Positions 1-64,000 of a stretch of DNA of 64,000 nucleotides are shown here, piece by piece (position 1 is the stretch's first letter; each line of letters opens with the position of its first letter). The stretch is from Callorhinchus milii (Eukaryota). The notes below the pieces were generated by a model, which had not been told where the DNA came from, ran no database searches, and saw only the letters and a program-made list of their open reading frames with translations. The stretch is taken from assembly GCF_018977255.1 (NCBI RefSeq), contig NW_024704745.1, forward strand, positions 39,804,001 through 39,868,000, written 5' to 3'. A program made the translations under genes and the position numbers.

Positions 1-300
1 AGAATTGTCAGACAAATCAGTTTACTGCACATAGTGCATTTTCTGTGTAATAGGGAAAGAGATATTTAAGTGTGATTTTATAATATATCCATAAAAAATA
101 GCTTTTGCTTTGAGCATTTCCTTTGTGTTGGAAATGCTTGTTTTTAGATGGATTCTGTTGAGAAGCAGTAAATCAGGACTGGGGGTTGTATTTCTCAATG
201 TGGATTGATAAAGGTGTAAGAAAGTTATGATTTTTCTGTCCAAAAGTTGCAGGCACAGTTCGTTACAGTTGTCATTTTGGTGAGGTAAGTTCAAGTACCC

Positions 301-336
301 AGGCAACTCTAAAGGCAACTCTTGAGGCAACTCTAA
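301..336. repeat. Three tandem 12-mers (AGGCAACTCTAA/TG)
   Basis: aggcaactctaa-aggcaactcttg-aggcaactctaa read directly. Confidence 0.85.
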
Positions 337-394
337 AAAGCTTGTGTTGTGTATTAAAAGTTACAGTTTCCTTACAGCTTTTTGAATTGATACC

Positions 395-475
395 CGCAGC
401 TCAGCGTCCGGCTCCGTGACTGATAAGCGCTTCGAGACGCTACCCTGCATGAAGGGTGCTATATAAATGCAACCT
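395..475 (+). mobile_element. L2 LINE 3' tail fragment (type-1 tail)
   Basis: AAGCGCTTCGAGACGCTACCCTGCATGAAGGGTGCTATATAAATGCAA matches the end of the L2 copy at 40950-41030. Confidence 0.75.
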
Positions 476-706
476 TAACCCTAATTATTTATTTATTGTG
501 GGTTCCCATTGTATATGTCTGGACAGAGAACAAGGGAATTAATTCCTCCTGCAACTATTTTGCCCTGAGAATTACATACATGCAGTCTAGCCAAATTTCA
601 CTTAAATAACTTTAAAAATCAGATGTCCAACTCCTTTAAGGCAATTGTAGGTAAGAATTCAATTCAATGTTATGTGCAGCTCCTTTGGCAATGTCCAACT
701 ATAATG

Positions 707-962
707 TAGGGTGACCATATTTTGTAAACCAAATCTGGAGACACATATCTAAAAAAACTGAACTCACCACAATTCCTGATGCTGGCTGTGCTGGAGAAAC
801 TTGTTGGATTAATGGCTGTATTTCTCTGATTAGTGTATTTGTTTTAGAATGTTGTTGTTCTTGCTCAGTTTGTTGCTGAACTCAAGAAGGGCAAATTTGG
901 CCAGGGACATAATACCTCATCCGGTGACTATCCCCAGAAATTAGGGATGTATGGTCACCCTA
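707..962. mobile_element. Non-autonomous hAT (Blackjack-like) DNA transposon
   Basis: Perfect 13-bp TIR TAGGGTGACCATA (707-719) / TATGGTCACCCTA (950-962); subterminal GGGAC-like motifs; 8-bp flanks ctataatg/tgataata may be a degraded TSD. Confidence 0.75.
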
Positions 963-1379
963 TGATAATAGGAAATCTCATTGAAGGTTGGCATTGCCTA
1001 ATTCTGAACAGAATTTTATCCCTTGGAGCTCCACAGAATGGACCGTACAGAGTAACTGAACAGTTTTTAACAAACAAGCCAGCAACAGACCTTTACCAGT
1101 AGCCTTCACCTTCTCAAAGTAATATTACACAAACTCTAATAATTCCTACAAACCCATTTCTTCAGGTTTCCTTTCCCACGTGGATACATTTTATGATGGC
1201 AGATTCTTAAAGTTTGAATGTTTAATCACCGGACTCTGCACTAACAACATGCACTCATACTTTTCAAATATTTGACCCAATTCCCTTGTAAAAACGTTGT
1301 GGTTCCTGTTTCAACCAACTTTTCTGGTAGGATATTCTACATTCGAATAACCAATGTGTAAAGAAATCTATTGCGTGAG

Positions 1380-1880
1380 ATTTGCCAGTTCTTAACCACA
1401 TTGTTAGATGGAATATGAGGTATATATGCATTGTATCTTTGATAGAAGAGGAAGAAGGGAAAATTGGCCCAAGCGGTTGTGTTCCATAGAAGTAAAGGTG
1501 TATGCAAACCAACTCTTCCAGCTGAAGGATATCACTTTGGATGGGAAGCAAAGTGGAGAAAGGGAAAAAAGGAGCTGGACTCCACATCATTGTAAATGGA
1601 ATTGAAAAGGTAAACACAGAAAAAACTTTAGGATGCACAAAGACAGTCAAACAAGGCCATACGTTTAGAGTTGGAAAGGGCAATTTCAGGACAGACACCA
1701 GAATGCTTTTTTCTTTACTCAGAGGATAATTAATAATTGCAATGAGTTGCCAGGAAGGGTTGTTGAGGTCAGGCACTGCACTCATTTAAAACGCAGTTTG
1801 GTGCTGTGATGTTAAGACAGTAATGTGGGTATTCTGGAGGATTAGATCACATGAGCCGAAGGGTCTTCTTCATCCAAACC
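1380..1880 (+). mobile_element. Old CR1 LINE 3' fragment
   Basis: Broken translation IVNGIEKVN...GHTFRVGKGNFRTDTR...FTQRIIN..NELP resembles the CR1 ORF2 C-terminus; ends in a GAGCCGAAGGGTCTTCTTC tail-like motif. Confidence 0.7.
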
Positions 1881-2003
1881 AATAACTTTGCATAATTCAA
1901 CAATATTCAACTGGTGAACCCTCAGACTGTGGTGATGCAGATGAAATAGATAGAGCCAATATTTTTATTTCTTTTTAAAATCAAAAATAAACCTGAAACA
2001 AGT

Positions 2004-2103
2004 GGGGTTATTCTCACTTTGTTGGTAAATTCACTGACCATTGGCTGTGAGCAGTTCTACGTGTTAATGGCCAGTAAATTTACTGACAAGGGAATAATAA
2101 ACC
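2004..2103. mobile_element. Small palindromic MITE (PIF/Harbinger-like end GGGGTTATTCT)
   Basis: Degenerate arms ttgttggtaaattcactgaccatt / aatggccagtaaatttactgacaa; same terminal word as the element at 35347-35567. Confidence 0.5.
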
Positions 2104-5100
2104 TAAAAATGTTCAATCAGTCTTTGAAGTAATAAATACATGTACCTCTCTAGAGATGTAAAGTCTGACATGTTGAAAATTAAGGGAATGCAATTTTACA
2201 ATCTTTTTAAATGATGTAGTTTTTATGTAAAAAAATGAATAAGGTTTAAAAGAAGCATTTCTTATGCTGTAATTTTCAAGCACACACAGACAGCCCTGGA
2301 ATCAAATTTCACCTTGAGTTGGTCATTGTTACTATTTGTTCATTTCAATTGTGTCTTCTGTGGAAAATGTCATACGCAATGAGTAAATGTCACGATCCAG
2401 AAAAACAAAAGGTTAATAACACCCGTTGTCTCAGGTCGGTTTGAAAATCCCACACATTTCAGTCATGTAGCCTAATAGAGTTAAGCCCACAGAAATAACT
2501 TTAGTGATCAATAAAGATTAAATGTTCTACCTTATGATGGCTCTGCAACTTTTGTTCTGTCCTCTGTGTGCTGGAAAATTATCATAAAATTTTTAAAGAT
2601 GTCCTCAGTGCAGAATATATCTATAAAATATTAAATATTCAATTTTCCTCTATCATGGCTGGAAACATTCATAATTATATGATGATTCACATAATAACTC
2701 ATTCTGAAAAGTCATAAATGGCACTCCCTCTGCGACAAAGTTAATAATTTACTGCCATTCAGGATTTTTCTCTGTGCAGTGTTGGTCTTGTGAACATTTA
2801 TTAAGCAAATGTTCAGTTGAAGAGGTCAAAATCTGAACCACGCTTTCCAGAACAGTAGAGTAAGTCTTTAATGAGGACTGACAGACAGGTGAGGTAAAGT
2901 TAGACATTCTTTAGTTTTGTCAAGAATATCTTTTTTATATACTGCTCGCACAAAGAATGAGAAACTGTTAGAAAATGATCTGACAAACATTAAATTGCAG
3001 TGCACTCCAGTTTATTTATCATATTTTTCTACCCTATGAAATATATCAGGGAAATGGGTGCAGTTTCCTTAAAATGGCACCTAACAGGAATGAATTCAAA
3101 TGAAATATTTGAAAAGGGAATTTTAGTGAAATCTTTTTCTTTTCTGTAGTTCATTGCTGTGGTTGCAATGATTTACTCCTTAGAGTACTGTTTTCCTGGA
3201 TGCTTTGAAAAGACTTAGAGGGTTTATGGCTCACAAGGTCTGTGTTAAAACAAATCTTTCTTACTCCGGGATTGAATACTGCCAGGCAAAATACCATGTG
3301 TGAACAGTTAATCACTTACAGAATTCAAAGGCCAAATGGTTGTTTCAAAGTCAAGTTTATTTTGATGTGAAAAATGTGTAAAACGACTTTTTCCATGTTT
3401 TCCAAAGGGTGAAATAGTAAGAATACAAGCCATATTTCATTGCCCAGCATTCAAATGCTACAGGCAATGAATTTTCCAGTGTCCTTGGTCTCAGAGCAGA
3501 GCGATACAGTCAGTGTGACACCACCTTTTTCTCAAGGCAACATTTGACTGGGATGTGACCACATTTCACAAACTAACATTCACACTCTCCTCTAGAGTGA
3601 CATTTCAGTTAAAAACACTAGGAATAAAAATAAGAATAAAAACAGCCATCCCAGGACTCACTTCCACTTCCCAGCTATGTGGTTCACAGTGTGTGCTTTT
3701 TGGTGCATACTTCACAACTGTTGATACGCCGTCAAGAATTGTATGAAATGTTGTAAACATCCCGGTACCACTCCTGCACACCTTGTTATAATGACTCTCA
3801 AAAACCCACTGACTCTGTGGCCCTCATTCATTTTTAAAGATGGCTAAATTCAAACATTAATTATTTTTCTCGCCGTCTTTGCGTCATTAAACAAATAACA
3901 GACACGTTTCATATTGCTAGGATTTGAAAGTCTCTTGTTTCTTTCAGCACAATAAAAACAGGCAGATTTATGTATATTCATTAATTTCTTAAACACACTT
4001 TTATCTTTCCATTGGTTAATGTAATCCTAATGGCTTGGGAGTATGCGGTAAAGGATGCAGAAGCAGAACACCATTAAATCATCTCAAAATGTGTTCATTC
4101 TTAAAACGATTTGAAGAATTAGAGAACATTAAAATTAATGACTGCTAATTATTATTATATCAAGCCTGAAATTCCACCTAGTTTTAGCTTGTGAGACTAT
4201 TTTGTTTTAAGGCAACATGGTCTTCCAGGCTGAAAGTGGATAGAATTTTAGGTCTCTGGTTCATAATTCTGCATCACCTAGCATATATTCAAGAAACGAA
4301 AAATGGGCTGAGGAACAAGATAAAAAATAAAGCTGCAGCAAGCAATGTAATGTCTGTTAATTCTCGGTTATTGGTAGGTGTGTAAAACATCAATGTACTT
4401 CAAAGCTAATATAGAAAATGTGATACATTTATAATTAGAGGGTTTGAATTTAGTATATAAAGGTCTTCAACTATTCAAAGCGCTGTCCTTAATATACACA
4501 TTTCTGGTTTGTATTGACTATTTAGCAGAACAAAGAGGACAGTAATTGCTTACAGTTGCATTTAAAAGCTTTGTATCAGTGAAGACCTTGGGGAAATCTT
4601 CTTGTTTCATTTTGAACATTGTGTGGGAAAAGGCAGAAGAACAATGTGATTAGAGGTAATAGGTGTACAGCAGGATTCCTGAGCACAAGCTGAGACATGT
4701 CAAATGATAGAAATGTTCATTTTCTTAACATTAGAAATTTTCAGTCACTCAGTCATGATAACCACACATGACCACAGCTGCACTCTCTGTGCTATCAACT
4801 CCTGCAACTATTTGTCCATTATCGCTCTTCTCGTGCACAATCTCAGCCCTCACCTCTGGCCTTTCATGTAATATTCTCCTACATGGAACCCGTTCCATCC
4901 ATCTCATTATACTGATCTTCAGACTTAGAGCACTTTCTTATCCTTTATACTTCATCTACTTTCATCCTGTCTATTTTATCAAGCAATACAATATAACCCA
5001 TTGAGTCTTTGACTACTTCATTAAACTTTAAGTGTTCAGTACCTTGTTATGTATGACAAGTACTGCAGTACGGTATTCCAAATAATAATTTTATCTTGAT

Positions 5101-5109
5101 TAGATTTTT

Positions 5110-5280
5110 TTAAATAGAACCAAGGAAGCATACAAATTTAAAGCGCAGAGGGAGGCTTGTCCTGCTTCTCTGAAAGAGCTATCTGTTCAGACCCACTCTC
5201 TTGTCCTTTTCCCATAGCACTTTACATTTCTCCTTTTCAGATATTTATCTAATTCCCTATTGAAAAAAGTTATAATGGAA
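5110..5280 (-). mobile_element. CR1 3' end fragment
   Basis: Reverse complement resembles the CR1 tail at 28660-28797 (gaaagagct...ccactc...cccatagc). Confidence 0.65.
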
Positions 5281-5581
5281 AGAGGTTAAATAAGCAACAT
5301 CTAACCAATAAAAATGCCTTTTGTTGCACCCTGTCTAAAAAATATGTCTTTAATTTCCATTTCAACTTTGGTGTGACTGATCTATGTGCCATTCTCTAGG
5401 TGAGGAGGCAGATAGTTGATCTTAAGAGACTTCTGGCAATCTTGTTCTTGAGGTGGTCAAGAGACTTATTGGACTGGACAATACTCCCATTAGATTTCTC
5501 TATGTCCATCAAGAAGTGACTGGTGTTTTCTCAGTGGCTCTCTGATACCACATAGCTGAGATTCACCATGCAGGTAGCTGT

Positions 5582-5800
5582 AATAAAAATTCTTACAGTT
5601 CATATTGCAACTTTTATTGTCAAGAGAGCACCTCAAATCAGCAGCCAGTTAAAGCACAGTAATAATGGCCCACAAACAGCCACAAAGAGAGTGATTAATT
5701 TTATCTGGAGAATTGTTGGCCAGGTCACCGAGAGAAACTCCCTTCTTTTTTCAAATAATGCCATTATGCGAGTAAACCTATGTCTTGTGTTGTAGTGCCT
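5582..5800 (-). mobile_element. Old Deu-domain SINE fragment
   Basis: cccacaaacagc...ttgttggccaggtcaccgagagaaactccc...ttcaaataatgccat is the reverse complement of the Deu-type core repeated many times in this window. Confidence 0.65.
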
Positions 5801-6070
5801 TGGTCTCCAATGAACTGAACTATCAAACTGTTCACCAAATTATTTTCTTTTATGCCCATTATTTAAAATTATTCATAACAAAATGCCTAACCTTGTTTTA
5901 AGGCAGAGTAGCTGAAGTTATGCAATAGGCAGTTCGGGCAGTACTTCCCCTTGATAATACCAAGTAAACAATTTTTACAAATACTAGCAGCTTTTTAAAA
6001 AATTATAGAGTGAAACAATCAACCATGATAAAAGAGATCAGACTGACTTAGTAAGTACTTCTGAATCATT

Positions 6071-6681
6071 GGCAGGATTTTATTCCTGGTATTAGCATCA
6101 ATCCAAGCGCTGACAGTAATGGGGATTTGTAGCACTATGTCACTAAACTTGTATTTTATTCATTGGTGTGACACAGATTTATAAACTGACTGAGAAATAT
6201 CCAATTGAGTGGATCAAGCTGGTGGAGACAATGCCCACGATGCTACTCATACTATAGAGTGGCCATTTGCTTACAGAGCTAAGGTCAGTGTAGAAAGTAA
6301 TATAGCATGGAACGCACATCAAAAAAGGTTGGAAGCTTTTCTTCAGCGACATGCATCCTGCACTCAAACTCTCCAAGGGTATGGCAGTCAATGTCAGAAA
6401 AGGAATCAGGGTGCCAGGATTGTACTGCTTCATAGGTGATCCAATTAAGAGCAACTGGCCCAAAAACAGTGTGCCCAATATCTAGCTAACAAACCATGAT
6501 ATGGGCTTTGATGCCCCATTAATAAGGGTTTTCCTATTTTTGCCCTTTCTCCAGAAGCATAGGATGCAACTTTGGCTAATGGGGTGGAATTAGAGCATGC
6601 TGTGTTTGTGGACCATTAAGCAGCATTACAACTGTGCAGCATGGCACTGGCGGCATATAATTGCCATCAACAGGAATAAAA
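6071..6681. mobile_element. Degraded MITE-like DNA transposon
   Basis: 11-bp inverted repeat TTTTATTCCTG (6078-6088) / CAGGAATAAAA (6671-6681) around a GC-richer interior. Confidence 0.4.
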
Positions 6682-8543
6682 CTTAAATAAAAAGTAAACC
6701 TTTACAATTTTCCCCTTGCATTTTTTTACAATGCTGCAATACTTATTAAGCTAGAAATTTTGCAAAATCCAAGTATTCAACAACAGTCTATCAGTCTTTC
6801 TCAATGAGAACGGAAACTGAGAGACTGAAAATCCTATTGTCAAGTATACATTTAGTAGCAAAATGCTGTCACACCTGATCTTGATAGTTTCATTCTACTT
6901 TCCTCATCATGATTTGCCTCGGAACTGCAGCAGTAATTTATTCACTTTTACATCTAGCTCAAAATCAGAATTCTCCGCTATTATTCTGTGTCCTGGATAC
7001 AATGACATTTTCCAATATTTTATACTCTCTCTGGTCTGCAGCACTTGGTGTTCTGTATTTTTTGTTCTGTGTGCGTGCAAAAAATCATTAAAGAAATATG
7101 TGGAAAATGTAAGGAAAAATTATCATGCTGAATATTTTAAAGGAGTAATAAAGTATACAACATATGAAACATGTCATATTAATACTAGCATTGTGAAAAA
7201 AAATACAAAATTTAAAAAAAAAATTAACCTTGGCATACTTTTGGATAATATGTTAGTGGAGTACAATTTTAACAAACAAAAGTGGAAGGATTATTACATT
7301 AACTGATTTGTTTGATCTGCCTGTTTTTAAACAAAATACCTATGACTGAAAATAGTAGAAAGTTATTAATCTTAAGAAATTGTTGAAACTACTGTATCCT
7401 GATATATATTAGAATTTGAAAACCCATCAGACACACTTCAAGAGTTGTTACCGTCACTCAGATGGCCTGAATGGCACCATTAATCATTCACAAATCCCTC
7501 CAAAAAAGATGGGAATGTCAGAGATGGAAGAGAATGTCAGAAAATATCAGGAATGATAGTTTAAAAAAAAGGACAAGGGTTAAAATATTAATGAAAGAAT
7601 CTATGATGTTTAGCTATAATTGATTACAAAATCATTATGTTTTCACTTATCATATTGATGTAAATCATTTTCATATTGTAATATTCCCTGTTGATGTAAA
7701 TCATGTTCCTATTGTTAAATACCTTCTACAAATTATGTTAAGTTCAGAAGTATGGTACATCAAATGGTGATACAATATTTAACAGCAAGTTGCATGTAAA
7801 TAGCATGAAATATCTGGGGAATTTAAATAATGCCCTCTAAATTTTGTGAATGACATGATTCATACTTTGTGGAAATTACATTTTTCCTCGAGTAATGTCT
7901 CTCCTAACCGCAATCAAACTCTGCCACCCTTTAGCTCCTCCACATAATTTTGCTGTAAATCACCATGAAGGAGATTTTTTTTCTAAAACATTCTGCCTGG
8001 AGAAGAGTAATTTATATAATCCCTCTCGGCAAGAAATTTTAGAATAAAAATTATGAAGAGTGTAATATTTCATTAGGTACAGTCAGGCCGACAACACTCT
8101 CAAATCCTAGTTACAATATTCAGTTAAATTAGCCTTTTTTTTCCAGAACTAAAAGGACAAGCATCAGAAGAGAAGCTGAAGTTAATAACCTTCGTCTAAA
8201 TTGTTTTCACCAAACAAATCAGCACTCTGCTAATGAACATTCCCCACGGAATAGTCGTGTTCCTGGATCACTGAACTGCAGATTGCTCCAGTAAATTCTG
8301 TAGTTTAATGTTCCCAGGATCATTAAGACATTCAAAATCAAATACACAGCTACTCACTGAATACAATAGCTGATGAAATACAAATATAAAAATGATTGAA
8401 AGGCAAAAATATCTGGAGTTTCCTAAGGGGCTCGAAATTGTGAGAAATTCCTTCCTATCATTTTAGACAGTTGGTACTTTGCAAAAGATACCAAAAATAT
8501 ATGGTTAGTGTAGTTTAATTGTATGTCGCTGAATTTTAAATAC

Positions 8544-8589
8544 CTTTGTGCTTCTGTTACCACAGAGCAGTATTCATGTTGAATGTAAC
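8544..8589 (-). other. Candidate 46-nt exon of an unidentified minus-strand transcript
   Basis: Acceptor ctacttttctcattgcctgcAG, donor AAG|gtattt; one open frame (G)YIQHEYCSVVTEAQ. No homology recognised. Confidence 0.2.
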
Positions 8590-8749
8590 CTGCAGGCAAT
8601 GAGAAAAGTAGAGCTACCATCAGCTTTTAGATTTCCTCCTCTCTTTAGTGCCAGCATTGGGAATCTATTGCTGATACTTGGGGGGTAGTAGATGAGCAGC
8701 TTTTGATCATAATATTACTTGCATTTGATACATTGCATTGAAATATGCT

Positions 8750-9205
8750 GCAGCACTTTATTCAATGAGTTACTATTGAAGTGGAGTGACTGCTTTTATT
8801 TAAACAAACACGGAACTCAATTTTGTTGTTATTGTTGTTGTAACTGATGTGCACCGATATCATCTCACACACAGCATCTCAACAATGAGACATTCAATGA
8901 CAAATGAATCCATTTACGGTGAATTTGGACAATAGGGAGGAATATTGGCCAGGACACTGGGAAAATTCCCTGCTCTTCTTTGAAATACTGTCATGGGAAC
9001 TGTGATATCACCTACTGGAACTACTAAAACAAACAGATGGTAGCTTAGCTTCAATTCTAAAATACGGTGTTTCAATAATGCAGGATTTCTTCAGTACTGC
9101 AGTAAAGTATCAGCTAGATTATGACCTCAAATCCTGTGTGGGGCTAAAGCCCACAACCTTCTGAGACAAAAGCAACAGTGTGATCAACTGATTCAAATTG
9201 ACACA
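8750..9205 (-). mobile_element. Old Deu-domain SINE
   Basis: ttggccaggacactgggaaaattccctgctcttctttgaaatactgtcatggga core plus degraded head (cccacaaccttctga...aactga..caaattgacac). Confidence 0.7.
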
Positions 9206-10054
9206 CTTGGGCAACAACAATAGTGGGCTTAGATCTATATAGTTTTAATCCATTTCAAATCCTAAATGAAATATGGTTAATGTTCTCCCTTAGGGTGTTC
9301 CTATGGTTATCAGTGAACTTCTTTGGGTTAGTTGGTTTAAAGCTGGCATGCACTCTCTTCTGAGGAAGACGTTCCAATGTCCATTCCATCAGCAGCCTAG
9401 AAAAATGTGTAGATTTAAATATGGCACTTTTCCATATCAATAGGAAATATTAGGGCATCAGAGACCTAACATTTTAGAGAATTCCTAAATGACTAAATTT
9501 GGAAGCTCATTTATGACGTTCTTAAAAATAACTGTAGAAAAATGACTTCAAAATTAAGACATTTTTTAAATTATCTAAAACTCTGCAAATTTTAAGATAA
9601 TGGCCTTAAAACTAAGTTCATCAGTAATGTTGTGCCTGAGGTGGAGACAGAGTGTTCTGACAATGCTATTATTGCCCTCGCTACCAGTTACCACCATGGA
9701 AAAGGCCATAAAAGGGTAAAGAATAAAAGTGACAGGATTTATATACAGAAAATAAACACTTAATTTGTATCCCTTGCCCCTACTCAAGTGTACCGATTCA
9801 AACAAATGAATTCACAACATCTGTTAACTAAATAATTGTTGCAGTTCACATTTTATAGTTAAAGCTCTAAATACTATACAGTGAGCATTTATTTTACACG
9901 GAGTCATTAGCTATGTAAACTGGATGAGATCTCACCTATTTTAATGATGGCTTAACAATTATTTATGTGCAGCTGCTTATCAGTGAAAAATTAAAAGCAA
10001 AAAAGGTTCATTAACCCAATGTTTGTGGGAATAAAGGGAGATTCTGTTCAGCCA

Positions 10055-10490
10055 ATAATAATACACTTATATTGCGTGATTCATATTGAGAGAATGTCTC
10101 AAAGCACTTTACAAAATTGAGTAAGAGCCAGAGCTGGGAAGGAGCTGAGAGGTTGGGTGGGTGTAAGGCAAATGGCCGAAAGCCCTGTCAAAGAGGTAGG
10201 TCTTCACACTGGATATGAAGCCAAGAAGGAAAGAGGCAAGGCAGAGGGATTTAGGTAATGAGTTCAGAGGAAGGAGAAAAAGTGGTTGAAGGCTCACCCA
10301 CCAATGATGGGGATGAGTGTACAGGAGGAATGAGGCAAATGGAGTTGATGGAGTGGAAGGAGTGACTGCGGAATAATGTTGCAGAAGATCACCGACATAG
10401 CATGGTGCAAGGCTGTGGAAGCGTTTGAAGGTGAGGATAAGGATCATAAAGTTGATGTGCTAAGGGACAGGGAGCTGGTGAGGATGGTGG
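10055..10490 (-). mobile_element. L2 LINE 3' fragment
   Basis: Translation ILILTFK.FHSLAPCY..DLL...LNSLPKSL...KTYLFDRAF is an L2 ORF2 C-terminus, followed by a tail. Confidence 0.8.
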
Positions 10491-10499
10491 AGCCTAGTG

Positions 10500-10775
10500 A
10501 TAATAATACTTGCATTGATTACAGAGCCTTTACACATCCAAATTGTATGTTGCGAAACTTTTCACCAACGGCAGCAGGAGCATTTATAAGCAGCAATCAT
10601 ACAAATGGCCAAATTTAATCTGTTTATGGTGAAGGTAGATGAGACAGAAATATCAGCCAGGATACCAAGAAACCTCTCCGCTGTTCTTTGAAATAGTACC
10701 ATGGGATCTTTAATGTCCACCTGAATCATCTGAACAGGCAGATGTTCATGACCTTGGCTTAACGGTGCATCCAAA
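10500..10775 (-). mobile_element. Old Deu-domain SINE fragment
   Basis: tttgaaatagtaccatgggatctttaatgtccacctgaa...aacaggcaga core and (TAA)n tail. Confidence 0.7.
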
Positions 10776-10899
10776 ATTATTGCCGGGGCATTGATGTTTA
10801 GTATTCAACTCAACTGCTTTGTGAAATATTATCATCTAACCACTGGACATCTGTAACAAGCACAATAAATTATGTGAGCGAGCCAGAAAATAGGCTGTG

Positions 10900-11300
10900 T
10901 AAGTTACCACATGGTAACACTGCTGGTAATCGATCAGCGATTAAAATAGCAACTTGTCTCTTGCCTCTGAGTGTGGGTTCAAGCTCCATGTTTGGGGATT
11001 TAGAGCCCACAGTCAAGGTGGATACTTCAATGCAGGATTGGGGGGCAGGAGAGTGCTGCATTGTCAGAGTTGCTGTTCTTCTGGGATTTAAAGTGAGGTC
11101 CCATCTGGCTGATCAGATGGACAATGAAGAACCTATCACATTATTTGAAAATGGAAAGGAGCTTTCTCCTGGTGTCCTGGCCAACAATTCTCCAGATAAA
11201 TTGGTCATGCACTTCCTGGTTGTTTTGGGGTCATTACTATGTACACATTGGCTGCTCTTATAAATTCACAGTCACTACAATAATTACTGGAAAGCACTGA
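10900..11300 (+). mobile_element. Old Deu-domain SINE
   Basis: Degraded tRNA-like head (gtgggttcaagctcc), then gtgctgcattgtcagag...gaggtcccatctg...tctcctggtgtcctggccaaca. Confidence 0.75.
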
Positions 11301-13676
11301 AACTTCAGTCCTAACCTTGTCAAAGATAAGAATAGTTCTATAGCTATAACGATAATTACTTAATTTACCTGCATGGATGATGCAGCATTATCAGTGAACG
11401 AAGGTGAATTAATGACAGCTATATAGGTCAGAGATGACAGAAGCCTGAAATTTACATAGAGTAACAAACAGGTGGACATAGATCTCAATGGTAAGGCTTC
11501 TGTAATAGCAAGAACATGTTTCCCTTGGTCAGTTATAGAACTGTACTTTTTCTGTGATTGAAGTGCTGGACTGCAATTGGTTGCAACCTAATATAGAGAG
11601 ACATCTACTGATACAATGAGTGAAACTGAACGCTCAGTGGTGCGTGGAATCAGCATCATAGATGTAGACATCAAAGAAATTAGAATAAAGCTAATTCTGC
11701 ACATTCACGGTCAATAATTTAACACATCAACCAGTCGTTTTTTTTTCAATGACATGTTAATTAGCACTATGGTAATCAGATTTGATCTATTAGCTCTAGT
11801 AGTCTCAATACATGGACTACAGAGATGGGATTTGTTCATCTCAGCCTACGGTGAGCCTGGTGCTGGAGTGATGCTGGAATTTAGAGGTCTGGGGCAACTG
11901 CACACAAATAAAGTCAATCCAGGCAGGAGAGGGCTAACAACAATAAAATAATATAAGAATCACAACAATACAATACAGAAGTATAAAATACATAATGATG
12001 TTACATAGAAGTTTTAGATATGAACCGCCGCTAAACTGCAAAGTTGGATGCATCATTTTCCTTGCTTCCCAGTCAGCCTTCTATTTAACAACAAACAAAA
12101 CAAATAATCTATGACCCATAAACAACAGACTCTTATGCCCAAAAGAATTATCCCTTTTTGTGTACAGCTTATACATCTTTGAACCACTGTTTTCTATAAT
12201 GACCTTCAGGCACTCATTAGCATGCTGATTACCATTAACACAGCTATAACGCAGCAATTTTCTTGCTGTATTTGGAGTGCTAGTGCTCATCTGAAGACAG
12301 CCAAGGGACAAAATTAACAGAATAAATCTACTGCTGAAACTGGCTCCCATCCAACACTTTGACAGACTGCTGGATTATCTAGAGTGTGACATGATCACCC
12401 AACTCCCTGCTGATGGTTCATCGAGAGGAGTGTCTCCACACTATGGATTCTGCTACACAGGGGAACTAATCTACCAAGAGACTGAACAGTTGACACTCTG
12501 ACACGTCTGATTCAGATTGCCATCCCGTAACTCTCACGGGTCTTATCCTTTACAGAAATAAGAGCAGGTTTTTAATAATACTGGACACCTTTCCCGTCAA
12601 TTCTGCATGACTTGCATACACTGAGACGTTATTCAATGCTGGTATTTTCCGAACCAATTCACATGGCCCGTTGGGAGTGGTGTGCAAGGCAGTTTCAAAA
12701 AGATTTCATTTGCCCATCTTACACTGCTTTATTTTCATTCTATTTTGCATTCCCCTTGCCTCCAATAGACAATTATCAAGGACTATACAGAACTAGTGAG
12801 TTTTCTAGCCCCTCCCCATCCCATTTCAGCAAATAACGCTGTTTATTTGAACTAAATTATTAAATCTGCATTGAAAAAGGAAATAAAAATTCATAGGACT
12901 AATTCTACTTATGATATAGTTAATGTATTTAAGTTTCTGTTTATAAGTCTCATTTCCATTTATTCTGTTGATTAATCTGGCTAATTCCAACAAAGGAAAG
13001 GCTTGATTCAATATCTCTAATGTACTGTAACATACATTGCGTCCAATAACATTCCTATATATAAAGTTGATCCCCAACACATTTAGTTGGCTTAAATTGC
13101 TTAATTTTACATATTTAGAATACCACTTTTCACAAATCCACTTAATACACAGACTAACGTGTAGATTGTAGTACATTACAAGGCAATCAGCCTATATTAA
13201 GGAATATAGAAAATGCCATAAACACTTATTTAGAGAAACTCATGCAATTTAACACCATCTCAATGTCCTATATTGTATGTTAAAACACATTTCTATACAT
13301 ATATTAGTCTTTATCATTGAGAATGAAAGGCATTACTGTTCGGTACAGTGAAATTAGTTACATTTCAAATGGGTAGCAGGCTCAGGCAATTATATCACAT
13401 GATTCAAGCCAAAGTGATATTGTGCACCATGAATCATCCATAGTTTCAGTGCTTTATACCACAGTGATATTGAGTTTTTTTCATGCACTGGGTCTAAAGT
13501 ACATTATTTGCAAATTGGATTTGTTGCATTAATTCAGGCTTCTGGTTTGCAAATATCAGATTGGAATTAGTCATGAGATTCTAGAACTGCAAATTGCAAA
13601 TCCCAAACATCTGACAAAATTTGAGGAAGCAAATCATCGAGTTTTGTTCACTGGAATTTACTCTGCATATAGTAAA

Positions 13677-14044
13677 ATACTAATACTCATCCTTGCATTT
13701 GATATAGCGCTTTTCATGTCTTCTAGATGCCTCAAAGCACTTCACAGTATATACTGTAAAGTGAATTGACTGTATATTTGTGGGCGAAATGCGGCAGTTA
13801 ATTGTGCACAGCTGTGTCCCACGAACAGTCATGGATTGAATGACCAATTTATTATTTTAATTAGGGATTATTATCCCCGGAAAAGCAATCCGCCAATCGA
13901 CTAACAACTGGGTTCCTACTCATTGCTAGGTAAACAGAAGAGTGTGGAGTAAGGAAACTCGCCCAACATTTCACCCAACCAGGAATAGAACCCAGGTCTC
14001 TTGCTTGCGAGACGATTGCTCTAACCAGTGAGCTGCAGGACTCT
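13677..14044 (-). mobile_element. tRNA-Ala-headed SINE, long form
   Basis: Full head, internal GTTTACCTAGCAATGAGTAGGAACC segment, 3' Deu segment and L2-like tail; collinear with 36061-36435. Confidence 0.9.
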
Positions 14045-14129
14045 ACAATATATACAGGACTCTCTAATATAAAGAAATGTCACAACATTTGTGTATTTAT
14101 TATGCAGTAAAGTGCACAATACATAATGC

Positions 14130-14337
14130 AGAGAAGAGAGTTTCTCCTGGTGTCCTGGCCAACAATAAAATTGGTCATTCGCTTCATGGCTGTTTGTAGG
14201 ACATTCCTGTGAACAAATTAACTGCTGTGTTTGCCCACAAAGTACACAGTGATGGCACTTTACAGTTTATTTTGTGAAATGATGTCATCCCAACATGAAA
14301 GTGACTATACCAAATGTAAGGATTATTGTTGTTATTT
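14130..14337 (+). mobile_element. Deu-domain SINE 3' half
   Basis: tctcctggtgtcctggccaaca...ggctgtttgtaggaca...aaatgtaaggattattgttg. Confidence 0.75.
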
Positions 14338-16796
14338 TATTAGGGACAGTAAAATGTTTGAAAATGCTTTTTCTCTGCTGAGCATTTATAACCAATATAT
14401 TCACAGTAACTTTAACGCATTTAAGATCAGACTGAAACATTGCTGAGCATTTTGTTTTTAATGGACTAATGTGTATACTTTGGCTAAATATACTGATAGC
14501 AATTAAATATTTAATTTATCCTGATTTGGATTCAGGTATAATGACAGCTACATGAATCCCCTTTTTCAGAAAAAGGTTTCTTTATACTGATATAGGAAAA
14601 ACAAAAAGGAAAACCTTCATTTATATGGGAAAGCCACAACAGCAAGCCACGTCGCTCTTAAGCGCTTTTAGATGCTACTCCCGTGAAGGGCGGTAAATAA
14701 ATGTAACTTGTTGCTGTTGAAAGGGAATGGAACATCATATCGGGTGGTCAGAAATTCCACATTGTCTTGGCCTGACCAACCATATGCTGTATTCTTAAAG
14801 TTTAATATCTCGCTGAATTGTGGTTAATTCTAAAATTCAGCTTTTATTTGCAAAAATGGTTTCCTGCAATTCTTAAAAAGACCAGAGAGGAGAAATTCCA
14901 CCTTTGTATAGATTTGCTATGTTTCTGTAACATTAAGGAGCATCTAGAATTTGCAAATCCTTAAATCCAGTATTAATTTTGAAGCTTATAAATTAAATAT
15001 TCTGTAAATTTGTTTAAAAAAACACCGAAATCTGACTTCAAAGACTGAGTTCAGCAATTTGCCAAAATCTGGATGCTCTGAAATCTACATTAATCGAGTA
15101 AAAATAGACCTAGGTAGAATTTCTCCCCATAGCTTTCAAATTAAAACTAAATGATTGAAGATGAAGTGGAAATTTGAACCCAAGTGCCTTGATAAGTTAT
15201 AAAGATTTTAGAACTGTGATATTACAGACCCTCTAAAACAGATCAGGCATTATTGAATCATCAGTTTCTCAAACAGTTATTTTCAACACACACTGGAAAA
15301 GTGAACTATTCTATTTCTATTTCTTTATTATTTAATAAAATATCAGAACAATTTATTTTATCCATATGTTTCTTAGAACATTTTCAGGCTGTGGAATCTA
15401 CCGTAAAATACAGAAAGAGATGGATAACCTAGAGGAAAATGAAGAAATACCTCTTTAAACCAGAGAGACCCAGAGCTTTGCAGAAAATAGATTGAATAAG
15501 TGTAGAACTAGACAACATTGAAGAATTGAAGGGGTGATAGGAAATCCAGTATTTCCAAAAATCAGATTTCACCTTTATAATCAAATCCCTGTATGTGTAA
15601 TCTGAGTATAAGTAACAAACTATCATATCCCAAGTTTACATAGTATAGCAAATTACTATTATAACTGTCCTGTCATTTGCCAGTTCATTCTCAATATGAG
15701 AATTAACAGCTTACCTAACTTTTTTTGGAAATAAGACGAACAGGAACATGGAATCACAGGGAAGTCAGCCATTACAGCTCTCACAGTTTAACATGAAAGC
15801 CACATGCTCTGAGACCTAATGAGCATGAGAACCATCATTTACTTCAACTCCTAATTGGGTTACCAAGCTAATGTCATCCAAGCAGGACAGTTTTCTATGG
15901 AAAATCTGTGACCCATGTCAAAGGACAAACAGTCCTAACAGTCAATGGGGCTGTGGTCATGGTAAAGAATAGGGAGGCTGAACCCTCCCTCTAGGTATCA
16001 GCAACCTTGTGTCACAACAAAAGATCTGGCTGCTTTTATGGTTATCCTGGACCTCATTAAAGTTCTTATAATCCAGACTGCAGGCCTATTGCCATTCTTT
16101 CTAATGACATTGTGGAAGCAATGTCCTGTCCAATTATCTATGCTTACCTATTACCTCCAGTGTGCAATTACTGCCGAGCCGTTTCATCTTAAAAGTATTG
16201 CTTTCCACACCACTAGCAGGAATACCGGCAGTATAGTGGTTTGATTTTATGTTCAGGCCAACATATTATGGAGGGTTTCCCCAGGATGCCAATAGTTAAA
16301 ATGATTGTAGTGCATATATTTAAGCTGTATGTGATAGATCAACCAATGAAACCAGAACAAAAAAAACTGAGCTTTTTCATAATTAATACTTAATGTTCCC
16401 ATTTTATGTCAAATATTTGGAGAATTTGAATGTTTAATAGAGATATGGACCATATTCCACAATTCTATTATAGTAAGGATATAATAAGTCCCACTTACGA
16501 TTAGGTATTATTCAGGAGCAGCTTGATTAGCTGCAAATGTTTACACCATTCTTTCCTGAGAGATGTCCAAAATAAGAACATTGGCCCACAGACAAACAAA
16601 AGCATTGGCCAGAGAATTATTTATGTTTGCCATCAAATTATACGGTTTGCAAACCTAATGGCACTCTGTAGCAGGATATGAAACATTCCTCTAATTCCCT
16701 TAATGTGGGTTATTTTTGCTGATCTTTTTACATACCGTTGCACTGTTAATCCAAGATTACATCAAAAAAAAATGTAAAATCCTTTCATATAGTGCA

Positions 16797-17027
16797 TTTC
16801 CTTACTCCACACGCCTAATAATAATTCCTCAAGAAAAAAAACAATAATAAATTGGTCACTTCAAACCACGACTGTTTATGGGACACTGCTGTGCGCAATT
16901 GGCTGCCGCATTTCGCCCACAGGAGATACAGTCAATTCACTTTGTAGTCTATTCTGTGAAACGCTTTGAGACATCTAGAAGATGTGAAAAGCGCTATATC
17001 AAATTCAAGGATTATTATTATTATTAT
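16797..17027 (+). mobile_element. 5'-truncated SINE, short form
   Basis: Near-identical to 38757-38987; ends in GCGCTATATCAAATTCAAGG(ATT)n. Confidence 0.9.
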
Positions 17028-17029
17028 CA

Positions 17030-17093
17030 TACAATCATAGAATTATACAGCACAGAAGGAGACCAATTCAGCCCATCGTGTCTGTGCTAGCTT
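17030..17093 (-). mobile_element. CR1 extreme 3' end
   Basis: Minus strand ...gatgggctgaattggtctccttctgtgctgtataATTCTATGATT, containing the CR1 ATTCTRTG terminal unit. Confidence 0.75.
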
Positions 17094-17109
17094 ATCATGT
17101 TGATTTTTT

Positions 17110-17735
17110 GAGGGTCAGCCACAAAGCCACATTTGTCTGACACATACAGAAATCCATCTCCATGCTTAAGAGTATCCAAACCAAACTGAGAGTTCCATGC
17201 ATCCCACCTCTGCATGAAAATTTCAGAGACATTATTGGAATGGAATGCACACTCTGTCCCTGGAGGGGACACATCCTGCTTCCCTAATTCTGAAGAGTGT
17301 TAGGTGCAGGGTGGCAACAGCCAGAGCGTGTGTTGCGGTACTGCTCGAGTCTAACCAGCTAAAACCGCATAGCTTGCCATTGAAAGTACTGTCTGTCAAG
17401 CTTTCCTCACTGCTTGTTCAGCTAGGACTACTCTAATCGCTAGGGCTTTGGGTTGCAACAACAACAAATTACATTTGTAAAGTGCCTTTCACTTTGGGAC
17501 GACTTCTCAAGGTGCTGGGTTAATGGGAATTGAGTCTCAGTCCCCAGGGACTGGTCTTCCCTTCCACATCCTGCTGATAAGCCAGGATGGCTGGGCTGTC
17601 ATCAGCAGTTTGTTGGAGTACTGTGGACCCGCATGGCTCAGGAAGTGGGTTAAGAGTTTGCTCGATTCTGACATTCTGCTGCTAAACATGTCACCCTGTA
17701 ACCCATTCAGCTCCAAGTAGACCCTGCTTACATCT
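17110..17735 (-). mobile_element. Copy of an unclassified RTE-group-like LINE derivative, interrupted by an L2 tail at ~17457-17516
   Basis: Aligns with 47115-47462, 57330-57870 and, inverted, 61045-61335; RT-like remnants VTCL..CQNRAN, VVLAE, FNGKLCG. Confidence 0.6.
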
Positions 17736-18309
17736 CTCCCCCAAGGAGAATAGAATAGTTTCATGTTGAACAACAGCGAATTCTGCCGTATCTTATAATT
17801 GCAGTTTAAGCATTCCCAAAACTGATTCAGACAAGTGTATGAAACCAGGAAGGGAGTCTTACATTGCACACTATATTGCTTTTTACTGACAGTGGCATGA
17901 CTGCTATTTAGCTGCAGGGATGTCAAACAATCATTCAGAGCTGTGATGCTTCTCACAGTGGGAAATTTAGCAAATATTTTCAATCTTTCTTATTGTGGGC
18001 TTTCTCAATACTAGTGTACATTTACAGTGTGTAATGCCAGGTAGAGTATTAACTTGTTAATCTTGAAATGTTCTTGGGAGGTTTTTAATGTTCTTAAAGA
18101 CTCTATGATTCATGGGGTCCTTTAACTGTTGAAGGGTAGTCAGACTAGGGAGAGGCTTGTGTCTCTGGGCTGATCAGTTCTGTATCTTTTCAGCTCATGT
18201 ACTGTGATGCTGAACCCGTCTTAATACCTAAATAATAATAACAGTCCTTGCATTTGATATGTATATGCTGGTCCTGGCAAAACCTTAGGCAAGTTACCTT
18301 AGTCCACAC

Positions 18310-18475
18310 ACACACCTCTGTGCCATGATCCATTCTGCCTTCCCCCACCTCCGTAACACTGTCCGCCTCCGCCACTGCCTCTCACCTCAGGCTGCCAAGA
18401 CCCTTAATCACCCATTCATCCTGTCCCAGGCTTGGCTATGCTAACGCCCTGATTGCCAGATTTCCCAATTATTCC
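18310..18475 (+). mobile_element. L2 ORF2 fragment
   Basis: SAFPHLRN..RLRHCLSPQAAKTL...LGYANAL is homologous to 47600-47750. Confidence 0.75.
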
Positions 18476-19860
18476 TTCAGTTCCCAACTAAAACTGAAGT
18501 ATGCAGATGCTGCTGCACTCTTAAGGAAATATCTATATGACATTATTTGTCATTCCTTCTGAATTGATGTGCTTTGGCTTACGTATGAATGAAGCCTACA
18601 AAATACATTTTTAGAATGTGGGAGGTTGAGTAACCAATGTGAGAGAACACAACACATTGAGACATTCCCTCCTGATTTGCCAAGGATGGCAGATACACAT
18701 TTATACACTTGGATTATGGCATGCTGGCGACACTTGGAAACGTTTCAACTGTTTGCTGCAGCTACTCCACAGTAGAATCACTTTGAAGGGACAGTTTGTT
18801 CTACTTCTAATCCTACGCAAGCAAATACGGCGAATGGTTGACAAGATAAAGTGACTAAATAGTAAACCAAGGTTTGATTCATCTGTTTTCAACTTGGTTA
18901 AAATATCCATTTTTTAAAAAAGAAAATGACTAAAAGCAGCCAAATTTCTGAATGTTGAATACAAATAGCATCAGATTATTTTCCAATGTTACAACCCCTA
19001 TCTGGTAAAAATACATTAACCCTTTGAGCGCTGAACTTTTTTCACAATAAAATGCTCAAAGGTTCTTTCCTTAGCATTTCTGATGGATATAGAGATTAGA
19101 AAGCACCGAAGAATGTCCTCAAGAAAAAGATAAGATAATACACTGCATTTTATAGTATATACAGAATCTATGTGCACAAATGATTAATGGGTTTCTGTCC
19201 ATCATCTATCTTCAATACCCTGTGAGGTTTCTTCCTGGATGCTTTGATATATGTTATTTGCTTCATTCATCCCAGTTGGCTTCATTCAAGTTTAAAAAGA
19301 ATTTCCTCTACCTCCAAGGAGGACATGTACATCCACCTGAATTGTAGTATTGGAGGCTGTCTTTGAAGGCTAGACAGTCGTTTCGCTTATGTTAAGTGAT
19401 ACTCTGACATGACTGTGATTAACAAAGCGTCATTATGTAAACAGAGTATCACTGAACTAATGTATGTCACACCAAAGGAAAGATTCTCCAAGTGATCTCT
19501 TTGCAGTCGTGAGCTCCTGAAGTTGGATGGGATTTTGATCACCATTCAACAGATTCCTTTAAAGATAAATAACTCTCATTGCCTAATTCAAGACTAGTAA
19601 TCTGCAACATGCATGTAAACCAGATGTCTTGGTTATATATCAGAAATCAGTCCGATATGTTAACATGGATTAGAAGATAATTATTTAATTGATTGAATCA
19701 ACTCCTTGAGGTTGACAAAGTTGAAACACCCTGTCAGAACAATTAGACGTGACAAAAGTCAGATTTAAGACAGAACTCCAATTCACACATGGTAATTGTC
19801 AGTGCATGTATAAAGGACCCTTCTAAAAATCAGTGAGTCTTGTGGCTGCATCAGCAATAG

Positions 19861-20115
19861 AGCTTTACAGAATAGACTGTAAAGTGAATTGACCGTATAT
19901 TTGTGGGCGAAACGCGGCAGCCAATTGCACACAGCAGTGTCCCACAAACAGTCGTGGATTGAAAATGACCAATTTATTATTGTTTTGTTTCTTGGAGGGA
20001 TTATTATTAGGCGTGTGGAGTAAGGAAACTAGCCCAAGGTTTCACCCTGCCTGGAATTGAACCCAAGTGTCTCGCTTGCAAAGCGAGTGCTCTAACCACT
20101 GAGCTACAGGACTCC
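19861..20115 (-). mobile_element. tRNA-Ala-headed SINE, short form, lacking its tail
   Basis: Head and body match 38668-38920; the copy stops just before TTGAGACGTC of the tail. Confidence 0.9.
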
Positions 20116-20676
20116 ACAGAAATCCTGCTCTGCCATGAAGAGGAAGAATAACAGTAATAGCAATGCATTGGAAAGCTATTCTTCTCAAGTTGTTATTTTA
20201 AAATGTAATCTAAAATCTTAACTCCCTCTGTCGACCCCTGTCGACCTTTCTTTTTGATCGTGCATTTGGTCACCTTCCTTCCCTCTGGCTCGGTCCCGGG
20301 ATCCGAAACTGTAAAGCCCTCTGAGACGCCGTCCGACGTGAAGGGCCCTATATAAATTCAAATTGTTGTTGTTGTTGTTGTAGCAACCTTTCAGTTGTAT
20401 TCTCCATGACGTTAAGCAGATAAACAAAGAACTCCAGAGTGGAGGAGAGGGGAAGGGAGAAGGGGGAAGTGAATAGGCATGGTCGAAGAGTTTGGTTAGG
20501 TAAGACAGTGAGGGGGTGGGGGTTGGGAAATGCAGGGGTCGACAGAGGGAGTTAAGATTTTAGATTACATTTTAAAATAACAACTTGAGAAGAATAGCTT
20601 TCCATTGCATTGCTATTACTGTTATTCTTCCTCTTCGTGGCAGAGCAGGATTTCTGTGGAGTCCTGTATCTCAGTG
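20097..20676. repeat. 144-bp inverted duplication (20097-20240 / 20533-20676) with a 292-bp spacer
   Basis: Manual alignment gives 141/144 identity. Confidence 0.95.
20241..20380 (+). mobile_element. L2 3' tail (type-2) ending in (TTG)n
   Basis: tttgatcgtgcatttggtcacc...gagacgccgtccgacgtgaagggccctatataaattcaaattgttgttg. Confidence 0.75.
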
Positions 20677-20678
20677 AT

Positions 20679-20740
20679 TTTAGACGTCGAGAAGACGTGA
20701 AAAGCGCTATATCAAATGCAAGTATTATTATTATTATTAT
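20679..20740 (+). mobile_element. Isolated SINE tail
   Basis: tttagacgtcgagaagacgtgaaaagcgctatatcaaatgcaag(tat)n. Confidence 0.85.
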
Positions 20741-21376
20741 TCTGTAGCACGTCACTGAGGAAGGAATGCACTGCGTAACCACTCTTTAATCCTGTGTGGC
20801 AAGCATCAGGAGCAGTATTTACTTTTTTTTGCAGAAGCCCAAAGAACCATTACCAGGATATGTAATGGTGGTGCTTCACTGGTCTCTCTATGGTTCATGA
20901 TCAAAAATGAAAAATTTAAGTGTCGGAACTCTGTCCGTTGACATAGCAGGGAACCATGAACTTTAGTTGGGTCAGTTTCTAATTATTTCAAACATTGTGT
21001 GTGTTCTTGATTCTTATGCTGGGTTACGTCAGGGGCACTCATTAGGTCCTGAACTCTCACATTTGACTACTACCTCCCTGGCACTGCAGAAAAATAATGG
21101 TATCAGCAGTGTGCAGGTGTATCACAAGCATATTTAAATTAAGGTTTGAACATTAATCTGGCCACCCACCGTTTTGTGTCACATTAACAAACGCAAGCGA
21201 TATAGATAGCAGTCCCGGAATACTGATTTGAACTGGTCATGCAGCAGGAGCTCGCACTACAGGATCAATATCAGTATAGCGTGGAAACACTGGGATATGA
21301 GAACTCTCATCTCATGTGCTGGAACTCTGATATCTCTGAAGGAGCAGGCACCCGCTGAACCAAAGGAGCAGGCAGG

Positions 21377-21378
<2 letters not shown>

Positions 21379-21414
<36 letters not shown>

Positions 21415-21719
21415 CCTTGCATTTGATATAGCGCTTTTCACGTCGGGAGGACGTCCCAAAGCGCTTCACAGAACACACTGTAAAGTGAATTGACTGTATA
21501 TTTGTGGGCGAACGCGGCAGCCAATTGCGCACAGCAATGTCCCAAAAACAGTCGTAGATTGAAAATGACCAATTTAATTATTGTTTTCGGTTTTTGGAGG
21601 GATTATTATTAGGCATGTGGAGTAAGGAAACTTGCCCAAGGTTTCGCCCTGCCTGGAATTGAACTCAGGTCTCTCACTTGCAAAGCGAGAGCTCTAACCA
21701 CTGAGCTACAGGACTCCAC
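21379..21719 (-). mobile_element. Full-length young SINE, short form, inserted into an L2; TSD CAGGAT
   Basis: Complete head, body and tail with a long (ATT)n; CAGGAT at 21373-21378 and 21722-21727. Confidence 0.9.
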
Positions 21720-21721
21720 TA

Positions 21722-23645
21722 CAGGATGGTAGGGGATTAGGAGATTGCAGAGGTAGGGGGGAGCAAGACCATGGAGGGCTTTGAAGGTAAGGACCAGGAT
21801 CTTGAACTGTATCCTCTGTGTGATGGGAAGCCAGTGGAGTCAGGCGGGGATGGGGGTGATAGGGTTCGGGGCCTGGTATGGGAGAGGACACGAGCTGCAG
21901 TGTTCTGGTTGATCTAGAGCCTATGGAGGGAGGAGTTGGGGAGGCCGACAAGCAAAGAGTTTTCATAGTTGAGCCTCGATGTTATGAAAGCATGTACAGT
22001 ACAGTTGTGTGAGACAGTCGAGGAGCCGGGCAATGTTGCAGAGGTGGGGGAAGGCAGAACGGGTCATGGTATGGATGTGGGTTAGAAAATATAGTTGAGG
22101 GTCAAACAAGATGCCAAAGTTCCAGACTTACCTTAGTAAGGTGGAGTGTGCATCCATGGATGGTGATGCTGTCAGCGCCTGACGTGAGGAGGTGCTGACG
22201 GGAGCCAATCAGGAGGGCCTCGGTCTTGTTGACGTTCAACTGAAGAAAGTTAGCTCTCATCTAGGATTTGATTTCTGACAGACATTCTGTCAGGACAGCA
22301 GTGGGGCATCCAAGAACAGTGCCCTGAGGAACGCCGCACAAGACAGTGTGATGGCTAGCGGAGAAACCATTTGTGGAGATGAAGTGGAGGCAATGTGAGA
22401 GGTATGATCTGAACCAGTCAAGGACAGAATCATGAAGGTTGAGGTGAGAGGAGAGGCGTTGGATGAGGACAGAGTCGTCAACGGTGTCAAAGGCAGCAGA
22501 GAGGCCAAGGAGGACGAGGAGGCAGAGGGAGCCCTAGTTGCAGATGGGCAGAATGTCATTTGTCACTTTGACCAGGGCTGTTTCTATGCTGTGGGCGGCA
22601 CATGAAACCTGATTGGAGGGGTTCATGAAGGAAGGGGCGGGAGAGGAAGGAGCGAAGCTGGGAAGCAACGATTCATTCCAGGACCTTGGAGAGGAAGGGG
22701 AGGTTGGATATGGAGTGGCAGTTTGAGAGCTGGAAATGGTCCAGTTGGCATTGGAGGTGAGGATGGGTGAGGCGTGAGAGGGTGGGTGGAGGAGCCAGTT
22801 GGTGATAGAAAAGAGGAGTCTGGGGTTGCCCTTGGCCTCCAAGATTGTCTTGGAGTAGAACAACAATTTAGCAGAGGCGAGGGTGGAGTGGTAAGAGTTG
22901 ATAAGGTCCAGCCAAATCTGCTGATGGACCGTTAAGTTCAATTTAAGCCACGTGCATTCAGCGGCACACACCGGTGCTTTAAAGCAGCGGAGGTGGCTGG
23001 TGTACCGTGGTGGTTTTTGTGAGTAGGAGACGATTCAGGAAGTGAGGGGAGCAAGGCAATCAAGAGTGGTGGAGAGGAAGCTGGTTGGGTTGGGTGGCGA
23101 AAGGGATTGAAGAGTTAAGGGAGATGAAGTCAAGGTCCGAGATCGCTTTGTCGATGATGGTGAGGTCCGAGACGGTAAGGCCCCAAGTGATTACCAGGTC
23201 GAGAGGATGACTGCAGACGTGGGTGGTGGAGTGGATGTGGAGGGAGAGGTTGAGGGAGGAGATAAGGGAGGAGAAGTCAGCAGAGGTAGAGTAGGAGGGG
23301 TTGAAGTGAAGGTTGAATTCACCTGGGATGAGGAGGCGTTCGAAGCAGAGGGAGAGGGAAGATAGGAGGGTGGAGATGCCAGGGAGGAAGGTGGGGGAGA
23401 GCTTGGGGGGCGACAGATAAGTAGAATTTTGAGGGAAAGTTTGGAGGGGTGATAAGGCTAAGGTGCTCAAAGGAGGGACCGGGAGATGAGAGCCACTCTG
23501 CCACCATAGCAGTTAAGTCATGGGGTATGATGGAAGGTGTAACTGGGTGGTGTGACCTCTGTCGGGGGAACGTGTTATCTGGAGTGATCCAGGTTTCAGT
23601 GAGGGCAAGAATGGCGATGTTTTCGTCGACAATGAGGTCTGTGCA
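21722..23645 (-). mobile_element. Degenerate L2 LINE ORF2 (APE endonuclease + RT, internally deleted)
   Basis: ALTETW, G(E)FNLH, THV..HPLDLVI (APE); NPRLLFSI, HSIETALVKVTND, AAFDTVD, LNVNKTEA, HWLP (RT and C-terminus); many frameshifts. Confidence 0.92.
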
Positions 23646-23721
23646 GAGAGAACTTGAAGGGGGCAGGCCAATGTAATATTTAGATTTGAGTTTCTGATCC
23701 AGTCATAGAAGAGCTGGCCAA

Positions 23722-23763
23722 ATATATATATATACATAAATTTTATATATATATTATATATAT
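23722..23763. repeat. (TA)n microsatellite, interrupted
   Basis: Read directly. Confidence 0.85.
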
Positions 23764-25351
23764 CAAAACAAAATGCAAAAGTATTAACTTTGAAATTGTA
23801 CTCAAGAGCTCATCCTAGATAAAATGGATCAAATCTCCAGCCTTCCTTTGTTTGATTCCTGAGACACATTAATGCTCAAAGTTTTGACAGTCAGGTACTT
23901 TAGGCCCTGAATCTTCATCAAATGCTCACAAAACTCCAAACTCAAGGTTTTACTAGTCAGAAAATATGGAGTTCTGAACTAATACTAAATGCTTCCCCAT
24001 ATGGTCTCCTTGACAATGGCAATGAATTTCCTCGGACAATCCAGCCATATTGATGAATAGCACAATACTTCCTTCTTATCAGCCAAGTTTCCTGGCTGCT
24101 GGTAACACTTTCATTCTTGTGCACCTAATGATGTTTTATTTCTGATAAGATAATTTCACTGACATCATTATACTGTATCACTAATTTAACATTTTTATAA
24201 ACATAACCCCAGACTATTTTATGTAAACCATAATTACAAGGGAAAGTTTGTTTTTTGCTGCTATTCAAGTGAATCACTATTCAAGATTTGGTAGGATTAC
24301 ATTTTGGGGTTTGTTCTGACTATATATCATAAAAGTCATGAATGATTGGGGCTGAATCACTAAGGTACATGAGGAATCCCTCATTAGTATTATGATAAAC
24401 ATGTAGATGTTTGACTTGGGCATGTGGCTTGGGGCAGCTTCACTGAGCTACTATTATATTACATGCAATTTAATGTTTGACAAAAAATACTTAAAACTGA
24501 CCAGTGGTATCAGTGGCTTGTACTTTGTATAATTCTTTATAATTCCTGTTGGGGCCCAAGAAATTGCTGTAGCATAAACTACTGGATAGATACATTTCTA
24601 ATCAACCATAAAGTTAAACTCAAGAAACCATGACAACTCATAAAAACTGCTCAGTCAAAGCCCTACAGGGCCATAATTTGACAATATTCCCTGATGCCAA
24701 CGAGTTCACATACACACCTATTAAACCATCGAGGCCCTGGTCAGGAAAAGCAGTCTGAAAATGGAAATGCCTCATGAGTCATGACAGTGACGTTGATGTA
24801 TAAGTGCCCTTCCCAAAGTCAATGTGACTTCTTTCATCTCCAACATACATTTCAATTGTTTCAGCACAGCAGTGTTTTACTGAAGGGTTTCAGGCAGATC
24901 ATTGCCTCTGTAAAATTTACTGACTTTTTGCTGAGTTCACTGCTGAAAGCTCTGTTCACAATGAAAATTGAACTTCTAGCTGATGTCCTGAGGTAAAACT
25001 ATTCTTTTACTTCAGGATGTCAGTCATTTAAAATGAAAATACCATGCATGTTGGATATTACCTTTTGTTTCTTAGCTCTTTCAGGAATGAAGCAATTTGT
25101 AATTTCAGAGAAAGAAATACATTTTCCATTCCAATTTTTTTCTTGGAAACATATTTTGTATGAAACATAGTTATAACTATATATAAGACACCGGGTCCAA
25201 TTCCCTCATAGGCTCAGTGGCACAGAAAGCAAACACCTGACAGAGAAAACTAAGTATTGCTGTCTGTTTGCTAGTCAGTGCCTGAACATTGCACAGAGTG
25301 AGTAGTACTGTTGGCAATTTGGGATTGAACTTCAGCCTAGTATTAGCTGTA

Positions 25352-25438
25352 CATTCGCCCACAAAATATACCGTCAATTCACTTTGAGAGACATCTCAAA
25401 GACGCCCTATATCAAATGCAAGGATTATTATTATTATA
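25352..25438 (+). mobile_element. SINE 3' fragment
   Basis: ttcgcccacaaaatata...gagacatctcaaagacg..ctatatcaaatgcaagg(att)n. Confidence 0.8.
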
Positions 25439-25664
25439 AGTTATACTTATCCACATCAGGCCAGCAGTCTTTCAGAATGAAGTTCTGAATGAAAATGATT
25501 TGGAAGAAAGAACAAACTCTATGGCAAGATGGCAACAAATATTAACACAGATGAACAGTACTTCTATGTGTACTCAATTATGTATCCCATAGAAGCAAAA
25601 ATATGAATTGGCTGTACTATTCGGTGAAGTCTGCCAACGTTTTGTTAACTTTATCTTCTTTTAC

Positions 25665-26257
25665 TAAGAACATAAGAACGTAAGAAATGCTAGATGAAAA
25701 AATGACCAAGGTCCATCTAATTCGCCTTCCACCTTCCAGAAGAACTGTACACAATACTCTAAGTATGGTCACAAGCACATATGTCCCAAACTACCTATGG
25801 ACTATATCCCATGATGTTACTTCCTAAAAGAAAACTATCTAATCTGTGCTTGAAGGAATCAACACCTGCCTAGGAACACTTACCCGTCTTCCCTAGAGAG
25901 CCTGTTCCACAGGTTTACTATTCGTTCACTGAAATAGTGTTGCTGTAGATTCGTTCTGAATTTAATCCTCTGGTTTTACTATTCTGGACGAGTTTAAACA
26001 GTCTGTCATGATCTATATTGCCTTTAGAATCTTAAAGACAGTAATCATGTCGCCTCTCATTCTTCTCTTTTCCAGTGTGAACATGCCCACTTTACTTAGT
26101 CGTTCCTCATAGTCCAATCCTTCATTCCCTCAATCATTTTGGTTGCCCTCCTCTGTATCCTTTCGATTTCTCCCATATCCTTTTTTGTATTGCGGTGACA
26201 AGAGCTGTACACAGTACTCTAAGTATGGTCTCACCAATGATTTGTACAGTGGCAGAT
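25665..26257 (-). mobile_element. CR1 LINE 3' fragment
   Basis: Minus translation LPLYKSLVRPYLEYCVQL..P...ERIQRRATKMI; tail (CTTATGTT)n. Confidence 0.88.
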
Positions 26258-28324
26258 TACCCCACTATTTGGGCTCGCTATTGATCTATTGATAAATTAT
26301 TGTGCCAGGCAACTGGGTTGCTTCTAGATTTTGGCTGCTACTGCTTTTCCAGCTAGTTAAGCAAAATCACTGGCTATTTTTCTCCCAAAAGATGCACAGG
26401 CATTTAACTGAGTCTACATTTTATAGCACAAATCTGAATGAAATTATTTAAATGTGCTAGAAAAACATCACTTCAGTATTCATACATAACAGATAAGCAA
26501 ATTCAACACTATTGTAAAAATGTAACCGATTACCAGTCATGTTATCAGCTTTAAATTTATTTAATCATTTAAATAGTAAGAACCCTTGTATATGATTATA
26601 TCTGGACATAGTCTCAAAGATGTAATGTGATAAGGCACTATATCAGGTGTAAGGAATATTATAATTATTATTTACTGCAAAGTGTAGTGGTTCTGTATTG
26701 TGCAGGCGAACTTTGTATTTGTAACACACTCACTATGATTAATATTCACAAGAATATAAGGTAACACTGAGCATCAGTAAGTCATTGGGATTTTACAATT
26801 TTCAGGAATAAGCATCAAAATTGCATATATTTAAAGATAAAGGTAGCAGTGAGTTACAGGCAGCATTCTGAATCTTGAGAATCAAGACATTTATGTAAAA
26901 TATCCCCAGGGCCACACTCTTGGCTTAAGATTTACATTGTCTCTTCACCTATCCTTTAATCTTTGCACAGTTCAGTTAAATCAAAAAAAAGTGAACAATT
27001 AGAAAAGTGTCCATTTCCTTTCAAGCCAAATTAGTGCCCAAACTAAACATTTTAAAATCCCCAAACATTAATAATTAACAGACAAGAAAATGTGTTGTAA
27101 TTTCTACATTTCTCAGCTTCCCCTTCTGCATAGTGTGTCAATTCTAGTTTCTCTAACTCTTCGTGGATGTCTTGTGCAGCTCTGCTGTATCAACCTTATG
27201 CTTCAATAAACAACACAATCATGACAAATCATCAAAGCAAAGCCTAAGATATGACCCTGATAGCAGAGAGCTGCAATTTAATGAAGACAAAAGCTAGGTG
27301 AAAGCTGCTAATATCATTTCCTGATAAACACGGTTTCTCACAAGGCATCCAACTCATTCCCTGGAGGAACCATAAACCTGCATAATTCCATGTAAAATAT
27401 TGTACAATCCACTAAATTAGTCTTAGAACATCCTTACTGTCCAATTAGAAAGCGCCTCTATGCAGAAATAATGTTTTTTTTTCAAACAGAAAGCAGGTAT
27501 GAGGTCTTAACCAACTCATAACAAACATTGAAATTAGCTTCATATTTGTGAGTGAAAGCCACATATTTTCACAGGTTCAGCAGCCTGTTACAACAAAAAC
27601 ATGGTGCGCCGACTGAGGAGATAGCAGGAGATTCATCTTTGCCTTAGTTATTTTTACAAGGTAGTTGCTGTGCATTAGCTTTAGGATAAATCATAATGTT
27701 GCATTGTTTTGAATTTCTAAGCTATTCAGCTTTTTTAAAAACCTAGCAATCACTGATGGTATAAACAAGGAAGGGAACAGAAAGGCCATTTAAGCCATCC
27801 TCTCACAGGCAGAAAAAGGGAGGTTTAAGGAAAGAATATTTATCTCTGTTAAGCGTCACAAGCTGCATTATTAAAGTCATTTGTCATGGTTTGAATTTTT
27901 GTACCCGATTCGCCATTAAACGGGAACTCTAATTACCCAACTTTGTCATGGGAAACAGTCAGGCAGCTTCTCTCCTGGTAAACTTTATTTCTTCAATTAC
28001 AGCAGCTTTATTTTTGTCACCACTTCAGCCAAAGAAGAATCACTAGAGAGCCACAAATCTGAATATGATAATTATAGTGATGGTGTCCTCTTGTTTGCAA
28101 TCCTATTTAAGATGCAGAGCATCACAAATCAAAAGTACTCAATGTAACTCTTAATCCACTGGCCCCACAATACAAAATTCATACTATACACAACCAGTGG
28201 TCTTTGATGTCAACATGAGTCTGGTTGAGGTAACTATAACATTTATTATAAAAAGGTTCTTTTTAAAGCTATCCCTTTTATGCAGAGAAACTGAAAAGGG
28301 CAATCACACAATTGCACAAAGCAG

Positions 28325-28827
28325 TTTCAAGCCCTCTTATACAATGAGTTACTTTGAACTGTAGTGACTGTTGCTGTGCAAACAGTATGGCAGGTAATCA
28401 ATTGACTTAAACATCAATGAGGAGGGAATGTGATTGGGAAAGAAACTTTGGCCAAGGTACCAGCAGAATATTCTGATCTCTTTTGAAATAGTGCCAGGGA
28501 CACAGTGACAGGACTTCAGATCAAATTCTTACCTGACAAAAGGCAGGTTTAACAACACAGTTTTACCTCAGAAATGCACTGATGTATCTGCCTAGATTTG
28601 AAATTCAAGACCTGGTGTTGGGTTCAACCCCACACATTTCTACTTCAAATGTGAGTGACCCAAACGGGGAGGACAAATTTGCAAGGCTATAGGGAGAGAG
28701 TGGGGGGAGTTAGATTAATTTGGGTAGCTCTTTCAAGAGCTGGCATGGGCACGATGGGCTGAATAGCCTCCTTCTGTGCTGTGTAATTCTATGATTCACT
28801 GAAATGTAGCTGAACCAAACTGACACA
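28325..28827 (-). mobile_element. Old Deu-domain SINE interrupted by a CR1 end
   Basis: ttggccaaggtaccag...tttgaaatagtgcca core; the head resumes after 28797 (ctgaaccaaactgacac). Confidence 0.6.
28660..28797 (+). mobile_element. CR1 3' end
   Basis: ggctatagggagagagtggggg...gatgggctgaatagcctccttctgtgctgtgtaATTCTATGATTC. Confidence 0.8.
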
Positions 28828-29354
28828 GTTTCAAGCAAATGTGAAATTTTATCTTCTAATTATAAGAATGTACTATTATAAGTATACATATTTTAACATT
28901 ATTACCAGTTATTAAAATGAAAGAACTTTTGAAGAGAATATAACTTAATGTTGATCTTACTGCAGAGCAGCACTGTGATCACTGCATGCTGTCAGCTAGC
29001 AGGACCATGCTGGTGATTATGAGGTAGGAAAGGGTTAAGCAAAACACTTCAATTATGCTCGTGTGAAAACTCATATTTCATTACCCTGGAACCTGTCTAT
29101 AATGGTTGCCTTTGGGACTGACTTCAGATGGTCATCTAATAAAGAAACTGTGTGCCTGGGATAGGCACATGCGACTATAGGAATCCTTGAAGAATAATAA
29201 ACTGGTATTATAAGTAAAACCTAACTCGTTTCAGTCTCCCGCTGACGCAGATTCACGATATGAATATTCACTATTTGAATAGTGTCGTGTGGCACTGTAT
29301 AGCATCATTACAAACAGCATATTTTACACAGTGTCACTGTGTACAAAAACAAAA

Positions 29355-29560
29355 AGATGCATTTGCTATGGAGCCTTTCACATCAGGAGGACGTCTCAAA
29401 GTGCTTCAAAGGATGTACTGTAAAGTCTAGTGACTGGGTCTTTCGAAGGTGAACATGGCCGCCAACTTCACAAAGACCTATGAAGTGAATGACCATTTTT
29501 TTATGTGGGAGATTGTTGGCCAGGGCATTGGGAGAAACTCCATTATCTCTTCAAATATTA
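29355..29560 (-). mobile_element. Deu-domain SINE 3' fragment
   Basis: Tail stem-loop (cctttcacatcaggaggacgtctcaaagtgct) and gttggccagggcattgggagaaactcc. Confidence 0.7.
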
Positions 29561-32554
29561 GCAGAGAACTGATCATTGCATGCATTTGCATTTGCCTTAC
29601 AAACTGAATTGGTGTTAACAGAAAGAAAGGAATTTTCAAGCACTTCAGTATTGCTTTAGTACAGCTTTGGTATTGTGCCTCAAATTCCTGATTATTGTGT
29701 TCCTTGAATGATATTTGTATGTGGACACTGCCTACTACAGGATGTCTTAACTCTCAATTTAGTTTTAATCTCTGTTTGAATTCTAATAGGCATAAGAATG
29801 TCTCAGGCAGATTTAAGTTATTTTTAATAGGGCACAGGTTGCATGAAAAAGTATTTCACAAACTTTTTTGTTTAGGAGGGAGCACTGGTTTAATAACATA
29901 AAAATGATGCCTTAAACGTTCTTGTGTAATCAACTGAACTACCCAATACATTTTAGGGATTCATTTCTGAATGAATTCTGAAATAATTTCCAACACTTGC
30001 ATTTATAACGATAATAATCTTTGCATTTCATATAGAGTTTTATCGGGTGAGCGAGACATTTCAAAATGCTTCATAGGATATTATTCTGAAGTGTAGTGAC
30101 TATATATTTGTAGGCAAATAAATATTTATATTGCAGAGGTGTGAATTGATGTGCTGAACCAATACAGCTAAATGTTAGTACCACATCACCACTCAAAGTG
30201 CATTAGAATGCGTTGTTTCCTATGCTTAATACTGTAAGTGAGTAATATTTCGCAAAGAATATTTTGTACACCATTGCTATATCCTAAAATGTACAGATAA
30301 AAGGCACCAAGGAACAGTACATGTTTTTGTTTGTACCTAATAAGCTGATAAGTATTTATTTGCCAATAAGTATTTGTGGTAAATAAATCTGCACAAAGTG
30401 AGACAAGGACCAAAGCTGAGTGTGAATGATTAGCAAAACTAATGTAACAATGATCAGCAAAGGTGCCTGTCTTTTTGAAAGTAAATGGATGGTCATTAAA
30501 CATTTTACGGGTAGAACTTCCATCTGGATCTAGATTCACTCTATTTATGCAGCATTTCAGATCATACAGAAGTTGGCAAATTCTTAAATATAGCCTTGAT
30601 TTTGAACAGAAAACTGGCTACAAAGTTAAGACTGAAATCCACAATTTGCCAAATTCAGCTAAAATAGGCTACATTTTAAACCTCTAAAATAATCAGCCTA
30701 TATTTGCAATTCTGATTGACAATTTTTCCTTTCATTTTATCCATCATAATATTTGTTCCATTTAAAAAAAGCTTTGCAGCACTAATATGTACAAAGTGTG
30801 TGAAATGACTATGAATGCGCTACATGAAATTACAGTAGAGTTTTTTTTATTACTGAAGACTTTGAAATGATATCCAGACAGAAGTTTCAATGAAGTTGTG
30901 ATGGTCTCATATATAAATGATGAATCTTTTAGTGCCTCCTAATATAACCAACTTTGGTACGATGAATGGTCTCCTATGCTACGTTTATGCTGCATACTTG
31001 GCAACGAATCGCTGTGAGTTTGAAAGCAATTAGCTGCAAAAGGTGCATAAATTATAAAAATTGAATGAAGTTATTGTGTTATGATCCCAGGAGTCCTTAG
31101 CCTGGGACAGATGTATCCTGTGTGAACTAATGTACTGAGATAGTTTAGTGTTCGAATAGATATTATGAGCTCAAGTCTTAGTGTGGGGTTTGAACCCACA
31201 TTCTTGTTATTCAGTGGTGAGTTGACTGAGTCAAACATACACCCAAAACACATTATAGAACACTGGATAAGTGTTGTGGGACGATACCCTGCCTGAAGTG
31301 CGCTCATAAATGCAAGTTGTTGCTGGTGGTGGGTAGTGATGGTGGTGGGGAAAGTCCTGTATTTTACCAATACATAGTGTAGTAGATATTGGTGCAGCAC
31401 TAAAACCATTCACAATTTATTTTACAGGTAACTTTGTGCCAGAGGCACATTGGTTGTTCAGGGTTAATATTTTGAATGGGAAAGTATCACAATAAATATA
31501 GTTACTAAGTTCTAAAGAATACCTGTGAAACTAAATGTACATGTGAATTTGTTGTAAGATGCACGTGGCTAAATTGTCGTGATCGATGATGACAGTGGAA
31601 TTGTAATATTGTTCTGCTATCATATATGGGCCTGAGGGGGAAAACACTTTTTATTTTCCAACTGAATTTGTATTTAAACTACACATTCAAGCAATTTGTT
31701 AAGTTATTCTTTCTATCTGGATTGTTTAAAATGTCTGCTAAGGTAAAACAGAATAAAAATTGCTGTACTGAAAATGTTGATACTGTACTTAAAGGTTTAA
31801 TAAGTTAAATCTATTTGTTATATAAAATCACTGTTACAATTTTACAAAGGGGCATGGGGGGGCTTACATAAGGATAAAGAGGGTTTCAAAGCACTGGATG
31901 GACCTCGTTTCTATGTTTCCAACTCATGCAAAACACGTAAACCTATTACATTTCACTCTGTCAGTAGGACTCACTCACAACTGCAATGTATCTTACACAT
32001 CTCTGGGGAGAAATTCCTTCCGGTTCTGGATTTCGTCTATTTACGTAGCATTCATTTCAGAGTATCCAGCATTTGACAAATTCTTAACTAAAGACTTAAT
32101 ATAATTGTAAAGTTGTTTATCCTGTGTGTTCTTTCATAAAGTGCAGAAAATTGGCTTCAAAGACGAAATTCAACAATTTGTTTCATTGTTGACTGTCTAT
32201 CATGCAACTTTAAAAATATATCTAGATCCATTTGGAATTTCTCCCCACAAATCTGCTGAAGAACATTGTTGTTTCCCATGGTTTCCTGTTTTGATAATTT
32301 ACTCTTTGAAAGCAATCTTGTGTTCTTCATTTTAAATGTACTATAAATGGTCACATGTACTGCTGCTGATACATGGGATACTAACATTTTTGAAATTGTT
32401 AAAAGAAAACTATACAGAGCTATACCTAAACTATACCTAACTCATTTTATCATTTTATCATTGAATAAGTTTAAAGTATCTTGATTTCTTCTGTGACATT
32501 TTCCCATCCATTACTCTCCTGTAGGAATTGATTTCTTCCAAAGATAACAATCAA

Positions 32555-32885
32555 TCTTCACATTTGATATAGCATTACATCAAACCATCTCAAAGCTCTT
32601 CACAGTTTACCGTGAACTTTAGTGACTGCACTTGTAGGTAAACAAAGCAGCCAATTTGTACACAGCAATGTCCCACAAACAATCATAAAGTGAATGACCA
32701 ATCTTTTACACAGGGAAGTATTGACCAGGACACCAGGAGAAACTCTCTTTTGAATAGTTTCAAAGAATTCTTAATATCCACTTGAATAGGCAGATGGGAC
32801 CTTGGTTTAATGTGTCCTCTGAAGGATGGCATCTCTGAGAAGATAGCATTCCCCCAGTACTGCACTGGAATGTCAGCCTGGACCG
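32555..32885 (-). mobile_element. Deu-domain SINE
   Basis: Well-preserved core: ccaggacaccaggagaaactc...ggcagatgggaccttggtttaatgt..cct.tgaaggatggca...cagtactgcactgg. Confidence 0.8.
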
Positions 32886-33054
32886 TGAGGCTGTGAGGTA
32901 AGGTTCCGTTAATGTCTGTTGCCAATTCTCATGCTCCAACTACCACTCTGGTTGAATATATCCTGTGAAGCTTTGAGACGTCCTCCTGGCGTGAAAGGCC
33001 CTATATGAAATGTAAAGATTATTATTATTATTGTACCTATAATTTAACAGGCAC

Positions 33055-34320
33055 TATCATAAAACAATTAGCACCCTTCTGCAGGGTAGCATCTCAGAGC
33101 GCTTAATGATGGTGGAGCCTGACACCGAGCGGAGGGGAGGGAAGAGGTGACTGTAAACATGGTTGAAGAGGAAGGTCTTCAGACATGATCTGAAAATGGA
33201 GAAGGAGGGGCCAAGCCAGAGAGATTGAGGAAAAGAGTTGCAAAGTTGCTGAAAGCACATCTGCCGATGGTAGAGCAGAGGGGATGAGGGATAAGTTGAG
33301 CAGAAGCGCCAAGGGGTAGAGTAGGGATTAAGCAAGTTGGAGAGGTAAGGAGCTGCCAGAGCATGAAGGAATTTGTGTGAAGTGTGAGGATCTTGAAGTC
33401 AATCCATTTGGTGATAGGAAGCCAGTGAAGCCTGGCAACGACTGGTGTGATGTGGGTATGAAGTTTAGAGAGGGTAAGTATGTGAGCTTTCAATTAGTTT
33501 GATTTTGTGGATAGTGGAGCTGGGGAGACCAGCGAGGAGGGCATTGGAATAGTCGAGGCAGGAGATGACGAAAGTGGTTCAGGATTTTGGCTACGTTGGG
33601 TTTGAGGCATGTTCGGAGGCGGGAAATGTGACTGACCTGATACTTAGATACGTACAGTTTCAGTAAGTCTTAGGGAAAGGCCAGAGAGGTTGAGGAGGTC
33701 AGAGCCTCAGGAGAGATGACATTGCTTGGAGTTAAGGAGCATGGCTTCTGCGTTGATGACATTCAACTGACAGAGATTTGCGCACATTTGACAAACAAGC
33801 TGACAGGACATCAGCAGATCTGGATTGTAGCTAAAGGAGGAGCAGTAGATTTGTGTGTCATATAAGTGGACGTTGCCCCCGGTGTCTGCGAATGACATCG
33901 CTGAGAGGGAGCATACAGATTAGGAAAAGAAGGGGACCGAGGAGGGGGGCCAGGTGACCGGACGGGGGAAGGAAGGAAAAAATGTTTGCAGAGACAAAGT
34001 TATGGCGGTTGATTAAATAAGACTCAAACCAGATGGATGCGGACCCACTAAGGTGAATGAGGGAGGAGAGGTGGTGGAGAAGCATGGCATGGTCGACTAT
34101 GTTGAACGCAGTGGAGAGATTCAGGAGTACGAGGAGGCAGAGGGTGCCCTGGTCACAGAGCGAGAGGACTTTGATGAGCGCTGTCTCTGTGATGTGGGCA
34201 GGGTCGAATCCAGACTGGAGGAGTTCGAGTGGGGAGTGGAGGGAGAGATGTGGGGGAAGTTGATTTGCAACAATGCGTTGCAGAACTTTAGCAAGGAAAG
34301 GCAAGTTAGAAATGGACAGG
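33055..34320 (-). mobile_element. Degenerate L2 LINE (RT + 3' end)
   Basis: ISNLPFLAKVLQRIVANQL, QSGF.PAH.TETALIKV, NLSTAFNIVDH, LGPLLFLI, HITPVVARLHWLPI; type-1 tail. Confidence 0.92.
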
Positions 34321-35346
34321 GATTTTTCCAAAATTATTCCTTTCTCTCACCCCACTTAGCAACCCTAACAAATTAATATTGAAACTAGCTGAAAATATAT
34401 CAAGTGGAAACAAATAGGTTTAATTTATAACAAGTGCATTCAGGTTAATTAACAGACAGAAGGTTTTGTGTTTAAACAAGGCTCCCTGATGCTATACATG
34501 CAGGTGCTGTTAAGGGCCAATTGAGCTCTATAGGATAATTACCAAACGCCTTTGCGCTCTTCAATTTGTTAACAAAGTGCAGGCTGTAATTTGCCTAAAC
34601 CCATAAACCATCATGTGTGATCCGGTGCAGCAATTAAGTGAAAACATCTTCTCATCAGAGATTCCTGGGAACAAAGATGTACAATAATATTTAAGAAGCC
34701 AGATGGATGTTCAGAACGCTGTTGTTTTTGACAGCTGTGATACAGCTTAATTGCACATAAAGCACAACAAGAACATATAAACAGAGCTTCCCACCTCCAT
34801 ACCTACAAAATTGCCCATTTTTTTTTGCTTTTCTGTTTTGGATTTGAATGGAATCTGGAAATCCTGACATATCTGAAAGCAAACATCAGGAAAGATCTTA
34901 GTGTTATTAAATTCATTCCGTGTGAAACTACTATGGAGCTTATTTTATATTAAGTAATACCCTTGCTTTTATCTTCCTTTCATATAACTAATATATATGT
35001 TCAAATCTTTGAAATTGTGAATTGTGCATTACATAATGTATGGTCTCTACTAGTAAGCCACTGCAAATGGCAAGGTAATAGCAAGAGCTGTGAATACATT
35101 TAGAAGCAGGTTTGAATTAAATGAACAGTCTTAAATACCAAATGATTTTATTAGCATTTTCTCTTTTTGTAAACATATTCCTGGTCTATTCCAAATATAG
35201 AATTTTGGTGAAGTGGAATTTGGTGAAGTGGAATTGTTTTCCATTCACTCCTATTGCATTTAAAACATCATTCAAGCACACCAGTTCAAAATTATATTCT
35301 GATTCTGGCATTGCAGATTAGCAGTGTTTTTCTTAAATAAGTGCTC

Positions 35347-35567
35347 AGTGCTATTCTGCGCCTTTTGATAAGTTTAGAAAATTTGTCCCTGTGTGGTTAC
35401 AAAGAGTGTAATGCAATTTTAAATTTTAAATTACATATGGTTACATTTTTTGAAATTGCATTACATGTATTTATAAGTGCACAGGGACATATTTGCTGAA
35501 CTTCCTGAACAGAGTTTGCCCAGAGGAGCAAATTCACTGCATGGAATGCTCGGAGCAGAATAACCCC
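35347..35567. mobile_element. Palindromic MITE (PIF/Harbinger-like)
   Basis: Ends tattctgc / gcagaataacccc; inner arms tgtccctgtg...tgtaatgcaattt / aaattgcattaca...cacagggaca. Confidence 0.6.
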
Positions 35568-36060
35568 CTACATGCTGTTCATTGAGTAGAATTTCACGAC
35601 ATTAAACACCACCCTGGACACTATTTAATTACTCTTTTTCTTAATGAATAATTAAAAAGATATTGCATTTTCAAGATATCCAGAAAAATATTTCTGTGAG
35701 AATTCCAAGGAGAAGGTGTTTAAATCAAATGTCATTGTGCATTCAATATACATATTGGGATTTATTTATTTACTATTGTTTATTGTGCCTTGTGTTAATT
35801 TTCTGTTGCTTGATGATGAATAGGTCTACAGATTTAGCTTTATTTTATCTGAGGTTCACATCTTCAGAAAAAGCATTTTAAATCACAGTTGGTCATAGAT
35901 GGTGCGATTTATATCTCATGACATTATGCGTTTTGATGAGTGACACAAGTTGAATACAAGCTGACTGCCCATCAAATATTCCATTTATACTACACTTTAG
36001 ATAAGTAATTCAAATGAGAATGATAAAAGTTAAATGTGAGTTTAACCCTTGAACTGCACT

Positions 36061-36435
36061 GGAATCCTGTAGCTCAGTGGTTAGAGCACTCGCCTCGCAA
36101 GCGAGAGGAGCTGGGTTTGATTCCTGGCAGAGCAAAATGTTGGGCATGTTTCCTTACTCCACCCGCCTCTGTTTACCTAGCAATAAGTAGTAACCTGGTT
36201 GTTAATCGATTGGCGGATCGCTTTTCTGTGGCAATAATCCCTTCAAAAAAAAATAACAAATTGGTCACTCAATCCATGACTGTTTGTGGGACACTGCTGT
36301 GTGCAATTGGCTGCTGCGTTTTGCCCACAAAATATATTAGTCTTTCCACTTTGCAGTATATTCTGTGAAGCGCTTTGAGACATCTCAAAGACATGATAAG
36401 GCACTATATCAAATGCAAGGAATATTATTATATAT
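36061..36435 (+). mobile_element. tRNA-Ala-headed SINE, long form
   Basis: A box TAGCTCAGTGG, degenerate B box, Meta-like segment, 3' Deu segment, L2 tail. Confidence 0.9.
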
Positions 36436-38667
36436 TATAAAGGTTCCTGGGATTGATTTTGTCCCTGAAACAATTTTTTCAAAGAACAGTTTCAGCTCAT
36501 CTACCATGATATGCAAAACAAACAGAAATAACAAATAGAAACATCACAATCGTAAAAGTATTTAAATGTCGGAAATATTTTTACTAATACACTATTTACA
36601 AAAATAAATATCTCAAACATATTTTAATTATTGTTTGAGAATGTATATTCATATTTGTTCTATCTTTCCTTTTTCCTATTCTCTCACTTTTCCCATTTTT
36701 TCCCATTTCTCCTCTCTTTAAAACTGTTTCTTTTTTATAAAAATCAGTATTGAATTTATATTGTTCTTGTTTAACTTTTGAAGCCCAACTTATGGCTATC
36801 ATCATGCAAATTGTACAAATGTGTGATTTTTTTTGGGTGGGGGGAAGGAATCCCAACTCCTAAGGCCAGTTTTGCAGCCACTCAAAGGCCATATAGATGG
36901 TTCTGATGATAAATAAACTTTGTGTTCAAATAAAGACAGATCCTGTACTACACTAGGAATTCAATGGGATCTGAAGTACAGAACTGGACAGGTTGTGGAG
37001 TAGTATCAATATTGTATTCCCATTCTGAAACATTTTCACCTTCCAAGTTCCAACACCACCATATAGTATAATTAGGATTTCTTCTACGAGAGTTGTATTA
37101 TGCATATTCATGAAATGTCAATGTGTTTCCACCTCACGCATTGTGGGGAGAATTATCACTATTAAGAGTAGGGTCAATATTTAAGCCAAAACGGAAGGAA
37201 AGAGTAACAAAAGCAATGTTTGGAATTAAAGTAGCACTTATTTTGTATTTTTATATTCATTATTGACACATTAGCATACACTGACAATCATATGACTCAA
37301 AAAAGATTAGTATTTTAAAACTACCACAATGGGAGAATATAAGGTTTCAATATTTGTAAATGCCTACTTTGACACTCCCTGAACTGATCAACCAAAAATA
37401 CCAACACAAGCTCTCAAAGATTACTGCATCATAAACAAAACAATGTCAGATTCATGTCCAATGCAATGTACTAGAGAGCTTTGAGAGTACAAACACACAG
37501 TGCTGTTCCTTGATCACAACACATAGAGCCATGTTATCTCAACTGAATAAACAAGGCTGCTTTGCACAACTAACCTGAAGACTTTACAACTCTCAAGGGT
37601 GGAGATGCTGTTGGTTTCTAAAGTCTCCATTAGTCTCCACATGGTGCATGCAGTCTAAGAAATCCTAGTCCAAGAATCACTATAGTAAACCTTTGTTGAA
37701 CTGCAAAAAAGAGGAATACTTTCTCTTTTGCAGAGGGCAAAGGCTGCCATCTGCATAATGACCAAAAGGTGGCAGGCCACTTACATTGATTCTCCTCCAT
37801 TAGCAAATTCATATGTTAGTCCTGGTGTAAAAAGACTTGCATTTTTCTAATCCCTCATTGTGCAGAAAAGTTATAATGAGCTTCCCAAGTAAACATTGTC
37901 AAGTTTAGTCATTGGTTTTGTATACAAACATGACTGTTATTTTCACCTTCAAAACCCATTAAAAAGCTTTGTGGTGAATTAGCAATTATCTGAAAGATTG
38001 TCTATCAGGACGCACAATCACACGATCACAAGCACGTCAGCGTCATAACATGTTACTGAAACCTTTGTGGCATTAAGACTCTTGCACAAATTCAGAAAAG
38101 TGATTTGTGCTCTCTTCAGTGACTGTAATAGTGGTACATAATACATCCAACCTGATTTTTAAAGTATTTATGTGTTATACTGTTAAATTCAATAATTGAT
38201 GAACCTTTAAATACCTTTACTACACTTTCACTGTTTTATGAATTCCTATGAAATATCTTATCAAATACAAACTAAGCCAAGGATACAGCTGACAGCTAGA
38301 AAAGACATGATGTGCAAAAACTGTGTATACTTGTGAGCAATCAATATGACCCAGGCATCAAATTCTTTGTTCCCTACATAATTGAAAGTCTGTCTTTCTT
38401 GAATGTAGTGATTTTTTTTAAAAACTGGAAAATATAGTGTAATCTCATTCCATATTTTGAAGTTCACCTACCTTAGAAATGAAATGGTAATGACAGGGAT
38501 ACAATTTTACAAGATTTATCAGCAAAGAATTAAGACAATTCAATTAATAATAATTTTGCATTCGATATAGTGCCTTTCAGATTAGGAGGATGTCTCTCAA
38601 AGCACTTCACATGATTTACTGTGCATTTCATAGGCAAATGTTTATTGTTTATTTACCAATGAGAATA

Positions 38668-38987
38668 GAAGTCCTGTAGCTCAGTGGTTAGAGCACTCGC
38701 CTTGCAAGCGAGACACCTGGGTTCAATTCCAGGCAGGGCGAAACCTTGGACAAGTTTCCTTACTCCACACGCCTAATAATAATCCCTCCAAAACAAAAAA
38801 CAATAATAAATTGGTCATTTTCAGTCCACGACTGTTTGTGGGACACTGCTGTGCGCAATTGGCTGCCATGTTTTGCCTACAAATATACAGTCAATTCACT
38901 TTACAGTATATTCTGTGAAGCGCTTTGAGATGTCTAGAAGACGTGAAAAGCACTATATCAGATGCAAGGATTATGATTATTATTATT
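38668..38987 (+). mobile_element. Full-length young SINE, short form
   Basis: Intact A box and B box (GGTTCAATTCC), near-complete tRNA-Ala(TGC)-like cloverleaf at 38670-38741, body and tail. Confidence 0.92.
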
Positions 38988-38995
38988 TAGGCTAA

Positions 38996-39360
38996 GTGGA
39001 GTTCTGTAGCTCAGTGCTTAGAGTGCTCGTCTTGGAAGCAAGAGGATCTAGGCTTAATTCCTGGCAGGGCAAAATGTTGGGCAAGTTTTCTTACTCCACA
39101 TGCCTCTGTTTATTTACCAGTAAGTAGGAACCCAGTTGTTGGTCGATTGGCTGATCACTTTTCTGGAGATAATAATCCCTTCAATAAAATAATAATTTGA
39201 TCACTCAATCCACAACTGTTTGTGGGACACTGCTGTGCGCAATTTGCTGCCGCGTTTCGCCCCCAATAAACATAGTCAATTCACTTTACAGGATATTCTG
39301 TGAAGCACTTTGAGATGTCTCAAAGTCGTGATAAGGCGCTATATCAAATGCAATTATTAT
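38996..39360 (+). mobile_element. SINE, long form, head-to-tail with the previous copy
   Basis: Collinear with 36061-36435. Confidence 0.9.
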
Positions 39361-40600
39361 CTAAGGATTTATGTCTACATTTTTCATTTAAGTGCCATAT
39401 TTTCTCACTTAAGTAGCCTTAACAGTAGAGTAGAGGCTATTTCTTGGTTAACCAGAAGTGCCAAACAATTGCCTAAGAAATACATGTGCTTCAGACTACA
39501 AGTCTATGTAATCTTTATCACAACTGAAGATCACATTATTGGTAAGACTACCTGCAATGGTAAGACTTCCTAATTTCCAATGAGAAAATAACTATAATAA
39601 TATAATAATAATCTTTTAATTTGATACAGCACCTTATCACATCTTTGAGACATCTCAAAGTGCCTCACAGGATTTACTGTAGACTGTAGTGACTACTTTC
39701 TAGTGATTTGCCACACAAAAAACAAGAAGTGAACCACTTAAATAGCAAACAAAATAGAGTTTAGATATTAAGGTATATAGAATAGGTACCTAGAAAAGAG
39801 GTGCAACCTATAACCCCACCAGATTGAATCATTAACAACAAAAGTAAAGCTCAGCTGATTTAGGAAGGGTATAATGAATCTTGTGATTGGGATATAGCCT
39901 TTAACTCCTTCTTTCCTCTTTGAATGTGCACATTATAATGCAGAATAAGTAATATTTTAAGTAACTATCTGTTTTTCAGCATGATAATTCTGACTTTAAA
40001 TCTTGCTGTAAAACATAACCTATGGTCGTGACCCCCTTCCTCCCTCCAGCTCTCCCTGCTTGGTGTGCAATGCTGGCATTGTAATGCATTCCAGATGTTA
40101 TCTTATATGAAAGTGCTATATACCTGCAAGTTGTTGTTTGGATGAAGAAGAAATATTAACCAGGATATCTTGGGTGTCCTTAACATTTGCCTGAATCATA
40201 AGGCAGACAGAGCCAAAATGTATAACTCAATCCAAAGGATCCAAATAATCTGCTCATTTTTTAACATTATATATTGTTTGTTACATAGGAAAACATGACA
40301 GCCAATCTGTGCCAGCAATGCTCCTAAACTATAACGGTCTATTTATTATATGCTGCTTACTGAACAAAATGAACAATTGCACTCTTAAGAAGGCTTGCCA
40401 TCATTTTTGGAACAAGTTCGCTACTATCGCTTTGTGAGTGTTCCAATCATACCTGTGGTATATACATCAGTCTGGAGTTCTGACATTGTATCATACTGGC
40501 ATAGCTAACAGATCCTCCTAACAAACCATTCACATTCGCCCCCATGTTACTTGGAAACTTGCTATCTTGTGTGGACCTATACAACTTCACAAAGTACTTG

Positions 40601-41030
40601 GGAAGCACATCTCACCAGTTCTGGCCAGGCTCCACTGGCTCCCCATCACCGAATGGATCGACTTCAAGATCCTCACACTCGTGTTCAAATCCCTTCACTC
40701 TCTGGCACCTCCCTACCTCTCTGACCCAAACCAACACCCAGCTCCTCCGCTCGTCTGTCACCGGCCTCCTGCTCATCCCTTGCACCCTCCGCTCCACCAT
40801 CAGAGGTCGCGCTTTCAGCCACTATGCCCCAAAACTCTGGAACACTCTCTCTCAATCCCTCCGCCTTGCCCCCCCTTTCCCCCTTTTCATTCCAACCTGA
40901 AAACTTTCCTCTTCAACCGTGCTTACAGCCACCACAGCCCCCACCCCCAGCTCGGAGTCAGGCTCCACCATTGTTAAGCGCACTGTAACGCTACCCTGCG
41001 TGGAGAGTGCTATATAAGTGCAAGTTGTTG
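40601..41030 (+). mobile_element. L2 LINE 3' fragment
   Basis: HISPVLARLHWLPITEWIDFKILTLVFKSLH...GRAFSHYAPKLWN.L...LKTFLFNRAY; type-1 tail. Confidence 0.92.
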
Positions 41031-41055
41031 GGTAAAAATATGTGGAATTACTTAC

Positions 41056-41171
41056 ATGATCAGCAGTAATAGAAGCAACACACATAAAGCAGTACAATGA
41101 AAGAGAAGAGAAATGTGCAGGTTAGCACCAGTGGAAAGCCAACACAAGATAAACATGATGGGTCTACTGTG
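41056..41171 (-). other. Candidate 116-nt exon
   Basis: Acceptor gatatttcAG, consensus donor CAT|gtaagt; one frame reads TVDPSCLSCVGFPLVLTCTFLFSFIVLLYVCCFYYC*. Confidence 0.2.
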
Positions 41172-43764
41172 CTGAAATATCACAGATTTCTTAATAATAG
41201 AACTACCATAAAAAAGAAACAGATAACTCAGCCAATCAAACCCACTCCTTCCACAACCGACATATGTACCCACTCAATCATGAAATCTACCCTGCCATTT
41301 AATCTTCTGAATAAACATTCAATGATTTCCAAAGGTTTTGCAAAACACCACAATATTCATCCATTCTTACATTTCCATATTGAACCAGTCCTGGCTAGTC
41401 TCCACAGACAACATTCCCAATTCCAGCAAAATGGGAATGATTGTGTCCCATTGAGCATTTAATCATATTAATCTACACCTATCCCAATAATCTTGAATCT
41501 CTTTCCCAAACTGATATTTACTTGTCTTCTTAACGAACAAGTTACCAACTTAGTCTCAATTGTTTGATCTGGGGTCTGTAACCATGTGGTTTCTATTTGA
41601 GTTAGACAAGTTTCACCTTCCCGTCAACCTTACTTCAGTTTGTCAGATGTCTTCCGCTGCTGTTTCACGGTGTAAACACTTCCCTCCTGAAAGAAGAGAA
41701 CAGCTGTTAGGTGAAAGCATAGTTATTCTAATGCTTTACAGAATGGCTAGAAAACTGTGAACCAGAGCAAAGACAGCACAACCATTGAAGAATTTATGAT
41801 TAAAAGTATATATACCATATATGTATATATAATGCAAGTGGGTGCAGTGATTTTACAGAAATAGATAGATTATTATGAGAAGGATAAATTCATCATAAAC
41901 TATCTTCTTATTGCTCTGGCTATAGGCATTTTAGGAAATGGCATTGTACCTGATGACAAATATGGTCAAGTGTATTTGTTTCTTAGTGAATGGAGTGTGC
42001 AGCATTCATGAAAATTGCTAGCTAGGTTGTTGGCAACGTTACCAAGATGTTATGTATTGTGCTGGAGCTCAACATGCTGGTTAGACCTTAGCTGATGGAA
42101 ATGGAGTCCTAGTACCTTTTGTGTTTACTGTGTAGAATCACCTAACTTACTGCACAGAAGAAATTATATTGAGGCCATCAAAATACATTGCACTAAAATA
42201 ATCTGAAGTGCTTTGAGATGTCCTTTGTGCTTTGAGAGCAGTAAATACTGCTACATCAAATGCAAGGATCATTACTGTGGACTGTCAAGACAATGGACAT
42301 GTTAGCTCCTTCTTAATTCAAATCCCAATTTCCTGCTCCCTTCCTGTAAATTCTTCCTCTTTAAATGTCTGCTCAATTTCCTTTTAAATATTTTTATGGT
42401 TTTGGCCTCGTTACTCACTAACAGAAAAAGATAAATTCCGCTTCCTACCTCTACTTAATTCAAGAGGGAAGAACTTTGAATTGGACGAGTCTAAAATATA
42501 TTAGTTAGCTGAGGGAAAGGAACAAGTTATTGACCAGAAAATATATCAAAATAGGATTAAACAAGGAAAAATATATTTTAATGACACTTTGAACTGTACA
42601 TGTTTATCATATATAGAGTATAATTTGCAATATTTCTCAATAAGACTCCTTAAAAAAGAATTGGAGAATTGGAGACTTCTCCTGCTACCCAAAAGTACAC
42701 TGTGATGACAGGATCTCCTCTCCACCATGATCTACTTCCAGAACAGAGTTTCTGTTCGTTGACAGGAATTCTAATAGGATTCTATATTAGGAAATCCTGT
42801 TATGAAATTCCACACATTACAACCCATTGCTTCATAAAGTTATTTAGCTGAACTTACTTTCCTTAGAAAGCAATGATTTTCTTTAGACTGATTCTATTTG
42901 CAACCACATTTGAGACATCTACTTCTCAATTGATGTACACCCATATATTTTCATCAGAAAATGTGGGCCATGTGTGTCATAAACCACTGCTAAGCCTACT
43001 TTTTGCATATCATTCCTACGCTTTTTGTGCTGGTCATCCAGCACTGACTCAGCAATGCTAGCGTCCCACCAGGGATCTGTACTTTGCAGCTGCAGTTGTT
43101 AGCTTCAGTGGCACATTTATAGGGAGCAATGAACCAGCTGTCTCTTATAGTAATACACCGAGGCAATCTGAACAGTTTGAAGCACTAATGTCCCATCATT
43201 TGGCTAACAGTACCAAAATGGACAATAATTCAGGAGACAGCATACTTGTAGTATAATTTGCTAAATCCCACGCCCATTTCTGTAAATGAGCATCACATCT
43301 GTGCAGAATATCATGGACGTGTAATCTTCTTTATAAGGGACTTTATAACCAATTTTTAGGTTTATAGGTTTCATTAAATCATTTTTATCAGCTGTTAGAC
43401 TATGGTAAAATGCAAACGGTCTGTGATGAAGTAAGAGCTGACAGAATTTAAGAGTTATAGCTGGGAGTCAATCAAATAGAAATTATAACACATTGACCTT
43501 TTTAACAAGCAATTCCCCATTCCCTATTTTCCCTCAAAAATCAATTTGGCTAAATATTTTCTTACTTTTGTCTCATGCATAAGTGTAATTTCTGTGCAAA
43601 TTAGTTACACATTGACTTGTTTTGACACATTTAAAAACTAAATGTCACTTTTTTAAATAGTAAAGCACAAATTTATTGAAAATTATGGGAAAAGGTTATA
43701 TATTTTTTTAAACATGAAAATATAAAAAAAGATTAAGTGGATATAAGACAATTATTTCACTTCA

Positions 43765-44135
43765 ACGCATAGTACTAGCAACTAACTTTTCACATAGGGA
43801 AGACATCTCAAAGTACTTCTCAGAATATATTATAAAGTGACTGTGTATTTTGTAGGCGAATGTGGCAGTCAATTTGTACATGGCAATGTCCCACAAAAAG
43901 TCTTGAAGTGAATGGCCAATTTTATTTGGAGGATTGTTAATCAGATCAATCTTTTTTTGAATAGTGCCATAGGATCTTTAATGTCCACTCAACAGACAGG
44001 CGGGACCTCAGTTTAATATCTCATCCAACGGACGACACCTCCAAACAACTCAGCATAAGACCCAGCATTGCATTGGAGTGTCAGCCTATATCATATGAGT
44101 TCCAAGTTCTGATGAACTGCAAATCTTCTGACTCA
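43765..44135 (-). mobile_element. Deu-domain SINE
   Basis: aatagtgccataggatctttaatgtccac...acaggcgggacctcagtttaatatctcatccaacggacgacacctcc core plus tail. Confidence 0.8.
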
Positions 44136-47114
44136 GATATTCAAGAGGTAAAAAAAAAATTTGCTAATTGCTGTCTTCAAATCACAATTAATCAGCGTGT
44201 TTAGCAATTTGTGCTTCAGCATCGAAAGTGCTTTGATTTAACTAGAAACCTTGTAGGTGGGTCAGTGAAAGACTATCCTTCATATGGAATAAAGTAATTA
44301 AGTCCTACAGCATATGTATATAAAAGAAAATGGCACAATTTTGCAATGACCCTCAAAATTGTTTTAAGGAACTATTTGATTATATGTTTTAACGTCTTTA
44401 TAGTGTTCCATAGTATTTTTCTTCATTATACTGTTTAAGGCTCTCTGCAAAGATCAAGTGGTGCAGATAGCGGATCCGTCAGGAGCGACAGTGAGTTAGC
44501 TCTGCTAATTTACCAGTGTAGAAACACCATAACTCATGAGCGTGAAAGAATGCTCAGTATTCACAAAGTCTTGCTTATTCTGTGGATTTTCCTTCAGTAT
44601 TATAAATGACTTAATTTACTTGCGGAATACCATACACAGGGTGAATGGTCATTTTCTAATCTATTCATTTACATTTTCTATCTTTGGGCATGGCACTGAA
44701 TTTAGAAATGGTGTCAACAGATTAGTATATAGTATTTCATAGTATATATCACACAAACATCTCCTGTTTTTTCCCCCATAAACACCTTTATAAAAATAAA
44801 AAAATATTAATTTTTAATATTCTCAAAACCATGGGGTAAACCATGGAAATGACAAAAAGCAGTACCTGATGTGATAGTTATCACCGGTGACAATTGTCAC
44901 ATCAAATCTCGGCATTATTGTCACATCATATCCTGCATATTTGCCACTTTAGATCACATATTGCTGACAGGCTGAAAGGATGGGGAGGTGACTTGCTTCT
45001 AGGCCTCTGCCAATGCTGCTCTGTAAACCAGTTGCTAGGAGATTCACAAGCAATGTTTGGTGACTCTCCCTGTAATTTTCCCTCCTTCCCTACAGGGACT
45101 TGGCTGGATCCCTCTCAATGAGTTCCGCAAGAACAAAGCCAAGATTTTGAGCAGATTAGACAGGGAAACATGTCCCAAACTTATCTTACCATTCTTGAAT
45201 GGTACTATTTCATCACCGCTAGATCCTTATGCATAATTTACGAAACAGAAAAAATGATTTTCCATTTCATGTACCTTTAATCTACTTATAACTTTTTATA
45301 ACTGTTTGCAGTTATTGAATATGACTTTCACTTTAAATGAGCATCATCCTTTGTGTAATACAAACCATGAAATTGCAGAATCATTGAGACTGAGGTGATT
45401 GTGTGCTTCGTAGGCAAATGCAGCAGCCAACTTTTGCACAACAATGTCCCAAAAATAACCAAATATAGATGTTTAGGAAAAACAATGAACTGCACAAAGT
45501 ATATTCTACTGCAGAGCCACTTTTCCAAAGTGGACAATATGAGGAGAATATGCTGTGGATGTTGTTGGCTATTCCAGGTATTATCTCTATTCAACAAACA
45601 CCTTTGAGCACTATGTATGCACATTTTCATCCTACAGTAAGAAAGGTCTTGCATAAATCATGTTTGATGCATAGTGAAGAGAAAAATCAACTGTGTTAAA
45701 TACAACTTAGAATTGGAACACTGTGTGGGAAAAACTAAAAAAAAAATCCACTTTTGGATGAATGGATTATTGTAAAGAATAATTAATGTTACATTGCTTT
45801 GCTGTGTGAAACCACTCTATTAAAACAGTCAGTGAGTAGCTAAAAGCTGCTATTGGCTATTTCTGATATAATAATGTTATATTCTCTTTAGTTTTCAAAG
45901 TTTGCTCATTTTTATATTTTCCAAAATATTTTTGTTTATACAGCTGTAAAGAATTCTTCCTTCATAAATCATTGTCCTTCAAAATTAATTATCATGTATT
46001 GACACGAGAATTACCTCTTGCTTTCCTCTCCTTTGCCATTTCCTTTTATTCGCTAATTAAACAATTTCCCTTGTGTGATTATTCAAGTGTATGTCCCCTT
46101 GCAAGAGTTGCAATCCCATGGGATGTTTTAATTTATATTTTTTACACACACAGACATACATGCTTGAGAACGCTGAACTACCTCAGTCATAATAATCATA
46201 TCTTACCATCCATAGATCACACGTCTTCAAAATTGTTCCTAATAATTGAATGCAAGATATAGACCTGGAGTAAAGGACAGTGAACCTTATAATGCATTTC
46301 TAATGTTTCTTGCTTGTTTGGACTGCTTTTGGATTCACATATCATTAATAAGTAACAAACCCTTTTATAATAGGCAAACCAGTTTGCGTTGACACAGTTT
46401 CACTGTATCAAGAGTCTGACTGGCCCCATTTACATTGCCGTTTCACGAAATTATCTTGCTCATATGAAATTGGTTATTGTGCTATTTATTAATTTTAGTG
46501 GACCTATATGTGCTGGGTGATGGCTGTGTTATTGCAAAATTATTCTACAGATACATGTAAATAGAAAAATGGAGAAAGATGTGCAAATTTATCTCATGCA
46601 AACAAGTGTTTTGGAATACTAAGTCTAATAATTTCATCCTCATAGATACCCAATATTCCTCTTCCCCAAAATTGTGCAACATGACATCTCAAGCAAGAGG
46701 AAACTACCTACTGCATTTCACTGAAAAATAAAACTGAGATGGTCTGTACAAAAAGCATATTTACTGTATTAATGCTACAAATATAGATTATTTAACACAA
46801 TGAATAACATTGTAAATGGAACCGAAAGCAGTAATCTCTTCTCCTTCCGTATTCTTCTGCTCACCCTATCCATTCATCCATTCAACACTGAAACAGTGTT
46901 GAAACTCCACATTCACCTCCACATTAGCCACTCCTATTCTCCTCTATTCTCCCTCATGTACGTATTGGGTTGACAATTGAAACAGAGATTATTTGGCAAA
47001 GAATCTATTGGCAGCTCATACTGACATGAATTTGCACTCGTGCTATTGTGCAATCAAACTCGGCAGTGGGTTTGCTTAACCTAAGTGTTATTTAGCAATT
47101 TTGTTTTTAAAAAA

Positions 47115-47462
47115 TGAGTCAGCCGGGTGTGTGACACATGCGGAAACCCATCACCATGTTTCAGAGTATCCAATCCAAGCTGAGGTATCCATGCAGCCCA
47201 CCTACACGTGGAAATCCCAGAGACAGATTGTTGGAAAGGAAATTGCATTCTCTGCCTGGAGGGACGCATCCTGCTTACCTAATTCAAGAAAGTATTAGGC
47301 GCAGGTTGAGAAGAGCCAAGGCTTGGGGACCCCAGAATGTGCATTGGGGTACTTCTGGAGTTTAACCAGCTAAAACCACATAGCTTCCCATTGATATTGG
47401 TGTCTGGCAAACTTTCCCACTGCTTATCCAGCTAGGATCACTCCTAGGCATTTAGCAACTTG
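47115..47462 (-). mobile_element. Copy of the unclassified RTE-group-like LINE derivative (3' part)
   Basis: Aligns end to end with 17113-17455. Confidence 0.6.
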
Positions 47463-47529
47463 AATGTGTTGCACTGCAAAACCTTTTGTATGAGAGCTGG
47501 TTGAAAGCTGTGTATCACGATCCATGGTT

Positions 47530-48290
47530 GCACATTCCACCTTACTGAGCCAGTCCGGAACCTTGGCGTCTTGTTTGACCCTCAACTATCCTTTCTACCC
47601 CACATCCGTGCCATGACCCGCTCTGCCTTCCCCCACTTCCGCAACATCACCCGGCTCCGCCACTGTCTCACACCACAGTCCTCCGAAACCCTCATACACA
47701 CATTCATTACATCTAGGCTCGACTATGCAAACTCCTTGCTTGTTGGCCTCCCCAACTCCTCCCTCCATAGGCTGCAGATCATCCAGAACTCTGCCACCTG
47801 TGTCCTCTCCCGCACCAGGCTCTGTGACCCTATCACCCCAATCCTCGCCCGACTCCACTGGCTTCCCATTACACAGAGGATATAGTTCAAAATCCTGGTC
47901 CTAACCTTCAAAGCCCTTCATGACTTTGCTCCCCCTACCTCTCTGACCTCCTAACCCCCTACCATCCTGCTCACTCCCTCTGCTCAGCGAGCTCCAGCCT
48001 GCTTCACATCACCCACCTCGCCCGCTTCACCATTGGCTGGCGGGCCTTGTGCCATTCTGCCCCCACCCTCTGAAACTCCATCCCACAGTCCCTCCGCCTC
48101 ATCCCCTCCCTTGCCTCCTTCAAGACCCATCTCAAGATTCTTCTCTTCAACCATACTTTCGATCACTCTACTTCCCTGCCACCCTCCCCAATCCCAACCC
48201 CAGCTCGGGTCCAAAACTCTGACTGTCCAGTGCCGTGGGACGTCCTCTCGACATGAAAGGCGCTATACAAATGTAATTTTGTTGTTGTTA
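47530..48290 (+). mobile_element. L2 LINE 3' fragment
   Basis: VRNLGVLFDPQLSF.PHI...SRLDYANSLLVGLP...LHWLPITQRI; type-2 tail (TTG)n. Confidence 0.93.
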
Positions 48291-50474
48291 TATCAGAATG
48301 GACCTGGCACTAATGGCCAGTCTAACCTTATAATTCATTGGTTTTACTTCTTACATACACAATGATAGAATTCCTATCCGAAAACCCAACTGAAAGACTT
48401 TCAGAACTGAGGAAATATTTATTTTTGTCTAGAAAATATCTTTCGATGAAATTCTAATAAGAAATATAAATTAAACTAAAATGCACAGCCCATCAAATAT
48501 TTCTTCATTTTCTGCTTCATTAAATTACAAAAATGAATCTAATTTGCAACATTTCTTCATGAAATTCAATTAGAATTTCAAGCATTCCCAAACAAAGGTC
48601 GAAGATGACTCCAGTGCAGTTGTGGGGGAGAGGGGAGGTACTGTTGGAGGTGCCATCCTTCAGATGAGATTGTAAACTGAGGTCTCATTTGCCAATTTTC
48701 CAATTTTATGCCACAACCTCTAAAAATCCCTATATCTGGCTTGTCACTGCTTGTCTGCCAACAAAAGTGTCTACAAAATAAACAGAATTTCCTTTGTGGT
48801 AGTTGTTAGAATCCATTGTCTCATCAGAGCCAAAGACTTATAATTCTCCACGACATGACATACATATTCACTGTATTCTATTTCCTGGGATAAATTATTA
48901 AGAAAACATCTCTTTTAATGCAGTCTGTTTTGAAGTAATATGTTGCCAATACAAGGCGAGTTTAAACAGTTTAAAGAACTTCGATGCGCTGATGTTGCTG
49001 GTCAGTGAGTAATGAGGTGCTAAACTGACCAGTTCAGATAAGCTGTTAACAGATAGCCTTTGCAATTGTAGGAACTCAACTGTTAATATGTTAAATGAGC
49101 ATGTATTGTGTGCATGGATTGAAGAACAACATACTTCAATAGAAAATAACCCTTGCAGTACTGAGTACCACTCACTTATTCCCAGGTCATATAAACTGAA
49201 TCAACTGATACTGAAGAGCACTGGGAATGCTGACATTTGGAGTTAGGATGTTTACTTTCTAGGGCAGAGTGCAATCCAAGATCTGGTAGCAACATGGAAA
49301 CAACTATGCATGCATGGATTTACACATATACAGATTTATATGTTCCAATCTTTGACCTGAAAAGTCCTTTCTTCCTCTTCAGGTAGATATGAAAGATCCC
49401 TGTGTCCCGACCAACATTCTTCTATATAATAAAAAGAATCCTTGGATTCGATATAGCATTTTAAAGTGCTCCATACTGTTTTTCTGTGTACTGACTATAT
49501 TTGTAGGCACACACAGCAGCCTCATCTGAATGACAGTGCAGCATTCCCACTGTTTCTCTGGCCTTTACTATGTGTCAAGTATCACATAGCCTCCAAATCT
49601 GATCCCCTTGTTTCCATGTCAAAACTGTGCTCTTGCTCCATATTCTGTATGTCAGGAAGGAAATATATATACAGGTGCCTTGATTTGATTCTCTATATAT
49701 GGGACCATAACCTCAATAATACAATAGGCAGCATGACAATGGTATCTAGTTATCACAGTCCTTTTCCTTGTTAATTACAGAGCTGGATGAATTGTATCAA
49801 TGGCCATCCATCAGAGGAGCCCTGGACTGGTCAGTGCGATCTCTCTGATCCAATAACTGTTGATCAAGTAATGATTTAGCCTGAACTTTCATCAGAGTAA
49901 GGGGGTTATCTGCCAACCTGAGACTCTCACACAATCTGAAATCTATGGCTACATTGCAGGCTCTCCACATTCCTCTTCTCCCCTGGTGCATAATCTTTCC
50001 TGCTGTGGCCTAATTTGAACTCAATTAGCAGGCCTACTATCCTGAACAGAAACTGTAGAAGTCGTCTAAGCAACTGAGAACCAATATATCCCACAGATGT
50101 ACAAACCTGTTCCCTGGTCAGAGTAATGAATAATGAATGGATCTGCATGACTTGATGTTGTCACTGAGGTGTATGTGAGTGTGTGATTATGGGAGGAGGT
50201 AGGGAAGAAGGCGTTACATTAGGTGTATAACAGAACATGAATTCAGTTCTATTACAACAAACATATTTATATTTTCAGAGGGAAAATTTAAGTCTAGTTT
50301 ATGAACGATTGATAAAGTTGGTGTCATATTGACAACTTTCACTGAGTTTAACCCCTGACCCCTAGCTTAAATGATAAAACAATTTTCATTTATGCAAATT
50401 TAAAATGAAAAACAGCAAAAATCAACCTCAGTTGTAATTTGATTTCCTGTGCTGCAGTGAGCACAATTTTCTTC

Positions 50475-50575
50475 ATAATAATAATCCTATAATAATGATG
50501 ATAATAATAATAATAATAATGCTAGCATTCGGTACACCACCTTATCACGTCGTCGAGACATCTCAAAACATTTCA
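50475..50575 (-). mobile_element. SINE tail with (ATT)n
   Basis: ccttatcacgtcgtcgagacatctcaaa preceded by (AAT)n. Confidence 0.7.
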
Positions 50576-50576
50576 C

Positions 50577-50952
50577 AATAACAACAATAAAAACTTGCAT
50601 TTATATGGAACCCTTCATGCAGTATATCAGAATGAAGCACTTAGCAATCATGTAGTTTGATGCTGAGCCAGAGAAAAATAGGCTCTCATGGTCAAATACC
50701 AAAGTCTTCAAGTGTAATCTACAGATGGGCAAAGAGGGAGCAAGGTGGAGGGATTGAAGCAAGGAGTTTGAAAGGGTTAGGGCTTAGTGGCTGAAAGCAC
50801 GGTCAGCGATAGTGTAACAGAAGGGTCAAGAGTCGTGCAGAAGGCCCAATCACGTCAAGCAAAGGGGATGGATAGAGAAGTGGGTAGTGAGCAAGTCAGA
50901 GAAACAGGGAGGTGTTGGGGCATGCAGTAATTCATAGGCAAGTTTGAGGATA
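50577..50952 (-). mobile_element. Old L2 3' fragment
   Basis: Reverse complement resembles 40670-41030 (ctttcagccactaagccc...aaactcc). Confidence 0.75.
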
Positions 50953-51796
50953 TACTGTGTGTATTTTTTGTGAGCAAATGCAGCACCCAATTTGCTCACA
51001 GCAATGTCCCACAAACATCCCGAAATATCTTTGGGATTGTAGGTCCGGACCCCAAAGAAATTTCCTTCTCTTTCGATTTATCATTGTTGAACATGCCATG
51101 GGATATTTTCATCATCTCATATCAGAATGAAGAACTTAAGCTTTAACAGGAACTGAACAAAGGGAACAAGATCTTGATCTGTAATGTGATTGTCTGGCAC
51201 CAGAATGGCAACCACTGCATTGAAACAACTGTATTGATGCAATGCACAATTTCATATAATTATATGAAATTATATATAATTTTTTGACAGAACAGTTTGA
51301 TGTTGTACAGTTAAATAGCTTTACTGGTCATTGCAAAGATAAAACAGGGTATTGAAAGTTGCAAAGGCAAAGCAAGGTAATGAACATTGGGCAGGTAAAG
51401 GACAGAAAGGATCTATCCACAAAATACACAAGATTATTAAACAGCACAAGTAGATGATGTTGAGCACTGCACAGTAAATAACTGCTGAAAGAAGATTTTA
51501 TATCTAAAATAAAATCTGTGGCCAGAATCCAATGTTCTTGTCATTTCGTGGAATACTAGTAACTGGGAGCTTGCTGAGCCATATAAGATTTTTCAAATTC
51601 TAACTAATGATATTGTGCATTAAGAGTTTACAGTAGCAAGACGTCTATACAATATCTTGTCTTTTGAAGGTAGGAATGAATAGTATTCAAAAGATTGAAA
51701 ATTTAAATACATTTTCCTCTGCCAAATAATCTCAGGCTGGTTTTGAAAATTCCTACAGTGAGTGTTTTGCCCTATAAGCAAACATTACAGTATATT

Positions 51797-52434
51797 TATA
51801 AGAACATAAGAACATAAGAAATAAGAGCAGGAGTAGGCCATTCGGCCCCTCTAGCCTGCCCCACCATTCAATAAGATCATGGCTGATCTATTCTAACTCC
51901 ATCTACCTGCCTTATCGCCATATCCCTTAATCCCTTTATCCACAAGAAATCTATAAATCTCATTCTTGAATATGTTCAAGGACTGAGCATCTACAGCCCT
52001 TTGGGGTAGAGAATTCCATAAATTCACTACCCTTTGAGTGAAGAAGTTTTTCCTCAACTCAGTGCGAAAGGGCTTACCCCTAATTTTAAGACTATGACCC
52101 CTGGTTATAGTTTCTCCAACCGGGGAAAAAGTCTCCCACTGTCTATTCCGTCATGCCCCTTAATAATCTTATAGGTTTCTATAAGATCACCTTTCATTCT
52201 TCTATATTCTAGAGAATATAGGCCTAAATTGCTCAACCTATCCTCATAACTTATCCCCCTCATCCCTGGTACCAACCTAGTGAATCTACGTTGTACCCCC
52301 TTCAAGGCAAGTACATCCTTTCTTAAATAAGGAGACCAAAACTGCACACAATACTCTAGGTACGGTCTCACCAAGGCCTTATACAGTTGCAGCAAGACTT
52401 CCCTACTCTTATATTCTAACCCTTTTGTAACAAA
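51797..52434 (-). mobile_element. Relatively young shark-type CR1 LINE 3' fragment
   Basis: LYKALVRPYLEYCVQFWSPYLRKDVLAL.GVQRRFTRLVPGMRG.SYEDRL..LGLYSLE.RRM.GDLIETYKI; tail (CTTATGTT)n. Confidence 0.95.
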
Positions 52435-52629
52435 TATATATGGAATATATATGATTGTTTATAGAGCTGTTTGTATGTAAAGACAGACTTATAATATATT
52501 ACTAAGGCCAGTACCAGCTATTGTATATTTTTATATTACTTATACTTTGCATCGTCCCTTTGAAATATTGAAAATGTCATTTGATCTCATCCTTTCAGGA
52601 TACCCACATTACTGTCCTCCCATTACAAC

Positions 52630-52860
52630 ATTGACCTGTTTCTTAAATGTCCAGTTTTCTGGTCTGGCCTTCTGGCCTCAACCACCATTTGTCGTAACTT
52701 GTTACAGCTGTCAATTATCCTTTGTGTAAGAAATTACTTTCTGGTGTCTCTCCTTAAATTGCCTTTCACACTCCTGAAACATGTGCTATTGGGTCTGCTG
52801 CTTTGGCATGTCTGAAAGCATGTTGTGAGTTTATTTTCCCATCCTTTTTAGCATCTTGGT
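52630..52860 (-). mobile_element. Ancient CR1 fragment
   Basis: Minus strand encodes a remnant V(K)GNLRRDTRK.F.TQRII, similar to 1660-1740. Confidence 0.5.
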
Positions 52861-53509
52861 TGTTTGATTGCAGCAAAAAATGTGCTTGATCCTGAGATGG
52901 GTAAGTCATTAATCAAAATGAATTATGAATATGTCAGTAGTTTACTGTAATTCTGATAGTTTGTGTACAAATCAATAATTTATAGTGTGGTCAGTATGAA
53001 AATTGAGTTGCACACTGAAAGACAAATGCGTATAAAAAAATTCTGAATAAATCAGAAGTCCATAATTAAACACAAGCTTTTAACTTCAGCACATTGGTTA
53101 CAAAGTGTACAGACAACAGGTCACACAATACTTCACTTAATGTACATTTTTTTCTCATATTTATTATTATTGTACAGAAATTGAAACACACCAAGAAAGA
53201 GAATGAAAACAGTTGAGTAATTTCCAGATAAAGAAATTAGTTGAATTTTTTTGTTTTCTTTGATGTATTTGCACTAGAATAAAAATATAAGATTGGAACA
53301 TGGTACAATATCTATATTGGGTTCTCTCTTGATTGTACTGCTACTTTCCAATTTACACTGAGTAGAAAAATGAATGCATTTGATATTCGTTCAATAGCTG
53401 CAGGTGTTTCTATGGACCTCAATGTTTATCCTTCTAATAGTACAGTTCAATGCATTAATATATTCATGTAGCAAAAAACCCACCATTATTGTCAAAGAGC
53501 TTTGTCCTT

Positions 53510-55351
53510 TTCCATATTCCAACTGCGAGGAGATGTTGGACTTCCTCGAATCTAAAATCGAGCAGATTTGTTTGGCTACCTCTCCCCTGTCCACCCCTAA
53601 CCCCTCGCCACCTCCCCATCATGCCCCAGCCGCCACCCATCACTCCCTACACACCTTCGGCCCTGTCTCCCCTTCTTTCCTCAACTCTATCGTTTCAAAA
53701 ATGAAGTCCATCACCTGCTCCCTCAACCCTACCCCTCTCCTCACCTCCCATCTCTACCTCTTGGCCCCTCTTTTAACTGACATTATCAACCTCTCCTTTT
53801 CCACTGGTACTGTTCCCACCATCCTAAAAACAGCTGTCATCACCCCCATCCTAAAAAAAACTTCCTGGGACCCATCCCTACTCTCCAGCTATCACCTCAT
53901 CTCCAACCGTCCATTCCTTTCCAAGGCCCTGGAACAAGTTGACGAGTCCCACCTTTGCTTTTTCCTCTCCTGCCATTCACTTTCTGAACCCCTCTAATCA
54001 GGTTTCTATGCTGCCCACAGCACGGAAACAGTTCTGGTCAACATCACCAATGACATTCTGAACATCTGCAACCGGGACTCTCTCTGCCTCTTTGTCCTGC
54101 TCAAACTCTCTGCAGCCTTCAACACTGTCAACCACTCTATCCTTCTACTCCACCTCTCCTCTCAGCTTAATCTTAATGGACCTGCCCTTACATGATTCAA
54201 ATCCTACCTCTCCCACCGTCTCCACTTTGTCACCATTAACGGCTTCTCCTACAGCCTCCGCACCATCACATGTGGCGTTCTTGCCCCTCTCCTTTTCAAT
54301 AGCTATATGCTTCCCCTTGGTGACATCATCCGTAGACATGAGTTCAACTTCCACATGTATGCGGATGATGCCCAACTCTACCTCTCTGCCTCCACCCTCG
54401 ATTCCAGAACTACTGCTGCGCTGACAGATTAACTGTCAGAATTCAAGTCCTGGATGAGACCTAAATTCCTGCAGTTGAACAAGTTGTCAACAAGACCGAG
54501 GCCCTCCTGCTTGGCTCCCGTCAGTACCGTCATACCTCTGGCACTGACAGCATCTCCCTCCATGGATGCACATTACATCTCACAGAGCCAATACAGACCC
54601 TCGGCATTCTGTTCAACCCTCAACTGTCCTTCATACCCACATCCTTTCCTTGACCCACTCCACCTTTCCCCACCTTCGCAACATTGCTTGGCTCCACCAT
54701 GGTCTCACACTGCAAGCTGCTGAGACCCTCATATACGCATTCATAACATTATGCAAACTATGCAAATTCCCTGCTTGTCAGCCTCCCCAATTCCTCCATC
54801 CACAGGCTGCAGATCATCCAGAACTCTGCAGCCTATGTCCACTCCCACATCAGGCTCCGTGACCCTATCACCCCCATCCTCGCCTGACTCCACCGTTCCC
54901 ATCACACAGAGGATACAGTTCAAGATCCTGGTCCTCACTTTCAAAGCCCTTTCTGGCCTTGCCCCCCCCCCCCCCTCACCCACTACCTCCGTGACCTCCT
55001 AACCACCTACCAACTGGCTCGCTCCCTCTGCTTAGCGAGCTCCAGCCTGCTTCACATCCCCCACCTCGCACCCCCCCCACCACCACCACCATTGGCGGGC
55101 CTTCAACCACTTTGCGCCGATCCTCAGGAACTCCATCCCATAGTCCCTCCACCTCTCCCCCTCCCTTGCCTCCTTCAAGACCTGTCTCAAGACCCTCCTC
55201 TTAGGCCGTACCTTTGGTCACCCTTCATCGCCCCCTGCCCTAAACTCTCCCTTATCCCGACCCCCAGTTCAAGTCCAAAACAATGATTGTCCAGTGCCTT
55301 AGGACATCCTCCCGATATGAAAGGCGCTATACAAATGTAATTTTGTTGTTA
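53510..55351 (+). mobile_element. Degenerate L2 LINE (linker + RT + 3' end)
   Basis: [70 protein letters not shown]; type-2 tail. Confidence 0.95.
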
Positions 55352-55809
55352 TATCAAATAGCCAATGTATCAAGATGTTTGCAGCATATCTCTATAAGAT
55401 AGGTCAAAGGATTCAGGATATAAGAAAAGGAAAACAAAATAGAGGAAAGTTCAACAGTTCAAAAATCATAGTATCCAAAGATCAGCAGAAAGCAATGAAA
55501 GAAACAGAAATAAAGCAGAAAAGGAAAACAGCAGCAAAGAAATCATAAGTTATAAATATTAGAATAAAGATGTTCATATGCCCACATGGAAATAGTTCCT
55601 TCGTCAGAGAGCATCTCGTTCCTGTGACACTTCTTGCACCATGAAGTGAATGATTTATAAAAGCTTTACAAATGCATTTGAGGCACTTAACTCTTTGCTG
55701 AGTGAATTTTTGTGACTTCCTCTTCTACTTTAGAAACATAAAGTAACAGTGATAAGTGCCTCTGAGCATCACTATAAAATTACACTAAAAGTTATTTTTT
55801 TGCAATTAG

Positions 55810-56031
55810 ATGCCAGGCTATTCAAAACCTTTTTGTACATCATACATCGACAATAATAGATGCTCAGTGGAATGATGAACATTCGCAAACTCTCGAAGTG
55901 TTTTTGACTAATCTTGCAAGTGATCGTCAAAGTTTAAAACACAAGTTCATGCTTGAATCCTTCCCAATTCCACCAGTTAGTTTACAAGGAGCACTCGTTT
56001 TTGCTCTGAGACACGTGAATTACCTGTGCAG
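55810..56031 (+). other. Candidate 222-nt symmetric coding exon (unidentified)
   Basis: Acceptor ttattttttttgcaattAG, donor CAG|gtgagg, open frame CQAIQNLFVHHTSTIIDAQWNDEHSQTLEVFLTNL...ALRHVNYLC, CpGs retained. Confidence 0.25.
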
Positions 56032-56334
56032 GTGAGGAGTCAGTTTGTGATAAACAATGTCCATCTGGTAGTAGGAATGCACACAAATTCTAGAGATACT
56101 AGAGATAAAGTATATGTAAAAATCATAGTTTCCCAATAACCTATGTCATGCTTAATACCCCTGTAAAACAAACATCATTTCAAATAATCCATGTGGTATC
56201 CATATATAAACGAGAAAGGAGACTCTCCTAGTGTCCTGACCAACAATCCCTCCAAAACATTGATCACTTGCTCCATGGCTGTTTGTGGGATACTTTTGTG
56301 CACAAATTCGCTGCCATGTTGGGTCATTTATTAA

Positions 56335-56741
56335 TATTAATAATAATCCTTGCATTTGATATAGTGCCTTATTACATCTTTGAGATGTCTCAAAGCGATT
56401 CAAATAATATACTGTGAAGTGAATTGACTGTATATTTTGTGAGCGAAACACAGCAGCCAATTGCGCACAGCAGTGTCCCACAATAGTCATGGATTGAGTG
56501 ACCAAATTATTACCAAATCCAGACTGAGTCGTGGATTGAGTGATTGAGTGACCAAAATTTAAAAAAAAATTTTTAAAGAGATTATAACCACCTAAACTGC
56601 TATCCGCCAATCCACTAACAACCAGGTTCCTATTTACTAAACAGATGTGTGTGGAGTAAGCAAACTTGCCCTGCCTGGGAATCAAACCCAGGTCTTCTTG
56701 CATGCTGAGCGAGTGCCCGAACCACTAAGCTACAGGACTCC
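56335..56741 (-). mobile_element. SINE, long form, with an internal duplication
   Basis: Head, Meta-like segment and tail; ggattgagtgaccaaa is duplicated at ~56490 and ~56540. Confidence 0.88.
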
Positions 56742-57329
56742 TCAGGCTTGGAGATAAGCAGAGAAGGCCAGGGAAGGAAGAGTGTTCATGACATAAAGAT
56801 TGAAAATGCATTGAAATAATAAACCACCATATCCATTGCACCTTGCATCAGGTGATGTAAGTTGTGTTTTTTGCATGGAATATCCTATATATCAGGTCCA
56901 CTTGCAAGAATTTAGCCCCAGCCATAGATCACCTTAGAGCTGAGGTCTTGGGGGTTTGCATGGCTTACTGGGATTCCTTGCACCAAATACAATTTACGTT
57001 GTGAGGTTCTTTTTCCAACATGAGACACCAAAATGAGTTTGGTTGTTCAAGCAAATTCGCATTTCTTTGCCGTTTAGGAAAAATCACAGCAGTTTTTTTA
57101 TGTTTCTTATTTTTCTTAAAGTGGTTTCTTATATACACAGGAGACCATACAAGAAATCAATGGATAATTTACAGGACAAAAACAGGAAAAACTGTAATAT
57201 ACAGGGAAATTCTGGTCTTGAAGTGGAGACATGATTAAGAGTTAATTTTCTGTGCTAAGTATCCTGGCAATATAACATGTGTTATGCTGAATATTTAATA
57301 TCCTTTCAGGAAATATATTTTGTTTTGGT

Positions 57330-58800
57330 TGAAACATACAGAAACCTATTGCAAGGTTTAAGGGTATCCTAACCAGACTGAGAGTTTCACACATACAAGG
57401 CAACTATACATTCTGCATCTGGGGTGGAGTAAGCACTTCCTTCCCAGAAGAACTCGCCCTGCTTATCAAATTCTGAAACGTATTCGGTGCAGATTGGCAA
57501 GAACAAAGGCTTAAGGACCTTAAAGTGTGTATTTTGGTATTGCTGGAAGTTAACCAGCATACCTTTGCCATTGTGAATACTGTATATCAGGCCTCTCACT
57601 GGCTGGCCAACTACGACTACCCTACTCATTTAGGCTTTGGCTTGCAGGATTAAGAGGAGTTGAAAAATTCCTGCCCCCAATGACTGGTCTGTCCCTCAAA
57701 GTCCTACTGATGAATCTCTGGTTTGTTAATAGTAACGCAGGCACTCCCAGCTCAGGAATTTGATTATAGACACTGCCTCAGAGCGTTGGCTCAATACTGA
57801 CATTGTATTGCTGAGCACATCACTTTGGAGTTAGCTCAACCCAAAGGAGACCAGACTAATGTTTCCTCATCAAACCGCTAGCCTATAATGCATCCAATAT
57901 ATGTACAGTGACTTAATCAAGCAATAACTTAAGAGCCATTGAAATCACTAAGATTCCCTGGAAGTTCTCAGTCTCACTCAAGTTACCCTTGTGGATAGGT
58001 ACCACAATTTCACTCTGGAACACTGAAGGTGTTCAGACAGAATCCTTGTGACAAACTTTAGAAGGGCATCTCAAAGGCAAGTTGATGGTTCATGTCATTG
58101 AAACTGTAAGACTGTCGACATTCTTCACCACCTATTTCAGAGCAGCTTTTAGAAATTTGGCATTAATAGCGTCTGCACCTGCTGCCTTATCATTAGCAAG
58201 GCGACACCGTGCAGAGTCCACTTCCTCCCAGTGGACCTGATCATTAAAACCTTCAATCTGTTCAACACCTCCCGCCAGTTATTCCACCCTCCATGCAGAT
58301 GGTTCTCTGCTACAGCCTATTGGGTCAGACGCCAACTCCGCATAATACTCCCTTCTTACCACAAGGGTACTCTCATGGATCTGTGGTAGAGCACCGGACT
58401 TGTCCAACATTGGTATCAGCCTGGAGGGGCCCCTCTAGCCATCAACATGACAGACTTCATCCAGTGGAAGAAAGATTTGGGATCACTCTTGTGTAGTTGG
58501 GGTCCCTGACAGAGTGATTCAAGCCCTTATTTTCCCTAATAACCCTCTTAGCCTCATATTGTCATTGGTTGTAAAATACCTTTACAGTGGTCCTTGATTG
58601 CTCCAAGGAGGCTTCTACGATTATTTTAAAATCCCTCTGCTTTTGCCTAATAGCTCTCATCCCCGTTATAGTTAGCTTGACAGGATCCTGCTTTGTGGAT
58701 AAATGACTCACAGGTTGTAGCTTCAGTTTGCTTACAACTTCAGCTGCAAGAAGGGTCAGGAGTTGTATCACAATTCCATTATTCTTCCAGGTCCTGCTCT
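57330..58800 (-). mobile_element. Decayed non-LTR retrotransposon ORF2, RTE-group-like, not L2/CR1
   Basis: Minus translation across stops and frameshifts: DPKSFFHWMK, PMLDKSG, EYYAELASDPIGCSREPSAW, WEEVDSA..LANDKAAGADAINAKFLK, EPST..DALLKFV, VVPIHKG.L...ENFQGI..IS..LKLL. Confidence 0.75.
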
Positions 58801-59714
58801 AATGCATTGTGATATAATTGGATTACAAAACATTTATGCTATCCATGTAAATCACAAAGAAGTTGTGTATTTTGGAATGCGATAGTCACTAACACAATCT
58901 CAGAATTCAGATGAAAGTTCCAAACCAATCATGTCTGTTTGTGTTAGAGTTTAAGTTTAAGAATATAAGAAAGCATGGACTGAGAAAAGGACATTCAGCA
59001 CATCAATTCTACCTCTTTCACAGACTATGGATAATCTGTATATTGTGTAATAGACTCAGTACCATCCATTTAATCTCCTGAGAAAAAGTTCCAGGTCAAT
59101 ACTCCATGATTTCCAAATATGGATTAAAGAGAGACAAAATGGCAGAAATGTGATCCATCTGTTGATCTCCAATATTGAACCCTGACTTGCTGCTCACCTC
59201 AGACACCAGTTCCTCTTCTCCCTGCCTGTTGAGCACATGAATTAGTCCCTTTGAGGTGTTCTTGACCAGACCAAATTGTTACTCCACACAGCATATCTTT
59301 ACTAGTGATATGAACAACAAATATTTACTTTATGTCAAAGGATTTATAAGCTGTGTTTGCTGATGCTAACATTTTTCAAAGTGCAAGGACTTGTGAAACC
59401 TCTGAATTTTAGGAATGGTAAATTACTTTTCAGAAATGAGAAGTGCACCAAAAAATTAAAGATTGTAAGGAGAGTGTTAAGGCAATAACACAGTCATTGG
59501 GTTCTGATGAGTTGTAAACACAAGAATCCTGTTAACACAATTTTTATTTTCATCAGAACTCATAGCTAAGCTACTACTAGATAATTTGCTCTTCTCTTCC
59601 ATTAATATACATTCACTAATTTTTTATTGAGTTGGATTTATTTGTTAGAAGATATCATTGCAAAATAGTAATAATTGTTTTCTGCCAGTAATAGGATTTT
59701 ATTTCCCGATCATT

Positions 59715-60170
59715 CTAATAATAATCCTTACATTTGATATAGTGCCTTATCATGTCTTCAAGATGTCTCAAAGCGCTTCACAGAATATACTGTAAGGTGA
59801 ATTGATTGTATATTTGTGGGCGAAACAAAGAAGAATCCTTCATACGATATAGTGCTGATAATGTTGAGAGCATCTCAAACCACTTCAAAATGCTTCTGTA
59901 GAGTACAGTGACTGTATATTTGTAGGCAAATGTGGCAATCAGTTTTCATACAGCAATGTTCCATGAACAGTCACAAATTGAATGGATTTCATCGGGAGTA
60001 TTGTTGGTCAGCATACTGAGAGAATCTCCTTTTTCTTTTCGAATAATGGCATGGGATATTTAATGCCCACCGGAACAGGCCAACTAGATTTTGGTTTAAT
60101 GTTTCATTCATAGGACAGCACCTCTGACAATGCAGCACTCCTCAGCAATGCACTGCAATGTTAGGCTATT
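59715..60170 (-). mobile_element. SINE tail fragment followed by an old Deu-domain SINE
   Basis: Young tail at 59715-59825; Deu core (tggcatgggatatttaatgcccacc...ggacagcacctctgacaatgcagcactcc) at 59830-60170. Confidence 0.8.
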
Positions 60171-61044
60171 CTATGATTACATCACTAATGAATGAAGTGT
60201 GACCAAGGAGGAAGAGTTACTATTCAAATAAAAACTGGCTTACCATTTGAACTGACAATCATTGACTTGCATATTACTTTAGGAAGGACTAAAACAGTTG
60301 GAATGAACTAAACTGTTTCCAGCACACTGGATGACGTGTAGATATTGACATACATGTGTCACAATACAACTTGCCATTTCTTTGTAATAATAGCTACCAG
60401 TTTTTTCTGTAAATTATTTATCAGCAGCATTTGATGCAAACAGGTTACTAGGACCTGTCCTCTTCAGCTTGACTGCCCTGCTGATAGAATACAATCACTC
60501 AGACATACTCAGATCCTTAGAGATCTGCTCTTATCACTGCAAACCTATAAAAAATCACCACAACTACAGACTATACAGTGCCCAATACTACAACTACCAT
60601 TTGCTAAGAGGTACTTCAGGGTTCAGTGAATAAGCATCATTCTACCTGCTTGCACCTCAGTAAACCATATCCTGGCTTCATTGATGTAAGTTAATCTCAG
60701 GCATGAAGCGGATCAATATCTTTAGCTCGGAAAAGGTGGACATGCTCAATCTTTGCACAGAAACATGAACTTAACACAACTTGACACTTCACTAATCTTG
60801 CCATCTGCAACAATACCAATGTTATCTCTTGTTGGAGGGAAAACATGGTTCAATTTATATAATAGAGAGGACTAACCAAAGGTATTTTGCTGTTGGTGCA
60901 GTTGACTTGTCAGTAAAGCATTATGAGTGCATATAGCAAAGATTTTTTTTAAGGTGTATTGTGATCTATTGTGTAATATACTTTGAAAACACATTTAGAT
61001 TTAGATGGAAGAAACATTATTCTAAAACACAGTTCAGATAAACT

Positions 61045-61335
61045 GAAACAATTCTGACAGTATTTTCAATGGCAAGCTATGCAATTTTAGCTGGTTAAAT
61101 TCTGGCAGTATCCCAATGCACACTCTAACTTCCCCAGGCCTTGGCTCTTGCCAACCTGCTCCTTAGGTAAGCAGGATGCCTATGGAATTAGGTAAGCGGG
61201 ATGCATCCCCCCTTGGTAAGAGTGTGCATTCCATTACAAACACAGAAATTTCCATGTACAAATGGCATACATGGAACTGTCAGTCTAGTTTGAATACTCT
61301 TAGGTAATGTGATGGGTTTCCTCATGTGTCAGACT
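61045..61335 (+). mobile_element. Copy of the unclassified RTE-group-like LINE derivative (3' part)
   Basis: Reverse complement aligns with 17135-17400 and 47130-47400; carries a small internal duplication ttaggtaagc(a/g)ggatgc. Confidence 0.6.
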
Positions 61336-61428
61336 CCCAACTCCCAATGTTTATAAAGCATGGTGCTTTTCCCATCTGAAAAAATGTTTTTCCCATCTAA
61401 ATTTAAATGTGTTTGCAAAGTAATTTAC

Positions 61429-61739
61429 ACAATGGATCTAATTGCATCCATAATAGTATTCCGCTGCTTGTCCTGCAAAGACCACCCATTACGGCTTTGA
61501 CTTGAAGGGTTAACAGGAGCTGAGTGGGAAGAATCCCTACGCAATGACCAGTTTGCCCCTCCAAGTCCTATCAATGAGCCTGCGGACCCACTTGCTTCAG
61601 GAATCGGAACATTGAGACCACTGCAGAGGATTGACCAAATTCCGACATTCAATGCATGTCACCTTGGAGCCTGTTCAGCTTCAAGGAGACCACATTTACC
61701 TTCCAACAGGGAGGATAGTGTCATTTTTCAGATCAGAAT
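61429..61739 (-). other. Candidate exon of an unidentified host transcript
   Basis: Unique, GC-richer island; acceptor ttttcatttcAG at 61741-61740; possible donors AAG|gtaaat (exon end 61700) and TGT|gtaaat (exon end 61429); long stop-free frames on both strands. Confidence 0.3.
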
Positions 61740-62474
61740 CTGAAATGAAAATGTTTTAATTGGAGCTTAACCCATTATTATCATTGTTTCCACTCTCTCC
61801 TAATTGTGAAAAATGAAACACATTAAATTGAAGGGAAAAAACACAAAGGTATGGAAACACCAACATGCAACATGCTACTGATGGTCATTTCCCTCAAGTG
61901 TCCAAACAGGCAGCGATCCATATCCAGAAGTAATATGCCGAACATCTTTAAAGACAGAAAGAGGAAATGTATTAATGTATTCTAAATAACAATGGATTTC
62001 AACCGGGGTGGAGGTGGGGGTCAGATAAGATGCGTTCTGTTCATAGTTAGGAGTTAATCTGAACTCCTTAATGAGATTCCAACTTTTTAATTACTCTCAG
62101 CTACCTTCTCTATGTAGTCCTCTCGTGTTTCAATGTTATTTTAAGCATTGTTAAAAGTTTCTATAGACATACACATCTCTTTCAGGATCTTTTACATCTG
62201 GTCTGATCATGAGCTTTATCAATCTTACTGGAATGTTAGTTGGCACTGCTATAAAGTATCAAAATGCGAAACAGTAACAAGGCAAAGAAATTCAGCTGGG
62301 GCTATCATTTTATCAATAGGAATGATGCTTAGTGATCTTATGGTGGAGTGATCTCAGCAATAATCAATTAACTCTGAGAGGTAAACAGATCTGTCCCTTT
62401 GGCTGTTAGGTAAGATAATATGCTTGTTTGCCAAACCTGCTATTTTGAACTAAGAAATCAAATAGCCACACATG

Positions 62475-62578
62475 ACATACAGTCAATTCACTTTACAGCA
62501 TATTCTGTGAAGTGCTTTGAGATGTCGAGAAGACGTGAAAAGCACGATATCAAATGCAAGGATTATTATTAGTATTAT
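62475..62578 (+). mobile_element. SINE 3' fragment
   Basis: cagtcaattcactttacag...gatgtcgagaagacgtgaaaagc..atatcaaatgcaaggattatt. Confidence 0.85.
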
Positions 62579-62599
62579 GACTGACTGAGGACACAATAA

Positions 62600-64000
62600 A
62601 GTGTCTGCGGAATTTTGCATTTAGATGGCACAAATCCGGTCTCACAATTGGGCCATTGCTGCCAATGGAAGTCCACCCGGAGGGATCCTGATGTTCGAGC
62701 GCAGATGGCACAAATCCGGCCTCACAATCCATCACCAGAGGATCCATGGCTTGAGAATCTCCACAACTACCACCTCTCTTTCTCGCAGGCCAAAACCATT
62801 TTGGAAGCGACAAACAATCCAAAGGCACTGTTTTCCACCATCTATCAACTCCTCCGCGCATCCCCCAAGCTGCCTCCATCCTCACTTCTAACACCAAACT
62901 GCAAAGAGGTCCTATACTTCTTCATGTCAAAGATTCAAAATATCCACTTGGCTGCTTTCTTCGCCTCTATGTTCCCTTCCACACACCCCCAGACTTTCTA
63001 CATCAGCCCCTCCTTTCACCATGGCTCCTACCACTCCACCCTCCCTAAATTACTTTGCCCAATTACTCCCCACTTCCTCTCAACCACCATATCCCAGATG
63101 AAGTCCACCACCTCCTACCTCGACCCCCCTCCCCACCCAGTTGCTGGTCACCCAACTCCCCCTTCTCTCCCCGCTGCTGGCCGACAGTCAACCAGTCGAA
63201 CTCCTCAGGTTTGTTTCTCTCCCTGTTAAAACCGCTGTCATGTCTCCACTCCTCAAAAACCCATCCTTACAAATTACCATCTCATTTCCAACTAGTCTTT
63301 CCTTGCCAAAGCTCTGGAGCACGTTGTTGTTAACCAGCTTTGCTCAAACCTCCTGTCCACTCGCTCCTCGAGCCCCTCTAGTCTGGTTTCCCCCTTGCCC
63401 ACAGCACAGAGATGTCAAGGTCACAAATGCTTCCCTCTCTCGCTCTGTGATCAGGACACTCTCTGCTTCCTCGTCTTCCTGGACTTCTCCGCCGCTTCTC
63501 AGTAGACCACACCATCCTCATCCACCTCCTCTCCTCCCTCATCCATCTTAGTGGGACTGCACTTGCCTGGTTCAAGTCCAACTTAACAAACTGCATTCAC
63601 TTTGTCTCTTTAAACAGTTTCTCCTCCTGCCCCCACCTGGTCACCTGTGGTGTACCCCAAGGCTCCATCCTTGGCTCCCTCCTCTTCCTCATCTATATGC
63701 TCCCTCTTGGTAATGTCATCTGCAGACATGGGGTAAACTTCCATATGTATGCGGATGATACACAAACCTAATTCTCCTCCTCAAGCTGTGACTCCAAGTC
63801 TGCCGATGTTCTGTCGATTTGTCTGGCGGACATCAGGGACTTGGATGAGTACAAACGTCTTACAACTAAATGTTGACAAGACGGAAGCCACATTCCTCAG
63901 ACTCATGGAACCAGTGCGCAACCTAGGCATGAGGTTCGACCCACAGTTGTCCTTCCTTCCCCACATCAGGTCCCTGACCAGGACCTCCTTCCTCCATATT
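62600..64000 (+). mobile_element. Degenerate L2 LINE running off the window end
   Basis: ERRWHKSGLTIH, NNPKALFSTIYQLL, GVPQGSILGSLLFLIYMLPLG, HMYADDTQ, VRNLG..FDPQLSF; 27-nt duplication at the 5' junction (62622 and 62703). Confidence 0.93.

What the first reader, a model, noticed from the sequence alone, without database searches (positions are those of the whole stretch)
57847..58800. Fossil LINE of an unusual lineage, with motifs recalled from fungal and microsporidian RTE-group elements
Seen (minus strand, through stops and frameshifts): DPKSFFHWMK - PMLDKSG - EYYAELASDPIGCSREPSAW (58291-58350) - NDQVHWEEVDSA..LANDKAAGADAINAKFLK (~58148-58245) - insertion ending EPSTCL*DALLKFV - VVPIHKG.L.ETENFQGI..ISMALKLL (~57920-58005) - L*ASGLMRKH*SG. 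Known: KAxGxDxI..FLK and VVPIxKKG..NYRGI are N-terminal RT motifs of APE-type LINEs, and GI rather than PI is RTE-group-like, unlike the L2/CR1 here. Recollection, not a search result: the LAxDxxGxSRxxxxW linker, WxEV and the PxT/S-containing insertion after FLK match ORF2 proteins of early-diverging fungi (e.g. Smittium) and microsporidia. Inference: an under-described LINE clade in this fish lineage, either anciently inherited or horizontally acquired, perhaps via a parasite. This is the best candidate for novelty in the window.
Basis: partly seen in the sequence, partly recalled or inferred. Interest (0 to 1): 0.7.

Follow-up and report, generated by a model that had tools for sequence, protein, structure and literature searches.

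The report
Dead microbe-type LINE with RRM-like head
This is a broken copy of an old, abundant jumping gene (a LINE) whose protein groups with relatives from a gut fungus, a microsporidian, a nematode assembly and many unnamed environmental eukaryotes rather than with the animal's other LINEs; it likely arrived by a very old horizontal transfer, but no donor was found and a fungal or parasite source is not supported.

Summary
Observation confirmed. Window 57318-58748 (minus strand) is a 5'-truncated LINE with about 1.46 kb of its RT core missing. Its family is extinct and high-copy in G000. Copies are 10-36% from the family model, and the same insertion lies in two related organisms.

The family was about 4.4 kb with one ORF: an 80-aa domain predicted to fold like an RRM, then APE, RT and CCHC, and a poly(A) tail. 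Its RT groups (100/97) with a lineage of intact single-ORF elements (about 30-36% identity), apart from RTE-, RTEX/Proto2-, Tx1- and CR1-like outgroups, whose labels are mine. Named members: Smittium culicis, Trachipleistophora hominis, Acanthocheilonema viteae and one EukProt protein.

However, no tree nests the family among the fungal/microsporidian elements, and sisterhood is unresolved (AU p=0.004 and 0.21). Ancient transfer is plausible but unproven. Repbase-labelled references were unavailable, so it may already be filed as 'RTE-X'. The scan found this family before on at least eight other stretches of this genome.

The parts
57843..58748 (-). 5'-truncated ORF segment: EN-RT linker and RT N-terminus (family model 1099-2017), with several stops and 7 frameshifting indels
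   Evidence: (74.4% over 927 columns)
57843..57857 (-). Junction that skips about 1,457 nt of the element (RT core to CCHC); 14-nt overlap of the two alignments (imperfect microhomology); lands in a zone where many 5'-truncated copies begin
   Evidence: same spacing in organism C contig
57622..57857 (-). C-terminal end of the single ORF; stop codon 57622-57624
57327..57621 (-). 3' UTR (about 330 nt in the family model)
57318..57326 (-). Worn A-rich tail; no clear target-site duplication left for this copy
17134..17753 (-). Another 5'-truncated copy of the same family (3' end only, 73%)
47118..47452 (-). Another 3'-end copy (89.6%), with a 9-nt target-site duplication candidate
   Evidence: L261
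61056..61338 (+). 3'-end fragment of the same family (77%)
61461..61719 (-). Fragment of the same family's ORF end (68%)

Best explanation
This is a dead, 5'-truncated, internally deleted copy of an extinct high-copy LINE family whose RT groups with a distinct lineage of single-ORF elements (predicted RRM-like domain, APE, RT, CCHC) found in microbial and other eukaryotes, and the family likely entered the host's ancestors by a very old horizontal transfer from an unidentified donor. SHOWN: the family, its domain order, poly(A) ends, variable 5' truncation, 8-12-nt target-site duplications in some copies, the insertion shared with two related organisms, and placement outside the host's RTE/CR1/L2/Tx1-like elements. 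INFERRED from general LINE biology: one polyprotein bound its own RNA (the N-terminal RRM-like domain would stand in for a separate ORF1), the APE nicked DNA, and the RT copied the RNA from the 3' end by target-primed reverse transcription. INFERRED: the RT often stalled 350-650 nt from the 3' end; it usually stopped there, and here it likely jumped upstream on the template through microhomology, giving the 1.46-kb gap. INFERRED, weakest: horizontal origin. Odds: about 0.9 for LINE identity and lineage, about 0.45-0.5 for a horizontal origin.
For: Family: 46, 45, 48, 36 and 40 matches among at most 40 scored candidates per search. First-look candidates rise from 32 (5' end) and 107 to 1,908 (RT) and 8,820 (3' tail); these are not copy numbers. 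RVT_1 on copies. No intact copy seen: longest open frame 221 aa among the family loci; least K2P 0.095 among 79 loci. Whole-ORF match to intact proteins reaches 35.6% over 1,134 aa (586 bits), against 167 bits for the best of 8 host outgroups. The motif Q-GF-x3-EEC is in 131 of 156 full-length relatives, all 4 named ones and 0 of 8 host outgroups; the CCHC is in 152 of 156. The RT tree of 47 rows gives the lineage 100/97. AU rejects host+RTE-like (p=0.0003) and host+RTEX/Proto2-like (p=6e-7). Eight copies share a 5' start about 100 nt before the first ATG, leaving no room for a separate ORF1. The N-terminal domain is in 150 of 162 long relatives and in the host model at E 2e-6. It folds beta-alpha-beta-beta-alpha-beta at pLDDT 95; best matches GUCT Z 9.9 (rmsd 1.8, 71 aligned) and TRMT2A RRM Z 9.4 (rmsd 2.5, 73 aligned). 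12 of the 30 best 3'-tail loci begin at model 3446-3486, where this junction lands. 28 of 79 loci carry joins with different breakpoints. No vertebrate name appeared among the hits listed or the clusters looked up.
Against: No close donor: highest RT identity is 51-52% (P0238, unnamed), and the lineage is star-like. Only 4 eukaryote-source names were seen (plus one metagenome contig labelled as a bacterium); most hits are unnamed. Decayed vertebrate elements would not be in protein collections, so the lack of vertebrate names is weak. One named relative is from an animal assembly (A. viteae, on a 3,971-nt contig; contamination not excluded). It paired with the host family at 96/88 but not. Copies span a wide age range (non-CpG K2P 0.078-0.28), so this was long residence rather than one burst, and it is old enough for vertical descent to stay open. 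With few outgroups, host+RTE was not rejected (p=0.30). ACT domains match the N-terminal model almost as well (Z 8.8), Foldseek gave no match at E<=0.001, and RNA binding is untested. The folded domain came from a relative (P0012), not from the host. Loci were chosen by best score, which biases the divergence and deletion counts.
Confidence: 0.5

Rival explanations
1. Same lineage, inherited vertically from early opisthokonts or metazoans and lost or decayed in most animals; it lasted long in this slowly evolving genome and died out around the split from organisms B and C.
For: Deep star-like tree with no close donor. Members in fungi, a microsporidian, a nematode assembly and a EukProt protein. 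Heinz et al. (PMC3486916, passages) infer that microsporidian non-LTR elements were ancestral in that group. Copies are as old as or older than the A/C split.
Against: No vertebrate-named intact member among listed hits. No second related family surfaced in G000: after the decayed family, the hits are RTE-, CR1- and L2-like.
Confidence: 0.3
2. It is a family already catalogued under a known clade label (RTE-X by best hit, or Deceiver or Proto2), so only the placement is loose and nothing is new.
For: Curated single-ORF EN-RT elements of Ectocarpus are filed as RTE-X on best blastp to RTEX-4_NV and RTEX-1_BF (PMC12477816 supplement rows). Chytrid LINEs are labelled LINE/RTE-X (PMC9926174 passages). 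RTEX relics exist in vertebrates (PMC5753468, PMC9004415 passages). A C-terminal CCHC is shared with RTEX-like outgroups.
Against: No esterase ORF1. Separate from motif-labelled RTEX/Proto2-like rows. I did not test whether the Ectocarpus or chytrid elements belong to this lineage.
Confidence: 0.3
3. Transfer specifically from a microsporidian or early-diverging fungal parasite.
For: Smittium and Trachipleistophora proteins are in the lineage. Microsporidia have exchanged transposons with animals (PMC4202319 passages), and a fish microsporidian expresses non-LTR elements (PMC3749934 passages). Sisterhood was not rejected (p=0.21).
Against: Their subclade excludes the host family in all five trees (support 97-100 where given). 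It was rejected (p=0.0044). They score lower (346-362 bits) than unnamed relatives (up to 586 bits).
Confidence: 0.1

Closest known systems
Non-LTR elements of Trachipleistophora hominis (P0052) and Smittium culicis (P0278); the microsporidian group treated as monophyletic in PMC3486916 Fig. S5 legend, no clade name given in the passages seen
   Same: Linker motif, insertion after the KAxGxD helix, Q-GF-x3-EEC, RGI, W-x-M..KC, C-terminal CCHC; same supported RT lineage; 28-32% identity over 758-1,149 aa
   Different: Separate subclade; no close identity; host family extinct and GC-rich (54%)
RTEX / RepeatMasker LINE/RTE-X (e.g. RTEX-4_NV, RTEX-1_BF; vertebrate L4, L5, ALINE; Ectocarpus RTEX-1/2_Ec32)
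   Same: APE-RT with RGI and C-terminal CCHC; the Ectocarpus families are also single-ORF; the likely label an automatic tool would give
   Different: No separate esterase ORF1; a fused RRM-like N-terminal domain instead; outside motif-labelled RTEX-like rows in the tree; poly(A) tail, against C-rich ends in Ectocarpus
RTE / BovB clade
   Same: One long ORF without a full ORF1 (PMC3905857 passage); RGI motif
   Different: CCHC and N-terminal domain present; RT placement rejected; 25-27% identity to host RTE-like ORFs
L1 / Tx1 (human L1 ORF2p is the best PDB match of the lineage profile, E 2.5e-80)
   Same: APE-RT-CCHC order, poly(A) tail, 5' truncation; L1 ORF1p uses an RRM (PMC3905857 passage)
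   Different: Single ORF with the RRM-like fold fused to the endonuclease; RGI rather than RPI; separate branch

Membership tests
APE-type non-LTR retrotransposon (LINE) | Non-LTR reverse transcriptase | tested here: met
   RVT_1 above cut-off on L005 and L003; core deleted in the window copy
APE-type non-LTR retrotransposon (LINE) | Apurinic-like endonuclease N-terminal to the RT | tested here: met
   GDWN and SDH motifs in the family model, which aligns through the domain to relatives with PF03372 (29 of 29); one copy's EN-end stretch alone gave no Pfam hit
APE-type non-LTR retrotransposon (LINE) | 5' truncation, A-rich 3' end, target-site duplications | tested here: met
   candidate duplications of 8-12 nt in 8 of 30 loci; none visible for the window copy
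RTE / BovB | No or rudimentary ORF1 | tested here: met
   single ORF; feature from PMC3905857 passage
RTE / BovB | RT groups with RTE elements | tested here: not met
   AU p=0.0003; not rejected with sparse outgroups, p=0.30; RTE labels are mine, from recalled motifs
RTE / BovB | No C-terminal CCHC (recalled feature) | tested here: not met
   CCHC in the host model and in 152 of 156 relatives
RTEX (RTE-X) | Separate ORF1, with esterase in described members (PMC3905857) | tested here: not met
   about 100 nt before the first ATG; N-terminal domain is RRM-like
RTEX (RTE-X) | RT groups with Repbase RTEX references | not testable with these tools
   no labelled references could be fetched; stand-ins labelled by recalled motifs were rejected as its group
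Proto2 | RT groups with Repbase Proto2 references | not testable with these tools
   the defining paper was not held; stand-ins only
Deceiver (fungal clade) | RT groups with the Laccaria Deceiver element | not testable with these tools
   only the name and count were seen (PMC3411680 passages)
L1 / Tx1 | Two ORFs and RT grouping with L1/Tx1 | tested here: not met
   single ORF; separate from two Tx1-like rows; no AU test run
Smittium / microsporidian LINE lineage (broad, unnamed) | Shared motifs, domain order and supported RT clade | tested here: met
   (100/97); weaker with sparse outgroups (95/63)
Smittium / microsporidian subclade (narrow) | Host family nested inside it | tested here: not met
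   subclade excludes it
Smittium / microsporidian subclade (narrow) | Host family sister to it | tested here: inconclusive
   AU p=0.0044 against p=0.21
Horizontally transferred element | High identity to an element of a distant species | tested here: not met
   best RT identity 51-52%; expected to be lost at this age
Horizontally transferred element | Patchy distribution among animals | not testable with these tools
   no other eukaryote genomes could be searched; present in related organisms B and C
RRM domain | beta-alpha-beta-beta-alpha-beta fold with RNA-binding surface | tested here: inconclusive
   fold met; ACT and GUCT tie with RRM; no Pfam RRM hit in 29 members; binding untested

The most novel reading that the evidence does not exclude
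An unnamed, eukaryote-wide LINE clade with a one-protein design (RRM-like domain fused to APE-RT-CCHC) crossed from a microbial eukaryote into the ancestor of a cartilaginous-fish lineage in the Palaeozoic and left thousands of copies: a cross-kingdom invasion of a vertebrate germline by a clade missing from current classifications.
Probability: 0.27. Interest if true: 0.72.

Novelty: new variant of a known kind. Interest (0 to 1): 0.42.

Why it matters
The copy itself is inert. The lineage matters in two ways. It appears to be a large, diverse LINE group (149 rows under about 62% RT identity in my sample) that automatic tools probably fold into 'RTE-X', and its fused RRM-like domain offers a test of how a LINE works without a separate ORF1. 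If it proves absent from other vertebrates, it would be a rare old transfer into a vertebrate from outside the animals. Because these insertions are shared between related species, they could also serve as phylogenetic markers.

Tried and rejected
Pfam on window frames read with X: nothing (one search was partly in the wrong frame). IMG/VR scan: 41 pattern matches, none confirmed. The ESM Atlas gave only generic RT/EN clusters with no taxa. Cluster look-ups named a eukaryote for 1 of 19 proteins. Rfam on the window found five tRNA-like matches and nothing in the element. The 3' tail does not fold better than shuffles (z -0.5). Pfam and PDB sequence searches of the N-terminal domain found nothing consistent. 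No RNA holder was listed; two RNA-guess runs held only 80-90% matches to repeat parts and none of the flanks, which says nothing on expression. A non-autonomous subfamily sharing this deletion was rejected: all 29 joins have different breakpoints. The first careful tree (66 rows) did not finish, and the quick tree was used. Ten literature searches listed no paper naming this lineage or reporting it in a vertebrate; the library lacks most subscription papers, and Repbase/Dfam could not be searched. The clade-defining paper of Kapitonov et al. 2009 was not held, and Novikova et al. 2009 was seen only as a citation.

Full report
1. Observation. All motifs are present on the minus strand at the stated places. 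Intact database proteins hit the stretch at up to 67 bits, against at most 31 bits in 20 shuffled windows. Pfam finds nothing on the window itself because the RT core is missing.

2. The family in G000. The stretch is one copy of a repeat family (46 matches from 40 scored of 1,676 candidates, 67-79% identity). Copies elsewhere carry a non-LTR RT. From 90 loci, 11 dropped as overlaps or duplicates, I built an in-script family model and extended its 5' end with further loci. The element is about 4.4 kb. Eight copies start within about 15 nt of each other, and the first ATG follows after about 100 nt. One ORF of roughly 1,300 aa runs through an N-terminal domain, APE, RT and CCHC, followed by a 330-nt 3' UTR and a short poly(A). 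Candidate counts rise steeply towards the 3' end (32, 107, 1,908 and 8,820), as expected from 5' truncation. Eight of 30 tail loci show 8-12-nt duplication candidates. No intact copy was seen, whereas L2-, CR1- and RTE-like elements with long open frames are present.

3. The window copy. It covers model 1099-2017 (58748-57843) joined to 3474-4045 (57857-57330), with 7 frameshifting indels in the first part. About 1,457 nt are missing, with a 14-nt overlap at the join. 28 of 79 loci show such joins, all at different places (29 joins). 12 of 30 tail loci begin at 3446-3486, where this join lands, so I infer an RT stall and a template jump at insertion; a later deletion is not excluded. Four more 3' fragments lie in the window, among L2 and CR1 relics and tRNA-like matches.

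4. Age. One 3,230-nt contig in each of two studies of organism C covers both flanks and the element with the same spacing, at K2P about 0.13 (an underestimate, since two poorly aligned parts are left out). A contig of organism B bridges the 5' junction (58490-58948). Insertion and gap therefore predate the A/C split. Copies lie 0.078-0.28 (non-CpG, median 0.12, 79 best-scoring loci) from the model, against about 0.067 per lineage since the split. The window copy belongs to a loosely supported older group (SH-aLRT 86-89). The host looks like a cartilaginous fish from its repeat make-up (recalled, untested; earlier scan notes say the same). If A and C were of different chimaera families, which split about 187 million years ago (PMC12952989, passage), activity would date to roughly 200-450 million years ago. 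That dating is conditional; I did not identify the organisms.

5. Relatives. An RT-core copy found 754 representatives at E<=1e-10. The top ones are intact single ORFs of 1,200-1,400 aa, about 30-36% identical over the whole length, mostly from metagenome contigs without names. Named members are Acanthocheilonema viteae (P0201), Trachipleistophora hominis (P0052), Smittium culicis (P0278) and EukProt Gb_02072 (P0023; the tag style recalls Ginkgo, not checked) (only the best 120 of 1,520 hits were listed). Shared traits are tabulated.

6. Placement. Host LINEs and metagenome LINEs served as outgroups; their clade labels are mine, from recalled motifs. With sparse outgroups the lineage had support of 96, 91 and 95/63, and host+RTE was not rejected. 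With 21 of the 80 metagenome loci added, support is 100/97, apart from RTE-like (99/96), RTEX/Proto2-like (90/90), Tx1-like and CR1-like rows. Host+RTE-like and host+RTEX/Proto2-like are both rejected. Inside the lineage the tree is star-like. Smittium and Trachipleistophora form a subclade without the host family in every tree. Forced sisterhood gave p=0.0044 and p=0.21. The pairing with the nematode protein (77-96) dissolved.

7. N-terminal domain. An 80-aa domain precedes the APE in 150 of 162 long relatives and in the host model (E 2e-6). Folded from a relative with 29 rows, it is beta-alpha-beta-beta-alpha-beta at pLDDT 95. Best matches are GUCT (Z 9.9) and an RRM (Z 9.4), with ACT close behind (Z 8.8); Foldseek gave no match at E<=0.001. 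An RNA-binding role replacing ORF1 is an inference.

8. Literature. Seen as passages only: PMC9004415, PMC4202319, PMC4007536, PMC3749934, PMC7846101, PMC5753468, PMC10294476, PMC3486916, PMC3411680, PMC9926174, PMC3905857 and PMC12952989. PMC12477816 was seen as passages plus supplement rows. All other papers were seen as search listings only. None of the passages names this lineage. Single-ORF algal elements and chytrid LINEs are filed as RTE-X, in the algal case with a best-blastp note; whether they belong here is untested. The tree figure and sequences in supplements of PMC3486916 and PMC12477816 were not examined and could bear on the name.

9. Verdict. This is a real and unusual LINE lineage for a vertebrate, probably distinct from canonical RTE and RTEX, with a one-ORF design. 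The copy is dead, the origin is unresolved, and a parasite donor is unsupported. The scan has noted the same family on at least eight other stretches of this genome; those notes are not independent support. Interest 0.42.

Noticed in passing
window 57610-57640 (-); L181 ORF end: The ORF ends in a short hairpin-like motif (GCCC-N4-GGGTAGGG) that is conserved at DNA level in one distant marine-metagenome relative (L181) but not in L182, L183 or L185; it may explain the x-P-x-G-stop ending of many relatives. This part draws by far the most matching contigs.
   Followed up: partly
G000 loci L261-L290: 5' truncation points cluster in two zones of the family model, about 3446-3486 (12 of 30) and 3642-3726 (about 12 of 30).
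   Followed up: partly
window 20042-20113, 21644-21715, 36067-36130, 38670-38741, 39000-39072: Five tRNA-family Rfam matches, probably SINE heads.
   Followed up: no
window 56330-56800 and 59716-59890: Extremely high-copy short repeats flanking the element, with very large numbers of matching contigs in all four runs.
   Followed up: no
L182, L183, L185, L187: AT-rich and divergent in-lineage elements from metagenomes; L185 branches at the base of the lineage. Hosts not determined.
   Followed up: partly
P0199: An intact member of the lineage is deposited as a protein of a Gammaproteobacteria MAG, likely eukaryotic DNA in the bin.
   Followed up: no
G000 small contigs: L097, L104, L112, L134, L138: Near-intact RTE-like, Crack-like and Tx1-like ORFs sit mostly on small unplaced contigs, while L2 and CR1 sit on the large ones; could be young families or foreign DNA.
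   Followed up: no
L014/L015, L037/L038, L052/L053, L279/L280: Near-identical locus pairs, i.e. segmental duplications or assembly duplicates.
   Followed up: no
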